This document shows, one piece after another, positions 1 to 64,000 of a DNA stretch of 64,000 nt (position 1 is the stretch's first letter; each line of letters opens with the position of its first letter). Source of the stretch: a virus (taxonomy: Duplodnaviria; Caudoviricetes); IMG/VR virus record IMGVR_UViG_3300021256_000011, positions 1 through 64,000 of that record. One strand, written 5' to 3'. The notes beneath the pieces are model-generated. The model was not told the origin of the DNA. It searched no databases and was given only the letters and a program-made list of their open reading frames with translations. The translations under genes were made by a program, and so were the position numbers.

Positions 1-1
1 T

Positions 2-439
2 CCAGGCACGGTTCAGTTCGTCGTTCAGAACACCGATAGGACGGGTCATCACGGGAAGAGCAGTGCCAAAGCCAACAGCAGCAACAGTGCCGTCGAACAG
101 GCTAGCGAGAGCGGTGCCAGTGATGTCCACACCCTTGAGGAACTTCTTCACCATTGCCAGGGAGGTGGAGGCAATATCGAAGGAGAAGCCGAGAGTGCCG
201 GCAGTCACGCGGGCGGTAATCAGGTTACCCTGCTCGTCCAGAATCTGGTCAGTGTTCACATCCTCACCTTCCCAGGTGGTGGAGTCCTGGACAATCTGGC
301 CCAGGGAACCAGAACCGGGAGAAGTAATGGTGAGGTTGGCCAGGCTCTTTCCGGCATAGTCAAGGATCTCGTCGAAGATAACAAGGTCTCCCTGTCCTGC
401 GAACAGTTTGGAGGCGCTTTCAATTTTAGGAACAGCCAT
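2..439 (-). CDS. major tail (tube) protein, N-terminal part; runs off the window start
   Basis: ATG at 439-437, open to the window edge (MAVPKIESASKLFAGQGDLVIFDEILDY...GTLGFSFDIAST). Not in the ORF track. Position after the neck genes fits a tail tube protein. Confidence 0.6.
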   Translation of the reverse strand, partial: MAVPKIESASKLFAGQGDLVIFDEILDYAGKSLANLTITSPGSGSLGQIVQDSTTWEGEDVNTDQILDEQGNLITARVTAGTLGFSFDIASTSLAMVKKFLKGVDITGTALASLFDGTVAAVGFGTALPVMTRPIGVLNDELNRAW

Positions 440-452
440 AGTAGTATCGTTT

Positions 453-899
453 TTAAATGTTATTTCTTGTATGCCACTCTAAGTTAAGAGTTGTTACTGA
501 ATATCCCGAAGTAATATTCGGTGTTGTGGGAGTTATGAATCGCAGCGGAGCGTACTTGAAAAAGTAATGTTCGGTGAGAAGCCTTTCGACAACTTCGTCA
601 AACTGAGAGAGTATCTTATCAATACGCTGTTTTTTGACTGAGCCGTCGTCATTCATCTTGCAATACAAACTGACCATAATAAACCCATCCGCGTAGCGTG
701 TATCCATCCCCACGCCCCCGATGTCGCCATTAAGCATCACGACCATAAAGTCACTAGGGACCTCATTTGTCGGACGCTCCCAGTCACCGTAAACGGTAAC
801 CTCCTGGGCACTTCCGTCAGCGAGCTCAACATGTATGTTTTGCTCCTGCAGGAAATCCCGCAGTTCGACATCAGGGTGTATGGAAGAGATAGGTATCAT
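453..899 (-). CDS. putative tail terminator/completion protein
   Basis: 148 aa, directly upstream of the tail tube gene in canonical siphovirus order. Confidence 0.45.
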   Translation of the reverse strand: MIPISSIHPDVELRDFLQEQNIHVELADGSAQEVTVYGDWERPTNEVPSDFMVVMLNGDIGGVGMDTRYADGFIMVSLYCKMNDDGSVKKQRIDKILSQFDEVVERLLTEHYFFKYAPLRFITPTTPNITSGYSVTTLNLEWHTRNNI

Positions 900-1507
900 C
901 TAATAATAAGGTTCTTGGTTCGACCAAATTCGTAGGTCAGCGCATTTTCCATTGTACTGGCAAAGTCGGCTTCAAACTCTCGGACATACCCCTCATGCTC
1001 TGGCATTTCGTCCACTTTCTCAGCATACGGAACGCCTATCACGAGTTTTGCCTGTACGCCGCCAAGAAGTACGCGGGATGCTCTGTTTGCGACAAGCGCA
1101 CCCCACTCGGCCCCGTCGATGTATCCGTGCGTCTCGTCGTTCTGTCCGACTGTCGCACCAGGCTGCATCTGCCTTATACTTACGATGCGATTGCCGTCGG
1201 TGACAACTGTCGCCATAGAGTCATGAAGGTTACCAGTGTACCATGGATAATAATGGTCGCCACCGCGATACCCGGATGCATATGCGCCGTAAGAACGCTG
1301 CGTCTTTCCGGTATTTAGGTTCATAATGTCCCTACGAGCGCCTCTAGGCCATTGGCTATCTACATCCTGAAGCCATTCTTCGCAGGCGGCGGTCATAATT
1401 GTCGCCCCCTGTTTGGTCAGATGCTTACCGGCCTCGGCTAAAGCCTGAGCAAAACCCTTGTAGGTTTTCCCCCACTCAGCCTTACCATTGACGCTTCGTA
1501 CTGCCAT
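896..1507 (-). CDS. putative neck/tail-completion protein (HK97 gp10-like position)
   Basis: 203 aa, contains TGNLHDS motif typical of this class; synteny. Confidence 0.45.
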   Translation of the reverse strand: MAVRSVNGKAEWGKTYKGFAQALAEAGKHLTKQGATIMTAACEEWLQDVDSQWPRGARRDIMNLNTGKTQRSYGAYASGYRGGDHYYPWYTGNLHDSMATVVTDGNRIVSIRQMQPGATVGQNDETHGYIDGAEWGALVANRASRVLLGGVQAKLVIGVPYAEKVDEMPEHEGYVREFEADFASTMENALTYEFGRTKNLIIR

Positions 1508-1508
1508 T

Positions 1509-1862
1509 TTAGTCTCCTTGTGCCTGCTTAAGTTCGATTCTCGTGAGCTTTACGCCTGTCCGCCAGGGCATGTTAATGTCTCGCACGATCTTGACAATGG
1601 ATTGTATCTCGCGGCCAAATTCCGTTGTGATAGTCACATAGTCATTGATTCGTATCTGGACATCCACGCCGGGGATAAAAAGGGTAGGGTTCCTGGTCGT
1701 GAAAATCCTTGTATAACTGGTGCCCCCCTCTTCGTAGAGGCACTCGCCGTCGTAGATAGTCTCACGGACAGGATTGTCCCATTCGTCCTTTACGGGCTTT
1801 CCATTCTCGTCCTTAACCTGGCGTTCGATGACGCACTGGTCACGAAACTCAATGAACTTCAT
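1509..1862 (-). CDS. putative head-closure (stopper) protein
   Basis: 117 aa, beta-rich; follows the adaptor gene. Confidence 0.5.
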   Translation of the reverse strand: MKFIEFRDQCVIERQVKDENGKPVKDEWDNPVRETIYDGECLYEEGGTSYTRIFTTRNPTLFIPGVDVQIRINDYVTITTEFGREIQSIVKIVRDINMPWRTGVKLTRIELKQAQGD

Positions 1863-2289
1863 ATCTCAAAGAACTCGCATCAAACATTTCGCTGGAGGAG
1901 TCCTGCTCCTCAATTTCGAATCCCCATTTGAGGCGGAGGGCATCGCCCATTGCTTTGAAGCGTGCCCTGTCCGCCATCGTAATGGTATATCCGCCGCGTG
2001 AAGCACGGACATCTCCGACTTGCTCGGAGTAGCCACCGCCAGCGAAAACTCCCAACACCGAATAGAAGATTGTCGAAGAGGCATAGTCCAGGCGTTTCTG
2101 ATACTCTCCTTCGGGGTCTTCCCGAGGCGTTTTCTCGCCGGTCTCTTCGTCGATAATGTAGTCAATATCCTCGTCAAGAGGAAGCGGCTCCAATTCGACC
2201 TCCTTTGGGCTACGGGCGGAACGGGCCACCACATTGTCCTGCAGGTCGAGACCGGGCACTAAACTACGCAGATACTCTTCGACAGTCAT
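1849..2289 (-). CDS. putative head-tail adaptor/connector
   Basis: 146 aa, immediately downstream of the capsid gene; SEQVGDVRASR acidic/beta motif. Confidence 0.5.
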   Translation of the reverse strand: MTVEEYLRSLVPGLDLQDNVVARSARSPKEVELEPLPLDEDIDYIIDEETGEKTPREDPEGEYQKRLDYASSTIFYSVLGVFAGGGYSEQVGDVRASRGGYTITMADRARFKAMGDALRLKWGFEIEEQDSSSEMFDASSLRYEVH

Positions 2290-2291
2290 AA

Positions 2292-3509
2292 CTACTTCGT
2301 GTGAAGGATAAACATGTCACGAGGACGGGTAGGAACGCACAGCACGGTGAGTTCGGAGACCCAGTCCTGATACTTGGTACGGGGGTCGTAGCGGTACTCG
2401 ATGATGCCGTGACCGCCGAAGATGGTAGCGCTGATGGCGCTAGGATCCGGACGGAGCGGAACGACATTCTTCTTGATACCGACCTTGCCGGAAGGACGCA
2501 CCAGATAGGTGTCCTTATTGAAGGCCCACAGCTTGTTGCGGACGAGCTTCTTGTTGGTGTCATCCCAAACCTCGACGCCGCAACGGGTCTTGTTGTAGAT
2601 GACCTCATCGGCTCCGATAATAGCCTTGAAGGCAGCCTTGGTGGCATCGTCGGAAGCGGTCGCAGCAATAGCCTTAGCAGTGTTCTGAGCGTCAGCGGTA
2701 ACGCCGGCAGAGACGAGCAGAGCGGGGGTGAGCTGATAGCCGAGAGCGATAGCCCACTTGCTGTGCTTCATATCCTCGAAGAAGGACTCTTCGTTAACCT
2801 CGACGGTCACAGAGTCGTAAACCTCCTTGGCGTCGCGAACCATCTTCTTGATGTCGTTGACAGGGTCGGAAGCGCTACCCTCGGATGTCTTGGCGTCATT
2901 GGTAAACCAACGGGCCGTGCTGGTGAGGGTCGTGATGTTCGCCTGGGGGATCTGAGCGCTGAAGGTGATGTTCTGGATACCGCGAGGGTTGTTGGTGTTG
3001 GTCAAAGTGACGGCACCAACAGACTTCATCTGGCCGACCTGATAGGAGATGGAGCCGATGTGGGCGTCCTGAATCTCGGACAGACCGCCGAACAGAAGTT
3101 TGGCGAGGTAATTCTTGATGCCTTCTTCGGGAGACTGATTCATGAAGGTTGCAGAAACCTGGATGTTCTGCATGGTAATCAGTTCCTTGCGGTAGTCGTT
3201 TTCGCCAAGCTCCCAGCGAGCTTTCTGGCGAGGGATGGAACCACTCAGGGTGTTGAAGCCCTTGGTCCCGAGAGGAATCGGGTCGGAGTTGAGGTCCACA
3301 TAGGTGGCCATCACCTTGATCTGGTCCTCGACCTCAAGCATCTTGTAGTCGAAGTCAATCTGAGGGATGTCCCACTCTTCGAAACCGATTTCGTTCAGGT
3401 TCTGGCTCTCGCGACGGGAGAGAACCTGAAGGTAGTAAGCCATAAAGGCTTCAGACGAGGTGATGCCGTTAGAGGCCATCAGAGTGTCAAGTCCAAAATA
3501 CTGATTCAT
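2292..3509 (-). CDS. major capsid protein
   Basis: 405 aa, strongly biased codon usage, follows scaffold and decoration genes; resembles capsid E-type family. Confidence 0.8.
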   Translation of the reverse strand: MNQYFGLDTLMASNGITSSEAFMAYYLQVLSRRESQNLNEIGFEEWDIPQIDFDYKMLEVEDQIKVMATYVDLNSDPIPLGTKGFNTLSGSIPRQKARWELGENDYRKELITMQNIQVSATFMNQSPEEGIKNYLAKLLFGGLSEIQDAHIGSISYQVGQMKSVGAVTLTNTNNPRGIQNITFSAQIPQANITTLTSTARWFTNDAKTSEGSASDPVNDIKKMVRDAKEVYDSVTVEVNEESFFEDMKHSKWAIALGYQLTPALLVSAGVTADAQNTAKAIAATASDDATKAAFKAIIGADEVIYNKTRCGVEVWDDTNKKLVRNKLWAFNKDTYLVRPSGKVGIKKNVVPLRPDPSAISATIFGGHGIIEYRYDPRTKYQDWVSELTVLCVPTRPRDMFILHTK

Positions 3510-3513
3510 AGTT

Positions 3514-3885
3514 CTACTCGTTTACGAAAGTGATACCAGGGAGAAGAGCCTTGACGGCTGCAGAAATAGAAGGGATGCGCTTTGCGAGCACCTGTCCCTT
3601 GGTCACGACAGTGCCGGTCGCGCCGACGTTGCCGATGTAGACGTCCTCAAGAAGAAGACCTGTGACTCCAGTCTCGGGAGCGGCGGCATCGGGAGCGAGG
3701 ACAGTAGCCTCACCGCCCATTTTCGCCACATACACGACGGAGCCGGCCTTGACGGTCGTGCCCTGGGTCTGAGAGTTCAGGGTGCAACCAGCCGGATAGA
3801 ACTCGTCGGTATGAAGCCAAATGGGGACCTTTCCGGCAGCATAACTCTGGGAGTCATTGTTGAAAGAGTTACCGTAGTTTTTCAT
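3514..3885 (-). CDS. head decoration/cement protein
   Basis: 123 aa Ala/Gly/Val/Thr-rich protein between scaffold and capsid (GLLLEDV...GTVVTKG). Confidence 0.65.
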   Translation of the reverse strand: MKNYGNSFNNDSQSYAAGKVPIWLHTDEFYPAGCTLNSQTQGTTVKAGSVVYVAKMGGEATVLAPDAAAPETGVTGLLLEDVYIGNVGATGTVVTKGQVLAKRIPSISAAVKALLPGITFVNE

Positions 3886-3908
3886 TGGTCACAACTTTTG
3901 GGTTAAAC

Positions 3909-4616
3909 TTACTTTTGTTCTGCGGGGAGCAAGCCTTCACCTTCGAGGTACTTAGCCTGGGCAGAGAAGTCATAGTTGCCGGAACCGCCGCCATCGTCCT
4001 CAAAAGGCTTGGTGGCATCTGCGCCCTTGCGCTTAACCAGCTTGTTGAAATACTCCGTTGCCTTGGTCGTAAGTTCCTCCTGGGTCATGCTGTCTCCCTT
4101 GGCCGCATTCAGCTCTTCGGCCCTCTCCCAAGCGTCGTCCGCTTCGTCCTTGAACTTCGTTGTCCACTTGTTCTCGAAGAATTTGGTCTTCGCCAGGGTT
4201 TTAGCCTCTTTAGCCGTAGTCTGCGACCTGAAGGTCTCGAAAGCAGTCTTGATGTCTTTGATGCCGTCAGCAACTCCGTTCTTGATAAGCTCAGCAATCT
4301 GCTCAGCCGTCAGTGCGCCCTTGTTGCCGTCGCCGTCTCCACCACCATCACCGCCTTCGGGATGTGCCGCTTTGTAGGTGTCAAAAGCACTCTGCGTCTC
4401 GGTCCTCTTGGTGATTTCCTGGTCGCGATGCTTCATTAACTCCTCAGCAACTAGTCTCATAGTCTCTGCATCCGTGAGGACGGTTTCAACCTGAGATTCT
4501 TCTGTGACCGTCTTTTCTCTCGCCGTGGCAATCCGGTCGATAGCCTCGTTGCTCAGCCCGAAACGCTTGATTTCAGATTTCGCCCTGAGCCCTTCAACGA
4601 TTTTTTCTTTGAACAT
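3909..4616 (-). CDS. capsid scaffolding protein
   Basis: Charged helical protein with a Gly-Asp linker. Start moved to MFKEKIVE (4616) because a promoter lies at 4647-4677. Confidence 0.65.
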   Translation of the reverse strand: MFKEKIVEGLRAKSEIKRFGLSNEAIDRIATAREKTVTEESQVETVLTDAETMRLVAEELMKHRDQEITKRTETQSAFDTYKAAHPEGGDGGGDGDGNKGALTAEQIAELIKNGVADGIKDIKTAFETFRSQTTAKEAKTLAKTKFFENKWTTKFKDEADDAWERAEELNAAKGDSMTQEELTTKATEYFNKLVKRKGADATKPFEDDGGGSGNYDFSAQAKYLEGEGLLPAEQK

Positions 4617-4646
4617 ATGTTTATAGGTTAGAAATGTCTTTTGGGG

Positions 4647-4677
4647 CAAATATAATAAAACTTTTTTGTTACACAAA
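4647..4677 (-). promoter_or_regulatory. Bacteroidota sigma-A promoter for the scaffold-capsid operon
   Basis: Minus strand TTTG-19 nt-TATATTTG. Confidence 0.75.
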
Positions 4678-4771
4678 AGTTTGGCATAAAATTTGTTTCA
4701 TATGGCACCTTTTCATGAAAACGCAGGGCCCGGTACGATTCTCTGTCGTCCGGGCCCCGAAACCAGTTCTA

Positions 4772-4803
4772 TTTGTAGAATGGCATATTTTTTGCTATAT
4801 TTG
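4772..4803 (+). promoter_or_regulatory. Bacteroidota sigma-A promoter, divergent, no downstream ORF
   Basis: TTTG(4772)-20 nt-TATATTTG(4796-4803). Confidence 0.65.
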
Positions 4804-4808
4804 CGACG

Positions 4809-4888
4809 AAGTGATAATTTTTCTCATACTTAACACAACTAACCAACAACATTTTCCAGGCCCGGCAGTGATGTCCGGCCTGTTTTTT
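4809..4888 (+). ncRNA. candidate ~80-nt small RNA
   Basis: Lies between the plus-strand promoter and a plus-oriented intrinsic terminator; no ORF. Start position is estimated. Confidence 0.4.
4857..4888 (+). terminator. intrinsic terminator
   Basis: CAGGCCCGGCA-GTGA-TGTCCGGCCTG hairpin followed by T6. Confidence 0.65.
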
Positions 4889-6470
4889 ATTGCTGCATAG
4901 CGCTCTTGCCGGACGCATTGTTATCCACAGCCGGTTTGGAAGGATTAGCGTCGTCCTGCTTGGCGGAATACTCCTGCTTCATCTTGAGCTCCTCTTCCCA
5001 TTCCTTCATGATTTGTTTGAGGTCGCCCTTATGTGAGTCCGGAATATCCTGCAGTACGGCCTTCCTGGATTTGGCTCGGGCATAAAGCATATCGAGCTGG
5101 CGTTTCAATTCCTCAGTATCGTTCTGCGGCAGCCAAATCTCCTGGCCAATAGATATGCGCAGCTCTCCATAGCGCTGGATATCTCCCTCCTGTTTGCCAA
5201 CCAGACGCTTGAAGACCTCTATGCACCGACGGTTGGGTTTGGCGTAGAAGACCCAGCGGTTTTGGCACCATTCGACATCCGGAGCAAAAAGTATCCTGAT
5301 GCTTGTAGAGCTGTCCGACCCCTGCTTCAAGACCTCGGGTTCAACCAGGGCGCTCTGAGAACCGCGAAGAATGTTGTCCCAAAGCGTCTTGAGATTGACA
5401 TCTGCGATGTTGCTCATATCAGGCGGCGCCAGGAATTTCGCGTCGGCATGTGCCAGGCTGTCAGCGGTTCCCTTCACACCGATGGACTTCCCATTGAGCT
5501 TTGACGGAGGAAGAGTTGTAATCTTTTCACTCTTAAGGAACAAAATCGGGAAAGCATCGTTCTTCACTTCCTCGGATACATAGGACAAAGCCTTCTCGAA
5601 CTTTGAGATGCTATCTTGCACCGGGCCTGTTGCGATGTCCGGGACGCGGAAATAAATTACCTGCAGCATGTCACCTCCAACCTGGGAGTCCTTTCTGGAG
5701 ATGAGTTTGTAGCCGTCTTCACTGACTTCGCTCAGTTTTACGCCCTTTATTATACGGAGCACCTTGTCAATCCATGCTATTCCTTCCTTCTCCTCGGTGT
5801 CCACTTTCACCCAGGTCTCCCTATATCTTACATTGAAGACATCGACGGCAGGCTTACCGTTTAGCGAGTACGCCCTATACAATACCGGTTTCCCGTCATC
5901 GTCCACGCCGGGATAAAGCGAATCACCTTTCTCGTAAGAGAAAACCTCGTAGTTGATTCCATTGGCGTCCTGATACAAGTACAAAGCCGAATCTCCCGTG
6001 CGCTCACAGGCTCTGACGGCCTCAGTCCAGCCATCCCAGAAACCGCTGATGTCCTGCCAGGAGCGGATGTTTTCAAAAGCGTCCTCATCGTCGCTCTCGT
6101 TAGACATCCAAAAATGTTTGCCCGTGAGGTGCGCGACCTTCTTTGAGACAATCATCTCTTGTATGGCCAAAGCCACTGTTTCGACTTCGTCAAAGCCGCT
6201 CAAGGTATATTTCGTCTTCCCGGTGGCCTCGTCCTTTTCTGGCTTGTAGATAGGGCGCTGGCTCATATACTTCGAGTTGATTTCATGGGCCGACGGACTG
6301 AGCTCGTTCAAAAAAGTATCCTGTGTCAAGTTGATATAACCGACACCGTATCCTCCGGTCTTCGCCTGTCTGTATCCTACATTATTACCGGCGGCAGGGA
6401 ACAAGCCAACATGATCGGGCGTAACCCTTCGCACCCAATAGTCTTTCTTTAAATGTTTACCAATGTCCAT
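4887..6470 (-). CDS. portal protein
   Basis: 527 aa between terminase and scaffold genes; SPP1-like size and position. Confidence 0.75.
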   Translation of the reverse strand: MDIGKHLKKDYWVRRVTPDHVGLFPAAGNNVGYRQAKTGGYGVGYINLTQDTFLNELSPSAHEINSKYMSQRPIYKPEKDEATGKTKYTLSGFDEVETVALAIQEMIVSKKVAHLTGKHFWMSNESDDEDAFENIRSWQDISGFWDGWTEAVRACERTGDSALYLYQDANGINYEVFSYEKGDSLYPGVDDDGKPVLYRAYSLNGKPAVDVFNVRYRETWVKVDTEEKEGIAWIDKVLRIIKGVKLSEVSEDGYKLISRKDSQVGGDMLQVIYFRVPDIATGPVQDSISKFEKALSYVSEEVKNDAFPILFLKSEKITTLPPSKLNGKSIGVKGTADSLAHADAKFLAPPDMSNIADVNLKTLWDNILRGSQSALVEPEVLKQGSDSSTSIRILFAPDVEWCQNRWVFYAKPNRRCIEVFKRLVGKQEGDIQRYGELRISIGQEIWLPQNDTEELKRQLDMLYARAKSRKAVLQDIPDSHKGDLKQIMKEWEEELKMKQEYSAKQDDANPSKPAVDNNASGKSAMQQ

Positions 6471-6496
6471 AGGTCAAATCGCGATTTTTGGTTAGT

Positions 6497-8254
6497 CTAT
6501 ATATATACAACGGCGCGTCCGTCGCTGTAATCCTCATATAATCCGTCATAAGCATCGTCCTCAATCTCCGGCGCCGGCTGCTTCTTGGGCCTGGCGTCAA
6601 GCTCAAAAATGGCACGCAGGCAGATAGAGTCCATAAGGTCAGGAGAATTCTTCTGGTGCGACGCCTTATAAAGGTCCTTGCTCTTATAGAAGATGCGCTT
6701 GTTCTTTGTCTCAGCAGCGAACAAATCCATCTCCGTGTACAAGATGTCAATGAGCCTCTGCATCGCCCCCTTGCGCCCGTACTTAATCTTCGTGTCGGGG
6801 TCGAGGCTTGTGCTTATCTTTCCTGTCTCGATAAGGACCTTCATTTTCCCGAGAAGCTGAGAACGCACATTAAAATAGAGCTCCATGGTCACCGGGTTCC
6901 CGTTTTCATCCAACTCTTGAATTGCCGCCTTGTTCGCCGTTACTGGGTATCCATTCGTGTAAGACTTCAAATATCCGCCAATTCCCGTAGCGTCGTAACT
7001 AAAATGCTCGACTGGGACATTGTGCTTTTTCAGCATCTTGTCAATCCAATCTACCAACTCCTTTGCATCACCCTTAAACATCTCTATGGCAACAATCCGA
7101 AGTCCGCGCCATATGACCATCGGGCAATTATCAGAGTTTGTGTCGCCACCACTAACATCGAGCGTAGCGAACATTCCATCCTCCTCGTTGTATATCGGAT
7201 TCGTAAAGATGTCTCTAATCTGTTGCCTGGAAATCGTGAGTTCAGATTTATCCACGGGGCCGAAGTACCCTTGTTTCAGCACCTTACGCTGCGTTCCGCC
7301 GACCGCATGCATATTAGCAATAGCACCACCGCCAGTTGCGTTCAGCAGTTTTAAGTTATCCGCAGCCTCGCCGGTATAAAAGTTGAAAGACTTGACCACA
7401 TCCTCGGGCGTGATGCCTGCCTTAGCCTCTTTCTCAGTAATAGTGATGTTCGCCCTTGCAACTACTTCGGCCTTAGAATCCCCCCAGATTATACTTTCCG
7501 GGTCGTCTCCAGCCAGATAGAAAAACTTCTGCTTGCCAACCATCTCCGGAATAACATAGTAGTCCGAGCCTATGTACCCGGCGTCCAAAAGCATCTGCGT
7601 CGTAAAATGCTCGTACTCTGGGTTAAATGAAAGAATCATACTCGGCCTCATACCAGACGCATCTCGATTCCTACTAAACCAGAAACTCCACATTTTGAAA
7701 CACATATCCGTGGCTTCATCTATAGCGATATATGATGCCTGATTTTTCTTAGCATATTCCTTAAAGTCTTGATACTCAGTGGGATTACTCTCTACATTAA
7801 AGTTAGAGTGTATCATCAAAACAGACGAATTCCACTGCGGCCAGGTAAATGCGGGGTAGTCGCTGGAAGTATATTGGCAACCGGCAAAGTTGCCCCAAAC
7901 TTCAACACCGTCTCGGAAGAGGGAGCCGCCCTTCTTTGAGTCCTGGAGTCTCACAGAGATGAAACGCGCGGAGTAGCCCTGTCTATTAACGCCATAAAGC
8001 GCCTTTATCATTTGTAGATAGGTCTTACCCATCTGGATTGCTCCGGCTAAAAAGATTACATCGGAGTCGTCCGCGCATGCATTCGTCTGGATGCCCCTCT
8101 GCGGGGCGAAGTCAATTTTGTCACGAAGAATAAAGCCATCATTGGGGCCTCCGACCATTTTGTCGTATCCTTTCGTTTCTTTGGTTGGGTCGACCCTCTC
8201 AATATGGTCATATCGAGAAGGGAGCGGCGTATCTGAATTCTTAAGTCTAAACAC
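6497..8254 (-). CDS. terL: terminase large subunit
   Basis: Walker A-like AGAIQMGKT, Walker B YIAIDEA, C-terminal nuclease motifs (LDVSGG, YDATGIG, SPDLMDS). Confidence 0.9.
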   Translation of the reverse strand: MFRLKNSDTPLPSRYDHIERVDPTKETKGYDKMVGGPNDGFILRDKIDFAPQRGIQTNACADDSDVIFLAGAIQMGKTYLQMIKALYGVNRQGYSARFISVRLQDSKKGGSLFRDGVEVWGNFAGCQYTSSDYPAFTWPQWNSSVLMIHSNFNVESNPTEYQDFKEYAKKNQASYIAIDEATDMCFKMWSFWFSRNRDASGMRPSMILSFNPEYEHFTTQMLLDAGYIGSDYYVIPEMVGKQKFFYLAGDDPESIIWGDSKAEVVARANITITEKEAKAGITPEDVVKSFNFYTGEAADNLKLLNATGGGAIANMHAVGGTQRKVLKQGYFGPVDKSELTISRQQIRDIFTNPIYNEEDGMFATLDVSGGDTNSDNCPMVIWRGLRIVAIEMFKGDAKELVDWIDKMLKKHNVPVEHFSYDATGIGGYLKSYTNGYPVTANKAAIQELDENGNPVTMELYFNVRSQLLGKMKVLIETGKISTSLDPDTKIKYGRKGAMQRLIDILYTEMDLFAAETKNKRIFYKSKDLYKASHQKNSPDLMDSICLRAIFELDARPKKQPAPEIEDDAYDGLYEDYSDGRAVVYI

Positions 8255-8304
8255 GATAGGATACTTTGTCGCAAATATACAAAATTCCTATCGTGTTTTC
8301 AAAA

Positions 8305-9468
8305 TTAGCCTTCGACTTTTACCTCATAACGCATAAGCGCATCATACACTCGCTTCGTAATTTTGCCGCCGTCGTAGTATTCTTGAGCTACATCTTTAAT
8401 ATAAGATTCTCTTGCTTTCTTATATTCAGCAATAGACTCTTCCCTCGTCTCATACGCTCCCACATGAAAGGGCTTACCGTACTTTGATATGAACGCATGA
8501 TATTTCCCACCGTAATAATTCGCGCCGCAGTGTAAACCATCTTTTCCTTTTCGCTCGCTAATTAAAGAATTTATTGCTGGCGGAACAAATACTACGGTCT
8601 CTGGAGAATACTGCTTGCTTACGCCATTTGAAAACAAATCTTTGTCCATGCTATATCCTTCTATGTAGTTCTTTTCCCACCACGCTCTAAAATTCGAGGA
8701 GCGCTTCCATGGTTCACATACGGTACAACCAGCATAAGCATTCTCTCCCGGGCGTTGGGCATAGCACCTGCGAAGCATTCCCTTCCAAGTCCTTATACAT
8801 GGATGCCTTGTAGGAAGATCTGTATCGTGAACACCAACGCCGAAAACAAGCTTCCCGCGTTTTTCCTGGGCGCACTTCTTGCACCCGGGACCGCGATATA
8901 AGTGATAAGATGGGCGCACAAGGAAGTCTCCGTGTTTCTTACATGTAACCACAACTTTGGTAAAACTGTCCACATATTGCGTTTTATCGTAAGAAAACTT
9001 GGAACCGTATCTGGCTTTTGCTAATTTAATAAATAGGTCGGTTGTCATCCGCTGCAACTCAATCCTTGAATTCAGACCGCAATAAGGGCACCCGTGTCCA
9101 CTCAAATGAACATAAGCCTGCTGCGTGAACTCTCCGTGTTTCGGGCAGACAATCAGAACATCCTCGTAGCAACCTTTATAAACAGTCCTCGAGTAATCGT
9201 ACCGATAATTATGCTTTTTGTTCGCCTCGTCTATAAATTGCTGCGTGTCTTTCTTTCGCTTCGCTGCAGATAGAAGCTTGCCACACTCAGGGCATCCGTG
9301 CCCTCGCATAAGGTGAACTGGTTTTGCATAGAATTCCCCGTGCCTTTTGCATACGACAAGAACTCGTGTCGTACTATTCTTGTATTCGCTCTTTGAAAAA
9401 TCGTAGTCATTCCCAAGAGCGGCGCTCGCCCTTTCGATAAACTCGCTCTGTGTTATTTTTGCTGGCAT
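8305..9468 (-). CDS. free-standing homing endonuclease with three DUF723-like Zn-ribbon repeats
   Basis: Three repeats of V.C..HG.F......H..G.GC..C, then an HNH-like phage endonuclease region (WKGMLRRCY...VCEPW...MDKD...YSPETVVFVP...NS) and an AP2-like tail. Confidence 0.7.
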   Translation of the reverse strand: MPAKITQSEFIERASAALGNDYDFSKSEYKNSTTRVLVVCKRHGEFYAKPVHLMRGHGCPECGKLLSAAKRKKDTQQFIDEANKKHNYRYDYSRTVYKGCYEDVLIVCPKHGEFTQQAYVHLSGHGCPYCGLNSRIELQRMTTDLFIKLAKARYGSKFSYDKTQYVDSFTKVVVTCKKHGDFLVRPSYHLYRGPGCKKCAQEKRGKLVFGVGVHDTDLPTRHPCIRTWKGMLRRCYAQRPGENAYAGCTVCEPWKRSSNFRAWWEKNYIEGYSMDKDLFSNGVSKQYSPETVVFVPPAINSLISERKGKDGLHCGANYYGGKYHAFISKYGKPFHVGAYETREESIAEYKKARESYIKDVAQEYYDGGKITKRVYDALMRYEVKVEG

Positions 9469-9470
9469 AA

Positions 9471-9734
9471 CTACAACTCTTTAGGCTTCTCAACATTCTG
9501 CAACTCGAACCACCCAAGGTTTGTCAGGAAGTCGAATACGCCACCCTCCGGCTCATAGGCTATATCAATAATGCCATATTGCTCGCCGAATGCGCGAAGA
9601 ATCCCAGCCAGTATTTCAAAATCGGAATCTTTCGAGTCATCCATCTTAACCAACACGTTAACCCAACTGCGATTTCTGACAATCTGCCCAAAACGATAAA
9701 TGTCAGATTTCTGATAATGCTTTTTCTTTCTCAT
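9471..9734 (-). CDS. hypothetical protein
   Basis: 87 aa ORF with an upstream promoter-like TATCTTTG near 9840. Confidence 0.6.
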   Translation of the reverse strand: MRKKKHYQKSDIYRFGQIVRNRSWVNVLVKMDDSKDSDFEILAGILRAFGEQYGIIDIAYEPEGGVFDFLTNLGWFELQNVEKPKEL

Positions 9735-9867
9735 GACGCATAAAAATTAGTTGCCCCGAACTTTCAGCCAAAGAGAGAGCGTAGCGGCTTCCAGTCCGGG
9801 GACTATAAATTTCTATGTCTTACGCTCTCTGGTTACAAAGATAGTAAAACATTTTGGATTATGCAAA

Positions 9868-10164
9868 TTAAATCGGGTCGTTGCTGCTCGGAGCAGATTG
9901 GTCAAGCTTCCAGGACCAGCAGTTAATGTCGGTGTAGTATTTGCCGTTGTACTCTCTGGTCTTGAAGTCGACCTGGAATGTACCAGTCTGGCCTACGCCA
10001 ATACTTGCAAAGTTTTCCGCGTCTTTCGAGTTCTGAAGCGCGATGCTCTTAGGATACTGCCCGGATTCATACTCCAGGATGATCGTTGCGCGGGCCCAGG
10101 GGCCTCTGTTGCCCACTCCCCTTTCAATCGGCAGAACTGCCGTTACTCTTCCTTTGAATTCCAT
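9868..10164 (-). CDS. DUF3127-like OB-fold (ssDNA-binding) protein
   Basis: MEFKGRVTAVLP...QYPKSIA...REYNGKYYTDINCW, typical Bacteroidota DUF3127 pattern. Confidence 0.75.
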   Translation of the reverse strand: MEFKGRVTAVLPIERGVGNRGPWARATIILEYESGQYPKSIALQNSKDAENFASIGVGQTGTFQVDFKTREYNGKYYTDINCWSWKLDQSAPSSNDPI

Positions 10165-10166
10165 TT

Positions 10167-10805
10167 CTATTCGTTTTTGTTCTCTTCTTCAATTTTCGTG
10201 CCAATCTTATTCGGCATGTCAAGCATGTCTTTGTTTTCATAGTGGACCCCGCTCTCTTCGCCAAATGTCCGATAGCGGCAGTATTGGCACAAGTCTTCAC
10301 ATTCATGCTCGCAGAATACGCGGTAACGACAGTCGGAACATCGTTCTGCCAAAAATCTTTGAGGAGCCACTTCTACCTCTTCCCCGCTGTCGAGGATACC
10401 GACCTTGTCAAGCAACTTAAGCACGAAGTCGGGGTCATCCGCCTGATCGATATTATCAGCAAGCGTGATGGCAAACTCCGTCGCCTTCGCTTTTGCCTTT
10501 GCCTTCCTTTCCTCCAGCGACCCGACCGGCGTTTCCTTCTTCGCCACGGGATGCAGCACGGCATCAAGAGTCGCCTGGTATGCTTCGATGTACTCCTTGA
10601 CTTCCTTTCGTGCGTAGAACTGCTTGACATAGTCTTCTACAGCCGCCTTAGCCTTGGATGCCATCATGTCAGGACGAACAAAAATAAGCAGCGCGTCCTT
10701 CCGGGGACAGCCGGACAGAAGGTACCAGCTCAAAGCGTTCTGCTCCTCCTGACTAAGAGAAGAGCGGAAGTTGTCCGGACGAATTGGTATGATACTCTTG
10801 GGCAT
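10167..10805 (-). CDS. candidate terminase small subunit
   Basis: 212 aa helical protein with Cys-rich C-terminus and its own promoter, upstream of terL. Assignment is by position only. Confidence 0.35.
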   Translation of the reverse strand: MPKSIIPIRPDNFRSSLSQEEQNALSWYLLSGCPRKDALLIFVRPDMMASKAKAAVEDYVKQFYARKEVKEYIEAYQATLDAVLHPVAKKETPVGSLEERKAKAKAKATEFAITLADNIDQADDPDFVLKLLDKVGILDSGEEVEVAPQRFLAERCSDCRYRVFCEHECEDLCQYCRYRTFGEESGVHYENKDMLDMPNKIGTKIEEENKNE

Positions 10806-10817
10806 AGCGCAAAGATA

Positions 10818-11033
10818 CTACTTTTTCTCGGGATTGCAAGCGCGAAGGTAGTCTACAATTTCCGCGAGCGTATCAAAGGTGATATCGCCATCAATGTATA
10901 TAGCGTCAACGCGTTCATCGTAACCCCAGTCGTTTTCTTTCTCGAAGTCAAGCGGCCATGATATGTAAATATGGTGCGGCGCAAGGATTTCCTCGATGTG
11001 CCGGCGCTGTTCTTCTGTGGCGGCTCTAAGCAT
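10818..11033 (-). CDS. hypothetical protein
   Basis: 71 aa ORF, closely packed in the operon. Confidence 0.55.
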   Translation of the reverse strand: MLRAATEEQRRHIEEILAPHHIYISWPLDFEKENDWGYDERVDAIYIDGDITFDTLAEIVDYLRACNPEKK

Positions 11034-11418
11034 TCAGGTATTCGTTAATAATAGTTTTAAATTGATCCAGACTGCGGCACAAACAATACTTGTAGCCTTG
11101 CTGTTCGAGCCGCGACTGAAAAGCCTTCTGCTCGGCGCTCTGAACTCCCGTTTCGGTCTTATACTCGATAGCGAGACCAAAGTAGCCGCGGCGTGCAATG
11201 AAGAGAAAAGTATCTGGTGCACCTGCGACTAATCCTAATGCCTTTCGCATCGCTCCATCAAGTTTGCTACTTCTGTTCCCCTCGTTCGGAATATGAATGT
11301 ATAAACCACGAGTTTCCGGGTAATTATTCCATAGAAACTCAACACAGCTCGCCTGTATTCTCGCCTCGGGCTGGGTATGCTTACGTTTCTTCGGTTGTGG
11401 ATTTATCTCTATTATCAT
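11026..11418 (-). CDS. VRR-NUC endonuclease
   Basis: EARIQ...HIPNEG...GLVAGAPD...LAIEYKT..G.QS.EQK PD-(D/E)xK signature. Confidence 0.85.
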   Translation of the reverse strand: MIIEINPQPKKRKHTQPEARIQASCVEFLWNNYPETRGLYIHIPNEGNRSSKLDGAMRKALGLVAGAPDTFLFIARRGYFGLAIEYKTETGVQSAEQKAFQSRLEQQGYKYCLCRSLDQFKTIINEYLNA

Positions 11419-12130
11419 GTTGAAATATTAAATCAAAAACAGCATCCTTGTCTTCTGGGTATTTCCACACAAAACCTCTAGCGGTTTTTCTGCCACCAAC
11501 ACAACATCTCCGTATAAGATTATGGTTCACCCCGACAACTCTTTCTGCTTCTCGCGCAGAATACCATATCTGCACCAACTCCATATCCTTTGTGTACTGC
11601 AAGACAGGAATACATCGAAGTCTAATAGCGTCTTCTGTTTTGTTCCACTCTGTCAATCTGTCCTTTTGTTCCTGAGACAAATGCTTTCCATACCAGTGGT
11701 TCTTTTCTCCCCTTTGTGAATCTCCAATTTTTTTACGAACTTCAGCCGATGGAGACTTCCCAAACATAGGATTTTTCTCGCCGAGTTTAGAACGCCGTAT
11801 AGCCTCGATAGTTAATGGGTTGTTTTGGTTTTCCTTCGCCGTACACCACCGTAAATTGCTCGCCCTATTATCAGTCCTAATGCCGTTTATATGGTCTATA
11901 AACGGCTTGCCGTCTGGATTCGGACAAAAGGCTTCTGCGACGAGTTGGTGAACGAGTCTCTTCTTGAATATGCCGTTATAATATAAGTGCACACTAACAT
12001 ATCCCTGCTTCGTAATCCATCCATTAAGAATTCGATTCCCCTTTCGAGGATTCCTGACATGTCCATAGTCGCTAACCTCGTACAATCCATCCCAGTCTTT
12101 TACCGGCTTCCATTCTTCAATTTGTTCCAT
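11381..12130 (-). CDS. NUMOD4-HNH-NUMOD3-NUMOD1 homing endonuclease
   Basis: EEWKPVKDWDGLYEVSDYG (NUMOD4), IDHINGIRTDNRASNL (HNH), NPMFGK (NUMOD3), WYSAREAER (NUMOD1). Start set at MEQIEE. Confidence 0.85.
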   Translation of the reverse strand: MEQIEEWKPVKDWDGLYEVSDYGHVRNPRKGNRILNGWITKQGYVSVHLYYNGIFKKRLVHQLVAEAFCPNPDGKPFIDHINGIRTDNRASNLRWCTAKENQNNPLTIEAIRRSKLGEKNPMFGKSPSAEVRKKIGDSQRGEKNHWYGKHLSQEQKDRLTEWNKTEDAIRLRCIPVLQYTKDMELVQIWYSAREAERVVGVNHNLIRRCCVGGRKTARGFVWKYPEDKDAVFDLIFQHDNRDKSTTEET

Positions 12131-12257
12131 TGTAAAAATCGAAGTCCCGAGGTTCAAATAGTGATGCGAGCACTATCCTACTAATCGGGACTCTTAAATT
12201 TCTATCCACCTTCTCGCATAAGGCGTTTAACAATGCAAATATACGAAAAGTTTTTGT

Positions 12258-12473
12258 TTATTCAAAAATCTTCTTGTAATGCTCGCACAGCGCCTCGCGG
12301 GTGGGGAAGAAATCGAAGCCAAGTTGATATACTCCTATATGTTTACCGAAATGTCCGGCCACGATTGCAACGCCTTCGGCCTCAATAACCTCTTCACTTA
12401 CTATTTTATGTCGAGCATCATCAAACACCCACACCTTGTCTCCTGGTTTCATATTACCTCTTTCTATTCCCAA
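12258..12473 (-). CDS. hypothetical protein
   Basis: Small operonic ORF. Confidence 0.5.
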   Translation of the reverse strand: MGIERGNMKPGDKVWVFDDARHKIVSEEVIEAEGVAIVAGHFGKHIGVYQLGFDFFPTREALCEHYKKIFE

Positions 12474-12718
12474 TTAATAAAATAATCGCCCTCGCGAGGT
12501 GAACGCCCCCGTTCGTCGCAGTAATTATCAAAGAGATCCTCATCTGATGCAGTTAACTCATACGGATCCGGCATATCATAAGCGAGATATGTTCCGTCCT
12601 TTGAGAACCAGATAAGTCTATCTTGGTCTAAGTCTTTAAGTTCTTCTATGAATTCTCTGACTGTCATATCACTTCTCCTCCCATCCAAGCACTTCCAGAG
12701 TAATCGGCACAGGAGCAT
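12464..12718 (-). CDS. hypothetical protein
   Basis: Small operonic ORF; likely start MTVREFIEELK. Confidence 0.5.
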   Translation of the reverse strand: MLLCRLLWKCLDGRRSDMTVREFIEELKDLDQDRLIWFSKDGTYLAYDMPDPYELTASDEDLFDNYCDERGRSPREGDYFINWE

Positions 12719-12851
12719 ACCCGAGCGGAGTATGCAGCTTCCAGGACTCGCCGTCCCACATTCCGATGCCGGCGGCCATCTTCTTGGTTAATTTATGCAA
12801 AACATGGACCTTTACATCCTTGTTCGGTTCGGGCTTTTTGTCAATAATCAT
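12669..12851 (-). CDS. hypothetical protein
   Basis: 60 aa operonic ORF. Confidence 0.5.
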   Translation of the reverse strand: MIIDKKPEPNKDVKVHVLHKLTKKMAAGIGMWDGESWKLHTPLGYAPVPITLEVLGWEEK

Positions 12852-12888
12852 ATCTCAAAATTTTTCACTGCTACTGCAAATCCCGTGC

Positions 12889-14397
12889 CTAAAACAGTTT
12901 CGGCGAGGAGTCGTCTTTTTTCTTGACCTTTGCCTTACTCAATATATTGTTTTTAAATGCCCACCAGTACTTAGGGCTGATATTCGCACCGTGTTTCGTC
13001 CTCAAAACCTCGATTGCTCTCATAAACGCTTCCTTTTGGTGTTCTGGGTTCTTAATACAAACCTGGACAAGAATCCAGTTGCTGCTTTTACCTTCCAACT
13101 TCTTCCTGGCAACATACCCCTCGATAGACTCTTCCTCCTCCCTTGCGGCCACCTCCTGCAACTCTGCGACATAAGTCTCCTGCTGTGTCGGCCAGTGATA
13201 GCCGCAGAATTTACAGTCAGTCCATGACACCGGCACCAACTTATGGCACTGTGGACATTCCTTTGTAGGCGGGACCCCGCCGCCGGAGCCTGTGTTGTGC
13301 CAGACGGACCACACACGATCATCCTCGTACCGGCCTAGCCGCTCATAGTTACGGCCAAAGTCCAAACACAGAAACTCATTATCCTTCCCTGGCGCAATCC
13401 GGCTCGCTCGGCCCAGGCACTGCATGTATTTCACCAGCGAGGTCGTAGAGAACATCAGCATCACGACCTTGATGTCCGGGATGTCGATTCCTGTCGTAAA
13501 TAGACCGTAGTTGACTAGGACCGGGAATTCGCCACGGGCAAAAGCGTCCACGACATCCTTGCGCTCACCGCCATATTCCTCGTCTTCGTCGAAGTCGCCG
13601 GAAAGGCAGTATTTAGCCTCTATGCCGCGTTCGCAGAATTCGCGTGTAAGATTTATCGTCTGCTCAGACGAACAGCAAAATACGAGGCATTTCTGGCCCT
13701 TGCAGAGCCTTTCGTAGTTGTCAACCGCTCCAACATATCTCGCTCGAGACTTGAACTTAGCCGACATCTGACCAAGATTGTAGTCTCCGCGACCGGAACT
13801 CCACTCAACATCGTCCATAGAGGGGGCATCCAGCGAAAATAAACGGCATCGGCAGAGATATCCGAGGTCAATCAGCTCCTTCACTTGCGGACCTACCACA
13901 ACGGCTCCATAATCCATTCCGAGCTGGCGCATCTGGCCGTAGCGGGCAGGGGAAGCGGAAAGACCAACGACAAAAGTACGGTCAATACCCTGCTGCTCGA
14001 AGATAAAGTCAAATTCAGCGCGATGGCACTCGTCCAGGATAATCAACTTGAATGTATCGAACCAGTTCGTCCATTCGTCCCTTTTAAGCCGCTGGCGAAG
14101 CGTCTGAGCCATCATACAGCAGCACTCTGCATCGGGACGCTTTCTGGTCCTAGCGAAGACTTCTGCTGCATTTACGCCCCATTTACGAGCATGGCCTGCG
14201 TCCTGGGTGAGAATCTCCTCGCTGTGCGCAAGAATCAGGACGCGGTTACCCTTCCTCGTAGCCATTGATGCCATCGAACCGATAAGAACCCCTTTGCCGC
14301 TTCCAGTGGGAGACTGAACAATAATGTGCTTGTGCTTAGCAAGTGCCTGGCGGGACTCGGAGATGAGAGTCTGCTGGTATTCGCGTAACTGGATCAT
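12889..14397 (-). CDS. superfamily 2 (DEAD/DEAH-box) helicase with C-terminal Zn finger
   Basis: LREYQ Q-motif, SPTGSGK, IILDECH, GLSASP, TTGIDIP, QCLGRASR, CPQC..CKFC. Confidence 0.9.
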   Translation of the reverse strand: MIQLREYQQTLISESRQALAKHKHIIVQSPTGSGKGVLIGSMASMATRKGNRVLILAHSEEILTQDAGHARKWGVNAAEVFARTRKRPDAECCCMMAQTLRQRLKRDEWTNWFDTFKLIILDECHRAEFDFIFEQQGIDRTFVVGLSASPARYGQMRQLGMDYGAVVVGPQVKELIDLGYLCRCRLFSLDAPSMDDVEWSSGRGDYNLGQMSAKFKSRARYVGAVDNYERLCKGQKCLVFCCSSEQTINLTREFCERGIEAKYCLSGDFDEDEEYGGERKDVVDAFARGEFPVLVNYGLFTTGIDIPDIKVVMLMFSTTSLVKYMQCLGRASRIAPGKDNEFLCLDFGRNYERLGRYEDDRVWSVWHNTGSGGGVPPTKECPQCHKLVPVSWTDCKFCGYHWPTQQETYVAELQEVAAREEEESIEGYVARKKLEGKSSNWILVQVCIKNPEHQKEAFMRAIEVLRTKHGANISPKYWWAFKNNILSKAKVKKKDDSSPKLF

Positions 14398-15099
14398 CTA
14401 AAACAAAGACAGTTGGTATGATGTGTTCCCTATATTAAAAACAACAGGTATCGGCTCTAGATCAAAATACTTTTCACAAATGTCAACAATGTGCTCACAC
14501 AGTTGGGGTGGGTATGCCGAACGAAGGCTTTTGTCCGAGATGCCCTGAAGACCAGTTTTCGACCCTCTTGGCGCAGGCTGATGACACGGGTCGCCGTTCT
14601 TGCATGGCGGCAAGAATTCTGGACACGGGTGATTGGTAAAAATATCTGTCGCTTTCCTGTATGGGAATCCGTACTTGCAGTATGTTATAAGATACCGAGG
14701 AATTCCATGCATATAATCCATCTTTCTAAGACCGCCCATTGGATTCTCAATAAAGAAAAACCTGGGGCTCAAATCTCGAATTAGTTCAAGGGTATGCCGG
14801 TTCACTAGGTCTGCCTTTGCTGCTTTTTCGGTCTTTGGATCAAGAGAACCTGTTACAGGATTCTTCTTTCTGTGATGACCGATTGCAGCGACGCTAAATG
14901 TCGTGCAATCGTTACCACTCCAAATGATATCTGGCCTCCCAAACTCACGCAACACCATCTCTGGTGTAAGTTCCATAATATCTATATGCAGCGATGAGGG
15001 GAATTTCTTCTCCCAATCTACCGTATAGCACTCGTGCCCTCTGGACCGGAAGGCGTTGCTTATGCATTCAGTACCACTGAATAATTCTAAGATTTTCAT
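14398..15099 (-). CDS. C5 cytosine DNA methyltransferase-like protein
   Basis: MKILELFSG motif I, motif IV region IWSGNDCTTFS, IENPMG motif VI, YCKYGFPYRKATD. Start reset to 15099. Confidence 0.75.
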   Translation of the reverse strand: MKILELFSGTECISNAFRSRGHECYTVDWEKKFPSSLHIDIMELTPEMVLREFGRPDIIWSGNDCTTFSVAAIGHHRKKNPVTGSLDPKTEKAAKADLVNRHTLELIRDLSPRFFFIENPMGGLRKMDYMHGIPRYLITYCKYGFPYRKATDIFTNHPCPEFLPPCKNGDPCHQPAPRGSKTGLQGISDKSLRSAYPPQLCEHIVDICEKYFDLEPIPVVFNIGNTSYQLSLF

Positions 15100-15114
15100 T
15101 CTATAAAATACTTG

Positions 15115-15180
15115 CGGATGGGGGCGGGCTCGAACCGCCGACTGTGGCTTTTGCCTCTCTACCAACTGAGTTACCCATCC
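15115..15180 (-). tRNA. tRNA-like RNA 1 with a shrunken anticodon arm (GGC-AAAA-GCC); non-decoding
   Basis: Acceptor GGATGGG/CCCATCC, D arm ACTC-AGTTGGTA-GAGA, T arm GGCGG-TTCGAGC-CCGCC; followed by G-CAA, no CCA. Confidence 0.75.
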
Positions 15181-15331
15181 AAAAATCGGTGCGTGACATC
15201 CTCACTTTGGCTCTACGATGTCAGCTTCACGGATAATCCCAAATTTTCTTCTCCGCTACTCTTATTCACTGCCTTTCCGCACCGATGCGCCGCCGTTAGT
15301 GCACTCCTTGGGAATTACCCCGTGCCCGATA

Positions 15332-15604
15332 TTAAATTTTAATAAGTTTTACCAAATGCCAATAATCGCTTACTTGCCCGAGCCGTCCAATCCAGATGGA
15401 CCTTATTGCCTGAAACGAGCATCCGTATTCGCGCTGGCAGATATCCTCGAGCTCATTATCGAAGACGCCTCCAGCATTGTTCCAGGTAGTTTGGAACTCC
15501 GTCTGGCACATTACGCCGTCTGCGGTCTCGATTTCTCCGCGTCCAATGCCATTCTCCGGCACCAGTAGTTTCTCTGCAAATTTAGCTTTTATTTTCATAA
15601 ACAA
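15332..15604 (-). CDS. hypothetical protein
   Basis: Operonic ORF. Confidence 0.55.
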   Translation of the reverse strand: MFMKIKAKFAEKLLVPENGIGRGEIETADGVMCQTEFQTTWNNAGGVFDNELEDICQREYGCSFQAIRSIWIGRLGQVSDYWHLVKLIKI

Positions 15605-15920
15605 CCAATATACATTTTGTCCTGCTCAAGATATCTTTACCATGTCCTTCTAGCATGGCGTAACTCAGCCACCGTTTAAAGGCCGCGTCCCAGGTTATCC
15701 CGTAGCGCATCTTACAAAGGAAGTCGCATGTCCTATCGCAAGCAATAAGGAAGACGCTCTCGATGGTCACTTCCGGTCCATTAAAGAACCGCATCGTGTC
15801 TCCGGACTTAGCGTCCAAAAAAGACCGCGTCTTCTCGTAGAACCTACCGTATGGCAGCAGAATGTAGTTTAGCCACATCTTCCCCGGTTCCTCATGAGCC
15901 GGCTTGAACACCCTTCCCAT
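15582..15920 (-). CDS. hypothetical protein
   Basis: Operonic ORF. Confidence 0.6.
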   Translation of the reverse strand: MGRVFKPAHEEPGKMWLNYILLPYGRFYEKTRSFLDAKSGDTMRFFNGPEVTIESVFLIACDRTCDFLCKMRYGITWDAAFKRWLSYAMLEGHGKDILSRTKCILVVYENKS

Positions 15921-15921
15921 A

Positions 15922-16482
15922 TCAAATCTTCCTTGTCAAGTCATACAACGCCAAGCAGTACGAGTCCATCGTTCCCTGAGACACCTTCCGGTCTTCTTCA
16001 GGCAAAAGCCGATACGCATACGCAAAATCGTGCATATAAGAGATGTAGTCCCCCCGTGTGAAATTCTTCACTGGAGCACCCGGGTCCCAATGCACCTTTG
16101 GGGTCCCCTTGAAGACCTCGAGGCCGGTATGGTTCGGATACTTCAACCACTCCTCTACACCGAGCAGATAAAACCGCATGCAGTACGGCAGGAAGCACCA
16201 GACGGAGTCAATCTTCCGGATCTTGAAAATGTAATTCTCCGCCAGCGATTTCATCCCGGCCTTCCGGGCCCACCAGTACAAAGAAAAACGATACATCTGC
16301 CAATCAAGCTCCTCGGGCTTACCGAGAACACCAAATTGCCAGTCCTCGCTCCTGGAGTCCAAGAAATCCCTTGCGCCAATATCGTCACCAAATTCACAGG
16401 CGTCCAGGACCCCCCGCTTGAAGCAAGTGTCATAGAAGCGCAGAATGTGCGGCGCAATAGCCCTATTAAGAGTAAATCTCAA
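15922..16482 (-). CDS. hypothetical protein
   Basis: 186 aa operonic ORF. Confidence 0.6.
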   Translation of the reverse strand: MRFTLNRAIAPHILRFYDTCFKRGVLDACEFGDDIGARDFLDSRSEDWQFGVLGKPEELDWQMYRFSLYWWARKAGMKSLAENYIFKIRKIDSVWCFLPYCMRFYLLGVEEWLKYPNHTGLEVFKGTPKVHWDPGAPVKNFTRGDYISYMHDFAYAYRLLPEEDRKVSQGTMDSYCLALYDLTRKI

Positions 16483-16654
16483 AGCCTAATTCCCTTAAAT
16501 AGCCAAGAATGTAAAAATACATCCCGAGAGAGCACGCGGGCAACCTCTCTACCACGAGGCCGTTCTCCGTCTCCCGAACATTCGCCATAGCTACGCCGGC
16601 GTCATCTTTCACGATGCAGCCGTTCATATCAATAATATCGTTCGCTGTCTTCAT
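16466..16654 (-). CDS. hypothetical protein
   Basis: 62 aa, ATGA-coupled to the previous gene. Confidence 0.55.
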   Translation of the reverse strand: MKTANDIIDMNGCIVKDDAGVAMANVRETENGLVVERLPACSLGMYFYILGYLRELGFEIYS

Positions 16655-17382
16655 CTATTACACAGTTTTCCGTTCTCGTCTACAAACCACTCGCCCTTCT
16701 TGAACTCAGAAGGATTGATGTCGCTCGCGATAAAAGCGTTGAACAGTTTAATCCTTTCGGCTAACACTGAGATGCTAGCTTCGTAGTCCTTCCTCTCAAA
16801 TTCAAAAACCATGCCACGCCAGGGAGCGAGAGGAGAATCTGTGTCCTGAAGAATATCGTCGTTGCAGGGACAATACTTCAAAAGACGGATGAGTAGGACC
16901 TTCGGATTGGACAAAAACTGCCCGAGAATCTGGTCCCCATGCTCTTTCCAAACCCGTGCCTTCTTCTCTACAAAAGATGTAGCCGGGTCAAAGAAGAACT
17001 CAATGGTCGAGTTTCCGACAGTGGTCTTTATCTCCACAACAATCATCTCGTCTGCCGAGAACGCATCAGGGCTTGCGCCATAGTTTGGCACAAGCTCGTT
17101 GGTCCAGAAAGGAATCTCAGGTAATTCCTGGCTGTAAATAATCGGAGACTGAGGGTTGTTCGCCCTATACCACTCGATGGCATAAGGCTCGCAAATCTTC
17201 CCCTGTTCCATCTCATAGGAAGAAACTGGAAGGGCAAAACCATGGTTTCGCTCCCAGCGTTTTTTACGAATATAGGAAATGTTTCCGTCGATAATCTTCC
17301 CCGATGCGCTCATAATAGAGTCAAGCTCGGACGCTGTAATCAGCCCGAGCCTTTTTTCTTTCCATTTATCTTCTTTCGTCAT
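16651..17382 (-). CDS. YqaJ/lambda-exonuclease family recombination nuclease
   Basis: W...RLG.ITASE, MEQG..CE..A, GASPD, VEIKT. Confidence 0.85.
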   Translation of the reverse strand: MTKEDKWKEKRLGLITASELDSIMSASGKIIDGNISYIRKKRWERNHGFALPVSSYEMEQGKICEPYAIEWYRANNPQSPIIYSQELPEIPFWTNELVPNYGASPDAFSADEMIVVEIKTTVGNSTIEFFFDPATSFVEKKARVWKEHGDQILGQFLSNPKVLLIRLLKYCPCNDDILQDTDSPLAPWRGMVFEFERKDYEASISVLAERIKLFNAFIASDINPSEFKKGEWFVDENGKLCNR

Positions 17383-17385
17383 ACG

Positions 17386-17937
17386 CTACTGGGGTAAATC
17401 GTCCAACGCATCAATGATTGCCTGCTTTACAGCGTCAGAGGCGAAGTCGTACTTCTCAGCAATCTGCTCAATGCCGTACCTGTTCTTCTTCGCCCAGTCC
17501 ACGATGGTCTGGATCTGGTTCTCCTGGATGGCTTTCTTCTGGGCAGGCTGAGCAGCGACAGCTTCCGCAGCCGGCATCTTACTGATGCGAAGGCCCCATG
17601 TCTCACCTCCATCTTGGACGTCACGAGTGCGTTCCTTCGTGAGACGGACGGCGATATTCTCAAGGCGAGCAGGGTAGCCGTCGCACTCGGGGAACTGCTT
17701 CACCAGACGCTTCCGATTCGTCGCATTAAGCAACATCGGAAGAGATGTGTACGGATTCGGCGCGAAATGCGCAATCCATACGCCATTCTCTGTCCTACCG
17801 TTGACCATTTCGCTCTCCTTGTACTCAATACGAGCAATGATAATTCTCTCGATGTCTTTTCCCTCGGGGAGACACTCGACGCCGCAGTGGGTGAGCTTTC
17901 CACCTTTGCGGTAATGAATATTCCTCTGATCTTCCAT
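17386..17937 (-). CDS. putative recombination partner (ssDNA-annealing-like) protein
   Basis: Directly upstream of the YqaJ gene; LLNATNRKRL motif. Function inferred from synteny. Confidence 0.35.
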   Translation of the reverse strand: MEDQRNIHYRKGGKLTHCGVECLPEGKDIERIIIARIEYKESEMVNGRTENGVWIAHFAPNPYTSLPMLLNATNRKRLVKQFPECDGYPARLENIAVRLTKERTRDVQDGGETWGLRISKMPAAEAVAAQPAQKKAIQENQIQTIVDWAKKNRYGIEQIAEKYDFASDAVKQAIIDALDDLPQ

Positions 17938-17940
17938 AAC

Positions 17941-18549
17941 TTACTCGGTTGTCATGATCGGCATAATAATACCCACAGCGTTACTTGTTGCACTAACGGG
18001 GCGCACAAAAACAGCTAACCTCTCACTAGCAAACTCGAACTTGAGAAGGTCGGTGCCGAGGGCTGCCGTCAGTGAAGCAATAAATTTCGGATTGAATCCA
18101 ATTTTCTGGATAGGAGTGCGGTCTTTCGAGCCTTTCAGAATCTCTTCGGCGTTGGGGTACTTCAGGACATCGCCATTCTTGCCGAGCTGAACTTTGACAG
18201 TGTTCTCTCCGGTGCGAGCCTTGAGGTAAACGGCGCCATCTTCGGTCTTCTCGACGAGCACAATGTCGAATCCGACGATGTACTTGAGCATCGACTTGTG
18301 GATGAGGCAGCCATCCAGAAGCGCACGCTGGTCTTCTTCGAATGTAGTGCACTCCTCGAGGGGTACGCGGACCAGGATATGCGAGTCAGACGCATAGGCG
18401 TAACCATCCTTTAAGAGGATATACTCCATTACAGGGCGTACAGCGTCAGTCGCGCAAGCCTTCCAAAGTTGGAAGTCCTTTTTGAAATTAAGTGTTCCGT
18501 TTTTCATTGTATTATTTATTTTCCAAATTATCTTCAAATTCCATGCCAA
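17941..18549 (-). CDS. DNA polymerase III beta-clamp-like protein (partial clamp)
   Basis: RPVMEYILL...AYASDSHIL and KIGFNPKFI...FEFAS...GIIMPI resemble DnaN motifs. True start is probably slightly internal (MKNGTL). Confidence 0.6.
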   Translation of the reverse strand: MAWNLKIIWKINNTMKNGTLNFKKDFQLWKACATDAVRPVMEYILLKDGYAYASDSHILVRVPLEECTTFEEDQRALLDGCLIHKSMLKYIVGFDIVLVEKTEDGAVYLKARTGENTVKVQLGKNGDVLKYPNAEEILKGSKDRTPIQKIGFNPKFIASLTAALGTDLLKFEFASERLAVFVRPVSATSNAVGIIMPIMTTE

Positions 18550-19459
18550 TTATTTCATCTGGCAGAACCTTCCCGTTAACATCGAAAACTTTTTTCACCG
18601 CATCCCTGTATAAGACTCCATTATTTTCGTATCCCATTATCATTTGGTAATACTTTGGATAGAGTTCATACAACTGCTCAAACCTATTATCGTCAGCAAA
18701 CTGACAACCAAAACCGCATCCGACACATCCCGTCCTCTTGGCGCCCTTCCGGTATATGTCAGCAATCTCAAGGTTACGCATCTCGATGTACTTCCAGATG
18801 TCGTTCTCGGTCCAGATAGAAAGCGGCAGGCTCAGCGCGTTGTCGCCGAAAGTGTTACACCCGCCTCGTTTGACATAGGATGTCGTTCTCGCCATAGACT
18901 CCTCAGCCAGCGTTCCCACTATCGGTACGCGGAAAGCACGACGGCCATAGCACCCAAGAGGGGCCTCTTTCAGTATCGAGCAGCACTTGGACCCAACATC
19001 AAACTGTTCTCCGGCCAGGAAGCGCCATTTCTTCGGTACGGAATAGAGAGAGTCGCCAAGACCCGTCTTCGCAGTCGGACTGTCCGGTTTATGCTTGATG
19101 TACCACAGCTTGTTCGCGGTCTCTTTACTGATTAGCGGGAAGCCGCATGACGCCCAAACATCTCTCGGCGTCTTCTTTGGGTGTACCTCAATGATGTTAT
19201 AACCCGGTTTACCCTGCAGATACCTAACAAACTTGACAATATCCGGCCACTCGTTGCCAGTATTGACGAACACGGCTGGTATTTTCCTGTTCACTATGCG
19301 GACTAGGTCGAGAAGAACCGTACTATCTTTTCCGCCACTGAAACTCACAAAGCATCTGTTGGAGAAGTGCTTCAGGTACGCCTCTATAACATACAAAGAG
19401 TGGTCGATTTTCTGTTCAATCGGCCACTTCTGTCTCTCCTGGAGTTCCTTTACTGTCAT
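18512..19459 (-). CDS. PAPS-reductase family (PP-loop ATPase) protein
   Basis: SFSGGKDSTV PP-loop, CCSILK, RTGCVGCGF Cys cluster. Confidence 0.85.
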   Translation of the reverse strand: MTVKELQERQKWPIEQKIDHSLYVIEAYLKHFSNRCFVSFSGGKDSTVLLDLVRIVNRKIPAVFVNTGNEWPDIVKFVRYLQGKPGYNIIEVHPKKTPRDVWASCGFPLISKETANKLWYIKHKPDSPTAKTGLGDSLYSVPKKWRFLAGEQFDVGSKCCSILKEAPLGCYGRRAFRVPIVGTLAEESMARTTSYVKRGGCNTFGDNALSLPLSIWTENDIWKYIEMRNLEIADIYRKGAKRTGCVGCGFGCQFADDNRFEQLYELYPKYYQMIMGYENNGVLYRDAVKKVFDVNGKVLPDEIIGMEFEDNLENK

Positions 19460-19938
19460 TTCTCCGCTTTCTTCACAGCCTTACGGAACCGCCCATTCAC
19501 ATCGCGTTCGTACTTCCGGCGCTCTTTCTTCGGCATATCCACGACCTCCTGGATCTGCTTCTCCGTCTCTAGGGCAATCTTTTCCTCGATTTCATCTTCC
19601 TTGACCTCGGATGCGGCCTGCTTCTGTATCCTTTTGTCGTACTTGGAGATGGCCTTTTGTACATCGTTCACAAATCCGGCATCAGTCGTCAGCAACTTGC
19701 CAATTTGGTACAGAATGGAGCAGTAGCCGTGGATGGTCTCCTCCTTCTCGCATCCTATAAGAACCGCATAGGGATGCTCGTCGGCCATAAACCTTGCCTT
19801 GAAGTTCCCGCTCACGGTCTCTACTTCCATCCAGAAGCGCCGAAAACGCCAGCGGAAGCCACCGGCCTCGCCATCCCTGACAACTGGATTACGGAATGTA
19901 AACCACCACCATTTCAGAATTTTTTCTTTGATACTCAT
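19456..19938 (-). CDS. hypothetical protein
   Basis: 160 aa, preceded by TATCTTTG. Confidence 0.6.
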   Translation of the reverse strand: MSIKEKILKWWWFTFRNPVVRDGEAGGFRWRFRRFWMEVETVSGNFKARFMADEHPYAVLIGCEKEETIHGYCSILYQIGKLLTTDAGFVNDVQKAISKYDKRIQKQAASEVKEDEIEEKIALETEKQIQEVVDMPKKERRKYERDVNGRFRKAVKKAEK

Positions 19939-19942
19939 AGCG

Positions 19943-20329
19943 CTATTGTTTTTGCAAAGATAAGAATTTCTGCCAAATTTCCGTTTCTTCCGGGTACATA
20001 TTTGGGCGTTTTAGCATTTCTTTGACTTTTCTGTCTGCATATATGACAGTAGCGTGATTCATTCCAGTTGCCTTCTCTATTGACATCAAAGAGAATCCGT
20101 CCAGGCGAAGCATGTAAAGAACCATGTTTCTCGCCCATACTAGAGTCTGCTTTCTTGAGGGTATCATAATATCGCATCCGACAGCCTCCGACATCACAGA
20201 AATATACCTATTCGCTTTTTCCAGAGCATGGCTATATCGTTTCTCTACACTATGATACCGCTCGCAACCACCACGGTACGAGCAGAATTCGCAGTGACGG
20301 TCTTCTGCTTTTACTGGCCAAATGCACAT
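19943..20329 (-). CDS. DnaA domain IV-like HTH protein
   Basis: LVWARNMVLYML...SLMSIEKATGMNHATVIYA resembles the DnaA C-terminal DNA-binding domain. Confidence 0.6.
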   Translation of the reverse strand: MCIWPVKAEDRHCEFCSYRGGCERYHSVEKRYSHALEKANRYISVMSEAVGCDIMIPSRKQTLVWARNMVLYMLRLDGFSLMSIEKATGMNHATVIYADRKVKEMLKRPNMYPEETEIWQKFLSLQKQ

Positions 20330-21243
20330 AGTTTCCTCTCTATAAGGTCACCGATATCCGCATGATCCGGCACAACCTCTCCTGCCGGCCACTTCTCCCA
20401 CCAGGGCCATACCTCTCCTTTCTCCTCCCACTCTATGCGGGCGTCCATATCAGGGCATAACAACATCCCAGGCTCGGTTCCTCGAAGGTTACCCTTGCCT
20501 CCGGTTGCGACAAATTTTCGTCCCCAATAGAGGTAACCCAAGATTGCTGATTTCTCGCTCTCGCAGACGAAGACTTTTTTTCCGTCGTCAGGAAGGCAAC
20601 AACCAAAAAAGCATTTTCCCGTGTATCCGTCACCGACACGATACTGTCTTCCAGGAAAAAAAAGTTTGTCACGATGTCCGTTCTCATTATATGCAATCCT
20701 CTTATCGTATAAAATCCTCCCATTTGGGTCAACATACCAGAACACGGCATTTCCGTGCGAGTCCGTCGTCACATTGTACCTATTCCATGCCTCCCTCACT
20801 TTCTGCTCAGGGAACATCCGGCACATCCACCTGAACAGCGGGCATTTCTCCAGCGGATATTGCCTGGCGCCGGCCAATACATCCGGCGATACATACTGAA
20901 TCTTCGGAACAGCAGTCTCCCGAAACTCCCTGGTCCATTCAATCGTCTGGGGCTGACCCTTAATGATTGCAATAGCCTCCTTAAAGTCCGCGGCGCCACC
21001 GAACTCAATAAGCCACTGCGGAAGGGATATGCAACGGTCTCCCTCTTCCTTTACCCAAACGCTGCCACGGCCAATAAAGACCTTGATTTTGTCCCTGCGA
21101 TATGCATGCCGGTCGCCGTTGAGGTAATAAGGCCCCTGCCATTCGCGTCCGTTCTTGGTCAGTTCCATGCCGAGCAACTTCGGCACATTCTGCATAGCCG
21201 CCACTGGGTCGTAAGCAAAACTATATGTATCTTTCTTTGCCAT
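20311..21243 (-). CDS. primase-like protein (TOPRIM-type)
   Basis: VFWYVD..GRI, FVCESEKSA, ATGG, CPDMD motifs; adjacent to the D5 helicase. Confidence 0.65.
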   Translation of the reverse strand: MAKKDTYSFAYDPVAAMQNVPKLLGMELTKNGREWQGPYYLNGDRHAYRRDKIKVFIGRGSVWVKEEGDRCISLPQWLIEFGGAADFKEAIAIIKGQPQTIEWTREFRETAVPKIQYVSPDVLAGARQYPLEKCPLFRWMCRMFPEQKVREAWNRYNVTTDSHGNAVFWYVDPNGRILYDKRIAYNENGHRDKLFFPGRQYRVGDGYTGKCFFGCCLPDDGKKVFVCESEKSAILGYLYWGRKFVATGGKGNLRGTEPGMLLCPDMDARIEWEEKGEVWPWWEKWPAGEVVPDHADIGDLIERKLCAFGQ

Positions 21244-21246
21244 AGT

Positions 21247-22818
21247 CTAAAAAGGAAGCCCTTCATATTCGTCTTTTCCTGCGGGCATATCGTCTACCAC
21301 AGGCTCGTTTTTTACGCTCTCCACGGGCGCCACCTCCAGGTAGTACCAGATGCCGTCGCTTCTCCGCTGAGAAGCAGCGCCCATCTTCTTGAACTGCTCC
21401 GTGACCGCCGAGCGCGAGCGAGGCGTTTCACCCCAATCCTCGCAGTATTTCTTGTAATCCTGGACCCATTCCTTGAGAGACTTCCATCCAGGGGCCCTGT
21501 TATCTTCCGGCTGGGCCGCAACATAGCCCATCGTGTCAATCCAGCGGCGCAGGCTGTTGCTATTGGCCTTCATCTCGTCAACAACCTCTTTGACGGAACT
21601 AGCAATTTCAATCTTGCCCTCGTTCTTGATGAAAGACCGGTACCCTTCCAGGACCCAGTTGAAGATGGCAGACTTCACTTCTGGGGCCTGGAGCTTCATT
21701 TCAAGCATAGGGTCCTTGTCTCGGTCATCAATATGGTTCGGTGCCAGGATAATCAGAAATCTCCTGAAATAGCCCTCGGTATCATCCGTTGTCGGAGGTA
21801 TCTTGTTGGCGCAGCAAAGCATAAGGGGGATCTTGTCAACCTTTGTCGGCCTTTTCGAATAGGGGTGCCTGCCGGTAAATGCCCCGCCGGAAACAAACTG
21901 CTTAAAATCGCCACCTGAGAAGTCTTTGTTTGATACCTCATCGCAATAATTCACTATCTTTCCGTTAACATCGGCCAGGTGGTACTCCATCTGAGCGCTC
22001 TTGAAGAGCTGCTCAGGGCTGTAACTGCTGGCCACCGCGGGCCCAAGCATGTTAACCACCGCCTTGCAGATAATACTCTTGCCGTTCTGGCCTTCGCCGA
22101 CGACAAAGCATATGTATTCAATCTTGTATTCGGTCCTCTTAGCAAGGAAACAACCGCAAAACTGGTGCAGAGTCTCCCGCATATTCTCGTCCGGGACAGT
22201 CTGGGCAAGGACCTTATCCCACAGCGCAGAACGCGCATCAGCAACATAATCGAAGTCCAGGACGATATCGGTCTTATATTTCATATCGAAGGGACACAAC
22301 TTCATCTGCTGCAGGTCATAGACGCCATTCTTGAAGCATACATACCGGCGGTCCGGCACAAAACGGCAGCGCTCATCCCCCTTTAAACGATTAAGGCAAT
22401 AATCCTTCACGATATTCACCGAACTGGTCTGGTACACAATGCCGACATTCTGACGCTCCAATACCTCATTGATTATCTCCCGGAAGGTCTCCTCCGTCAT
22501 CCTCTCGTAATACTGCCCGTTGAAGGCGTATAACTGATCATCCTCATCCATCTTGAAGAAATCGTTCCCCCCATCTCCGGCCAGACCGCAAACATAACGG
22601 CGCATGGCAATGCAGATGCCAGCCTCCGTCTTTTTGTTCACCCTGTCATCCGAGAGGCCAAAATCCACAAAGGATTGTCCGGCAGTCGAACACAGGTAGT
22701 CTATTATTTGCGCGTACTTCACTGAAAACTTGCGGTTTTTCAATAAAAAAGCCAGAACAGACAGGGCCCTTCCGGAGAAGGTGGGTACACCCTGGCTGCT
22801 CTGGCCCGATTCTTCCAT
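21247..22818 (-). CDS. D5/P4-family primase-helicase (SF3)
   Basis: D5_N region (FKNGVYDL), GEGQNGKS Walker A, YCDE, LLCCANK. Start reset to MEESG; the track's extra 41 codons run through a promoter and tRNA-like RNA 2. Confidence 0.85.
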   Translation of the reverse strand: MEESGQSSQGVPTFSGRALSVLAFLLKNRKFSVKYAQIIDYLCSTAGQSFVDFGLSDDRVNKKTEAGICIAMRRYVCGLAGDGGNDFFKMDEDDQLYAFNGQYYERMTEETFREIINEVLERQNVGIVYQTSSVNIVKDYCLNRLKGDERCRFVPDRRYVCFKNGVYDLQQMKLCPFDMKYKTDIVLDFDYVADARSALWDKVLAQTVPDENMRETLHQFCGCFLAKRTEYKIEYICFVVGEGQNGKSIICKAVVNMLGPAVASSYSPEQLFKSAQMEYHLADVNGKIVNYCDEVSNKDFSGGDFKQFVSGGAFTGRHPYSKRPTKVDKIPLMLCCANKIPPTTDDTEGYFRRFLIILAPNHIDDRDKDPMLEMKLQAPEVKSAIFNWVLEGYRSFIKNEGKIEIASSVKEVVDEMKANSNSLRRWIDTMGYVAAQPEDNRAPGWKSLKEWVQDYKKYCEDWGETPRSRSAVTEQFKKMGAASQRRSDGIWYYLEVAPVESVKNEPVVDDMPAGKDEYEGLPF

Positions 22819-22844
22819 TGCCTCGTACCCTTTGAGGCGGACTG

Positions 22845-22875
22845 CAAAGTTAGCGATTTCCCGCCAACCTGCAAA
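22845..22875 (-). promoter_or_regulatory. Bacteroidota sigma-A promoter for the helicase operon
   Basis: Minus strand TTTG-19 nt-TAACTTTG. Confidence 0.7.
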
Positions 22876-22885
22876 CTTTTTTTTG

Positions 22886-22968
22886 AGGCGCCAAGGAGAC
22901 TCGAACTCCCGACCCCATGGTACACACTGGATGCTCCCCATGCGCTCTACCTACTGAGCTAAGGCGCC
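22886..22968 (-). tRNA. tRNA-like RNA 2 with a 17-nt anticodon loop
   Basis: GGCGCCT/TGGCGCC acceptor, GCTC-AGTAGGTA-GAGC, CATGG-(GGAGCATCCAGTGTGTA)-CCATG, GGGTC, GGGAG-TTCGAGT-CTCCT; followed by T-CAA. Confidence 0.8.
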
Positions 22969-23027
22969 ATGTGCCGGTCTATTCCCGGCAGTCAGTCATA
23001 ATAGGCCCACGCATCACTGCGGTGAGT

Positions 23028-23061
23028 TGGTGGACGGACCCGGATCCCTCCGGACCCGCCC
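23028..23061 (-). ncRNA. tRNA-minihelix-like hairpin ending ACCA
   Basis: GGGCGGG TCCGG AGGGAT CCGGG TCCGTCC ACCA: 12-bp helix (7+5, G-U allowed) plus NCCA. Confidence 0.45.
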
Positions 23062-23101
23062 TGTAATGAAAACTAATACACTTATGTAACGCTTCGCAGC
23101 G

Positions 23102-23135
23102 TGGAGCCCCGGAAAAGAATCACCCTCGCCGGGGC
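23102..23135 (-). ncRNA. second acceptor-like hairpin ending TCCA
   Basis: GCCCCGG-16 nt-CCGGGGC-TCCA; same 34-nt length as the first. Confidence 0.35.
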
Positions 23136-23236
23136 TTGGATTTTTAGAAAAGTATCAATATTTACCCTTAGAGGGTTTCTCACCCCCGTCGATTCCTTTG
23201 GATCGGCATTTGCGGTTAAAAAATAAGGGTTTTTCG

Positions 23237-23315
23237 TCCCCGCGGAAGGGCTCGAACCTCCGCCCCCCGGCTGACCTCTCATTGAGCCGGATTCTACCAA
23301 CTGAACTACACGGGG
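23237..23315 (-). tRNA. tRNA-like RNA 3 with a 12-nt anticodon loop
   Basis: CCCCGTG/CGCGGGG, GTTC-AGTTGGTA-GAAT, CGGCT-(CAATGAGAGGTC)-AGCCG, GGAGG-TTCGAGC-CCTTC; followed by A-CGA. Confidence 0.75.
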
Positions 23316-23323
23316 AAACCATC

Positions 23324-23617
23324 TTACTCGCCGCGGGCAAAGAACTCCTTGTACCAGGCGACGCAATCCTCGCGGCTCGCAAACAGAACATCGGCATCCA
23401 CGATGCCCTGGTGGCCGCAGAGCTGATACTGCTCCTGGACCTTCATCTGGCCGGCCTTGATTTTCTCCGCAATGCTCTTTCCGCTGTCCTGCTGGACGCC
23501 TTCTATGGCCACGGGTATGAACAGGGCGCCGTAAACATCATCCTCCTCGATACGCATCGAGAGGCTGTTGAATAGGAACACATGGTCCCCACACTGAAAC
23601 TTGGTCTTTTTTTCCAT
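23324..23617 (-). CDS. hypothetical protein
   Basis: 97 aa; ends 8 nt before tRNA-like RNA 3. Confidence 0.6.
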   Translation of the reverse strand: MEKKTKFQCGDHVFLFNSLSMRIEEDDVYGALFIPVAIEGVQQDSGKSIAEKIKAGQMKVQEQYQLCGHQGIVDADVLFASREDCVAWYKEFFARGE

Positions 23618-23661
23618 ATGCTAAAAATTTGACTTGTTTTCCTTGCAATTAGCGTGCCAGA

Positions 23662-23991
23662 CTATCTTTCGTCACCGGATCCGCCTATCTTACCTCTCAA
23701 CTTGCGACTCTGCAACTTCTCGTAGTTCATCCTGGCAACATCTTCCAGGGAATAGCCCAAATCGTGAGCCAGCGTAGCACAGTACCACAGGACATCGCCG
23801 ATTTCCAGGGCTATAGAATGACGCTTCTCGTCGGAAATATCGCCATTTTCATCACGGATTATCTTTTTGACCTTGTCTGCCACCTCGCCGGCCTCGCCTG
23901 CAAGACCAAGGGCGGGATAAATCACCCGATACTGCTCCGGATAGACAGCGGTCTCCAGGGCTCCCTTTTGATACTCATTCAGTTTCTCCAT
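23662..23991 (-). CDS. MazG-like nucleotide pyrophosphohydrolase
   Basis: YPALGLAGEAGEVADKVKK...EIGDVLWY...NYEKLQSR. Start reset to MEKLNEYQ. Confidence 0.9.
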   Translation of the reverse strand: MEKLNEYQKGALETAVYPEQYRVIYPALGLAGEAGEVADKVKKIIRDENGDISDEKRHSIALEIGDVLWYCATLAHDLGYSLEDVARMNYEKLQSRKLRGKIGGSGDER

Positions 23992-24155
23992 TTTCCACAT
24001 ATTTTGTAAAATCCACATCCACCCCGGGCCGAACGCCCCGGGCATCCCTGCGGTCCAGCTCATCCCGGACCTCTATAAGAGCCTTTTTCCTCTCCTCGAA
24101 CAGCATCTCAAGCTCTTTCCGACTTAATTCTCGAAGATTCATATCTGCAAAACTA

Positions 24156-24710
24156 CTACTTTTCCTTCAATTCTGCAAAATCATACCAGCACTTCAGGCT
24201 GCCTTTCTTCTCACCGCGCTTCAGCCTCTCCAGCCTCGTCGCCCTATGCGTACTCTCTGTCCAGTACGCCACAAGGGCCTTCTCGTCCACCACATACCCA
24301 AGCCTACGCAGACGGTTGCGCTGCAGCAGCCTGCCACGGGGTTCCAGCCTCAGATGGCGCTTCGTCTTCTGCTCCAGGCCGGCAGACAACCTGATCCGCT
24401 CCACCTCGTACTGACGCTTCATCGCAGCCACGCGCCTATCAATGGCCTCCGGCGTGTTCAGCCGGGAAGCATTGCCGCACTCCAGGGCCAGCCGGCTGCG
24501 ACGGGCGCTCTCGTAAGCCCTGCTCTTCCTCAACCCCAGCCTCTGGGCCATGTTGCGCAAAGCGGGCATGCTCACGCCCAGTTCCCGGGCCAACAACGCA
24601 TTGTCCTCGTCCGAATACCTCTCCAGAAGCACCCGGCGCATCTCCTCAGTCCATTTCATGCACCCCATCTCCACAACAGACCTCCCGCTGTCTTCTGCCG
24701 GCCATTGCAC
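24156..24710 (-). CDS. HTH-containing basic protein
   Basis: KWTEEM...LARELGVS...MAQRLGLRKS; real start probably MKWTEE. Confidence 0.55.
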   Translation of the reverse strand: MQWPAEDSGRSVVEMGCMKWTEEMRRVLLERYSDEDNALLARELGVSMPALRNMAQRLGLRKSRAYESARRSRLALECGNASRLNTPEAIDRRVAAMKRQYEVERIRLSAGLEQKTKRHLRLEPRGRLLQRNRLRRLGYVVDEKALVAYWTESTHRATRLERLKRGEKKGSLKCWYDFAELKEK

Positions 24711-25126
24711 GCATCGCGGACAGCCCTTACATTAACTCCCATCTCCCGGGCCGCATCGCTCGGGCTACGCCATACACCCTTCCGCTCTCCTTCCAGGTCC
24801 CAGGCACTCACCCACCGCGATATCGGCTTCCTTCCTCTCCGGCGCTCCTCCTTCTCGTCACACCACTCCAGGTTACTCGCCCTGTTGTCAGTTACATCCC
24901 CATTCTTGTGGCGCACATAAGCCCTGCACTCCGAGTTCGGCACAAAGGCCCGGGCTACCAGATACGCCACCTTAATACGCTTGCCTCCCAGGTTCACGCC
25001 GGTGCCGCCGATAGCCTCCAAGGCCAGGCCGTCACTATATACCACTCCGTCGTCGCCAACCTCGTAGCGACCCCAGAGACGCGCCTTCCTCACAGAGCGC
25101 CTTCCACTGAAAATTCCACTGTCCAT
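24656..25126 (-). CDS. compact HNH/NUMOD endonuclease-like protein
   Basis: YEVGDDG, VARAFVPN, VRHKNGDVTDNRASNLEW, C-terminal NUMOD1-like helix. Confidence 0.7.
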   Translation of the reverse strand: MDSGIFSGRRSVRKARLWGRYEVGDDGVVYSDGLALEAIGGTGVNLGGKRIKVAYLVARAFVPNSECRAYVRHKNGDVTDNRASNLEWCDEKEERRRGRKPISRWVSAWDLEGERKGVWRSPSDAAREMGVNVRAVRDACNGRQKTAGGLLWRWGA

Positions 25127-25141
25127 AACAGCCCGCCACTC

Positions 25142-25468
25142 CTACAAATCCTGTGCCAGCGTGATGTCTTCGATGTCCAGGATGTCTTCTCGTCTTACCA
25201 TCTTCCTCTCTGTGTCAAATGGGATAAAATTCCGGCATCCACGCGTAAATACACCTTCCAGCACTTCTCTCCTCACCGTCTCGATGCGATACACCCTCTT
25301 CACATCTCTAAATCCTCCGATACCAAGAGCGGCCATCCGTCCTATCTCGGTCGCACTAAACTCGAAGTCCAGCTTGAACACTGCGTCCTTTATGCTATAA
25401 AAGACTCTCCGATTTCCCTCCGGGGACTCATACAATATCCCCATCTGCGTAATCCTCTCAACCATCAC
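25142..25468 (-). CDS. hypothetical protein
   Basis: Operonic ORF. Confidence 0.55.
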   Translation of the reverse strand: MMVERITQMGILYESPEGNRRVFYSIKDAVFKLDFEFSATEIGRMAALGIGGFRDVKRVYRIETVRREVLEGVFTRGCRNFIPFDTERKMVRREDILDIEDITLAQDL

Positions 25469-26001
25469 TCAGCCCTCCCTACTACCGGTGTTACATCATA
25501 CACAATAACCCAGGGGTTCAACAGGTACGGCACCTTCGACACCTTGTCGAAATACCACCTGAAGATAACCCTCCAGTCCAGATCCGAGCCGCCGCAGTCG
25601 CCGCCGAACATGTAATACCCCGCAGGATTCTTATGGACGCCCATCTTCAGGACATCCTCCTCGGTCAAATCCTGGACGCGCACGCAGCGAACACCCTCTA
25701 TCACTACACGATGCGGCATATAAGCCGGGTTCACCCTGGACTTATCCCTCCAGCCAGGAGTTTTCCCAAACACGTCCTGGTCCAGCCCGGCCTTCTGGTA
25801 ACTCATCGCGACGGAAACGGACTCGCCGACAGCCCAACGGGTATGCACCCTCTCACCATCGCTGAACTCATAGTACCTTCCGTCCTCTTTGACCGAATCC
25901 TTCCCGGTAGCATCAACAACCCTACCCATTAAGATACCAATCTCTCCCGCGAGAAACTTGCTCGTGAGACAAAACTTGTCGTCTAAACACACTTTCTTCA
26001 T
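25465..26001 (-). CDS. ASCH/PUA-like phage protein
   Basis: YMPHRVVIEGVRCVRVQDLTEEDV..G and NPWVIVY resemble the phage ASCH-like family. Confidence 0.5.
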   Translation of the reverse strand: MKKVCLDDKFCLTSKFLAGEIGILMGRVVDATGKDSVKEDGRYYEFSDGERVHTRWAVGESVSVAMSYQKAGLDQDVFGKTPGWRDKSRVNPAYMPHRVVIEGVRCVRVQDLTEEDVLKMGVHKNPAGYYMFGGDCGGSDLDWRVIFRWYFDKVSKVPYLLNPWVIVYDVTPVVGRAE

Positions 26002-26024
26002 ACTCTAATAGTTTTAATTTTCGG

Positions 26025-26056
26025 CAAAAATAAAAACAACTTTTCAAAAACGCAAA
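26025..26056 (-). promoter_or_regulatory. leftward sigma-A promoter
   Basis: Minus strand TTTG-20 nt-TATTTTTG just upstream of the 26001 start. Confidence 0.65.
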
Positions 26057-26072
26057 TTTTTCTCGCAATCAA

Positions 26073-26387
26073 TGTAGTTCTGTGTAGTTTGTGTAGTTCC
26101 ATTTTTCACAACTACATTACAACTACATCTCGCTGAGCCATAAGCGGTTATACCCCGTTTTGGGCCCCAAAATCGACCAAAAATGTAGTTGTCTTCCTAT
26201 GGAGGCTCTAGAGTTTTCCTTTTAATATCTTATGTTTCCAAAAACCTACCACATTCCATTCCATAAATTCATACCTTACTACATAACTACACATATCCTC
26301 ACAAACTACACATAATCAACATATTTAACAATGTAGTTCGCAATGTAGGCGGTACACTTATGGACGGAAAGGCTACATCTGACTACA
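26073..26387. repeat. cluster of at least 11 TGTAGT/ACTACA iteron-like repeats
   Basis: Copies near 26073, 26083, 26092, 26110, 26121, 26184, 26278, 26285, 26304, 26332 and 26382, in both orientations. Confidence 0.8.
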
Positions 26388-26707
26388 TTCGACCAGGACC
26401 GCTCAGCTACGGCCCTATATATACGCGCGCGCGAGAAAAAATCGCAAAAAAAAATTTCAGAATCCCACCACAGCGTTGCGTTTCGTGTCGCTCCCAGCCC
26501 CTCGGTGCCCTTGTAAACTTTTGACGCTTAAAACCTTACATTTGTGAAACGGACGGCACACAAGCGCAAGAAAGTAAAGCCGTATCAATTTATATCGTGC
26601 GCGATGTTCCACGGAATGTTCCACACATTGCGCCAAAACATTGCGCAAGCTCATGTGTGTGTGGGTGTGCTATTAAGGTAGTACACGCTGTGTACGGCAC
26701 GGGAATA

Positions 26708-27034
26708 TAAGTATTTGAATATCAATAAGTTATGCGTAAAGTATTGATAGTCAGTGCTTTATGTTTAGAGGATGTGAGTTTAGTGTATTAGTGTGCTAAT
26801 ACAGTGGCTGTATATGTTGTATATAGGTATACGCGTGTGTGTGCGTATGTGTATGTGTATTTTTGCGTAAATTGTTGATTATCAAGCATTTAAGTTTTTA
26901 AAATAATTTATTTGCATTTTCTCACAAAATAGTGATTAAGTTTTTATAATTCATTGATTATTAATGTGTTACGGCTAAAATTTTTTTCGTTATTTTTTCT
27001 TTGTTTGTATAAGTATTTGATATTCAGGCGTTTA
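26708..27034. repeat. five 25-bp spaced palindromes TAA-N5-TGA-N3-TCA-N5-TTA
   Basis: Start at 26708, 26737, 26868, 26947 (one mismatch) and 27010. Confidence 0.8.
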
Positions 27035-27069
27035 TATAAAAGTCAATTTGGAATATTTCTAAAATAATA

Positions 27070-27101
27070 TTTGTATAGTATTAAAAACCGCCGTATCTTT
27101 G
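27070..27101 (+). promoter_or_regulatory. rightward sigma-A promoter of the early region
   Basis: TTTG-20 nt-TATCTTTG. Confidence 0.8.
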
Positions 27102-27171
27102 CATTAGAGAAAGGGAAAAAGAAACACTCTTTCAGATTTTAAAAACTTTTAACAATTAAATTTATAACATT

Positions 27172-27576
27172 ATGAAAAACACTATTTTTAACGGAATTGA
27201 GAACATGACTAAAAAAGAGATTATTGTCGCACGTTCAACCGCAAAGAAAGAGATCCGCACAACGCTTGCAGATTTTGCGCTATCACTTGAAAGTGCATAC
27301 AAACAATTAACTGCAACGGGTTCAACTTGCAGAAATAGCGCAAACGCTTGCAAAGGGACTTATAAAACAGCCGTTTTGGTTGTTGCAAATTGTTACCCGT
27401 ACCAAACAAAAACGGGTGAACTTTGCACCAAAACAAAGGACGGGTTTAAAATCAAAAATTTGAAAGGGACTGCAACGGCTTACAGCGTTGTGAAAACGGC
27501 TGTTTGCAATTTCATAGACTGGAAAACAGGACGTAAAACCGAATTAGTTCAAATTGTTGAACCCATAACCGAATAA
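27172..27576 (+). CDS. first early gene, basic Thr/Ala/Lys-rich hypothetical protein
   Basis: 134 aa directly after the promoter, with an AT-rich translation initiation region. Confidence 0.7.
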   Translation: MKNTIFNGIENMTKKEIIVARSTAKKEIRTTLADFALSLESAYKQLTATGSTCRNSANACKGTYKTAVLVVANCYPYQTKTGELCTKTKDGFKIKNLKGTATAYSVVKTAVCNFIDWKTGRKTELVQIVEPITE

Positions 27577-27589
27577 CGGAAACACCTCA

Positions 27590-28226
27590 ACCCGTGCACG
27601 GGTGAAACTTTGCACGGGTTCACTAAATCGGACTTTTTAGAACTGCAAGAATTTTCGAAAGGGACTGCAAGCAATTGCACGAACAAGACAGAACCTATTG
27701 CACGACTAAAACAGGCGGACGGTACGAGTGCGGAGGCCGTCTAACAAATAGAAAAACCGACACAGCCCGACTCTGGGAACGGCTGGGATAAGTACGCCCT
27801 TTCCGGAACTGGCAAACGAACGAAAGCAACGGCCGAACGGCCTGCGCTGACTGACTGAGCCACGCCCGAACGAGAGCGGAAAAAAGACTTCATGAAACAG
27901 GGGGAGGGCGCACGAAACGGGGGAGAAAATCCGGATTAGTGCCAAGAATAGAATTAGTGTAGGCATCCAAGAGCGATGTGGCCCGAAACGAAAGAAGAAG
28001 GGCGAATGACGCGAAGACGGGAGTAAGTCCGAACTAGTGGTATAAATAGCGACCTATTGTGTTATGCCGATGACAAGGAACGACACAATAGGGTAAACCG
28101 AAACAACAAACAACGAGCGAGGAGGGAGCCGAAGATCCCGAATTGCAATTTATCGGCCTGGGCTGGGCGACACCGGCTCAGGCTGCCAAGTATTAACCAA
28201 ACGACCGCCGAAGGAGGGCGGAGGGT
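27590..28226 (+). ncRNA. candidate large structured RNA (~600 nt)
   Basis: No credible plus-strand ORF. Multiple helices including 27795-804/27901-910, 28053-062/28083-092 and 28156-166/28173-183, with A-rich linkers. Boundaries approximate. Confidence 0.5.
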
Positions 28227-28535
28227 ATGAATTACTGGGAAAATAAGCAGCGAAACGCTGACCGAATCAACGAGGCGTATTGTGCCCGCCTGAAGAGGCA
28301 CGAAGAACAGCAGAAGGCCGAGCGGATGGCTTGGTATGCCGAGCGGTTCCCGAAGGACCAGCGAATCGTTTACCGTGGCTATGGTTTAGTGACGGATAAC
28401 CATGGCTATACATGGACGATCGCAGGCCTTGGTTACGCTGGATTGCTTGGACTGAGAGAGGCCAAGCGAGCCGTGGACGACTATTTCCGTGCAGTTAATG
28501 CACAGAAGAGGTTTGAAGAACTGGCAGAGTTATAG
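28227..28535 (+). CDS. early hypothetical protein
   Basis: 102 aa, start of the dense plus-strand array. Confidence 0.6.
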   Translation: MNYWENKQRNADRINEAYCARLKRHEEQQKAERMAWYAERFPKDQRIVYRGYGLVTDNHGYTWTIAGLGYAGLLGLREAKRAVDDYFRAVNAQKRFEELAEL

Positions 28536-28547
28536 GAGGGCTGAACG

Positions 28548-28724
28548 ATGAAGTACCGACTTAACGCGATGGCAGCATTTGCTGTAAATATCGAGATTGA
28601 GGCGAACAGCCGTGAAGAGGCGTTTGCCGAGTACGACCGACTGCGCGAACGGGGCGAATTGTCCTGGCAGTTCGTGGGCACTATGGACGTCAACTGCGAC
28701 GAGATAACCAATAACAACAATTAA
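28548..28724 (+). CDS. small early hypothetical protein (58 aa)
   Basis: Read manually: MKYRLNAMAAFAVNIEIEANSREEAFAEY...; not in the ORF track. Confidence 0.55.
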   Translation: MKYRLNAMAAFAVNIEIEANSREEAFAEYDRLRERGELSWQFVGTMDVNCDEITNNNN

Positions 28725-28888
28725 ATCCGGGGACGGGGATAACCGAACGGACCGAGCAATGGCACGAATAGTTAAGTTAGTACCCTGGGGCGAGGAGGTA
28801 TTGACCGACTGGCTCCCGATTAAGCAGATAGTAAGAGAGTACCGGACGAGGTGGATGGGATGTATAATCATAATAAAGAAGTAGCAAA

Positions 28889-29122
28889 ATGAAAACAGCA
28901 AAAGTGAACGCGGGTGATGTGCTTATCAGCCTGCCCGTTGAGTATTTGGATCAGCAGACCTCGATTAGCAGCGTATTTGACGATGTGCCGATTGAGAGCG
29001 TGGACATGGACGCCTTGATTGAGTCGAACAAGTACGGCGTTGCCTGGTATTACAAGAATTTAGGAGAGCGGAAGGTGCTGCACATCAGCGTACCGACCGA
29101 GTTAATCAAGTGGGAGGAGTAG
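28889..29122 (+). CDS. early hypothetical protein
   Basis: Operonic ORF. Confidence 0.55.
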   Translation: MKTAKVNAGDVLISLPVEYLDQQTSISSVFDDVPIESVDMDALIESNKYGVAWYYKNLGERKVLHISVPTELIKWEE

Positions 29123-29435
29123 GCGATGAACAAGAAGAGAGTGAAGAGCGCAGCGAAGGCCGTTGCGACCGGCATCATCATTGCGGAACTGGCTATCTTG
29201 GACTATGTAGCGGTTCAGTTGACGAGGGGCATCGAGATTGAGTACAACCTGGACGAGTTGGAGGGAGCGGAAGAGGTAGCGATGAAGGACATGGAGGGCG
29301 AGTGATGTTCTGGTTAATATGCATTGCGGTTGTGGCTGCCGTGAACAGCTGGGCCGGCAAGAGCGAGTAGTGACGGGCCTGGGGAGCTGATGACTGCCCG
29401 GGCCTGCAAAGTATAAACCAATAAAGGAAAACGAT

Positions 29436-29855
29436 ATGGAAACTTACAAGAATTTTGGTGTTGTTATCAACCACCCTGCTTTTGGACGAATTAGGTCAGA
29501 AGCTAAATTTGACGGGGAGAATGTGGAGTTTGGAGAAGGTGCGCACACTGTTAGACTGCACATTTCGTATGCAATCAAGCGCGACATGAAGCGGTTTGAG
29601 GAGATGAACGAAGGTCTCAAACCGACCGACAAGGATTACATCGACATTTCGACAATGGAACTATTTGACGTAAATGTGGACGGGCAATTTGTGAACCTGC
29701 GCTATGTGTTTGAGGAGAATTGGTATGACGGGAAGAAATGCGGAGGAAGGTGCGCAAATGGCGATATGTATAAGTGGTACCAGAGTAGTGATGACAAACG
29801 GCTATTCAACGTATCAAGGCCGGTTTTTGGAGTTGACGCTTTCGTGGCATGGTAA
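29436..29855 (+). CDS. early hypothetical protein
   Basis: 139 aa with an A-rich leader. Confidence 0.65.
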   Translation: METYKNFGVVINHPAFGRIRSEAKFDGENVEFGEGAHTVRLHISYAIKRDMKRFEEMNEGLKPTDKDYIDISTMELFDVNVDGQFVNLRYVFEENWYDGKKCGGRCANGDMYKWYQSSDDKRLFNVSRPVFGVDAFVAW

Positions 29856-29874
29856 TGAATAGGAGGAACAAAAA

Positions 29875-30222
29875 ATGAAAACGATTGAGTTTTTTAAGCG
29901 AAAAGGATACAATCCGGCAGTTGATACGATTGGCGGAGAGGTTATGATGGACGGGATATGTGTAGGCGAGTGGAACGGTAGAACAAACTATGTTTTATTC
30001 AAAGGCGGCGATGACAGTGAGCATTACGGCCAGAAGCATTTCGACTCTCTGGATGAGTGCGCAAAATGGATTGCCGGGTGCGGTCGGTATGACCACGACT
30101 ATGAACGGAACGACGGTGCTTTGTGTTACTATTTTAACACAAAAACGGGATACGACCACATTTCTAACTATCTGAAGCATTTCCCACTTATAGAGAAATA
30201 CACTATTGAGATTGAGGCGTAA
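29875..30222 (+). CDS. early hypothetical protein
   Basis: 115 aa with an A-rich leader. Confidence 0.65.
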   Translation: MKTIEFFKRKGYNPAVDTIGGEVMMDGICVGEWNGRTNYVLFKGGDDSEHYGQKHFDSLDECAKWIAGCGRYDHDYERNDGALCYYFNTKTGYDHISNYLKHFPLIEKYTIEIEA

Positions 30223-30248
30223 GGACAACGAATAAAAAATTAACGATT

Positions 30249-31088
30249 ATGGGTTACAGTAATTATGATGTCGCTCACCGCTGGATGAGCGGCCAGGGTG
30301 TTCGTTGCCAAGGCAGTAATATGTTTTTCGAGGGCGACGTGATTTATTCTTACGGCTATCATTTCGTGATTGCCCGCAAATGGAATGGTGTTATCCTGTG
30401 GAATGACGACACCTATAGCAACAGCACGAGCAAGCATCAGGGTTATGTACGTAGTGCGGCCTGGGGTAAGTTGGTTGATTGTGCGGTACTCAAGGATGGT
30501 GTGGACCCGGCGAGTAACCGGTTCTACGAGGAGAATATGAAGATGTGGGCCGAGAAGATTCAAGACATCATCGAGTCCAAGTTGTCGAAGGCTCGCAAGC
30601 CGGAGAAGTACTTCAACGAGATTCTGACCATCGTAGACAAGGCCGAGCGGCTGTGCGAGGTTCTTGACCGCAAGTTACCGAAGGAACTGAAGGCTTACAG
30701 GGATAACACCTTAAGCCGTGACGAGTTGGTCAAGAAGGTGCAGGAGGACGCCAAGAAGAGGGCGGCTGCGGCTGAACGCAAGCGCAAGAAGGCCGAGAAG
30801 GAGGCTATTGAGAGGTTCCTTGAGGGCAAGACTCGATATGCGAACACCAAGTATCAGATTTGCAGGCTGAATACGGAGAAGAACCGGTTTGAGACATCGC
30901 TGGGCGTCGAGATCCCGTTTGAGATTGGTCGCAGGTTCTACGAGCAACTGAAGGCCGGAGTGGTCAAGGTGGGCGACAAACTGCTGTATTACACTGTGCG
31001 CCACATCGGCAAGGAGATAGAAATAGGATGCCACACGTTCGAGCGTAAGTACCTTATGGAATATGGTAAGAAAGTGTTTAACAATTAA
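30249..31088 (+). CDS. conserved phage early protein
   Basis: FFEGDVIYSYGYHF.IAR...YSNSTSKHQ motif, then coiled coil, then ETSLGVEIP...IGCHTF; a recurrent phage family of unknown function. Confidence 0.65.
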   Translation: MGYSNYDVAHRWMSGQGVRCQGSNMFFEGDVIYSYGYHFVIARKWNGVILWNDDTYSNSTSKHQGYVRSAAWGKLVDCAVLKDGVDPASNRFYEENMKMWAEKIQDIIESKLSKARKPEKYFNEILTIVDKAERLCEVLDRKLPKELKAYRDNTLSRDELVKKVQEDAKKRAAAAERKRKKAEKEAIERFLEGKTRYANTKYQICRLNTEKNRFETSLGVEIPFEIGRRFYEQLKAGVVKVGDKLLYYTVRHIGKEIEIGCHTFERKYLMEYGKKVFNN

Positions 31089-33226
31089 AACGAGACGACA
31101 TATGAAAGCAATTGAATTGATTAAGACCTTGTTCGACGGTTGGCTGAACCTCGAGCAGGGCGGAGTATTCACGATGGCCCCGGAAACGGACGAGCAGTTT
31201 GTGCAGCGGTTTTTCGGGGAGCATCGCGTGATTAGCGGAAAGTTGGTCGAGGGTGAGTATGTGTACTTCTATGGTCCGGAGCACGACAAGTTAGTGGTTG
31301 ACTATCCGCCGGACGTGGTTCTCGTGACGAAGGACGACGAGAGCATAATGTTGTGGAGGGTTGAGTAATGGAACGGATTTTCATCTACAAGAGCGATGAG
31401 GGTTGCAGGAAAGGCTGTCACCCGGTCATTGAGCTATGGGCTGCAAGGCGTGGTGTGATTAACGAGATTCGCGTGTTCAGCGTGGACGAGCCGGGCGCAT
31501 GGTTCGATGATTGCTGGAACTGCCATGTGGACGGTATGGACTTCGAGTGTGCGACCAGGGAGGATGCGATTGAGAAGGGCCTTAGCCATTACGGGTATAA
31601 CGATAACTATAAAATGTATTACGAATGAAAACAATGAAACAAGTGCTGGCCGAGTTCCAGCGGATGCAGAAGCAGCTGATTTGCGACGGAGTGGTCGAGA
31701 TCTATGTGTACCGCGACGGGACGTATTGGGCCATTAGGGTCCAGAGGGTAACCTTCACGGACAACCACGAAGTCAAGACACGCGACTATGTCGAGTGGAC
31801 CCATTACTCCGTACAGGACGAAGAGGATGAGCAGGATAACAAGGAGCGGCTGGCGGAGTTCAAGGCGAAGTTTAACCTTAAATAGGACTAGATATGTGGC
31901 AAATAGATTATGCAATGCAGGCTGCTGAGCAAATCAGTCGGCTTGGTTTCCGAGTGTTCGTGAAAAAGAATATGAGCACTTACGGTTTTTTCTCTGACGG
32001 CAAGGGAATAGGATATTTTCAGGCGAACTTTGACGGGATCGGCATCACGACCGTGAACGCCAAGGGGAGTGCTTGCAGCGGTTATTCGGTAAAGGGCGAG
32101 GAACCGGGGTACCTACTTAATGAGCTGACTCCCGATATCCTGCGCCAGGCGTTTGTGGCGTATCCGTCCTGGGTGCGTCCCTTTGATGCAAAGTTTGTCA
32201 AGAAGTACCGCGACCTTGAACACTTCCTGTCCGAGTATTGGGACAAAGATAATCTTATTGAGTATGAGAGCACAAATTAACCACGGCAAGCGGGGTGTCA
32301 AGATAGACACCCTACTGAAGATGTACGAGATGACCTATCCGCAGGACTACTACGACTATATCATCCAGTCGTATGAGTACGGGCACATGGACCAGGTCAT
32401 CAGTTTGTTTAACTGCATGAAGGGCGAGCAGCAGAAGAGCTTCCTTATGAATGTAAACCACATGGGCTACATCAAGGGAGAGCGCCTGCACGACTTCATC
32501 ATAAGCAATTTGTAGCCATGGTACCGAACTACAAGGAACTGGACGAATTGTGCCGGTCAAGCATTGAGGACTATGACGAGAAAGTGAGCATCGCGTGGGG
32601 TTACATGGACCGCATGCGGTGCCCGCTGAGTATGGCTTTCCCAGAGCTTTATGACGAGATAGTCGAAGTCCTGGAGGATAACGAAATAGATTGGGAAAAC
32701 TTAGATATAGAGGAGATTATATCATGTTAATGAGGTGGGCGATACAAGAGGCGGTTTACAGAAACGATTTAAAGGTTTACGGAAATGATTCCAGAGAGCG
32801 ACGTGTGGGCAGTGATTCACAAGATCGAGTCGGCCACGAAACGGGACGGGTTGGAGGACCTGTCGAAACAAGAGTTGTGTAACCTGCTGAGAGATGTGTA
32901 TGACATGCTCGGCGCAATAGTGATGTGAAATGAAAAAGAAATTCATGGCGATGGGCTTGACCTTAGCCCTGGCGACAGACTTTGCGTGGTTGGTCAGCTG
33001 CGCAACGAGCAATGCGGAGTACGGATACGGAGTGAGGGAGTTGTTCAGAAGCAATGCGACCGCAAGAGACTTAATGGAGATTTCCGGGCACCGGATGCAA
33101 CACATGATTGAGCTGGCCGGTCTGGTCGGTTGGAACATCGCAGCGGAGGACATGGGAGAGGCGAACGCGAAGATGCGGGAGTTCGAGGAAGAGGCTATTA
33201 AACAAGGATATATCATAATGGATTAA
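31063..33226 (+). other. run of small early hypothetical ORFs (31063-31368, 31368-31628, 31625-31885, 31894-32280, ~32264-32515, 32518-32730, 32930-33226)
   Basis: Abutting or overlapping plus-strand ORFs with coupled stop/start codons. Confidence 0.6.
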
Positions 33227-33238
33227 AGGAAAATAATT

Positions 33239-33763
33239 ATGGGATGGGATTATCATCACGAGGTAGCACCTTACGATAGAAGGGCTATCTGCCGAAGCAA
33301 CATCGGCAACGGATACGAGGTTGTCAAGGACGCTGTTGTCGGGACAACTTATTATGCAGCGGTAAAGAGTCCGCACGACGGGAGCATCAGCGCGGTCGTC
33401 ATTCTTACTCATATCGACCGTGGCGGTTGGTGTAACTTCGGAATGAAGTTCATAGATGAGGACATGGGACCGTTGCACTATGACTGCCCGGAGTCTATAC
33501 TGAAGGAACTCAGCCCGACTGGCAATAGTTACGCTCTGGAGTGGAGAGCGAAGTGCAGGGAGAAGCGGCAGGCAAAGCGAGAGAATGTACTCGTGAAGGC
33601 TCCGATAGGGAGCAAGTTGAAAGTGACGCTGAAGACCGGCGTTGAGCGGATTGTGACGAAGCAGGCGCCAAACTTTCAGTTCAAGAGTTGGTGGCTCCTG
33701 GTTGAGGGGGCGCTGACCTATATTCCAAGAAACAGAGTTGAAAAAGCGGAGGTAGTGTTATGA
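33239..33763 (+). CDS. DUF6927-like protein
   Basis: K.IDEDMGP..YDCP..IL..L......ALEWRAKC motif as I recall it for this plasmid/phage leading-region family. Confidence 0.5.
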   Translation: MGWDYHHEVAPYDRRAICRSNIGNGYEVVKDAVVGTTYYAAVKSPHDGSISAVVILTHIDRGGWCNFGMKFIDEDMGPLHYDCPESILKELSPTGNSYALEWRAKCREKRQAKRENVLVKAPIGSKLKVTLKTGVERIVTKQAPNFQFKSWWLLVEGALTYIPRNRVEKAEVVL

Positions 33764-33923
33764 GAGTCGCAGTATTAGACTACACAACGGGGAATGTCGA
33801 TGTGTTTGACGCCCCGGAGCATGTCGGACCGTCTGACATGGAAGAATATCTCATTAAAGAGAAAGGTTATGTGCACACCAGCATCGAATGGATGTGCGGA
33901 GTTTCAAAAGTAAACATTGAGCT

Positions 33924-34208
33924 ATGACAATCAGCCTATTCAACGCAGAACGCTTGCGTTATGGTCGCGACTATGCGATAACAATCAACGGAAAGAAGTA
34001 CAAGGGCATCCTTTACGAGGACTGCAGGATAACCGAGGTGTACCGGAAGGGCCTGCACACATACGGCATGCGCCATCCAGATGACGACATGAGCGTACCG
34101 GCCACGGTATGCCCTGGGTATCCGATGGTCAACTTCTTCGGAACATTCGTAACTAACAAGCCGCTTCCTATTGAGGAGGAAACGGAGATAGAATCATGGG
34201 AGGAATAA
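33924..34208 (+). CDS. LPD28-like (large polyvalent protein-associated domain) protein
   Basis: YGMRH.DDD...PAT.....VNFFGTFVT.KPL. Confidence 0.55.
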   Translation: MTISLFNAERLRYGRDYAITINGKKYKGILYEDCRITEVYRKGLHTYGMRHPDDDMSVPATVCPGYPMVNFFGTFVTNKPLPIEEETEIESWEE

Positions 34209-34513
34209 CTATGACGATCTTAGCATTCTGGCCGGTAGGCTATATGGGAGAAAACATTCCCGAGCGTGACACTTTCGACTGCGTAACCCACGAAGAAGCA
34301 TTCAAGGAACTCTGGGAAAAACGCAAAAAGTGGAATGTAAGATTCTACGATATGGAGTCCTTCATCCTCGATGATGCTCACGGTCTTCGCCGGCACTTTG
34401 GCGTTGCGGACGAATTCGAGGAAGACTACAACAACGAAGAACTTGACGGAGGATATTGGTGCAAGGCACTACTCGTTCCGTCGGATTATGTTAAACAAGT
34501 AATAGGAGAGTAA
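34196..34513 (+). CDS. acidic early hypothetical protein
   Basis: Operonic ORF. Confidence 0.55.
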   Translation: MGGITMTILAFWPVGYMGENIPERDTFDCVTHEEAFKELWEKRKKWNVRFYDMESFILDDAHGLRRHFGVADEFEEDYNNEELDGGYWCKALLVPSDYVKQVIGE

Positions 34514-34684
34514 CATGGCAACATTCAAATTTGAAGCGACAATCTATGTGCAGGATGTGGAGACCGCACAAGATGCAATCAATGCACTGCAGACGGCGCT
34601 CGATGACTACGAGGATATGAACCCTGGTGGCGCGACAATCGTTATCCATCACGAAGAACCGAAACTGTTTGAGGAGGACTAACA

Positions 34685-35401
34685 ATGGCATCACACGCAA
34701 CACTTAAAGGCGTACACAACTACGTCGAATTCAAGGACGAGACCATCCAGGGCAGAGTGAAGAAGATGGTGGAGATGAGGCAGACAGTGGATGTCGAGAA
34801 CGCCCATGTAAAGTTCAGTTACGGCAACCGAAAGACAGGTAACTTGGTGCCGTCGGTATCACTCATTCCTATCGCCGATTGTGGCGCAAACTGCGCCTGC
34901 TGCGCGAAGGGCTGCTATGCCGCGAGGAACATTGCATGCTATAAGGCGAGCCGAGCATCATTCGCCAACAATAGCGCAATAGCCAGGAGAGACCCGGAGA
35001 AGTTCTTCCGAGAGGTTGACGGCGAGATGAAGAAGAACAAGTGGTTTAGGTTTTTCGTTTCGGGCGACATCTTGAGCGGAGACTTCTTTGATGGCATGGT
35101 CGAGGTGTCCAAGCGTAATCCTCACTGCCAGGTGCTTGCGTTTACGAAGCAATTTGATATCGTGAACCGATGGATTGACTACAACGGAGAACTGCCGGCG
35201 AACCTGCATATCATCTTCAGCGAGTGGCGTGGCTTGGATGTACCGAATCCTCACAACCTTCCGACATCGAGGCCGGTATGGAAGGGAGAGCTTGTTCCGA
35301 GCGGCATCTGGTGCGGCGGAGATTGCTCAGCGTGTGCCGTCAAGGACGAGGGCTGCTGGTCCCTGAAACCCGGCGAGAGAATCTTATTTGAAGCACACTG
35401 A
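34685..35401 (+). CDS. GP88-like (radical-SAM-related) protein
   Basis: CxxxCxxCxxxCYA, FRFFVSGDI, AFTK, C-terminal CGGDCSACAVKDEGCW. Confidence 0.65.
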   Translation: MASHATLKGVHNYVEFKDETIQGRVKKMVEMRQTVDVENAHVKFSYGNRKTGNLVPSVSLIPIADCGANCACCAKGCYAARNIACYKASRASFANNSAIARRDPEKFFREVDGEMKKNKWFRFFVSGDILSGDFFDGMVEVSKRNPHCQVLAFTKQFDIVNRWIDYNGELPANLHIIFSEWRGLDVPNPHNLPTSRPVWKGELVPSGIWCGGDCSACAVKDEGCWSLKPGERILFEAH

Positions 35402-35600
35402 TATGGAAAAGTGTTATGAAGTATGCCCTTACTGTGGCGAAGAGGTTGAACTTGATGCAGAGTTAAAGGTTCAAATATGTCCAAACTGCGGAAAACACAT
35501 TGTGACCTGTTCAATGTGCCCCGCTTATATGAGTGAGGACCCCTCTGCGCCCAAGTGTAGCAATTGTATCTTAGAGTATCTGGCCCATAAAAATAACTAA
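35388..35600 (+). CDS. small Zn-finger protein
   Basis: CPYC, CPNC, CSMC and CSNC motifs. Confidence 0.6.
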   Translation: MKHTDMEKCYEVCPYCGEEVELDAELKVQICPNCGKHIVTCSMCPAYMSEDPSAPKCSNCILEYLAHKNN

Positions 35601-35604
35601 CATC

Positions 35605-36311
35605 ATGGAAACAATCGTAATCATGACCAACTGCAAGAGTCCTTACGGCTCTTACATCGAATTCAAAATCAAGGGCGGAGCGTTCATTGGAGAGGTGGAC
35701 ACGCTCAACAAACGCACCCACGGCAAGACTGGCTATCGAGTGTTCTACGGGGAACACTACAGGTCCAGGCAGATTGCCGACCGCTCCAACAAGGACAGCG
35801 CAATCGCTCTCCTGCAGGAGTCAATTAAGGCCGGGATCCAGGGGCCGGTGGAGTTCAAGTGGAATGTAATGCAGTACAAATATAAATAGCCATGACAGCA
35901 CAAGAGAAATTTGAGGCCCGGCTCAAGGAGTTGGGGCTATGGAAAGATTACGGAATGGATGATCATGTAGGAACTGTCCTACCGGACGGTCGGGTGGTCG
36001 TCCTGGTGCACATCCAGTCGGACCCGACGGATTCTTATACGGAATTTGATTACCAGTCGTTCGAGGATTTGTGGAAAGACGCCAAGTTCCGCGAGAAATG
36101 TAAGGAGCACTGGTACAAGGAAAGCGACGACTACGAGTTCATCGGTAAGCTCGCATACTGGCTCGATATCCACGATAAGTACGCTGAGTGCCCGCTCTTC
36201 CCTGTAGACCTTTACTGGATGGGCACAGAAAGCAAGTGGTTTGACTTCGAGGACGACAAAACCGCCGAAGAAATCATCAAAAACCTCGTGGCCGAGCATA
36301 GTTTGGCATAG
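35605..36311 (+). other. two early hypothetical ORFs (35605-35889, 35892-36311)
   Basis: Coupled plus-strand ORFs. Confidence 0.6.
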
Positions 36312-36461
36312 AATTTGCATAGTATAAGGTCATGAAATATTTACTGACAATATCTGCCGCGGTCGGCCTTATAGCTTACCACAACGCATGGCAGACAATA
36401 GAGTGCCCGCTGTTAATAATCATGGCGGTGCTCGTATGTATCATTATTAAAACAAAAAGCA

Positions 36462-36737
36462 ATGAACAAAGACAGAAGAAAGGCTCTGAGAGAAGCCATT
36501 GACGAACTGGAAGAAGCCAGGGCTAAAATTGAATCGGCCAAGGCTACCGTTGACACCTGCAAGAGCGAAGAGGAGGACGCGTATGACTGCCTGCCGGAGA
36601 GTCTGCAGGAAGGCGAGAGGGGCGACACCATGCAGGAGAACATCGACAGCCTTGACGAGGCGTACAGCAACCTTGACGACATCTCGGACACTATCGAAGA
36701 AGTAATCAACTCAATCCAGGAGGCCATTGACAGATGA
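36462..36737 (+). CDS. highly acidic coiled-coil protein
   Basis: MNKDRRK...EEEDAYDCLPESLQEGERG; roughly 30% Asp+Glu. Confidence 0.7.
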   Translation: MNKDRRKALREAIDELEEARAKIESAKATVDTCKSEEEDAYDCLPESLQEGERGDTMQENIDSLDEAYSNLDDISDTIEEVINSIQEAIDR

Positions 36738-36873
36738 ATGCGTTGCTAGTTTACGAAGGCTACGCCCTCTACGAGTGGGGGCGAGCCTACAAATCAGAGA
36801 TTGACGGCAAGTGGCGCCAGTTCGACACTGCCGCACAGTGGGTACAATACATTAACTTAATAACAGGGAAGAA

Positions 36874-37107
36874 ATGAAGTACACCAAAAGAAAAATCATT
36901 CTTATAAATGAGCAGACAGGCGAGCGCAAGGATTTCGCTAGCATCAACGCCGCAGCGGGATTTCTTGGCTCCAACTTTGCCAATGTACAGATGCAGGCAT
37001 TCCGGAACGCAACGCTCCGTGGATGGCGGGTATATGAGGATGCAGAGACCATCCGCCAGCACATCAAGGCTCTGGAAGAGCAGTTAAAGATAATAGAGTC
37101 TAACTAA
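36874..37107 (+). CDS. NUMOD1-like DNA-binding protein
   Basis: FASINAAAGFLG motif. Confidence 0.5.
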   Translation: MKYTKRKIILINEQTGERKDFASINAAAGFLGSNFANVQMQAFRNATLRGWRVYEDAETIRQHIKALEEQLKIIESN

Positions 37108-37122
37108 TAAACACACAAAACC

Positions 37123-37428
37123 ATGAAAACTAAGACACAACTTGTTAAGCTCGGTCTGACAGAGATGCAGGCCGACCAGGTAATGCTTCTTGAAAGCGAA
37201 ATGATGAAGCACGCTATTGCGTTCTCATTCAAAAAGAAGGACGGCACTATCCGCCAGGCCGTCGGCACTCTCGTCCGCGAGCGCATGATTCAGCCGGACG
37301 GCAAGCTCTGGGAGCCGAAAGGAGCAGAGCGGATGCCGGAGCAGGACCTGTTCGTCAAGTTCTGGGACTGCGTTGCCCAGGCATGGCGCCAGTTCAATGT
37401 GTTCAACCTTATAGCAGTGGAGGGATAG
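37123..37428 (+). CDS. WYL-like/SH3 beta-barrel (DUF2693-like) protein
   Basis: IAFSFKKKDGTIRQAVGTL...FWD.....WRQF. Confidence 0.65.
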   Translation: MKTKTQLVKLGLTEMQADQVMLLESEMMKHAIAFSFKKKDGTIRQAVGTLVRERMIQPDGKLWEPKGAERMPEQDLFVKFWDCVAQAWRQFNVFNLIAVEG

Positions 37429-37430
37429 CC

Positions 37431-39212
37431 ATGGCACGCAGAAAGAAAATAGACCTGGTGGTTGTGACATGTTATGGCACGCAGAAAGTGTGGGAGCGGA
37501 AAGATGCGATTGCGTTCTTCTTGCAGGGTATGAGAGAATGTGACGGTGCTGAGAGAGAACGATACACGGACATTTATATTCAACTCATAGACGGCGCGAA
37601 GGAGGCGTCTGATGAAACAAGGTTACAGTAGTCAAATCTCAAAAGAAGAAATAGCCATGAATACGCTCAAAGACTTTATTGAAAAATACTACACCGGCGA
37701 GCCTTACGAGGTTGCGCTCGGCCACCTGGCGGACTTCCTCCGCGACCTTGATATGATTAACGCTTTCGAGGGCGGCGTCTGGGGGCCGGATGACATTATG
37801 GATAACATCGAAATAGAGAAATAGCCATGAAACTTTCAGAACTCACATACGAATACCTGCAGTCTGTTGGGATGTCCACGGTGTACATGCACTATGACTG
37901 CGAGGACGCGTTGCGACAGGTAAGCAGCGCAGAAGCGCTCGACCTGGTTAAGCAAGAACTTTCCGCCAAATACGGCGATGTAGACCTAATAATCAATCCT
38001 AAAGCGGCCTGGTTCGACCAGATTAAGATTGACGACGAGAAATGGCAGGCAGACTACGAGTCTTTCTGCAAAAAGAAGGCAGCATGGTGTGCGCAATATG
38101 GATGTGACTAATATGAAAATCTGCGTCATCAAACACTACAAAGACATTGACCAAAGACTACTTGCCTTATGACACCCTCTCTCCTCCAAGCCATCTCCGC
38201 CACGCCGGACTTACTACCAACCTGCGCTCACTACGCAGAACTTCTACAGGCCGCTCACGAAAGAACCGGCATCTCCTATGACAAACTCCGCGAACACGGA
38301 GGCGAGTTCACTTACGCCCAGTGGGCAAAATTCCTTGAAAAATGAAACACAAAGACTTCATCCAGCACTTCATCAATGTCAAAGACGAATTTGACGGCGA
38401 CTGCTATATCATCTGGCTCCCCGCTTTTCCCGGCGGAGGCGTATTTAACAATGTGCTCCCGGGTACGAGGACGGATATCCTCGCCGCGTTCATGAACATC
38501 AATGACGGAAATCGCCTTACATTCCTGACAAGCAGCCCGGATGATCGCGAACAGTATTTTGCCGACCTTGGTGAACTCCCGGCCGGAGTACAGAAAAAAC
38601 TCATTACCTACATTAAAAACCTTTAGACTATGTTTTACCAGACACCTCAATTCATGGCAGAGCTGCTCGAGAAAGTGCAGGTCCTGCAGCTCGCCGTCAT
38701 CCGTAAAAATGACGGTCATTCCCTCCACATTGACACCAACTCCCACAATGACTATTTCTACGGGACAGGCTTCCACGCCGGCTTTGATGTCACTCTCTTC
38801 GACGGCTCGAACCTCGTCGAGTCCTGGGACTTCATGAGCAATCATGACGCCGACGAACTCAACCACATTCTTGAAGACCTCACATTCAAAATTAGCCGCC
38901 TGTAGCCATGGTATTCATCATCGTTTATCTGCTTTGCGCAGTCTCATTCATCCCGGAACTGTTTAACGAAAAACGCTAAGAAAAATGAAAACAAAAGAAG
39001 AACTCTACGACCTTTTCATGGCCAACGCATCCCTGGCAGACTGGGATGAATATGACCTCGTGGATCCTCCATACTGCGCGTCCGCGAGTATTTATCTCGA
39101 AGTGGACGGATACATATTCGAAGGAGACGGTATGATAACCTACCCGGACGACAAGGAAATCCTGGAACTTGAGTGCACCACGCCGGAGGGAGAAACAATT
39201 TCAATCATCTAA
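37431..39212 (+). other. run of small early hypothetical ORFs (37431-37631, 37657-37824, 37827-38111, 38342-38626, 38630-38905, 38985-39212)
   Basis: Coupled plus-strand ORFs, several joined by TAGCCATG. Confidence 0.6.
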
Positions 39213-39286
39213 GACTATGTTTTTCATCATTATGCTTTTGGCTTACGCCGATGATATGTTGGCCCGCCGCGACTAAACTTAATTCT

Positions 39287-40045
39287 ATGGTTTACAGTTA
39301 TATACGATTCTCGACAACGAAGCAGGACGATGTCCAGCAGCAGCAAGCAATTAAGGAATGGGCGCAGCCGAGAGGCATCGTTATTGACGAGTTCGTCTCG
39401 GACGAGGGTGTCTCCGGAGGCGTCTCATACAAGGACAGGAACCTTTACAAACTCGTTCGAAAACTGAAGGCCGGAGACACCTTGATTGTGTCGGAAATCT
39501 CCCGTTTGGGCAGATCTATGTCTGACCTTAACCTTCTCATCACCCAGGAACTGAAACCTCGCAAGGTGCGCCTCGTCTGCATCAAACTCAACCTGGATCT
39601 GGACTGCGCAAACATTAAGGCTATCGACGAGATGCTCCTTTTCGCATTCTCCTTTGCGGCGCAACTGGAAAAGGAGCTCATACAAGCCAGAACCCAGTCC
39701 GCCATCGACGCCCGCAAGGAAGCTATCAAGAAGGACGGCGGCTTTATGTCAAAGTCCGGCAACTGGTGCAAGAAGCTCGGCAACAAGAAGGGCGTAGACA
39801 TGGCGCCCGCTCAGCAATCCTCCATCCTGGCCCGGCACAACAAGGCCCAAGGCTGGCGAGAAAGCTCTGCGCTGTATCGCCTGGTAGAGAGGGGCATCTT
39901 CAAGGGATGGACCCGTCAGCGCATCATGGAGGAGGCCATCAAGAAATACGACGAGGAGCCGGATGTCTATTGCACGAGGCAAGGTAAGCCGCTCTGCGAG
40001 GGGACATTGTCTCGCTGGGCAAAAGAAATTCAAATCGGTATTTAG
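39287..40045 (+). CDS. serine recombinase (resolvase/invertase family)
   Basis: YSYIRFST with catalytic Ser, DEGVSG, LIVSEISRLGRS, EKELIQART; start reset to MVYSYIR. Confidence 0.9.
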   Translation: MVYSYIRFSTTKQDDVQQQQAIKEWAQPRGIVIDEFVSDEGVSGGVSYKDRNLYKLVRKLKAGDTLIVSEISRLGRSMSDLNLLITQELKPRKVRLVCIKLNLDLDCANIKAIDEMLLFAFSFAAQLEKELIQARTQSAIDARKEAIKKDGGFMSKSGNWCKKLGNKKGVDMAPAQQSSILARHNKAQGWRESSALYRLVERGIFKGWTRQRIMEEAIKKYDEEPDVYCTRQGKPLCEGTLSRWAKEIQIGI

Positions 40046-40055
40046 CCAATGATAT

Positions 40056-40418
40056 TTGGCATGTAATTTGCAAGCACACGAAGTTATGTTGAAAAAATTT
40101 ATGGTAAATGTCCACCTCGATGGACACTACACAATAGAAGACCCCAGGTGCCCGTGGGGGTGGCACGGATCCGGCTGCTATGATATAGACATCCACACAT
40201 GGACCGACTTAGAAGTCGAAGTCTGGGCTGAAACGGAAGACCTCGCCGAGGAATACGCGCTGGACTACGAATATAAAGACATATCCTCGGATGTAGAACT
40301 CGACGCAGTCCAGGTCGAGGCGGTCAAGTTCGTAGAAGACCTGCCAGACCGTGACCCGGAAGAGGCCGGCGTGATTGAGCCGGTTGCATACAACTGGAAA
40401 GAAATTGAAAAAGACTGA
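40056..40418 (+). CDS. acidic hypothetical protein
   Basis: Asp/Glu-rich C-terminal half. Confidence 0.55.
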   Translation: MACNLQAHEVMLKKFMVNVHLDGHYTIEDPRCPWGWHGSGCYDIDIHTWTDLEVEVWAETEDLAEEYALDYEYKDISSDVELDAVQVEAVKFVEDLPDRDPEEAGVIEPVAYNWKEIEKD

Positions 40419-40422
40419 TAAT

Positions 40423-41253
40423 ATGGGAAAGTACGAAGAAGCCCTGGAGAGGGCAAAAGAGTTACATGAAGCCGGCAACGCGCTTACAAAGTCACAAATG
40501 GAGATTGTATTCCCCGAGCTCAAGGAGAGCGAGGATGAGAGGATAAGGAAATGGCTTATAGAAATGGTTGAAGAACTTAGAAAAGCAAATCCAACCAATG
40601 CAGAACATAACGGGAATTGTAGTGAAGCTATTGCCTACCTCGAAAGGCAGAAAGATCAGAAGCCCGTAGAAGGCACTGCACTACAAAAAGCCTTCATTAA
40701 TTCAAAAAGTTATACACTTGAGGAAAAATGCGATGCCTCGGATTATGCAGAAGCCATTCTTCCAACCAGCGTTACCTATGGAGAAAATGAAGAAGAATAT
40801 AAACTCCATAAGATTATTGAGGCAGCTTTTATTGCTGGTCAAAAGAAGGAACAGAAGCCAGCAGAAAAGCAGGACTACTCTGACCTTAATGACTTTGAGA
40901 GAGCCATCCATCGTGGATTCCTTTCTGCCGGAGTTGAGAATGTCCCGGTTGCAATCATCAAAGAAACCGCACAGGAATGTCTTGCACAAATGAAGCCCGC
41001 AGAGTGGAGCGAGGAGGATGAGGATATGAGGGACACAATTATTCGTGATTTAAAGCGTCTTGGTGGTGATATAGTAAACGTTAAGCCAGCTTATAAAGCA
41101 GAAATAGATTGGCTCAAATCCCTCCGTCCCCAGCCTCGCTGGAAGCCGAGCGAGGAACAGATAGAGGCTTTGAAATATACACTCGGTAATGGAGGTTTTT
41201 ATAATAAAAAAGCCCTTGATTCTCTATTATCCGACCTTCAAAAACTACTTTAG
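40423..41253 (+). CDS. Bacteroidales phage 'WSEEDE'-repeat protein
   Basis: KESEDERIRKWLI, KPAEWSEEDE, WLKSLRPQPRWKPSEEQ motifs; start reset to MGKYEEAL. Confidence 0.65.
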   Translation: MGKYEEALERAKELHEAGNALTKSQMEIVFPELKESEDERIRKWLIEMVEELRKANPTNAEHNGNCSEAIAYLERQKDQKPVEGTALQKAFINSKSYTLEEKCDASDYAEAILPTSVTYGENEEEYKLHKIIEAAFIAGQKKEQKPAEKQDYSDLNDFERAIHRGFLSAGVENVPVAIIKETAQECLAQMKPAEWSEEDEDMRDTIIRDLKRLGGDIVNVKPAYKAEIDWLKSLRPQPRWKPSEEQIEALKYTLGNGGFYNKKALDSLLSDLQKLL

Positions 41254-41255
41254 CC

Positions 41256-44200
41256 ATGAAATACATTGACGCAGAAAAACTGACAAAGTTTGAAGAAATA
41301 CTTGCTGATATAATCGTAAGTTCGCAAGGATTATGTACTTACGAGGCTTGTAAGGATATGGCGAAAAGAGAAGCACCATTCCTCATCACCTCTCTCCAGC
41401 AGGAGCAGCTGGAGGTGGATTTAGAGAAAGAACTACACACCTACATCTGTTCAGATGAATACATGAACACCCGCGGGAATGGTTCTTTACTTATTGCTCG
41501 CCATTTCTATGAACTTGGGCTTAACGCAAGAAAGTAATGACTGAATTTGAGCGAAACGCAAGGTATTCTTATGACGAGAAACTTGCATACTTGAAGCAAT
41601 CACATGATTCCCAGCACCTGCAAACAATGTCTTATGGGGGCTATGATGTTATTATGCTGTCGGGGTTGGGGAAAGGGTTGAGATTCTTTTTCTACAAAGG
41701 TGGGCGTCTTATTAAAATGCGTGATAAAGTCTGGAAAGACAATATCCGACAATATGCACAAACATATATCGACCAAGTTCTTAACGCAAGAAGGGAGGAA
41801 AGCAAATGAACGCACCAGATAAGATTTATTTGCAAGTGTGTGGGGATTGTCCAAAGGTTGATTGTAAGAACTGCAAATTTGAGGATTTGGAGGACAATGT
41901 AACTTGGTGTAAAGACCGAATCTTTGACCTGGATGTAGAATACATCCGCAAGGACGCGCTGCTGGAGTGGGCAAAAAACCTAAAAGACCGATGGGAAGAA
42001 CCGCCAATGTCTAAACATTCTCCAGGGTGTGTTTTTATGTTGGAGCAAGTCATCAAAAAAATTGAATCGCTATGAACTGGAAAAAATTTTTTAAAGCCTG
42101 GCTAAAAGTATTAATACAATTTGGCTTGGTTTCTTTAGTAATGTGGTTTATTAAATGCGTCATACTAAAAACATCATTAGAGTTTACAGAACCTGCGCTT
42201 GCATATTTACTCGCAGAAGCTGCTGAAAAATATTACGATAAAAGTTAGAATCACATGACACAGGAAGAAACAATATCAAACCTCAAAGCCTATCTTGACG
42301 GAGATACGGCTATCGGCAACATCATTCCTCTGCGTTCAGTTTTGGAGTCTGCAATTAAGTATCTTGAGCCCTCCCTTCCATCCAATCTGAACGAAGCAGC
42401 AATGCAATTTGCAAAAAGAACATATTCACCATTTGATGACCCGTATGAAGTTTCCAAGGCTTTTGAAAATGATTTTAATTGCTTCAAAGCCGGAGCCGAG
42501 TGGATGGCGGGGCAAGAATGGATTGATGATGGAAGTATGCCTCCCGAAACGAAACAAGAGAGTGATACCCTACAAGGCCACAAAGAATGGACTGAAAGCG
42601 AGCCAGTCCTTGCATGGGATTCTATATATAGGTGTCGTGTAGATTGGACGAGGAACGGCAAATGGGTGTCGGAACAAACGGGTGGATATACCGGACAGGT
42701 TTGCCACGGGATTATTGCTTGGAGGCCGATACCAAAATATAATGAGAAACATTAATTCGGCGAAAGCCTAAAAGAGAAAGAAGATGAAATTTCAACTGAA
42801 TATAGAAGTTGACGAAACCGAAACTAATCTCTCTCAAAAGGAGATAGTGAATTACGTCATTGATTCGCTCGCCGAAAGCTTAGAAAAGACTGGCGCTTAC
42901 TTTGATGTCGGAGTAGCGATTGATTCAATTATGAGTGGACTTACAAATTAGAATAGTTATGGCAAAGATACCTTTTGACATAAAGTACAGGCCGCAGATT
43001 GAAAGCGGGGAATATAAGCTGGAAACTAAAGATGGAAGACAAGTTCGTGTTGTGTGTTGGGATGTGAAGAATTCATATTCAAAAGTACACGATGATATAT
43101 TAGCTCTTGTCAAATCAAAAGGCGGGACAGAAAATGCTTTATTCTATGCACAAAATGGCTATTGCTTGTCTGATTCCTCAAGAGTTGGAAGAAAAGACCT
43201 TTTCATTGTCACGCCGGAGCCGGAACTGAGCAAGTTTGATGATTGTGTACGGAGATTGATTGATATGGCGCACAGCCTTGGAAAAGACCATTCATATAAC
43301 ACGGATAAAGATGCACTTTTTGAACGCTACTCCGCTGAACTCCTTTCCCTTGCTCGCGAACAGTTTGTCAAGGACTTGCCGAGGTGGAAGAAAAAAGAAG
43401 ATAGTATTGGTTATTATTGTAGTTGTGGTTTTCTTGTTTCAGATGGTTATGAAATATCAATATCTGAATTAAGAAAAAAACTTCCCGGATTTAAGGAGGA
43501 TTAAGTATGAAAAAGATAATAACAGTTTTTATTACATTACTCTGCTTATTGTCTTGCAAAGAATCAACTAAAGAAAGTCATAGGTATCTCGTAGAAGAAA
43601 AAATAACAACTCTGGGAGGTAACTATAGAATATTTCTTTCTGATCTTGATGATCGTCATTTATGTTCAATTGTCGTTGGAAAATATACATATGAACATAC
43701 AAATCCAGGAGATACTTTAATTATTAAATATGAGTAAAAGAGCAGAAGAATATGCTAATAAGCAATTTCCGTATAAAATAAAAAAAGTTGGTTGGCTTCA
43801 ACAGAATGAAGATGTCAACGCTACTTCCCGTCTGATTGCACAAGAGGCTTATGAGCAGGCAGAAAAAGATACGATTAAAAAAGTAGCAGAATATCTTGTT
43901 CGACATCTTGGAGAATTGTCGCAAAACCCTGATATAAAATATGCTTTTGTTAAGCAATTTAGAGCATCAATGGAGGAAAAATAATGTTTGAGAGAATAAA
44001 AGATATAATCTACAAAATTAAGGATTACGATAGGCTGGAGAACGATTACTCTGTTTTATTGTGTCATGTCACAGATGGTAGATTAAGCAAAACCACTTAC
44101 GACATTGACCGTCTTTTAACCGTAGTTAATGATATCCTTTATGAGCGGGATGAAGAAACGTACAAGGAATGCAAAAAAGACCTTGCGCTGACGTGGGAGG

Positions 44201-45281
44201 ATGTAAAAAAGATAGAAGATTTATGTATGGAAATCGCGACACTTTTTGCATCGGTAGGAAGAAACAAAGTTATTCTTGAGCCGCCGTTCTATAAGGAAGT
44301 TGCACGGAGATTTAACGAACAGAAAAAGAAATGAAAGCAAGAGAAAAAAATACTGGTAAAGAGATAACGATTCTTGGCATTTCAAAAGAATGGGGTACAG
44401 CAACCTATATCGAAGAAGGAATATTGCGCCAAAAGAATCTTTCTGGAGAATGGGAAATAATTGACGAGTCCGAATTTGTCGACTGGCAAGCATTCCGCAG
44501 AGAAGCGGCGAAGAATATACTGTGCGCGATGATTGAGGCGAGGAGGCCAGTAACATTTCAGCCTGTTCTCATAGAGAATGCTTTAATGTACACGAACGCA
44601 TTAATCGAACAACTCAAACAAGAATAATATGGCGAATCTATTTCTTATTATTTTTATTAGCGCATTCGTGGCGCTGGTTATATTCTACCAGGCCCTGCGC
44701 ATCAGCTCCCTGAAACAAGAGGTTGAGCACCAAAGGAAAATCGCAGAAACGACCCAGGACATTTTCGATGGGTTTCGGGCCCGCTGCATCAAGGAAGAGT
44801 ACGGATACACTGTGTTTCGTGCCCAAACTGCAGAAAACACCCCGGACCGAATCGAAAGCATAAAACCCCAACTTGCCGATAGGTTAAGTAAGGAACTGCT
44901 TCAGAATTTTGAGCCCTCTGTCGACAGATCAGTCAGCGGTGGGAAGATTTATAGTCTTACGATAAAAGCCAAGAAGATATGATTGCTACAACAATAGCGC
45001 AGTCACAACGGCTGCTTAAGGCCAGAATTTCCAGGGCCACTGCGGATATGATGTGGGTCCCCGTCAACACCCATAAGGGCGTTGTCGATGCACTCTATGT
45101 CGGGTCCGCCACGCCCAACGGGCTGCCGGCATGGTCACTGTCTGCACTGTGGGATGTCTTCTACAACATGGATAAGACCTATGAATTTCCCACAAACCTG
45201 TCTAGCGACGAACTTATAGAAAACTTAGTAAATATCATCATTTCAAGAACAGAATACAATGGACTACGGAAAAGCATTTAA
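41256..45281 (+). other. AT-rich run of accessory hypothetical ORFs (41256-41537, 41537-41809, 41806-42075, 42255-42755, 42935-43504, 43507-43737, 43730-43984, 43984-44334, 44331-44627, 44629-44982, 44979-45281)
   Basis: Contiguous coupled plus-strand ORFs; 43507-43737 has a lipoprotein-like signal (LCLLSC). Confidence 0.6.
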
Positions 45282-45480
45282 AGAGTGCCGGGAGGAAATG
45301 GGAATAACCCGGGAGAAAGCCTCAGAAATGACAGGCTTCTCACTTCCAACATTTTCGAAAATAGAGCGAGGCAAGACAATTCCCAAGCAATCTACGATTG
45401 AAACATTTTGCAAGAAGATAGGAGTCCCTGTCGCCAGGTTCTTCTATTACGCGATGGAGCCTCAAGACTTCCGGCTATAG
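45259..45480 (+). CDS. XRE-family HTH transcription regulator
   Basis: FKECREEMGITREKASEMTGFSLPTFSKIERGKTIP. Confidence 0.85.
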   Translation: MDYGKAFKECREEMGITREKASEMTGFSLPTFSKIERGKTIPKQSTIETFCKKIGVPVARFFYYAMEPQDFRL

Positions 45481-45487
45481 AATAAAG

Positions 45488-45530
45488 AAAGCTCCTCGAA
45501 GGAAAACCGCAATAACCCTCGAGGAGCTTT
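45488..45530. terminator. bidirectional terminator between convergent operons
   Basis: AAAGCTCCTCGA...TCGAGGAGCTTT 12-bp inverted repeat flanked by A/T tracts. Confidence 0.75.
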
Positions 45531-45553
45531 TGCCGACCGAGCGCAACTTGCCG

Positions 45554-46006
45554 CTACTCGTGCCGGCTATTACAGTGCGGGCATGAGAGCTCGCAGACGA
45601 CGTAAGAGATGTCGTGAGATATATCTCCCATAAGGTAGGCCAGTTCTTCGCTGTACGGGTCTATCCCGTCCTCTTCTGCGATGTGCATCGCGACATGAGC
45701 TATCTCGTGGATCGTCGTATTGAGGAATTCCGGGCCGGATATAGTTTCACTGACGGCGACTACGCTCCTGCGCAGTTTTGGATTACTAAAGCAGAATCCC
45801 TCATTAAAGTTTCCGGAACTGACGCTTTTAGACGCCTGTCGAATGATAGAAGCGGGAGCGTCGGCCCAGAGAAGGGCGTCCTTAATAATCCCTTTATCAT
45901 AGGCATCGAAGGAAAAGTAGAAAGCAATCTGCCAGTCCCGGATATGAATCTTGCGGATGGTCATTTTACAGAAGGTCTTCCCAGGGGATAGAAATGCCCT
46001 TTGCAC
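45554..46006 (-). CDS. HExxH metallopeptidase-like protein
   Basis: NTTIHEIAHVAMH...EELAYL zincin signature. Confidence 0.6.
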   Translation of the reverse strand: MQRAFLSPGKTFCKMTIRKIHIRDWQIAFYFSFDAYDKGIIKDALLWADAPASIIRQASKSVSSGNFNEGFCFSNPKLRRSVVAVSETISGPEFLNTTIHEIAHVAMHIAEEDGIDPYSEELAYLMGDISHDISYVVCELSCPHCNSRHE

Positions 46007-46367
46007 TCATCTTGGCAAGGAACTCGTCGAATGCCATTGTCTCGTAGCCATCCTTGTCCGTAAAGAACTCTTTCACGGCCATAGCGAGATGTGCCTCATC
46101 CGGGATGGATCCACCCATAGAATCCGACTTCTTGCGCAAAAATACGAAGGGGATGTCATAGCCGGCCTCAGGAAGGTCGGTCACCCCGTTTCGCTTCAGA
46201 ATGTCCATCACCTGGTCCTTCTCCATAAACTCCACCTTGTTCCCGTTGCGGTCTTTCATCATCGAAACGGCCCAGCGATACATCGGCTTGGAGAAGTGGA
46301 AACCATTAAAAGAGAGATATCTCCGCATTCCTTCCGGAATGTCGTCGTAATAGTCTAGCCTGTTCAT
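45966..46367 (-). CDS. conserved helical hypothetical protein
   Basis: YLSFNGFHFSK.MYRWA... member of the Gly-rich-protein operon. Confidence 0.65.
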   Translation of the reverse strand: MNRLDYYDDIPEGMRRYLSFNGFHFSKPMYRWAVSMMKDRNGNKVEFMEKDQVMDILKRNGVTDLPEAGYDIPFVFLRKKSDSMGGSIPDEAHLAMAVKEFFTDKDGYETMAFDEFLAKMSAKGISIPWEDLL

Positions 46368-46409
46368 TTCTTTGCGTTTTTAAGGGGCGAGTTTCCCCGC
46401 CCCGTTGTT

Positions 46410-46658
46410 TTACATAAAGCGCCCCATGCGGTCGCGACGACGGCGTTCGCCGTACATATCGTCGTCATCCCAGTCACGCCGGCCATAGTCGCCGCGCATG
46501 CCGTAACGGTCACCGTAGTTTCCGCGCTCTCCGTAACGGTCGCGCATTTCTTCGGCCAGCTCACAAACGCGAGCCATGCCTTCCTTTGCCATTTCAAGAG
46601 CCTCGTCAAACTCGTGACTTTCGCTCCTGCCTCGGAAGCTAATTACTCTGTAAGACAT
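46410..46658 (-). CDS. Arg/Gly/Tyr/Asp low-complexity protein
   Basis: RYGERGNYGDRYGMRGDYGRR...RRRRDRMGRFM. Confidence 0.65.
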   Translation of the reverse strand: MSYRVISFRGRSESHEFDEALEMAKEGMARVCELAEEMRDRYGERGNYGDRYGMRGDYGRRDWDDDDMYGERRRRDRMGRFM

Positions 46659-46661
46659 CTT

Positions 46662-47177
46662 TTATTCCTCCTTGGGTTTCTTGCCAAGGGACTTTGACAG
46701 AAGTCCCGTCATGGCCGCAATCTGTTCACTCATACCCGCTATTTGCTCTTCCAGCTTGGCAATCTTTCCGGCCTGCTCCTGCTCATGTTTAAGCTGGGGA
46801 TTGAGGTCCAGGAGGAGCTGGTCACATGTGGCGATAATCCTCTTGTGAAGGTCCACCTGATCAATGGCCATCTGGCTTGCATTCTTAATCGCTCCGATCT
46901 CGTTGACCAGGCCCTCCCTTGTCTCGCTCAGGATAATTCCCTTGTCCGGGAATTCCGCAATAGAGGAAGAAATTGGTATTCGAGGGAAGTTTTCGGTCTT
47001 TCCATCGACCTCGACAAGGAGGTCGACCATCATACCCTGCGTCGGGTTGAGGGCTTGCTGAAGGTTAAACTGCGGCGGGTATTGGTTACTGACTTGTGCG
47101 ACCTTTCCTACCGCGAATCGCGGTTCGTTCTTATAAAGAACATACACGGGAGTATTCTGTCTAAGTCCACTTAACAT
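46662..47177 (-). CDS. hypothetical protein with C-terminal coiled coil
   Basis: 171 aa, operonic. Confidence 0.65.
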   Translation of the reverse strand: MLSGLRQNTPVYVLYKNEPRFAVGKVAQVSNQYPPQFNLQQALNPTQGMMVDLLVEVDGKTENFPRIPISSSIAEFPDKGIILSETREGLVNEIGAIKNASQMAIDQVDLHKRIIATCDQLLLDLNPQLKHEQEQAGKIAKLEEQIAGMSEQIAAMTGLLSKSLGKKPKEE

Positions 47178-47196
47178 AGGTTAAACTTTTTGATAA

Positions 47197-47532
47197 TTAA
47201 ACGATTGGTGATACTACCTGGAGGATGCCATTGAACCAGTCGTAGAAGACGGTAATGACGCCTGCTCCAGTTAGATCGGCGGCGGTAACTGCTACCCCGC
47301 CAAACGAGGTCAGCGCACGGGTCTGCCCATTGAGGGTGAACCGGACCGGAAGGGTGCCGGTCGTACCTGTAGGAATCGCCTCAGCGATGCGAATCGTAAG
47401 GTAACCGACGCGGGGAATAGCCCTGAAGCCCAGGGTAAAATCCACCGCGTCAGTCCCTACGGTCACACCGGTTGTGGTGAAGTAGGGCACTCCACGTGTA
47501 TTGGTCGTTGCTATGCAAACACAATTACACAT
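47197..47532 (-). CDS. small beta-rich protein (MCNC N-terminus)
   Basis: Thr/Gly/Val-rich, probable beta-sandwich. Confidence 0.6.
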   Translation of the reverse strand: MCNCVCIATTNTRGVPYFTTTGVTVGTDAVDFTLGFRAIPRVGYLTIRIAEAIPTGTTGTLPVRFTLNGQTRALTSFGGVAVTAADLTGAGVITVFYDWFNGILQVVSPIV

Positions 47533-47544
47533 GGCTCATCCCTC

Positions 47545-48510
47545 CTAGAAAACAAGTCCGTTTCCGCCATAGCCCCAACCCGGGCCATAATAAGCCCCGT
47601 TGCCATAGCCTCCCTGATAGAAGCCACCTGCCACATAGGGCGTGGAATTCACGGCGACCAGGTTCGGATACTGCACGCTGACGGTGCTCGGCTGCTTGCA
47701 CTTAATGTCGTCGACCTCCTTTGCAAGAGAAGCGAGAGCGGCGTTCACGGGAGCGACGGCCTGCTGTACGATACCTGCAGTGAAGTTCTGGGACTCAAGC
47801 TTGGCGACCTTGGCGGTGAGAGAGGTGATTTCACGATCCTTCCTGCTGGACTCAAGAGCGTCGATCTTGTTGTCGAGAGCGAGGTAGTTCCGGTTCATCG
47901 TGTCCGTCAGTGCGTAAGTCTGCTGGCACATCGCAAGCTGGTCTGCGGCAGACTTGGCCTCGATGGCGGTGCGGACACCAGCGATGTCGCTCTGGATGGC
48001 GTTGGTCTGCTGACAGATGGCAAGCTGATTGTCGCAGCAGCACTTCTGGAATGCGCTGATGATGCTGGCGTCACCGGAAGCAATGGAGTTCATGATTTGA
48101 GGAACGGAGACAGCCTGCTGCAGAGCCAGGGAGCTCAGGGCGTTCTGGACGTTCATGACGGCTGCGTTGACCAGGTTGAAGTCCTGGCCGAGCATGTTGG
48201 ACAGGTTGGAGATGGCGGTACGGGAAGCCTCGCCCTGGGACGTTACGGCGTTCATGATGAGCTCGCGTCCGCTGTCGTTGTTGAGCTGGTTGGAGAGAAA
48301 GCCAGCGGCGCCGGCGCCTCCACCGAAATTGCCACCCGCCCAGTTGCCGCCGTTCCAGCCAAACATGGACGCAATGATTGCGAGACCGAAGAGGTCTGCG
48401 ATGCTGTTGAAGGAGCCGAATCCACTACCGAATCCGCCTCCGTAGACCGGGTAACCATAGCCAGGATGGCTGTTATCCGGAAGGATAATTGTGCTACGAT
48501 CGTCTGCCAT
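47545..48510 (-). CDS. Gly-rich hydrophobic protein with a CCC motif and coiled coil
   Basis: GGGFGSGFG..LFGLAIIASMFGWNGG, FQKCCCDNQLAICQQ, aromatic/Gly C-terminus; strongly biased codons. Confidence 0.75.
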   Translation of the reverse strand: MADDRSTIILPDNSHPGYGYPVYGGGFGSGFGSFNSIADLFGLAIIASMFGWNGGNWAGGNFGGGAGAAGFLSNQLNNDSGRELIMNAVTSQGEASRTAISNLSNMLGQDFNLVNAAVMNVQNALSSLALQQAVSVPQIMNSIASGDASIISAFQKCCCDNQLAICQQTNAIQSDIAGVRTAIEAKSAADQLAMCQQTYALTDTMNRNYLALDNKIDALESSRKDREITSLTAKVAKLESQNFTAGIVQQAVAPVNAALASLAKEVDDIKCKQPSTVSVQYPNLVAVNSTPYVAGGFYQGGYGNGAYYGPGWGYGGNGLVF

Positions 48511-48580
48511 ATAGCATTAAGATTAAAGGTTAGATATTTCCGTAGCAGTGTTTCTGCTACCGAATGCAAAGTTGACGAAA

Positions 48581-48608
48581 AAGCCCACCCCTTTGAAGGG
48601 ATGGGCAA
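48581..48608 (-). terminator. intrinsic terminator ending the lysis-side transcript
   Basis: Minus strand GCCCATCCCTT-CA-AAGGGGTGGGC followed by TTTTT. Confidence 0.65.
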
Positions 48609-48630
48609 GAAAAAGATATGAGCCTGATTA

Positions 48631-48915
48631 TCAGTGCTTCTTCCGCCAAGATGACGGTATACGCCTGCAGAATTCCTTGAAGTTATAGAGCGTCACATTG
48701 CGCTTCGGCTTGGAAAACATCTTGTTTTTGATGATACTGTGGACAGCATCGCGAGATTTGCCGAAGTGCTCGGCTATATCATCAGCCGTTGCGCCGACAG
48801 GCATGACCTCGGATAGCGCATGGTATAAAGCATCTTCTTGCTCCTTGGTACAACTATCATTTTTCAGTTGTACCTTGAACAGGTCCAGTAGTTCGATTAG
48901 ATATTCCTTTTCCAT
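48631..48915 (-). CDS. HTH-like DNA-binding protein
   Basis: TADDIAEHFGKSRDAVHSII. Confidence 0.55.
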   Translation of the reverse strand: MEKEYLIELLDLFKVQLKNDSCTKEQEDALYHALSEVMPVGATADDIAEHFGKSRDAVHSIIKNKMFSKPKRNVTLYNFKEFCRRIPSSWRKKH

Positions 48916-49322
48916 TATTTCATGAAGACATTATATGCAGCAAAAAGTAATAGCACAGCCATAGCGCCAAATAATATTATGTTAACTTGCGCGGCTACTT
49001 CAGTAAGTTCGATAAGGTAGTAATCAACAAAGGATACGGCTTGAGGAAGAAGCGGAAGTATGCAGGCGGTCTTATGCCAGCAACAGAGGCGGAGAAGTTT
49101 CGAAAGGACCAGGAAAGCACAAACGGTTACCGGAGAGACATAGAAGAGAGTGTCGAAGAGTTTGACGATATCTTCTGGCGCTTGAGAAGTTATGATGAGC
49201 GTAACAAGATATGGTATTGTATAAAGAAACGGCATCAGCTGTACGGCTAATGTCACATATCGTAACTTCTTAACGAGTCCATCTAGGTCTAAAGTTCTTC
49301 GGCCTTGTTCCACGGCGTACAT
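48915..49322 (-). CDS. multi-pass membrane protein (holin candidate)
   Basis: About 4 hydrophobic segments, downstream of the endolysin and spanin genes. Confidence 0.4.
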   Translation of the reverse strand: MYAVEQGRRTLDLDGLVKKLRYVTLAVQLMPFLYTIPYLVTLIITSQAPEDIVKLFDTLFYVSPVTVCAFLVLSKLLRLCCWHKTACILPLLPQAVSFVDYYLIELTEVAAQVNIILFGAMAVLLLFAAYNVFMK

Positions 49323-49462
49323 GGGTTATTACTTCCGCCTTTGTCTGATACAATCGTCCGCCTCTCGGGTTATCGTTCGGCACAACGGCTACTGGCACTC
49401 TTGCAAGAAGCGTGCCAGATTTACCGGGCTTAACCGTAACTTTGACCTTCGCCTTGGACATA

Positions 49463-49759
49463 CTACTTTATGAAAGGCCAAACCAGCCAACCGAGAGCGA
49501 TATATACCCATTCCGGCTTGTCGCACGGGAAATCCAGGTCGCAGTCTTTTGTCCGGGCCCGCTTATATCCGATCATGTAGCAGAAGTTATGGACGGCTAG
49601 TTCCCTTATCAGCGACTTGTCGGTCCGCAGGAAGATAGGCTGTTTCCCGTGGATTGCCTTGATCTGGTTGAGTGTTTTCTGGAAATCCTTCTTCGGTACA
49701 TCGAATGAATCGAAGATAGTCAGCACGCAGCCCGAGTCTGTAAATTGATACTTTACCAT
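49463..49759 (-). CDS. hypothetical protein
   Basis: 98 aa in the lysis cluster. Confidence 0.55.
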   Translation of the reverse strand: MVKYQFTDSGCVLTIFDSFDVPKKDFQKTLNQIKAIHGKQPIFLRTDKSLIRELAVHNFCYMIGYKRARTKDCDLDFPCDKPEWVYIALGWLVWPFIK

Positions 49760-50154
49760 AGTCTTATCAGTTTTAGGATTGGTTTACGAAATATCCAAAC
49801 AAGTGCTGCCGCCAGGGCCGAGATAAGCCACCAGAAAGCGCCAATTTTGAAGGATTTCCAGGCGGACAAGGATTTCTCTACCGGGACCTCCACGGCTGTC
49901 GTATCGTGGACTTCTCGCAGGAGTGTGTCGGTCTTGTACTTATCCTTGTAGATATACCTGTACTTAAAGCGGTCGATGTAGACGGTGTCGCCCTTGATCT
50001 GCTCCTTTATGTAGATACTATCCCGGAAGTACAGCGAGTCTCTCTGTACCCGGTCACGGTATTCAATCTGCGTCCGGACACGCTCTACGATGCGGGGACT
50101 GCAGGATACCGCCATCAGGAGACAGGCAAGGAGTATGCTAAGCCGTAAATTCAT
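49753..50154 (-). CDS. spanin-like lipoprotein
   Basis: Lipobox MAVSC, RDSLYFRDSIYI repeats, C-terminal transmembrane segment; follows the endolysin. Confidence 0.6.
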   Translation of the reverse strand: MNLRLSILLACLLMAVSCSPRIVERVRTQIEYRDRVQRDSLYFRDSIYIKEQIKGDTVYIDRFKYRYIYKDKYKTDTLLREVHDTTAVEVPVEKSLSAWKSFKIGAFWWLISALAAALVWIFRKPILKLIRLW

Positions 50155-50584
50155 AGACTTTTTCTGTTATGCCGTACTGTGGACAAACATCAAAATGCAA
50201 CCATGAGACACCTTTTTCTATACGAATAGGGCACGGTAGTTTGTGCGCATTGGCCTTAATCAGTTCGCGCATCTTCTCGGCCTTCATCGTAGGGCATGAT
50301 AGGTCCAGGGCCTTCCCGAAGATGTGGGACGATAGATAGACAGAAGTCTTAGACTTGACCATTTGGCACATATTGCAGCGGAGCCCTCGCTGGTGCTGCG
50401 ACCTGGAGTTGCAGTACATCGGCATCTTGATGATCTCTCGCCTGATTACGAGCAGGCACCATAGAAGATTCGTGTCGAGAAACTGCCAGGAATTCTCGCC
50501 CCACTTGGCATAGGTGTGGTCACAAACCAACTCATCTATGTCGAAGTAGGGCTTGATTTCCTTGAGTATTTCTTCCCTAGTCAT
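50138..50584 (-). CDS. endolysin, peptidase M15 family
   Basis: YFDIDELVC, RGLRC, SSHIFGKALD, SWLHFD zinc ligands; start reset to MTREEIL. Confidence 0.85.
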   Translation of the reverse strand: MTREEILKEIKPYFDIDELVCDHTYAKWGENSWQFLDTNLLWCLLVIRREIIKMPMYCNSRSQHQRGLRCNMCQMVKSKTSVYLSSHIFGKALDLSCPTMKAEKMRELIKANAHKLPCPIRIEKGVSWLHFDVCPQYGITEKVYEFTA

Positions 50585-50588
50585 GGCC

Positions 50589-51029
50589 TTATTTGAACAT
50601 GGGGAACAGGGCCTCGATGACACCGCAGTCGTAGTCCTGCTTTCCGTACTCCTCAGCGAACTTCTCGCCGTCGATGGAGGGAACATCCACCTCTTCGTTA
50701 TCGAGGTCGTTTATGGCCTTATTGAAGCCGTTGATGGCCTCCAGGAGGTCGGTGTGAGAGTTGATCTTCTCGACGAGCTCTTTCCTCTTAGCGGCGTCGC
50801 TTTCCTGGTTGAGCTGGTTCTGCATCTCCTGCACCTCTTTCAGTTCGGCGTCATAGGGGCCGAGATGGGCAACCCGGAGGTCTTCGATGGCAGCATCGTA
50901 CTTCTTCCCCTGCCCGAGCAGGAAAAGATGGTTCTTGATGATTGTGTTTCGAAGTTCCTTGTCCTCAATACGTGGAATCTTGATGGTCTTCAGCGCATTC
51001 AGCGCGGGCTTGATTTCTCTTTTCTTCAT
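50589..51029 (-). CDS. hypothetical helical protein
   Basis: 146 aa between tail and lysis genes. Confidence 0.6.
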   Translation of the reverse strand: MKKREIKPALNALKTIKIPRIEDKELRNTIIKNHLFLLGQGKKYDAAIEDLRVAHLGPYDAELKEVQEMQNQLNQESDAAKRKELVEKINSHTDLLEAINGFNKAINDLDNEEVDVPSIDGEKFAEEYGKQDYDCGVIEALFPMFK

Positions 51030-51052
51030 ATTGATATAGTTAGTTAAATAAG

Positions 51053-52546
51053 TTATTCTACAGAGTATATATTCAGCCTATAAAGAGCTCCATAAGTGTT
51101 GTTTCTGAATACTACCTGATAGTGCCTTCCTGCGGGAAGTTCGATAAGATTCACAACCGTACATGTAGTGACTTTATATGGCACACCTGGATAGGGGGCC
51201 GCAGACGAAGCTGGTCCCACACTTATTTCGGATGATGCGTCATGCTCATCTCCCTCACTATCTATCCAAACGATGCTACCTCTCTCCCACGCAATATCGG
51301 AGGTAATATAGAAGGCTTTTTCGGCCTCAATACGATTAGTACTAAGCTGGAGTAGGTTGCCGATAGAGTTGCCCTCACTGTCGGTATGGTCGATTTCGTG
51401 TACTTTCTGATTGCACTGCTGTCTCACGCGGAAGTCGATATAATAGTTAGGGCTGTCTGTAACTACGCCGGGGGCGTCTATGCGCACCGTGGTTGTATAA
51501 TAACCCTCAAAGGTGGCGATGTTTGCGTTACCGACATTCAATTCAACCTCTGCCCAGTTAGATATGGTTCCTCCGTGGTCCGGACTTAATGTCATGAGGA
51601 TAGGCGCATCAGGATTGCCTTTTCCTCCCCAATTCGAGCCCCAATTATAGCCTGAGATTTTAAGTTGCCTTGAACCACCCGTCTTAGGGAAGTTAAGGGT
51701 CTGTCCCTCTATCGAGACATCGTTTTCGTCCAGGACAGAGAGCAATGAGAGCTTCATCTGACAATAAGTCTTGGGGAAGAAAGTCGCCCAATAGGTGCCG
51801 TTCTTTAATACATAAGCGATAAACACCACATCATAAGTCACGGGCGAAGCGTAACTTGACGGCGGGGTAAAACTCACAGGCTGAGCGTACCCATCGAAGT
51901 TATCTATACTTTGGTCGCCAGCCGAGCCGACAGACGCGAGTGTAGGTACCGCTGTCGGGGTGCTTGCATTACGATAGAGATATCCAAAACGGAAATCATC
52001 TGGGATATCCCCTTTTCTTGTAAGTGCTTCAACGAGGTCACATGGTTGGAGATTTCTTCGAATATTATCAACAATATCCTTCTGCGCCACAACGGGAAGC
52101 CTCTGCCAAATCTGCTCCTGGCTCGTCGGGGAGGTGACATTCCCCACGATATCCGGTATCTGGGCAAAAGGCGGCCTCGGGGCATTGTAATACCCGTCAA
52201 AGTCAAGAACGCGATACCATGTAGATGGTGGAATCATGTTCCAATCATTAACGGCCTTTGCCCTCGTAAGAAGTTCTCCAAGATTAGAGGAAAAACATCC
52301 CGTTGCGGTGTCGGAGCAGTCAACTCCGTAGTTTACGCCTCCCCTCATGGCATCCGTCAGCTCTATGGGCTGAGGATGCTCTATGGGCTTATATTTGGCG
52401 TACTTTTTTATAGCATTTACGTGGACGCCCATTTCGTCCACATCCGCGCACAACAGACCTACAGCCCCGGTACTTCTTCCGAGGACATAGGCAATGTCTT
52501 CTACCACCCGTACAGGTGCTGATATGATTCCGTTGCTATTTCCCAT
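51053..52546 (-). CDS. putative virion/tail-associated protein
   Basis: IISAPV..VEDIAYVLG...INKYAKYKP-like N-terminus typical of Bacteroidales phage tail-region proteins; start reset to MGNSNG. Confidence 0.55.
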   Translation of the reverse strand: MGNSNGIISAPVRVVEDIAYVLGRSTGAVGLLCADVDEMGVHVNAIKKYAKYKPIEHPQPIELTDAMRGGVNYGVDCSDTATGCFSSNLGELLTRAKAVNDWNMIPPSTWYRVLDFDGYYNAPRPPFAQIPDIVGNVTSPTSQEQIWQRLPVVAQKDIVDNIRRNLQPCDLVEALTRKGDIPDDFRFGYLYRNASTPTAVPTLASVGSAGDQSIDNFDGYAQPVSFTPPSSYASPVTYDVVFIAYVLKNGTYWATFFPKTYCQMKLSLLSVLDENDVSIEGQTLNFPKTGGSRQLKISGYNWGSNWGGKGNPDAPILMTLSPDHGGTISNWAEVELNVGNANIATFEGYYTTTVRIDAPGVVTDSPNYYIDFRVRQQCNQKVHEIDHTDSEGNSIGNLLQLSTNRIEAEKAFYITSDIAWERGSIVWIDSEGDEHDASSEISVGPASSAAPYPGVPYKVTTCTVVNLIELPAGRHYQVVFRNNTYGALYRLNIYSVE

Positions 52547-52589
52547 AATTTGTTTCGAAATTACAGTAATTTTTTGACTTATGCAAGAA

Positions 52590-55500
52590 TTATGCCAGCC
52601 TGCTTTCCAGTTCTTCAATCCTCTTTTTGAGGCTCTGGATGACAGGGATGACAATACCCCAGAGGCTGTTGTAGTTCAGCGAGAGTTTGTCGTTGAATTC
52701 AAGGACTGCCCAAGGCATAACCTTCTGGACCTCCTGTGCGACAAGACCGCTTCCGTGCTGACCGTAGAGTCCTGACTTCTCGTTCCAGTCCCATTCGGCA
52801 CCCCTCAGAGAAGAGAGGATGGAAAGGGCCTTGTCAGTGGAGATGGCGGAGACATTGTCCTTGAGCCTTGCATCGGAACTGGCCGCTGCCGCCCCAGCCG
52901 TGATATATGCGTTACAGACAATGCCATCGGTCACCGTGAGGATACCTCCCGTGGTGATGTGCATATAGTGGGTGGTAGCGGCATTGTCGGGCCTTATCTT
53001 CAATCCCTCCTGAGAATCGGCATCAAGGACAAAACAAGGAGCGGAGGGCTCGTCTTTTCCGACGTAGACCTTTCCCGCCAGGTTGCTGTCTCCGAAGATG
53101 CTGAAGATTTTCCTTGCCGAAGAAGTGCCCACCGTGAGATTACCGCCGATGAGGCTGTTGCCCGTGGCTCTGAATGTGCCGGAGACATCGAGCTTATGAG
53201 CAGGCGAGGATGTACCGATGCCGACTCTACCGTTTGTTGTATCGAAGTAGAGCAGAGAGTCAATGCTTGTGGCCCCGGTGATAGTCCCGGCGAGGGTCAG
53301 GTTCCTCACTGCCCAGTCAACGGTATTGAGGTTGGAGTTGCCGGAGTGGTAATACGCCGTGTTGTCCACCGACCCGTTGGCCTTAAGGAACTGACTTGCC
53401 GTGCCACCGGACTTGACGAAAGAGCCTGCGGTGATTGCTCCGCTTGCATCTATCGTGGTCACTCCCGTCAACGCTCCGCTCACCGGGGAAGAGCCGTCGA
53501 AGGTCTGCCCCCAGATGGTCTGGGCGTTGAGAAGCCTGCCTGCGGTGGCTGCGTACTGACTGGTTGCGGCATCGTTGTTCTCGCTGGCTGAGTAGGTTAT
53601 GTCTGCCCTGAACGGAGCGGACAGGCCGTCAGCATTAGGACTGATTCTCGCCTCAGTAGTACCTGCCTTCACCGTGGGCACAAGAGGCTCGGCGAGTTCG
53701 TATTCGACGGGGGTGGCGAGGACATAGTTCAGCATAACACCAGACATTGCTATCTTGAAGGCGCCAGCATCTCTATCTTCCGTACCAATATATAGCTCTT
53801 TATTATTGGTATAGCTATTATATATGCAGTTGTTGGCTTTTATTGAACTCCAACTATCACTTCCACGGACTTCAAATTTTGAACAAATGATACTTTTATC
53901 TCCAGAAGAAGCTATTTTTTTGTCAGTAAAAGAGGTGGTATACATTTCGTTTTTGTCGGCACCAGAAAGCCAATTCAGCGTTCCCATATCCACTTCTCCC
54001 ACTCTCTTTATTAACTTATTCCCGACAATCTCGTCATAGACTGAGCCTGCGGATTTTACTCCATTTATTGTCAGTATCCCGTGCGGCTCATACTGTCCGT
54101 TGAAGGAGGAAGAGACGTTGATGCAGATGTCGTTGTTGTAGGTCGTGCGTGAATAAACAAAGAAAGCTATATAATAACAATCCTGTGGGGTTTCTATAAT
54201 ACCCGAGTTTAGTCTTTGCGCATCGTAACCGATATACGATTTGTCTTTCCGGTAAAAACGCTGCCGAATATCTCCTCCCGGAACATTTATATAGTATTGG
54301 GTCGATGGCAACACGGGAATAAGATTTTTACACATCATATATGAGTCGTTGTAAATCTTACGACCATCTTCGGCTGCATAATACCCATTCTCCCACTCCT
54401 CGTCCCATATATTGTGGCTCTTTACCCTGATGTTGTTCAGGCCGAGGTGGAGAGTGGACTTGCGGTAAGGCTCGTATGTCCCGTTCTTCGAGGCGTCGGA
54501 GAGGTTGATGCAGAAATCGCTTGCATTCCAACTCGCATTGGCGTAAAAATGAATATAGAAACAATTTGCTGGAGTTTGGTGTACTGTATTCCTTTGTACA
54601 GACCCGTCACTTGCCGATGAACCAAGATAGTTCATCCCCGCATCGTAATAGAGCAAATAAGCAAAACCGCTATTATTGGATTTGACATAATAATCCGTAT
54701 TAGGGAAAGCCATAATTGGGTTCTTACTCCTTTTCCAAGATGAACTTGTAACTGGTTGTCCGTTATTAGTGTCGTAATAACCGCTTTCAAGTACACCATC
54801 CCACTTGTTGAACCCGACTGTCTCCAGCGCAGAGGCGTCGTTGCTAATCAGCGTGCCTGCGTTATATTCGTGGTAGCCCGTGCCGAAATCAGCCTCGTAC
54901 TTCGCAAGGATTTGCTCATCGGTCAGGCCGTCTATTTCCGTGCCGTAGAGAAGGGTGAGGTCGACGATTGTCATATTTCTATAGTTATGTACATCACCTG
55001 AATAACCGTTGTGAAGACGAACCGCATTATATGTAGAAGAGGCACAAGTAACTATATGGTCTTTACGCTCCCATGTATCGGCGTTAATACAACTATATAA
55101 TGATCGGTTCGTACCAGGCTCTCCATAAAAAAATATGACACATGTACGACCAGCCACATTTGCTTTAATCTCCACTCCTATCTTATATTTATGACCAACA
55201 ATCATTGCTACATTTTGTTGTAAAAATCTGTCTCCACTGCTTTGGGCCTCAACTGTAGCAACATTGTTGGATACGGAAAATGTTATATCTTGTGATGACC
55301 TCGACCAATTGGACGTGTTTTCAAAATTCCCGTTTTGCACCAACTGATTCCACGAGAGCGTCCTGCCCTTGATCCTGTCGAGAGTGAGGGATTTGGCCTT
55401 GATGGTATTAGGGCTCTTCCTAAACACGAACTCCTGGTCGGTAAGGGCCTCCGAGATGCCTTCTATGGGCATATAGATATCCGCAAGGGCACTGAACTGC

Positions 55501-55622
55501 TGCTGGAGGTAGGTGTTCAGTCCCAGTACGGCTTCCATAACGGTGCGGGGAAAGCGGTTCTCAAGAGCTGCCCCCGTCTTGCCGTTGGTCATTTGATAAA
55601 TCTTTCCTGTTATCTGTGTCAT
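52590..55622 (-). CDS. tail fibre/spike with C-terminal intramolecular chaperone (peptidase S74-like)
   Basis: SSDARLK...GLVAQEVQKVMPWAV....LSLNYNSL..LKKRIEELE; internal carbohydrate-binding-like domains. Confidence 0.8.
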   Translation of the reverse strand: MTQITGKIYQMTNGKTGAALENRFPRTVMEAVLGLNTYLQQQFSALADIYMPIEGISEALTDQEFVFRKSPNTIKAKSLTLDRIKGRTLSWNQLVQNGNFENTSNWSRSSQDITFSVSNNVATVEAQSSGDRFLQQNVAMIVGHKYKIGVEIKANVAGRTCVIFFYGEPGTNRSLYSCINADTWERKDHIVTCASSTYNAVRLHNGYSGDVHNYRNMTIVDLTLLYGTEIDGLTDEQILAKYEADFGTGYHEYNAGTLISNDASALETVGFNKWDGVLESGYYDTNNGQPVTSSSWKRSKNPIMAFPNTDYYVKSNNSGFAYLLYYDAGMNYLGSSASDGSVQRNTVHQTPANCFYIHFYANASWNASDFCINLSDASKNGTYEPYRKSTLHLGLNNIRVKSHNIWDEEWENGYYAAEDGRKIYNDSYMMCKNLIPVLPSTQYYINVPGGDIRQRFYRKDKSYIGYDAQRLNSGIIETPQDCYYIAFFVYSRTTYNNDICINVSSSFNGQYEPHGILTINGVKSAGSVYDEIVGNKLIKRVGEVDMGTLNWLSGADKNEMYTTSFTDKKIASSGDKSIICSKFEVRGSDSWSSIKANNCIYNSYTNNKELYIGTEDRDAGAFKIAMSGVMLNYVLATPVEYELAEPLVPTVKAGTTEARISPNADGLSAPFRADITYSASENNDAATSQYAATAGRLLNAQTIWGQTFDGSSPVSGALTGVTTIDASGAITAGSFVKSGGTASQFLKANGSVDNTAYYHSGNSNLNTVDWAVRNLTLAGTITGATSIDSLLYFDTTNGRVGIGTSSPAHKLDVSGTFRATGNSLIGGNLTVGTSSARKIFSIFGDSNLAGKVYVGKDEPSAPCFVLDADSQEGLKIRPDNAATTHYMHITTGGILTVTDGIVCNAYITAGAAAASSDARLKDNVSAISTDKALSILSSLRGAEWDWNEKSGLYGQHGSGLVAQEVQKVMPWAVLEFNDKLSLNYNSLWGIVIPVIQSLKKRIEELESRLA

Positions 55623-55626
55623 CTCA

Positions 55627-58600
55627 TTAAGAGTTTATATGGATATAATCTTCTGTATCGTAAGTAGCCGCGTTACGCACAAAGTTCCACCCTATGTCAT
55701 CAAGGTAGTCCTGCGTAATCTTGCTTCCGTTCCACACGCCAGTTGTAATGGTGCCGAGGGTTGTAATTTTATCCGTTCCAACCCAGGTAGAAAGAGCCGT
55801 GTTCTCAACATTGTTTATTGATAGCAGGGAGCGTAGGTTTGCTGCGGTTATTACCCCTCCGAGGCTTACCGATGTCCCCGCAATCGTTATATAGCTGTTT
55901 GCAAGTTTCGCATTGGTAACCTTACCATCCCCGATGGTAACGGCTATACTGGTTGCACCGCTTCCGCTCACATCCCCGGACAATGTGATGGACTGGTTGC
56001 CCGTGAGGTAGTTCTTTCCCGATATCCAAGTTTCGATGTCCGTGACCTTGTCGGTCGTTATGTTCGGGATGTGCGCCGGGTTTATCGTTACATTCGGGAA
56101 ATCAGTATTATTGGTCAGCGACTCCCAAACTCTATTGAGGTCGATAGAACTGCCACCGCCGCCAGACCCCTGACCTCCGGCCGTCATGAAGCCTTCGGAA
56201 TAGACACCGTGGGAGAAGTGGAACCCTGTGGAATCCAGTTCAAGGTAATGGTCGGTGTCGCCAAAGTAAATCCTCTTGGTCGTGGACAGTGTGAGCGCAC
56301 CTGTTGCCGTTATCGAGCCTATTCCCGTGAGGTTCTGGGCCTGGGATGAGGTCTGCACTCTAGTCGTACCAATGTAAAGCGTAGGCTGGCCCGTCACAGA
56401 CTTCGGCACGCCGTCGGCCCAGTACTCCACGCCCCAGATGGAATAAGCCGATGTACCTGAAAGCCTTGTTGCCGACTTCGCTTCACCGTTGATGACATCA
56501 ATGACATTAAGGCTCGTGACGGTCAATTCATCCAGTTCTGGCGAGAGGAACCAATTCTCTATTGTTGTCACCCGTCCTGAGACATTGGAAATAGCCTCGG
56601 ACAGCGTAGCTGGCTGTACGGCCGTATCGGCAAGGCCAAGGCTGGTCTGGACTGCCGATGCAAGGTCGGTCTTAGGGATTCCGGCGCTGGGTTTTTGATA
56701 CGCCGTGTCTGCCTTGCCCAGGGAGGTCTGAACGCCACTCTCAAGGTAAGCCCTTTCGATAGCCGTGCCGTGCCACACTCCGCTTGTTATCGTGCCGACG
56801 GTGCTGAGGTTGGATTCAAAGGTCCCATTGTTGTTCCTTATGTAGAAACTCTCTCCGCCGAAGAACAGCGAGGCCAGATTGCTCTTGTTTGTGATGGTTA
56901 ACTTACCGCTGACCTCCGTGGGGCTGTCCAGAGAGATAAAGCCGTGGGTGGTATCATTATGGCCTATCTCTATGCTGTCATCCTGTATGATAATACGGCC
57001 ATAGTGCGTTGACAGGCCAAGCGAACACTCGTCATCTATATAGATGCTTCCCTGGTCATTGTTCCTATCATAATAAATTTCCAGGGGCCCTATATTAACC
57101 TCGTGGGCAATCATGTGCGTCCCGTAGATGTAGTCCCACGGAGATTGCTCACTTCCGAGGTCAAGGTTTCCGCTCGGCACAAGGGTCCTCCCGACAGTGA
57201 TGTTATTGCCAAAGGCCAAATCGGTGGTGTTGATAGCCGTTACGCCCGTCAGGTCGGTCACAAGGGCCCAAGTGTTTGTGTTTGCGGCGGTTTTCTTCAG
57301 ATATCCCGATGTGGCCGTCAGAGCCTCGATAGCCTTAAGGTCATCGGCACCCGTCACATTGGCAAGGGCAATCGTTGTGGGGAGCGTACCCATCGTCAAG
57401 GTGAGGGTGTTCCCGCTCTTGCTGAACCCAGCTACATAGTTGCCCGTACCTGATGCCACCACGGAGTTCACATAGGAAGATAGGTCAATGGTGGTCTCGC
57501 CTATCTTAGTCCAAGTGGAATTGGCGTAGACATACTCCTCGTACTTGTCCGCTCCGCTCCCGGAAGGGCCGATGAGGTAAAGCACATTCCCTTCTCCAGT
57601 GGCTGGCAGCGTGGCATAAATCTCGTAATGAAACTGATTGATAGCACCGATAAGGCTCTCAACCTCGCTCTTGAGGTAGTAGTTGGTCAGGTCGTTGACG
57701 GCCTTTGTGATGTAAGCCTTTCCGCTTATCCAGGTCTCAAGGTCGCTTATCTTTGCCGTGGTCAGTGAGGGGATGTCGGCGGCGACAAGCGCCCGGAAGG
57801 AGGCCGCCCCGTTTGTCCCGTTAGGAGCAGCCAGCACGGTGTTCGCATTTCTTGAAGCCGTAGCATCATAGACTCTTGTGCCGAAGTTTGCAAGGCTTTC
57901 AATGTTCGGGACTTGAGAGGCCGTTGCTTTTCCGCTTATCTCGCTGAAGGCATACGAAGGCTTGTTTTCGGCCTTTGCCCAGGCGTAGACATCCGATGCT
58001 GGCAAGGAAGTGGGGTAAGCGGGGAGTCCCACTACGCCGTTCACATCGGGAGAGTATTGCGTACTGCCGACATCCACCCTTGTCACCGTGCCCTGCGTCT
58101 GTCCCGTGACACTGAGAACGCCATTATTGATTACGAGACCACTACCTACCTTAATGAGGCCCAGGGTGTCGGCGCTTGCCGTAGGAACGCTTGTGAGGTA
58201 TCCCGCGCTGGCGTGATTGCCCCAGCCGTAAGCCGTCTCTCCGTGGGCCGCCTGAGACCTGATGGTTGCAAGGTCGCTAATGGTATCCTGTTTTCCCGAC
58301 ACCACTACTTCGAGGGCATCAAGGTCGGTGGCCGTGGCGAAGTAATTGCTATCGTGGCCGCCCAGCCTTATGGCGTTGTAGGCCGCCCCTCCGATAAAAT
58401 AGCCTTCAAGGACACCGAGCCTGCTATTGATTCCGTCCAAAGACTGGGCCTTCAACAGGGTCTTGGATACACCGTTGACTGAGAGAGAGACCTGATTGGC
58501 GCTCTCTGCGCCCCAAAGGACGGTTCCTGTCTCCCCGGCATCCTCAATGGTGATTTCCTCACCGGCCTCAGGGTCAACATACGAAAGCCGATCGTCAAGG

Positions 58601-61600
58601 GGCATGTGTGCAAGGTCAAGGATACCATCCGTGAAATAGCCGTAAATGGTATGTCCCTCATTTGCCCTTTCCCTTATGGTAGAAAGGTCATTGATAGTGG
58701 CTTGCTTGCCATTCAGGGCTGTCTGGAGTCCGTTGACCTTCGCAATGGACAGAGCGCCGTCGGCAATACTCGTTGCAATGCTAGTCGTTCCGCTACCTGT
58801 CACTACGCCCGTAAGGGTTATGTTCTGATTGCCCTTGAGGTAGCCGTAGGTAGACGCCATATCGGGGATATGCGCAGGGTTTATCTTGACATTCGGCTTA
58901 TCCGTGTTGTTTGTGAGGGATTCCCACATACGGTTAATGTCAATTCCCCCTCCGCCTCCACCGGAGCCAACTCCCCCTGCGGTAATAAAGCCGTCGGCGT
59001 AGAAGTTGCCTATAAGGTGCCAGGCGTTGTTCTCGGCATCCCATACGAGTTTGGAGTCCTTGCTATTGTACTGTCCTCCGAGGGATATGCCCCCCTGGAT
59101 AGTGGCGAGTCCGCTTGCCGCGATGGTGCCGATACCTGCGAGGTCCTGCGATTGCGATGTCGTCTGGACCCGCGTTATTCCGATATAGAGGTTAGGTCTG
59201 CCCGTAACGGACTTGGGGACGCCATTGGCCCAGTATTCCACGCCCCAGATGCTATATGCATCTGTGCCGGAGAGCCGTGCCGCACTATTGGCAACACCGT
59301 TAGTGAAATAGCCTTGGAGGGTGCTGACATCGGAAGCCGTTCCGAAATAGCTCGCGGCGTGGTTCTCAAGGGTGGATGCGTTGGTCGCAAAGGCCACCGT
59401 GAGTTTCTTGTTAGTTCCTCCGATGGTGATGCTCAACTGGTTTGAACTGTTATCAAGGAGCGTGAAGTATTCGCCTGCCGCCATGTTGTCCACTTTGCCG
59501 AGGCCCACATCGCCTTTCGTCACAGTCACATCGGAAGTAAGGGCGTGTCCGTTGACCGTTCGGGAAGCAAGGGCGTAGGTGTTAGTATCAAGCGTCCAAG
59601 TGTTCGCCGCAGTCTTTTTGAGGAATCCGCTTTCCCCGGCGAGTCCGGCAATGGCCGTAAGGTCGGCGTCAAGGGGTTGCTTGCCATCAAGTTCATCCTG
59701 CAGCCCCGTTATCTTTGAGATTGCGAGGTTCGGCACATCAGCCGCATCCAGGTTGGCTTTCTTCGCCCAGGCATACACATCAGAAGCAGGAAGCGTTGTA
59801 GGTAGCGTCCCTAGGGTCAGGGTCAGCTTGTTGCCACTCTTACTGAAGCCGCTGACATAGTTGCCGCTTCCTGACGCCACAACGGAGTTGACATACGAGC
59901 TAAGGTCGATGCTTGTGTCACCTATCTTGGTCCACCCCGCAGTAGCGTTAGGATAGACATATTCCTCATACCTGTCAGAGCCGGACCCCGTGGGGCCGAT
60001 GAGATAGAGGACATTCGATTTGGGGTCGGTGACCGCGCTTGTCGAAGCGGCTATCTCATAGCGGAACTGATTGATTGCACCGATAAGGCTGTTAACCTCA
60101 TCCTGGGTGTAGGTCTCCGTCTTGAGATAGTAGTTCGTAAGGTCGTTGACAGCTTTGGTGATGAATCCCTGCTGATTTACCCAGGACTCCGTGGCGTAAC
60201 CGGCAAGGCTCTGGTGCGCAGTAAGGACATCGTGGGAGCTGCTGCCAAGGGTTATCCTGATCTTGTCGGCGACACCTGCGGAACTGAACTTGGCGTCGGT
60301 AATGCCATAGCCCGCAAGGGTCGTGGGCTTAGAGCCTATCTCCGAGAAGTCATACGAAGGCTTTGTGTCAGCCAAGGCCCAGTCGCTGATTCCGAGAGTG
60401 GACTTGATGTTGGCCTGTGTGAAGTTGGCCGCATTGAACGGAGTGTATCCCAAGGCAGTTGTTACCATTGCCGAGGTGATGCCGGAGATATAACCGGCAT
60501 CATTGGTAAAGGCCGATACTACGGTGGGAACCACTGGATAGGCCGGGAGCGAAACAACGCCGTTCGTGTCCGGGGCGTACTGAGAGCTTCCCACATCTAC
60601 CCGGGTAACTGTGCCGAGCGTCTGCCCGACTACGCTGAGAATGCCATCGGCGTCAATGGAAAGGCCGTTACCCACCCTGATGCCACCGAGGGCGTTTGCG
60701 GATGCTTTGGGAAGAGTATATATGGTATCCGTCAGTTTGTATCCGGCGGCTGTAAGGGCGTCCGCAATTTGTGTCGTAGTCACATCCCCTTCGATACCGG
60801 CGACGGAACTGACGCCCGTCACGAGAGCATCAACCACGGAGGCCGCAGCAAAGTAGTTCGCATCATGACCGCCCAGGCGGACAGCGTTATATGCGGAGCC
60901 TCCAACGAAATAGCCTTCAAGGACACCGAGGCGGCCGAAGATGCCATCCAGAGACTGCGCTTTCAGCAATGTCTTGGATACGCCATTGACGGAAAGAGCT
61001 ACCTGGTTGGCGGATTCCGCGCCCCAGAGGACCGTCCCCGTCACCCCGGGGTCATCTATTGTTATCTCCTCGCCGGACTCAGGATCCACATAGGATAGGT
61101 CGTTTCCGTCCAGGAGGTTACGAGCCCTGTCAATGACAGTGGGAATTTCCGGTGTACCGCTTATCTGGGAATATGGTATAATCGGAATGTGCGCGATGTG
61201 TATTTTTACATCCGGTTTATCCGTGTTGTTTGCCAAGGACTCCCAAACCCTATCAAGGTCCACTCCTCCTCCTCCGCCGCCACCGCCGGAACCGACTCCG
61301 CCGGCAGTAATGGCGCCATAGGAATAGAAGTTACGGGCCACAAGCGAGCCCTCCACGGTCTTTCTGCGGACATAGACATCTCCGTTGGCGTCCTCATCAA
61401 ACCAGCTTATGATTCTTCTGACAGCCGTAATCAACTCAGTAACAGAGTCGCCTGTCAGCGATTCGAGCTTTACATCTCCGCTGATAATCACCGCGTCGCC
61501 ATCCCAGCGGATGCCGGGGATATGGCCGCTGCCGTTCTTATCCCAGCCGATGTTGCCGGAGGCGAGGTAGCCTGAGCCGTCGAAGCGGAACAAAGACTTT

Positions 61601-63999
61601 GCGAAGTTCGTCGCCGTATCGTCGGCCTCATGGTCCACCATAGGGCCGCCATACCAGGCCGCTATGCTTTTGAGAGGGTCCGCGAGGTCAGTATCCAGTA
61701 GTCCGTTAATACCGGACATCACATTGTAGACGCCTCCATTATTGTAGCCGAGTTGAATCAAGCTTGTTAGGACCAGGCCGCCGTCGATAAGTGTGCCCTG
61801 GTTGGTCGCTTGCTTCAGATACTGCAGCCCGGCCATTCCTTCTTTTAAGGTCTGAATGTCATTTAGGGCCTGGGCAAGTTCCTCGTCGGACAGGCGCATC
61901 CAGTAGAAGGCGCCGTCGTTCGGAAGCCTCGTGTAGCGATAGCCCTGGCCGGTTAGGTCGTCAACATAGATGTCACCGAAGTGCTTGAGCCTGGTAGCAT
62001 CGTCGGTCCAGCCGTTGGCCGGGGCGTTGGCTGTAGACGGGTCCACCTGCCCCTGCTCGTCTTTTGCGGGAAGAGGCTGGCCGTTGCCGGACCAGGACTG
62101 GATTTGACCGTCTATCTGGGCCTGCAGCGAATCCGTCAACTGCTTTTCTGCTGCGATATAATCGGCCATTGACTGGTAGGTCCCGTCAGACCTCATCACC
62201 GTCAATCTGCCCTTGATGTTAAGCCTGCCGTTCGTGTATTCGGCAAACTCCCCGGCAGCGTCCCCGACAAACCAGCGGGGCCCCTGACCGGACTGACGGC
62301 CAGCGAAATAATACTCGTCGCCGTCAGCCGTGACAGTAGAAAGGCCAGACAGCATTCGCTCGTACCCACCTCCGATCACATCTCGGATGATAACATACTG
62401 TCTGGCACTGTTCGTATCATTACCATACTGGACAATGACATCCCCTTCCTGAGGAATGCCGGCGCCATCTTTGACTGACTTGGATAGCTTTATGTAGTCT
62501 ACTCCCACCTCATCGACACGGAAGCGGTAGTAGCGCAGCTCCAGATTCTCCGGATCAAACTGCTGGCCCATAGCGAAGTCGCCCACCTCAAAGAGGTTGG
62601 CCACTGACCCCTGCTTCTGGTCGAAATAGCAGTAGTAATAGTCGCCGTCATCTACGACCTGCGTGCAGTTGATGGATGCCGCTGAGAGAACCTGCTTGCC
62701 GCCGATATAGGTAATCTGGTTAGCGACAAGCGAATTGACCCTCATCTCCTTGCGGATAATGAGCTTATCCAGCTCGAGAACGGAGTCACCGTCGCCATCT
62801 TCATAATGGCCCCAACCGGCGCCACCGATGTCACCCTGGCGGAAATTACGCGAAGATATCTTGCTGGCAAAGACTGTGGGCGATATGGATGTGTCCGACT
62901 CGCCCGTCTTCTTCAGGAACAGGGGAGACGCCACCCGGCGGACCACAGCCTCAATGTCTGCGGTCTTTGCATAGGTGGAGCGCACAATCTGCATCTCGTT
63001 GCTCAGCTTGCCTATGGGATTGCTGACGGCCAGGACTTTATCGGAGAGCACAACCTCGATGTTCGGAACCTGGTCCCCTTCGTTCCATGTGTAGGTGATA
63101 GACTGGACATAAAGAGTCAGGGCCTGGCCCCGGGTAAACCTACGGTCCAGAGTCCTCACCATGCAGCCTGCGGAGAGCCTGTCAGCCAGGAGGACGCCGT
63201 AGTCTTCATCTTCCAGAGTGTGGACGCGAATCTTATCGAGGTTGATGACCCACACCGGGTTAATCTCTTTCGTCTCTTCCAGCTTTGCGACCTTCGCCTT
63301 ATTGACCTCCTCCTCGGCCCATACGACATACTGGTTTGGCATGTCGATGCCGATGAAGAAGAAGTGGTCACCGGCGGTCGGCTTGCCACCAGTCTTCGAG
63401 TTCGGAATATACAGCCCGGTGGCATCGAATTCGGCATCCGACTTGCGGAGGGTTATCTTCCACTCCGAGGGGACCCCGTTGATGCTCTTGGTCCTGTCGG
63501 GAACGGGGTAAGAGACAATGGGGAATTCGTAATCCTGCGATACGGCCATGAAGCCGTCAGAGAAAACCACTTTGGCCTCGCCCCCCGTACGGTCCCCGAG
63601 AATAGGGGCCCATACTCGTTCTGCATAGGCTTGGTCGGATTCGCTGGCGCCTTGCGTCGTCGCCCAGATGTTCTTAATCCATATATCGAAAGTAGGCTTC
63701 CAGGCGTCAGCGTTCTCATCGGACATGACAACCTTCAGCGAATTGAGGCCGTAGGTGCCTTGGATAGAGGATTGAGTGCTGGCGTTGGTTACGGTCAGCG
63801 TCACCCTGACAATGTAGTGACCGGAAGGGATGCCTGCTGCGGGCACGATGTCTCCAGTCTGGACGTTTTCGACCGTGACGACGCCAGGACTGGTATCCAG
63901 GACAAGTAGCGCCGGTGCCGGAAGCAGCCAGTCGAACTCAATGTTGCCAATCTTGCCTTCGGGGATATAGAACTCATTGGACCTTAGGCCGTCAGTATT
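55627..63999 (-). CDS. giant tail (tip/fibre) protein, >2790 aa, 5' end outside the window
   Basis: Frame stays open from 63999. Tail-spike-like N-terminal part, then internally duplicated fibre modules. Confidence 0.8.
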   Translation of the reverse strand, partial: NTDGLRSNEFYIPEGKIGNIEFDWLLPAPALLVLDTSPGVVTVENVQTGDIVPAAGIPSGHYIVRVTLTVTNASTQSSIQGTYGLNSLKVVMSDENADAWKPTFDIWIKNIWATTQGASESDQAYAERVWAPILGDRTGGEAKVVFSDGFMAVSQDYEFPIVSYPVPDRTKSINGVPSEWKITLRKSDAEFDATGLYIPNSKTGGKPTAGDHFFFIGIDMPNQYVVWAEEEVNKAKVAKLEETKEINPVWVINLDKIRVHTLEDEDYGVLLADRLSAGCMVRTLDRRFTRGQALTLYVQSITYTWNEGDQVPNIEVVLSDKVLAVSNPIGKLSNEMQIVRSTYAKTADIEAVVRRVASPLFLKKTGESDTSISPTVFASKISSRNFRQGDIGGAGWGHYEDGDGDSVLELDKLIIRKEMRVNSLVANQITYIGGKQVLSAASINCTQVVDDGDYYYCYFDQKQGSVANLFEVGDFAMGQQFDPENLELRYYRFRVDEVGVDYIKLSKSVKDGAGIPQEGDVIVQYGNDTNSARQYVIIRDVIGGGYERMLSGLSTVTADGDEYYFAGRQSGQGPRWFVGDAAGEFAEYTNGRLNIKGRLTVMRSDGTYQSMADYIAAEKQLTDSLQAQIDGQIQSWSGNGQPLPAKDEQGQVDPSTANAPANGWTDDATRLKHFGDIYVDDLTGQGYRYTRLPNDGAFYWMRLSDEELAQALNDIQTLKEGMAGLQYLKQATNQGTLIDGGLVLTSLIQLGYNNGGVYNVMSGINGLLDTDLADPLKSIAAWYGGPMVDHEADDTATNFAKSLFRFDGSGYLASGNIGWDKNGSGHIPGIRWDGDAVIISGDVKLESLTGDSVTELITAVRRIISWFDEDANGDVYVRRKTVEGSLVARNFYSYGAITAGGVGSGGGGGGGGVDLDRVWESLANNTDKPDVKIHIAHIPIIPYSQISGTPEIPTVIDRARNLLDGNDLSYVDPESGEEITIDDPGVTGTVLWGAESANQVALSVNGVSKTLLKAQSLDGIFGRLGVLEGYFVGGSAYNAVRLGGHDANYFAAASVVDALVTGVSSVAGIEGDVTTTQIADALTAAGYKLTDTIYTLPKASANALGGIRVGNGLSIDADGILSVVGQTLGTVTRVDVGSSQYAPDTNGVVSLPAYPVVPTVVSAFTNDAGYISGITSAMVTTALGYTPFNAANFTQANIKSTLGISDWALADTKPSYDFSEIGSKPTTLAGYGITDAKFSSAGVADKIRITLGSSSHDVLTAHQSLAGYATESWVNQQGFITKAVNDLTNYYLKTETYTQDEVNSLIGAINQFRYEIAASTSAVTDPKSNVLYLIGPTGSGSDRYEEYVYPNATAGWTKIGDTSIDLSSYVNSVVASGSGNYVSGFSKSGNKLTLTLGTLPTTLPASDVYAWAKKANLDAADVPNLAISKITGLQDELDGKQPLDADLTAIAGLAGESGFLKKTAANTWTLDTNTYALASRTVNGHALTSDVTVTKGDVGLGKVDNMAAGEYFTLLDNSSNQLSITIGGTNKKLTVAFATNASTLENHAASYFGTASDVSTLQGYFTNGVANSAARLSGTDAYSIWGVEYWANGVPKSVTGRPNLYIGITRVQTTSQSQDLAGIGTIAASGLATIQGGISLGGQYNSKDSKLVWDAENNAWHLIGNFYADGFITAGGVGSGGGGGGIDINRMWESLTNNTDKPNVKINPAHIPDMASTYGYLKGNQNITLTGVVTGSGTTSIATSIADGALSIAKVNGLQTALNGKQATINDLSTIRERANEGHTIYGYFTDGILDLAHMPLDDRLSYVDPEAGEEITIEDAGETGTVLWGAESANQVSLSVNGVSKTLLKAQSLDGINSRLGVLEGYFIGGAAYNAIRLGGHDSNYFATATDLDALEVVVSGKQDTISDLATIRSQAAHGETAYGWGNHASAGYLTSVPTASADTLGLIKVGSGLVINNGVLSVTGQTQGTVTRVDVGSTQYSPDVNGVVGLPAYPTSLPASDVYAWAKAENKPSYAFSEISGKATASQVPNIESLANFGTRVYDATASRNANTVLAAPNGTNGAASFRALVAADIPSLTTAKISDLETWISGKAYITKAVNDLTNYYLKSEVESLIGAINQFHYEIYATLPATGEGNVLYLIGPSGSGADKYEEYVYANSTWTKIGETTIDLSSYVNSVVASGTGNYVAGFSKSGNTLTLTMGTLPTTIALANVTGADDLKAIEALTATSGYLKKTAANTNTWALVTDLTGVTAINTTDLAFGNNITVGRTLVPSGNLDLGSEQSPWDYIYGTHMIAHEVNIGPLEIYYDRNNDQGSIYIDDECSLGLSTHYGRIIIQDDSIEIGHNDTTHGFISLDSPTEVSGKLTITNKSNLASLFFGGESFYIRNNNGTFESNLSTVGTITSGVWHGTAIERAYLESGVQTSLGKADTAYQKPSAGIPKTDLASAVQTSLGLADTAVQPATLSEAISNVSGRVTTIENWFLSPELDELTVTSLNVIDVINGEAKSATRLSGTSAYSIWGVEYWADGVPKSVTGQPTLYIGTTRVQTSSQAQNLTGIGSITATGALTLSTTKRIYFGDTDHYLELDSTGFHFSHGVYSEGFMTAGGQGSGGGGSSIDLNRVWESLTNNTDFPNVTINPAHIPNITTDKVTDIETWISGKNYLTGNQSITLSGDVSGSGATSIAVTIGDGKVTNAKLANSYITIAGTSVSLGGVITAANLRSLLSINNVENTALSTWVGTDKITTLGTITTGVWNGSKITQDYLDDIGWNFVRNAATYDTEDYIHINS

Positions 64000-64000
64000 A

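Follow-up and report, generated by a model that had tools for sequence, protein, structure and literature searches.

Two CCA-encoding hairpins in a phage tRNA array: a conserved minihelix with alanine identity elements and a cut-down tRNA-Leu gene

We describe two hairpins of 34 nt that end in an encoded CCA and lie on the minus strand inside the replication module of a metagenomic phage. One of them, the ACCA element (23061-23028), carries the alanine identity set, which makes it a candidate substrate of AlaRS, and the comparison of its variants indicates that it is under strong purifying selection, as RNA. The other, hairpin 2 (23135-23102), descends from a tRNA-Leu gene by internal deletion, as judged from its alignment with the tRNA-Leu gene of a relative. 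We give an even chance to the reading in which RNase P excises the hairpins as acceptor mimics derived from tRNAs, one being of the alanine type.

Results

The phage, the locus and its relatives

The window analysed, a stretch of 64 kb, is part of a complete 72.8-kb metagenomic virus record with direct terminal repeats. The gene order at the locus is MazG (24063-23662), a 97-aa ORF (23617-23324), an ORF-free RNA array and a D5-like primase-helicase. Two full-length tRNA-like genes enclose the hairpins, again on the minus strand. tRNA-like gene 1 (23315-23237) is recognised by the Rfam tRNA model with 41.7 bits and by ARAGORN as 'tRNA-???'; its acceptor, D and T arms are intact and its anticodon loop measures 12-13 nt. 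tRNA-like gene 2 (22968-22886), which scores 47.4 bits with the same model and has homologues in L002 and L011, has a loop of 17 nt at the anticodon position. A previous inspection of the letters without database searches, hereafter the sequence-only reading, had remarked that these full-length genes lack an encoded CCA while the hairpins carry it, and this is the case: the 3' contexts are A/CGA for gene 1 and T/CAA for gene 2. The gap between the two genes amounts to 268 nt (23236-22969), in place of the intergenic region of 430 nt given by that reading.

The complete phage yielded no canonical or decoding tRNA. All that its 'tRNA array' contains is the two minihelices and tRNA-like genes whose anticodon arms are aberrant; the lack of a decoding tRNA means that the role of the locus here is not codon supply. 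The phage encodes neither a CCA-adding enzyme nor SmpB.

The consensus of Bacteroides promoters is TTTG…TAnnTTTG. Near the array, promoters of the Bacteroidota type are present only at 24155, before MazG, and at 22876-22845 (TTTG ... TAACTTTG), just past tRNA-like gene 2, where the RNA array ends and the helicase leader starts; the latter is conserved in relatives as TAnnTTTGCAATCCGC. From this distribution, the array would probably be transcribed as the 3' part of the MazG/small-ORF message. A scan for sigma-70-type promoters and terminators revealed none marking either hairpin. The helicase leader contains a conserved long hairpin followed by a T run (22806-22741, minus strand). The true start of the helicase is most likely the GTG at 22722; when the gene is read from the ATG at 22818, N-terminal residues 1-30 are not conserved.

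Relatives were collected through the helicase, which gave 18 loci with 68-86% amino acid identity; the site upstream of the helicase could be read in 17 of them. From their sample numbers we take these to be rumen metagenomes. A blastn search of GenBank phages with the array region gave no match. This type of array probably belongs to Bacteroidota phages of the rumen. One MAG contains a contig with a related helicase, and this contig may be mis-binned; in this MAG, CCA is encoded in 33 of 33 tRNA genes and SusD is missing, whereas the phage promoters look Bacteroidota-like.

Array grammar around the tRNA slots

In the 17 relatives, a modular tRNA array occupies the site upstream of the D5-like primase-helicase. 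The array is a mosaic whose content is different in every relative: it contains tRNAs in variable combinations (Met, Lys, Leu, Ser, Phe, Asn), odd tRNAs whose anticodon loops carry long inserts and, in L009, a genuine tmRNA. The modules follow a grammar, in which a leader hairpin is followed by a tRNA, a GNRA hairpin, an AT-rich spacer and then the next tRNA. The leader hairpin (GACA-GCCGG-GAAAGA-CCGGC), the stems of which covary, stands a few bases 5' of the tRNA, the GNRA hairpin (CGCA-GTGA-TGCG) is found 0-6 nt past the tRNA 3' end, and the AT-rich spacer contains TTTTGTAAGTTTTTGTGTATTT.

The same modules can be read on the minus strand of the window. After tRNA-like gene 1 come a spacer, hairpin 2 with its TCCA, a GNRA hairpin (CGCT-GCGA-AGCG, 23101-23090) of the kind that follows tRNA 3' ends in related arrays, an AT-rich spacer (23089-23062, TTACATAAGTGTATTAGTTTTCATTACA) with homologues in L002, L005, L011 and L008, and the minihelix with its ACCA. 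The 3' side of the latter is occupied by a second GNRA trailer hairpin (CGCA-GTGA-TGCG, 23021-23010), identical to the post-tRNA hairpin of L004, L005, L011 and L012, then by a spacer, by a leader hairpin (TGCCGG-GAATAGA-CCGGCA, 22990-22972) of the kind that precedes tRNA 5' ends in relatives, and by tRNA-like gene 2. By this comparison of module order, both CCA hairpins stand in slots that hold whole tRNAs in the relatives. The three smaller hairpins in the gaps had been noticed in the sequence-only reading, which proposed that the region may be processed into a set of tRNA-fragment mimics, a proposal that is supported in part. The smaller hairpins are indeed present, but as conserved punctuation modules (leader and GNRA trailer hairpins) and not as mimics.

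The spacer that follows tRNA-like gene 1 contains, after a T run, a motif (AACCGCAAATGCC, 23217-23205, minus strand) that is invariant in L007, L008 and L017 and that resembles the leader of the helicase gene, AAAACCGCA (compare 22739-22729). We considered this spacer as a divergent or permuted tmRNA, as its conserved GCA-AAT-GCC resembles a resume codon, but the downstream frames differ (47 vs 10 codons), no hydrophobic tag is found at their end, and neither Rfam nor ARAGORN finds anything; this candidate was rejected. More likely, the GCA-AAT-GCC motif copies the helicase leader AAAACCGCA.

Structure of the two hairpins

The sequences given by the sequence-only reading proved correct for both hairpins. 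On the minus strand, 23061-23028 reads GGGCGGG-TCCGG-AGGGAT-CCGGG-TCCGTCC-ACCA and 23135-23102 reads GCCCCGG-16 nt-CCGGGGC-TCCA. ViennaRNA folds the former into 13 bp closed by a GGGA tetraloop and followed by ACCA, with a free energy of -23.4 kcal/mol (z -3.7) that none of 200 shuffled sequences equalled. The latter is folded into 7 bp, a 1x1 mismatch and 5 bp (three of them G.U) with a UGAU loop and a terminal UCCA (-19.9 kcal/mol, z -3.2). Each of the 34-nt elements is thus composed of 13 stacked layers, a tetraloop and four unpaired bases.

The formula by which the two had been grouped (7 bp, 16 nt, 7 bp and NCCA) fits both of them, but is not significant alone, as three such arrangements were seen for 1.4 expected and 16% of the shuffled windows reach this number. 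For a perfect 12-bp hairpin with NCCA after it, 0.03 occurrences per shuffled window are expected; two were observed, in a window that contains only seven perfect hairpins of at least 12 bp on both strands. The other perfect 12-bp NCCA hairpin (GCCA) lies on the plus strand at 28155-28188; it is unrelated and, by blastn, not conserved in the relatives.

The ACCA element is conserved as an RNA

When the array was compared with all loci by blastn, only the ACCA element and the T arm of tRNA-like gene 1 were picked out, and identity over the whole array peaks at the former. The sequence-only reading had proposed the conservation of NCCA in related phages as a check, and for this hairpin the outcome is positive: it recurs in two other lineages, with ACCA or GCCA. 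Three variants of the element are available, that of the window, that of L007, L008 and L032, and that of L017, L029 and L030; as IMG/VR and JGI metagenomes offer only these three, from effectively two lineages, the comparative power is small. Relative to the window, 32/34 positions are identical in L008 and 31/34 in L017 (91-94%). Neighbouring segments are 31-59% identical, with the exception of the 12-nt GNRA hairpin (75%), and the adjacent helicase and small ORF show 38-48% identity at their four-fold degenerate sites, i.e. saturation. Taking a neutral identity of 0.5, the binomial probability of the identity observed for the ACCA element is approximately 3e-8 to 4e-7. The conserved block covers only about 50 nt and is therefore too short for a recent module swap to explain it.

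The three substitutions in the stem (G.U to A-U, C-G to U.G and G-C to G.U) all keep RNA pairing, and no pair is changed on both sides among the three variants. Taken together, 39 of the 39 cells are paired, and this value falls to 49-62% when the partner is slid by one column. Three wobble pairs are fixed in each copy. Such wobbles are mismatches on the other strand or in DNA, which indicates that the selected object is the minus-strand RNA. Similarity stops exactly after the CCA, the trailers being ACTCAC, GGAGCG and TGAGCG. Upstream of this limit the entire 34 nt are conserved, lower stem and loop included; these are parts that neither AlaRS nor RNase P would constrain, and their conservation implies another reader.

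Four pattern scans of IMG/VR and one scan of JGI metagenomes returned the element only from the same two other lineages. The additional matches, six to the 5' half only and one in a metagenome, lack the hairpin and are due to chance. A covariance model (R1) matched the ACCA element only in the window, in L007/L008 and in L017; no other copy came up when 20 sources (the window and 19 loci), five whole relatives and the remainder of the phage were searched with it.

Hairpin 2 is a cut-down tRNA-Leu gene

Hairpin 2 combines an acceptor stem (GCCCCGG/CCGGGGC), a decayed T arm, U73 and CCA. Using MAFFT, we aligned positions 23150-23062 of the window to the tRNA-Leu(AAG) gene of L002 (3146-3230) and its trailer. 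The alignment leaves a gap of about 52 nt in place of the D, anticodon and variable arms. Both sequences have the same 5' acceptor strand, GCCCCGG, the segment GAGGGTGATTCTTTT of hairpin 2 is aligned to the T arm GGAGTTCGAGTCTCCT of the tRNA, and CCGGGGC-T-CCA is aligned to CTGGGGC-A-CCA; a GNRA hairpin and then the GTGTATTAGT spacer follow. A local alignment with cheap long gaps scored 39.4, compared with 17.4 +/- 3.2 for shuffled sequences (about 6.8 sd above). It is only by alignment that the T-arm remnant of hairpin 2 can be recognised. In this T-stem remnant, C-to-T changes leave G.U pairs, indicating that the helix survives as RNA, and the acceptor stem is perfect (7/7 pairs).

The same slot is occupied in L007, L008 and L017 by ACCCTGG-16 nt-CCAGGGT-CCA (2466-2498 in L008). 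Relative to hairpin 2, the L008 element shows two compensatory pairs (G-C to A-T and C-G to T-A) and again forms 13 layers, here with a GGGA tetraloop, while its interior cannot be aligned. Identity between hairpin 2 and its L008/L017 counterpart is 32-35%, so that the shape is kept and the sequence is not. The expected conservation of NCCA holds only in part at this slot: an adjacent CCA is kept, but it lies one base nearer to the stem, or the discriminator has been lost.

Comparison with known RNA classes

Neither hairpin belongs to the tRNA class as defined by RF00005 and a cloverleaf with a 7-nt T loop. There was no Rfam match (E<=10) to them over 22700-23450, ARAGORN found no tRNA at either, and both fold as single hairpins. 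In tRNA numbering, the ACCA element reads G1-C72, G2-C71, G3.U70, C4-G69, A73 and CCA. The column pair 3/28, which corresponds to G3.U70 within the 7-bp acceptor helix, is G.U in 3/3 variants and pairs 1 and 2 are G-C in all of them, while the discriminator varies, being A in the window and in L008 (ACCA) and G in L017 (GCCA). The principal alanine determinant is G3.U70, and in minihelices A73 and the second pair count as well (PMC9976931, citing Francklyn & Schimmel 1989 and Shi et al. 1990). In E. coli, U73 alone confers cysteine identity on minihelices (PMC9976931); we give little weight to the U73 of hairpin 2 as a cysteine mark.

Model hairpins that consist of a helix of about 12 bp and a tetraloop are cut by bacterial RNase P; cleavage depends on a 3' RCCA, the RCC of which pairs with RNase P RNA (PMC12710915). 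The ACCA element presents 13 bp followed by ACCA and has an unpaired A at position -1 in all variants, as in such substrates. Hairpin 2 fits them partially, having U73 and a potential A(-1)-U73 pair. With the tRNA-like domain of tmRNA (RF00023) the ACCA element shares only G3.U70; a T loop is missing, and neither Rfam nor ARAGORN gave a tmRNA match. The plant-type t-element motif GGTTCRANYCC is absent from the two hairpins, the loops of which are GGGA/AGGGAT and UGAU. Neither has the features of an intrinsic terminator: the trailers are ACTCAC and CGCTGC, without a T run, and the terminator scan made no call. The ACCA element was also considered as a DNA-level palindrome, an attP core or a terminator, and these candidates were rejected on account of its fixed G.T positions and of the lack of a T loop and of a T run.

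Among 26 distinct tRNA, tRNA-like and tmRNA genes of the arrays, C74 is encoded in 26/26 and CCA in 2/26. CCA is encoded in all four hairpin elements (4/4, of two kinds and from two lineages). Such a bias would be expected if minimal RNase P substrates require RCCA or if 3' maturation is exonucleolytic. The CCA of hairpin 2 may simply have been inherited from a CCA-encoding tRNA-Leu parent.

Discussion

A proposed pathway for the acceptor mimics

If the hairpins are acceptor mimics, they would represent 'top-half' genes, in which the acceptor stem is stacked on a T-arm remnant, capped by a tetraloop and provided with an encoded CCA, and which would be kept in an array without a decoding tRNA. 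We infer the successive steps of transcription, RNase P cleavage, formation of the CCA 3' end, AlaRS recognition and a decoy role. A helix of 13 layers with a 3' NCCA has the design of the RNase P model substrates, and RNase P should on that ground cut at G+1; exonucleases would then trim the 3' side to the CCA, giving RNAs of about 34 nt. As the identity set of the ACCA element is sufficient for the charging of minihelices, its RNA should be bound, and probably charged, by the host AlaRS, yet it would be unable to decode. Most likely, it would imitate the acceptor end and thereby titrate or divert a host factor that reads the acceptor stem and the CCA, candidates being AlaRS itself or a CCA-end-directed defence toxin. 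By analogy, the decoy role is plausible. Several features speak against acceptor mimicry, namely the absence of a 7-nt T loop, the G73 of one variant, the register of the L008 counterpart of hairpin 2, which is off by one, and the fact that no phage CCA-adding enzyme or SmpB points to a dedicated pathway. We regard as unlikely the stronger proposal of a natural alanine minihelix gene, whose 34-nt RNA would be cut by RNase P, charged by AlaRS and used as a decoy or sink (toxSAS, MenT-type, AlaRS) or as a private alanine donor.

Alternative explanations

The simpler explanation, and the main rival, is that the hairpins serve as processing punctuation only. RNase P would cut on their 5' side and exonucleases would be blocked on their 3' side, separating and stabilising the neighbouring tRNA-like RNAs and the upstream mRNA, and the released hairpins would have no job. 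The array is rich in other conserved punctuation hairpins, t-elements and acceptor-like stem-loops work in this way (PMC1920247), and a hairpin with RCCA is enough for RNase P (PMC12710915). Punctuation fits hairpin 2 well, since its shape of 13 layers and a tetraloop is kept and its sequence is not, as for a purely structural signal. It does not fit the sequence-level conservation of the ACCA element, whose 91-94% identity, loop and three fixed wobbles included, it leaves unexplained at saturated divergence, and the canonical tRNAs of the same arrays are processed without an encoded CCA. All considered, we hold this explanation possible, though somewhat unlikely. The hairpins might otherwise be evolutionary debris, i.e. 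internally deleted tRNA pseudogenes in an array of fast turnover, in which CCA and stems persist only by recent descent. The origin of hairpin 2 as a deletion derivative of a tRNA-Leu that already encoded CCA is in line with this, as are the mosaic array, different in every relative, and the decayed T loops. Debris would not be expected, however, to give a regional identity peak at the ACCA element while synonymous sites are saturated, nor stems in which wobble-preserving changes leave every pair intact; 7/7 pairs are kept in the acceptor stem of hairpin 2, and the L008 counterpart of that hairpin has two compensatory pairs. This makes debris quite improbable.

Two further explanations concern the ACCA element. 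It could be a hairpin bound by a sequence-specific protein or RNA outside tRNA biology (an operator for a phage RNA-binding protein, or an element beside the primase-helicase that is linked to replication), with a fortuitous CCA. That conservation extends over the entire hairpin with its loop suggests a reader whose contacts reach beyond the acceptor end, and the location in the replication module would suit such a function. Against this explanation, conservation ends exactly after the CCA in three variants, the element sits in a tRNA slot between a tRNA trailer and a leader module, and a second CCA hairpin of equal length adjoins; moreover, the three fixed G.T positions make selection for a DNA palindrome unlikely, and with no T run after it the hairpin is not an intrinsic terminator. 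We consider this improbable, although slightly less so than debris. Finally, a phage tmRNA could have been reduced to the element, as the remains of its tRNA-like domain; in the manner of the DS6A molecule, the element would titrate SmpB or interfere with trans-translation. A genuine tmRNA is present in the same array of the relative L009, and its top four acceptor pairs, G1-C72, G2-C71, G3.U70 and the unusual C4-G69, are those of the minihelix; a TLD-only tmRNA of DS6A and the inhibition of tmRNA by such molecules are in print (PMC4131195). Yet the similarity to the L009 tmRNA does not extend beyond these 4 bp, the element has no 7-nt T loop, D-loop analogue or SmpB-binding region, nothing interrupts the passage from the acceptor 5' strand to the T stem, Rfam and ARAGORN find no tmRNA at the locus, and the phage is devoid of SmpB. 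A reduced tmRNA is thus very improbable.

Significance

For 35 years, minihelices have been laboratory tools in the study of how tRNAs are read by synthetases, by RNase P, by the CCA-adding enzyme and now by CCA-end toxins. Here, a phage lineage keeps an alanine-marked, CCA-encoding hairpin under strong purifying selection, where decoding tRNAs are all lost. If the RNA is made and charged, phage tRNA arrays can evolve into sets of non-decoding acceptor mimics, and the element would be a simple candidate for a new kind of counter-defence or host-takeover RNA. Schimmel's minihelices would then have their first natural counterpart, and a fragment of a tRNA would serve as a counter-defence. On a more modest reading, the locus shows a tRNA gene whittled down to a processing signal, and it defines a grammar of phage tRNA arrays with leader hairpin and GNRA trailer hairpin.

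Relation to known systems

To our knowledge, no natural gene for a minihelix has been established, and we know of no description of a non-decoding minihelix decoy. Hipps and Schimmel are said to have found in 1995 that expressed minihelices inhibit the growth of E. coli. With the synthetic AlaRS substrates based on tRNA-Ala, both minihelices and tetraloop hairpins (Francklyn & Schimmel 1989, cited in PMC9976931), the ACCA element shares a coaxial acceptor/T-stem helix of 12-13 bp without anticodon, G1-C72, G2-C71, G3.U70, A73 and a single-stranded CCA. Those substrates were built in the laboratory and carry a 7-nt T loop or a designed tetraloop, whereas the phage element is a natural, conserved, predicted gene with a GGGA loop and C4-G69. 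The RNase P model hairpins of the pATSer type and the natural non-tRNA substrates of the enzyme (PMC12710915) have in common with the phage hairpins a helix of about 12 bp, a GNRA-type tetraloop, RCCA and an unpaired A at -1. pATSer-type hairpins were designed from tRNA-Ser, while the phage RCCA hairpins are genomic, lie in an array and are predicted substrates.

The t-elements of plant mitochondria (Forner et al. 2007, PMC1920247) are likewise tRNA-derived partial structures within longer transcripts. Together with acceptor-like stem-loops they direct cuts by RNase P and RNase Z, and released t-elements can be stable and receive C or CCA (PMC1920247). They are organellar, keep GGTTCRANYCC and have no encoded CCA, whereas the phage hairpins have decayed T loops and an encoded CCA, and one of them is under sequence-level selection. 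The TLD-only tmRNA of mycobacteriophage DS6A (Hudson, Lau & Williams 2014, PMC4131195) is, as the ACCA element would be, a phage-borne, non-decoding acceptor mimic with alanine identity that could titrate a host factor, and in both cases relatives carry a whole tmRNA; the DS6A molecule, in contrast to the plain 34-nt hairpin described here, keeps a tRNA-like domain with a T loop and the SmpB-binding part.

A further likeness is to phage tRNAs that evade defence. Minihelices are pyrophosphorylated by FaRel2, a toxSAS toxin that reads acceptor pairs 1, 2, 4 and 5 and the CCA (PMC11559606), and phages counter tRNA-directed defences with tRNAs of their own (PMC11555353; bioRxiv 10.1101/2023.03.15.532788). 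In these systems phage tRNA arrays are used against host immunity, which would be their use here as well (PMC11555353; bioRxiv 10.1101/2023.03.15.532788; PMC11559606). The tRNAs described there are functional decoding replacements, whereas the phage element reported here would be a non-decoding minihelix.

The 3' ends and anticodon loops of the tRNA-like genes

At the 3' ends of the tRNA, tRNA-like and tmRNA genes of the window and of the related phage loci L002-L015, position 74 was a C in 26 out of 26 cases. The full CCA was encoded after only two of these 26 genes. This striking pattern suggests a host 3'-processing rule that would preserve C74.

No canonical tRNA was found across the complete phage; the tRNA-like 1 gene lies at 23237-23315 on the minus strand. 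The tRNA-like 2 gene (22886-22968, minus strand) belongs to a conserved family, with members in L002 (3860-3939) and L011 (2889-2971). Their enlarged anticodon-position loops read GGAGCATCCAGTGTGTA in the window, GAGGCATCCAGCAAGTA in L011 and GGTCGGCCAGTATT in L002, and have U-CCA-G in common. Inserts of about 25-45 nt were observed in the anticodon loops of tRNA genes in L003 (2642-2760), L004 (1456-1557), L014 (3265-3362) and L015 (1777-1884), a length insufficient for group I introns.

The corresponding array of another relative, L009, contains a genuine tmRNA (206-617; Rfam, 59 bits), in which G3.U70 and C4-G69 are present, CCA is not encoded and the predicted tag is unusually long. A further tRNA-like element with inserts follows it at about 620-740.

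In addition to the two CCA-ending hairpins located between the tRNA-like genes, the plus strand carries a third one at 28155-28188, 40 nt upstream of ATG 28227 and within an ORF-free stretch; it has 12 bp and a 6-nt loop, ends in GCCA and folds with -24.1 kcal/mol. No conservation of this hairpin was detected by blastn in three relatives.

Leader and start of the primase-helicase gene

Upstream of the primase-helicase gene, a promoter (TTTG…TAACTTTG), a conserved leader and a T run occupy positions 22741-22876 of the minus strand. This leader, which spans about 100 nt and is shared by all relatives, contains the complementary segments GGGTAC (22830-22825) and GTACCC (22788-22783), which could pair, and a long hairpin (22806-22751) followed by the T run. 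An attenuator and a small RNA are both possible readings of this leader. The most likely start of the primase-helicase is GTG 22722, rather than ATG 22941 or ATG 22818. A motif (A)AACCGCAA preceded by a T run occurs in all relatives and at two minus-strand sites of the window, after tRNA-like 1 (23205-23217) and before the helicase start (22729-22739), and may represent a duplicated gene-start junction. In one relative, L008, an ORF read from sequence alone as IS200/IS605-type TnpB-like (about 2790-3990) separates the leader from the helicase gene.

The promoter is of the Bacteroidota type. A 2.6-kb contig (L033) of G006, a 2.4-Mb MAG, carries a helicase 80% identical. This MAG encodes CCA in 33 of its 33 tRNA genes and no SusD was found in it, which conflicts with Bacteroidota-like phage promoters; the contig may therefore be mis-binned.

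Mosaic structure of the RNA array

The small ORF of the window shares 84% amino acid identity with its counterparts in L008 and L017 and 33% with that of L002, whereas the helicase is closer to L002 (87% identity) than to L008 (77%). This indicates that the joints lie inside the RNA array, and, in sequence comparison with L002 and L008/L017, the window is a mosaic across 22969-23330. With its repeated trailer and leader modules, the array has the appearance of a hotspot for recombination.

Follow-up and report, generated by a model that had tools for sequence, protein, structure and literature searches.

Candidate large multidomain RNA without a match in Rfam follows a small basic protein gene in rumen phages with Bacteroidota-type promoters

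Large, intricate RNAs without a known function are, to our knowledge, rare, and Firmicutes and their phages account for nearly all of them. ROOL and GOLLD are large, ornate, phage-borne RNAs of unknown function (PMC5737381, PMC12286853), and recent work showed that both assemble from RNA alone (PMC12286853). They are found in phages and prophages, often near tRNAs, and usually as separate genes; Firmicutes are among their known hosts, and ROOL was first seen in rumen metagenomes. Here, we analyzed the first 64 kb (64,000 nucleotides, referred to as the window) of a 72.8-kb phage record with direct terminal repeats (IMGVR_UViG_3300021256_000011), in which a stretch between two genes had been proposed as a large structured RNA. 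Like ROOL and GOLLD, this RNA would be longer than 400 nucleotides, multidomain, noncoding, pseudoknotted, and located in a phage. Unlike them, it is associated with Bacteroidota-type promoters, has none of its own, always comes after a gene for a small basic protein, and has a module duplicated within it. The resemblance is one of kind only.

Other structured phage RNAs offer further points of comparison. A catalogue of 8,495 unnamed structured-RNA candidates from IMG/VR intergenic regions includes many tRNA-like structures (PMC10690425). The RNA described here has in common with those candidates the IMG/VR source and the covariation evidence in phage intergenic regions, and the catalogue gives neither names nor functions. 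The stable RNAs of phage T4 (species 1 and 2, RNA C and D) measure ∼120 to 140 nucleotides, lie in a tRNA cluster, and have no known function. The RNA in the window would likewise be a structured phage RNA within a longer early or middle transcript, the T4 RNAs being released beside tRNA-like processing sites, but its size is three to four times theirs, and the gene before it encodes a protein. The pRNA of phi29 (∼120 to 174 nucleotides), found in ∼20-kb Bacillus podoviruses, has a role in the packaging motor and is part of a ribonucleoprotein (RNP) with a phage protein. In both cases, an early promoter would produce a structured phage RNA at the head of a transcription unit; however, we found no similarity between the two RNAs, and the RNA in the window has no link to packaging genes.

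Matches to PHROG families for terminase, portal, primase, helicase, and tail fiber genes identify the genome as that of a tailed phage. Leftward genes occupy the window up to ∼26.0 kb, and rightward genes extend from 27.17 kb; the ∼1.1 kb separating the two sets is AT rich. The pattern TTTG-N18-22-TAnnTTTG occurs 12 times in the window versus 0.87 expected matches, a 14-fold enrichment. We take TTTG-N20-TAnnTTTG to be the Bacteroidota host-type promoter, in line with the consensus of Bacteroides promoters, and the enrichment suggests that the phage infects Bacteroidota and employs the host σ factor. The 12 sites span positions 4647 to 32276 and are located mainly before leftward genes. A perfect TTTG-N20-TAnnTTTG site on the plus strand (TTTG-N20-TATCTTTG, 27070 to 27101) is the sole plus-strand site ahead of the first rightward gene (gene 1, 27172 to 27576) and the RNA, in agreement with the initial annotation, which had derived the RNA from a promoter at 27070. 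Since this is the only upstream promoter, and since positions 27577 to 28226 contain neither a further site of the pattern TTTG-N18-22-TAnnTTTG nor a plus-strand terminator-like site, the RNA would be cotranscribed with gene 1. Most simply, the whole stretch would belong to a transcript starting near 27108, whose "early" timing is suggested by position only. A 65.5-kb goat-rumen contig binned as Bacteroidaceae bears a distant relative of gene 1, and all related contigs come from rumen-type metagenomes. The phages with this RNA, of ∼65 to 77 kb, probably infect Bacteroidota.

The stretch from 27577 to 28226 is the gap between gene 1 and the next gene, which starts at 28227. Similarity among relatives delimits a conserved core at 27589 to 28050, and the conserved RNA probably measures ∼460 to 500 nucleotides, extending to 28092, which leaves the structured RNA of the initial annotation in place but shortens it from ∼600 nucleotides. 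Its composition is purine rich and U poor (31.5% A, 30.6% G, 23.4% C, and 14.5% U). That the stretch lacks a gene, as had been noted, is borne out by the absence of a conserved frame on either strand, and gene callers left it empty in nearly all fetched loci. A coding origin, i.e., several short plus-strand peptides or a minus-strand open reading frame (ORF), is extremely improbable. This explanation could draw on plus-strand ORFs of 38 to 57 amino acids in the window (57 being the upper limit for the gap) and on minus-strand ORFs of 152 to 229 amino acids placed across the stretch by gene callers in three relatives (L045, L056, and L058). However, every plus frame carries 4 to 12 stops within the first 470 nucleotides in the window and 19 relatives, so that no plus frame is open in any relative, and each minus frame carries 2 to 6 stops in the window. 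In the relatives, minus frames are often open, but this occurs in all three phases, with the open frame differing, because the strand is A poor (the RNA contains only 14.5% U). Moreover, when comparing the window with six relatives, mismatches in gene 1 fall very unevenly on the three codon positions (154/127/383; P ∼ 1e-39), whereas those in the RNA show no codon periodicity (272/224/246 modulo 3; P = 0.10).

Between the window and its nearest relative, L039, the RNA differs at 37 of 460 nucleotides and gene 1 at 77 of 402, showing that the RNA is the better conserved of the two. The 650-nucleotide stretch folds with a z-score of −3.75 on the plus strand (0 of 20 shuffles fold as well) versus −0.99 on the minus strand, while the core at 27589 to 28050 gives a modest signal (z-score of −2.1; 1 of 100 shuffles). 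One 468-nucleotide contig, a relative of ∼95% identity, covers positions 27469 to 27941; it comes from a library labeled metatranscriptomic that is probably DNA, and three RNA runs were without a match.

To compare the element with described families, we used cmscan with the 4,227 models of Rfam 15 on the window at the gathering score, on positions 26900 to 28700 at an E value of ≤10, and on seven relatives at an E value of ≤1. In keeping with the initial annotation, which could not assign the RNA to a family, neither the element nor the seven relatives had a match, and the three matches in 26900 to 28700 were at chance level (E values of 3.9 to 6.3) and all outside the element. ROOL (RF03087) and GOLLD (RF01998) were found in none of these searches, and no match in the element was obtained for OLE, HEARO/omega RNA, raiA, group I or II introns, RNase P, tmRNA, 6S RNA, or self-cleaving ribozymes. 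No IscB/TnpB, reverse transcriptase, or intron ORF adjoins the RNA. The element does have the features of a large ornate phage-borne noncoding RNA, with a length of more than 400 nucleotides, no conserved ORF, compensatory changes in several helices, and at least one pseudoknot. We are thus confident in describing it as a member of a large, multidomain structured RNA family without a match in Rfam 15, a well-supported addition in phages with Bacteroidota-type promoters.

Relatives were collected through the gene 1 protein from IMG/VR and JGI metagenomes, as well as by exact look-up, which yielded ∼30 distinct downstream regions after removal of near duplicates. Every fetched locus whose gene 1 is at least ∼55% identical has a homologous ORF-free stretch 3′ of the gene 1 stop codon. 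About 20 distinct relatives from rumen metagenomes carry the RNA, with gene 1 identities of 60 to 92%; RNA similarity to the window is highest in L039 (91% identity) and in others falls as low as patchy blastn matches. The RNA was not detected with either covariance model (R1 or R2, described below) next to distant gene 1 homologues of ∼40% identity. Long ORF-free stretches also follow such distant homologues (L017, positions 2888 to 3740; also L031, L032, L034, L019, and L036 to L038). The one in L017 comprises 853 nucleotides, has a fold z-score of −3.8, begins with a hairpin or tRNA-like fold, and matches neither R1 nor R2. These stretches may be analogous, diverged RNAs. One contig (L002) encodes the next gene of the window at 92% identity and has no copy of the RNA upstream of it, showing that the RNA travels with gene 1 and not with the downstream gene. 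Searches for the RNA apart from gene 1, by two motif scans of IMG/VR, returned only known contigs or 28 unrelated matches that R1 rejected. In addition, a look-up of the RNA sequence found only its own genome, and phage GenBank records gave no blastn match.

The predicted RNA begins 14 nucleotides after the gene 1 stop codon with P1, a 9-bp hairpin (ACCCGUGCA/UGCACGGGU, 27590 to 27619). Folds of 20 close relatives place stems of 9 to 13 bp and unrelated sequence (for instance, AAUUGUGUGGAC/GUCCACACAAUU, CCUAUAGCGGU/ACCGCUAUAGG, and AAUCCGGGCG/CGCCCGGAUU) at this position, starting 10 to 20 nucleotides after the stop codon, often with loops that resemble a T-loop (UUCGAAU- or UUGAAUG-like). P1 is followed by UCACUAAAUCGG, with no direct U run, and thus does not have the form of an intrinsic terminator. 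Among relatives, this 5′ element shades into a tRNA-like fold, suggesting a way in which such RNAs are excised from operons. This raises the alternative that P1 and its scaffold act as a tRNA mimic or decoy that titrates or redirects tRNA-handling host factors, such as RNase P/Z, the CCA-adding enzyme, anticodon nucleases, or other tRNA-directed defenses. Consistent with a decoy, ARAGORN reports, in L046 as the only relative, a tRNA-like element that runs from the end of gene 1 into P1, T-arm-like hairpins (GGUUCGAnnCC) occur at the P1 position in L036, L038, and L059, the same phage has tRNA-like genes with aberrant anticodon arms, and one relative has a tmRNA. Nevertheless, P1 of the window is a plain hairpin without an acceptor end or CCA, the remaining parts of the RNA (modules A and B, the pseudoknot, and domain C, all described below) are without tRNA likeness, and neither ARAGORN nor the Rfam tRNA and tmRNA models make a call in 27577 to 28226. 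We therefore consider this alternative quite improbable.

P1 is followed by module A (27625 to 27716), a junction module closed by the long-range helix Pa1 (27633 to 27640 with 27706 to 27714), whose pairing explains the conserved strands GGACUUUUU and AAACAAGAG. Inside Pa1 are Pa2 (27644 to 27648 with 27698 to 27702) and the hairpin P2 (27666 to 27670 with 27675 to 27679), together with the conserved junction strands AAAGGGAC, CGAAC, and CACGA. The next region (27717 to 27763) contains the hairpin P3 (27717 to 27722 with 27737 to 27742). For module A and P3 (27625 to 27750), we evaluated 25 proposed pairs in a plain MAFFT alignment of 20 sequences (A6). Paired cells amounted to 88.8%, compared to 74.1% after shuffling, a control that ignores the relatedness of the sequences here and in the other covariation tests, and to 40 to 48% when the strands were slid. 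The covariation score was 0.361 versus 0.128 (shuffled) and ≤0.106 (slid), and 16 of the 25 pairs vary in both partners. The same picture emerges from the covariance model R2 and from its alignment A7, which was fitted to that model and thus leans toward it. Two G-U pairs of P3 are kept in 18 of the 20 sequences, which fixes the plus strand as the one that folds.

The loop of P3 is predicted to form an H-type pseudoknot (PK1). In the window, as read from the sequence, loop nucleotides 27728 to 27733 (GUGCGG) would pair with 27757 to 27759 and 27761 to 27763 (CCG-A-CAC), leaving A27760 bulged. The partner strand is located ∼10 nucleotides downstream of P3, across the conserved linker UAUAGGUAA. 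Relatives realize the same pairing with quite different sequences, such as GUCCGUU/AACGGAC, UCCAUGU/ACAUGGA, GCCAAAU/AUUUGGC, CCGCUAU/AUAGCGG, and CCUUUGC/GCAAAGG. In a plain alignment of 17 relatives (A8), all 7 pairs change on both sides, and the covariation score reaches 0.539 versus 0.190 for shuffled and ≤0.117 for slid controls.

This pattern bears on the notion that the stretch acts as DNA, e.g., as an origin, a packaging site, or an array of protein sites, or that it consists of decayed gene remnants whose hairpins stem from composition. Short motifs do recur (ACTGCA, GGGACTGC, and CGAAC), module A contains a 14-nucleotide echo of gene 1, and an AT-rich regulatory region is located 0.5 kb upstream. 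On the other hand, each conserved G-U pair would turn into an A-C mismatch if read on the opposite strand, compensatory changes extend to a pseudoknot, for which DNA sites have no need, the genome shows no enrichment of GGGACTGC, and a region more conserved than its neighboring gene does not look like decay. Both versions of this explanation are very improbable.

Downstream of PK1, a middle region (27764 to 27906) holds module B, which repeats the module A core (ACUG...GGAC-hairpin-CGAAC...CACG) in diverged form. Model R2 finds it as a second match (27795 to 27878; 28.5 bits; E value of 2.6e-5), and the corresponding site is matched in most relatives; modules A and B are the only matches of the RNA module model in the genome. 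Module B includes Pb2 (27810 to 27813 with 27859 to 27862) and the hairpin P2′ (27831 to 27834 with 27839 to 27842), and its Pa2-like helix varies between UGG/CCA, UGA/UCA, and UGC/GCA. The middle region also carries a conserved GGG-AUAAGUAYR-CCC. The corresponding hairpin, an alternative closure of the middle domain with GGG at 27785 to 27787 and CCC at 27797 to 27799, is invariant among relatives and hence uninformative for covariation.

The 3′ part of the core (27907 to 28048) forms domain C, a five-helix domain composed of Pc1 (27910 to 27913 with 27939 to 27942), Pc2 (27918 to 27921 with 27930 to 27933), Pc3 (27953 to 27958 with 28033 to 28038), Pc4 (27966 to 27968 with 28020 to 28022), and Pc5 (27973 to 27975 with 28010 to 28012), with an additional GG/CC pairing (27962 to 27963 with 28029 to 28030) and an optional hairpin (27981 to 27984 with 28000 to 28003). 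Seven sequences and a structure set by hand went into its model, R1, which then served to align 19 distinct sequences (A5). In this alignment, which leans toward the model to which it was fitted, paired cells reach 97.5%, both partners vary in 16 of 22 pairs, and the covariation score is 0.491 versus 0.117 for shuffled and ≤0.097 for slid controls. The register of Pc1 is settled by a change from GCAC/GUGC to GCUC/GAGC. We relied on hand-anchored structures and covariance models because RNAalifold returned empty or poor structures when whole-domain MAFFT alignments contained the most divergent loci, and because a naive scan of column pairs failed owing to register slips of one column.

Taken together, positions 27589 to 28050 very probably encode a functional folded RNA on the plus strand, with compensatory changes well above both shuffled and slid controls among the ∼20 distinct relatives that the homologue search provided. 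This upholds the central claim of the initial annotation, although its individual helices fared differently. All are present in the window at the expected positions, and most are part of the minimum free energy (MFE) fold: a perfect 10-bp helix at 28053 to 28062 with 28083 to 28092, a helix at 28156 to 28166 with 28173 to 28183, GGACGG/CCGTCT at 27717 to 27722 with 27737 to 27742, GGCC-GAAC-GGCC at 27831 to 27842, and CCGCC/GGCGG at 28205 to 28221. The 10-bp long-range helix that had been given prominence (CGCCCTTTCC, 27795 to 27804, with GGGGAGGGCG, 27901 to 27910) exists in the window with two G-U pairs, but it is paired in only 62.8% of cells in relatives and shows no change on both sides, so that it does not hold as a structural feature. 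The pairing CAGCC/GGCTG is not conserved either, being absent from L010 and others. The predicted order of parts is the P1 hairpin or tRNA-like element, module A, P3 with PK1, module B, domain C, and a swappable 3′ module.

The last 130 to 170 nucleotides of the stretch are not shared with most relatives, which bear a different conserved 3′ module, so that the 3′ end of the RNA appears to be modular. In the window, domain C is followed by H1 (28053 to 28092), a 10-bp hairpin with a conserved 20-nucleotide loop. This lineage-variable 3′ module is common to the window and L014 only; the stems (CCUAUUGUGU/ACACAAUAGG in the window versus CCUACUACGC/GCGUAGUAGG in L014) differ by four compensated pairs, while the loop is kept. 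The module found instead in L011 (positions 3330 to 3450) and, at the same place, in L013, L016, L039, L040, L042, L052, L053, L056, and L058 consists of a 13-bp hairpin with the loop GGAUGAAA, followed by CCGCUUUAAUGUUACC, a variable hairpin, and GUCCAAAGUCACUAAC. H1 is followed by an A-rich spacer (28093 to 28204) that is specific to the window, gave no blastn match in the fetched loci, and contains a hairpin of the MFE fold (28156 to 28183). Finally, the hairpin CCGCC-GAAGGAG-GGCGG (28205 to 28221) shows the Shine-Dalgarno (SD)-like GAAGGAGG in its loop, 6 nucleotides before the ATG of the next gene (28227 to 28535). Relatives retain GGCC-GAAGGAG-GGCC or CGCC/GGCG right before their next gene, and the hairpin covaries. 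Bacteroidota make little use of SD pairing, and an SD-presenting hairpin is odd for a Bacteroidota phage.

This hairpin brings up the alternative that the element is never a free RNA but a cis-acting intercistronic leader that sets the stability, processing, or translation of an early polycistronic mRNA. Such a leader could, for example, uncouple a highly expressed gene 1 from the small genes downstream, block nucleases, or gate the SD hairpin before 28227. The lack of an own promoter or terminator, a placement, seen in every relative, with gene 1 on one side and a long series of small genes on the other, the conserved presentation of GAAGGAGG just before the next start codon, and a U-poor composition that would remove AU-rich nuclease sites are all in line with this idea. 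However, an element of ∼460 nucleotides comprising a pseudoknot, two copies of a junction module, and a domain of five helices far exceeds the needs of known leaders, the downstream gene differs among relatives while the RNA stays (and L002 has the next gene without the RNA), and the 3′ module is swapped independently of the core. We regard a pure leader function as possible but rather unlikely.

Gene 1, which always precedes the RNA, encodes a basic protein of 134 amino acids (pI 9.5; 17 K, 4 R, 3 D, and 8 E). The protein has 419 homologous clusters in public metagenomes and belongs to no Pfam or PHROG family; its Protein Atlas neighbors are unnamed phage clusters. An AlphaFold (AF2) model (pLDDT of 89) consists of four helices, a beta hairpin, and one long helix, and neither Foldseek nor an exhaustive aligner found a significant match to it in the PDB (best Z-score, 3.8). 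Leads from the Protein Atlas toward a closterovirus coat protein and a T4 RegA-like translational repressor (0.77 to 0.81) were at chance level and discarded, as Pfam gave no confirmation. At the nucleotide level, the 14-nucleotide string GAAAGGGACTGCAA occurs within gene 1 at 27462 to 27475, where it encodes K-G-T-A, and again in module A at 27657 to 27670, with shorter echoes seen in relatives. The gene 1 mRNA segment carries GAAAGGGACUGCAA, and AACTTTGCAC is common to gene 1 and P1. The repeated string could be a shared protein site or the trace of a duplication. As a genome-wide binding motif, we also considered GGGACTGC, and rejected it given its lack of enrichment in the genome.

Because the RNA was found only together with gene 1, whose small product is basic, and because a module is duplicated, we tentatively favor a reading in which both act together, a reading that is possible though still doubtful. 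According to this model, the RNA would be made on the plus strand as part of the transcript from the 27070 promoter, with gene 1 encoded first; the folded particle would be released or stabilized, perhaps by tRNA-processing enzymes acting at P1; the duplicated modules, which could be repeated binding sites, would bind the co-conserved gene 1 protein to form an RNP; and this RNP would act in host takeover or counterdefense. A point against the RNP is that the gene 1 protein matches no known RNA-binding fold or family. A more specific version, i.e., a new class of phage RNP in which a ∼500-nucleotide RNA is cut from the first early transcript by host tRNA-processing enzymes, takes up several copies of the gene 1 protein, and disables a host defense or RNA-processing machine in rumen Bacteroidota, would be unlikely in all its parts. 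If an RNP in takeover or counterdefense were true, it would assign a function to one member of a class for which this has so far proved difficult. The system is experimentally approachable, with a single small linked protein gene, a strongly covarying pseudoknot, and an internal module duplication. Given that the family is abundant in rumen data, as indicated by the 419 gene 1 clusters, a deeper alignment, probing, and cryo-electron microscopy are feasible.

Other RNA and RNA-related genes were observed in these phages. Two matches to the tRNA model (47 and 42 bits) are located on the minus strand of the window, at 22886 to 22968 and 23236 to 23315, and ARAGORN reads one of them as a tRNA with a 4-base anticodon that it could not determine. 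The relative L014 carries a full-length tmRNA on the minus strand (positions 89 to 424; Rfam score of 72 bits, with a tag peptide called by ARAGORN), ∼2 kb upstream of its gene 1. Within the first 350 nucleotides (minus strand) of L040, L042 to L045, and L058, an RNase T-like exonuclease (PF00929) is encoded on the strand opposite to gene 1 and two genes upstream of it.
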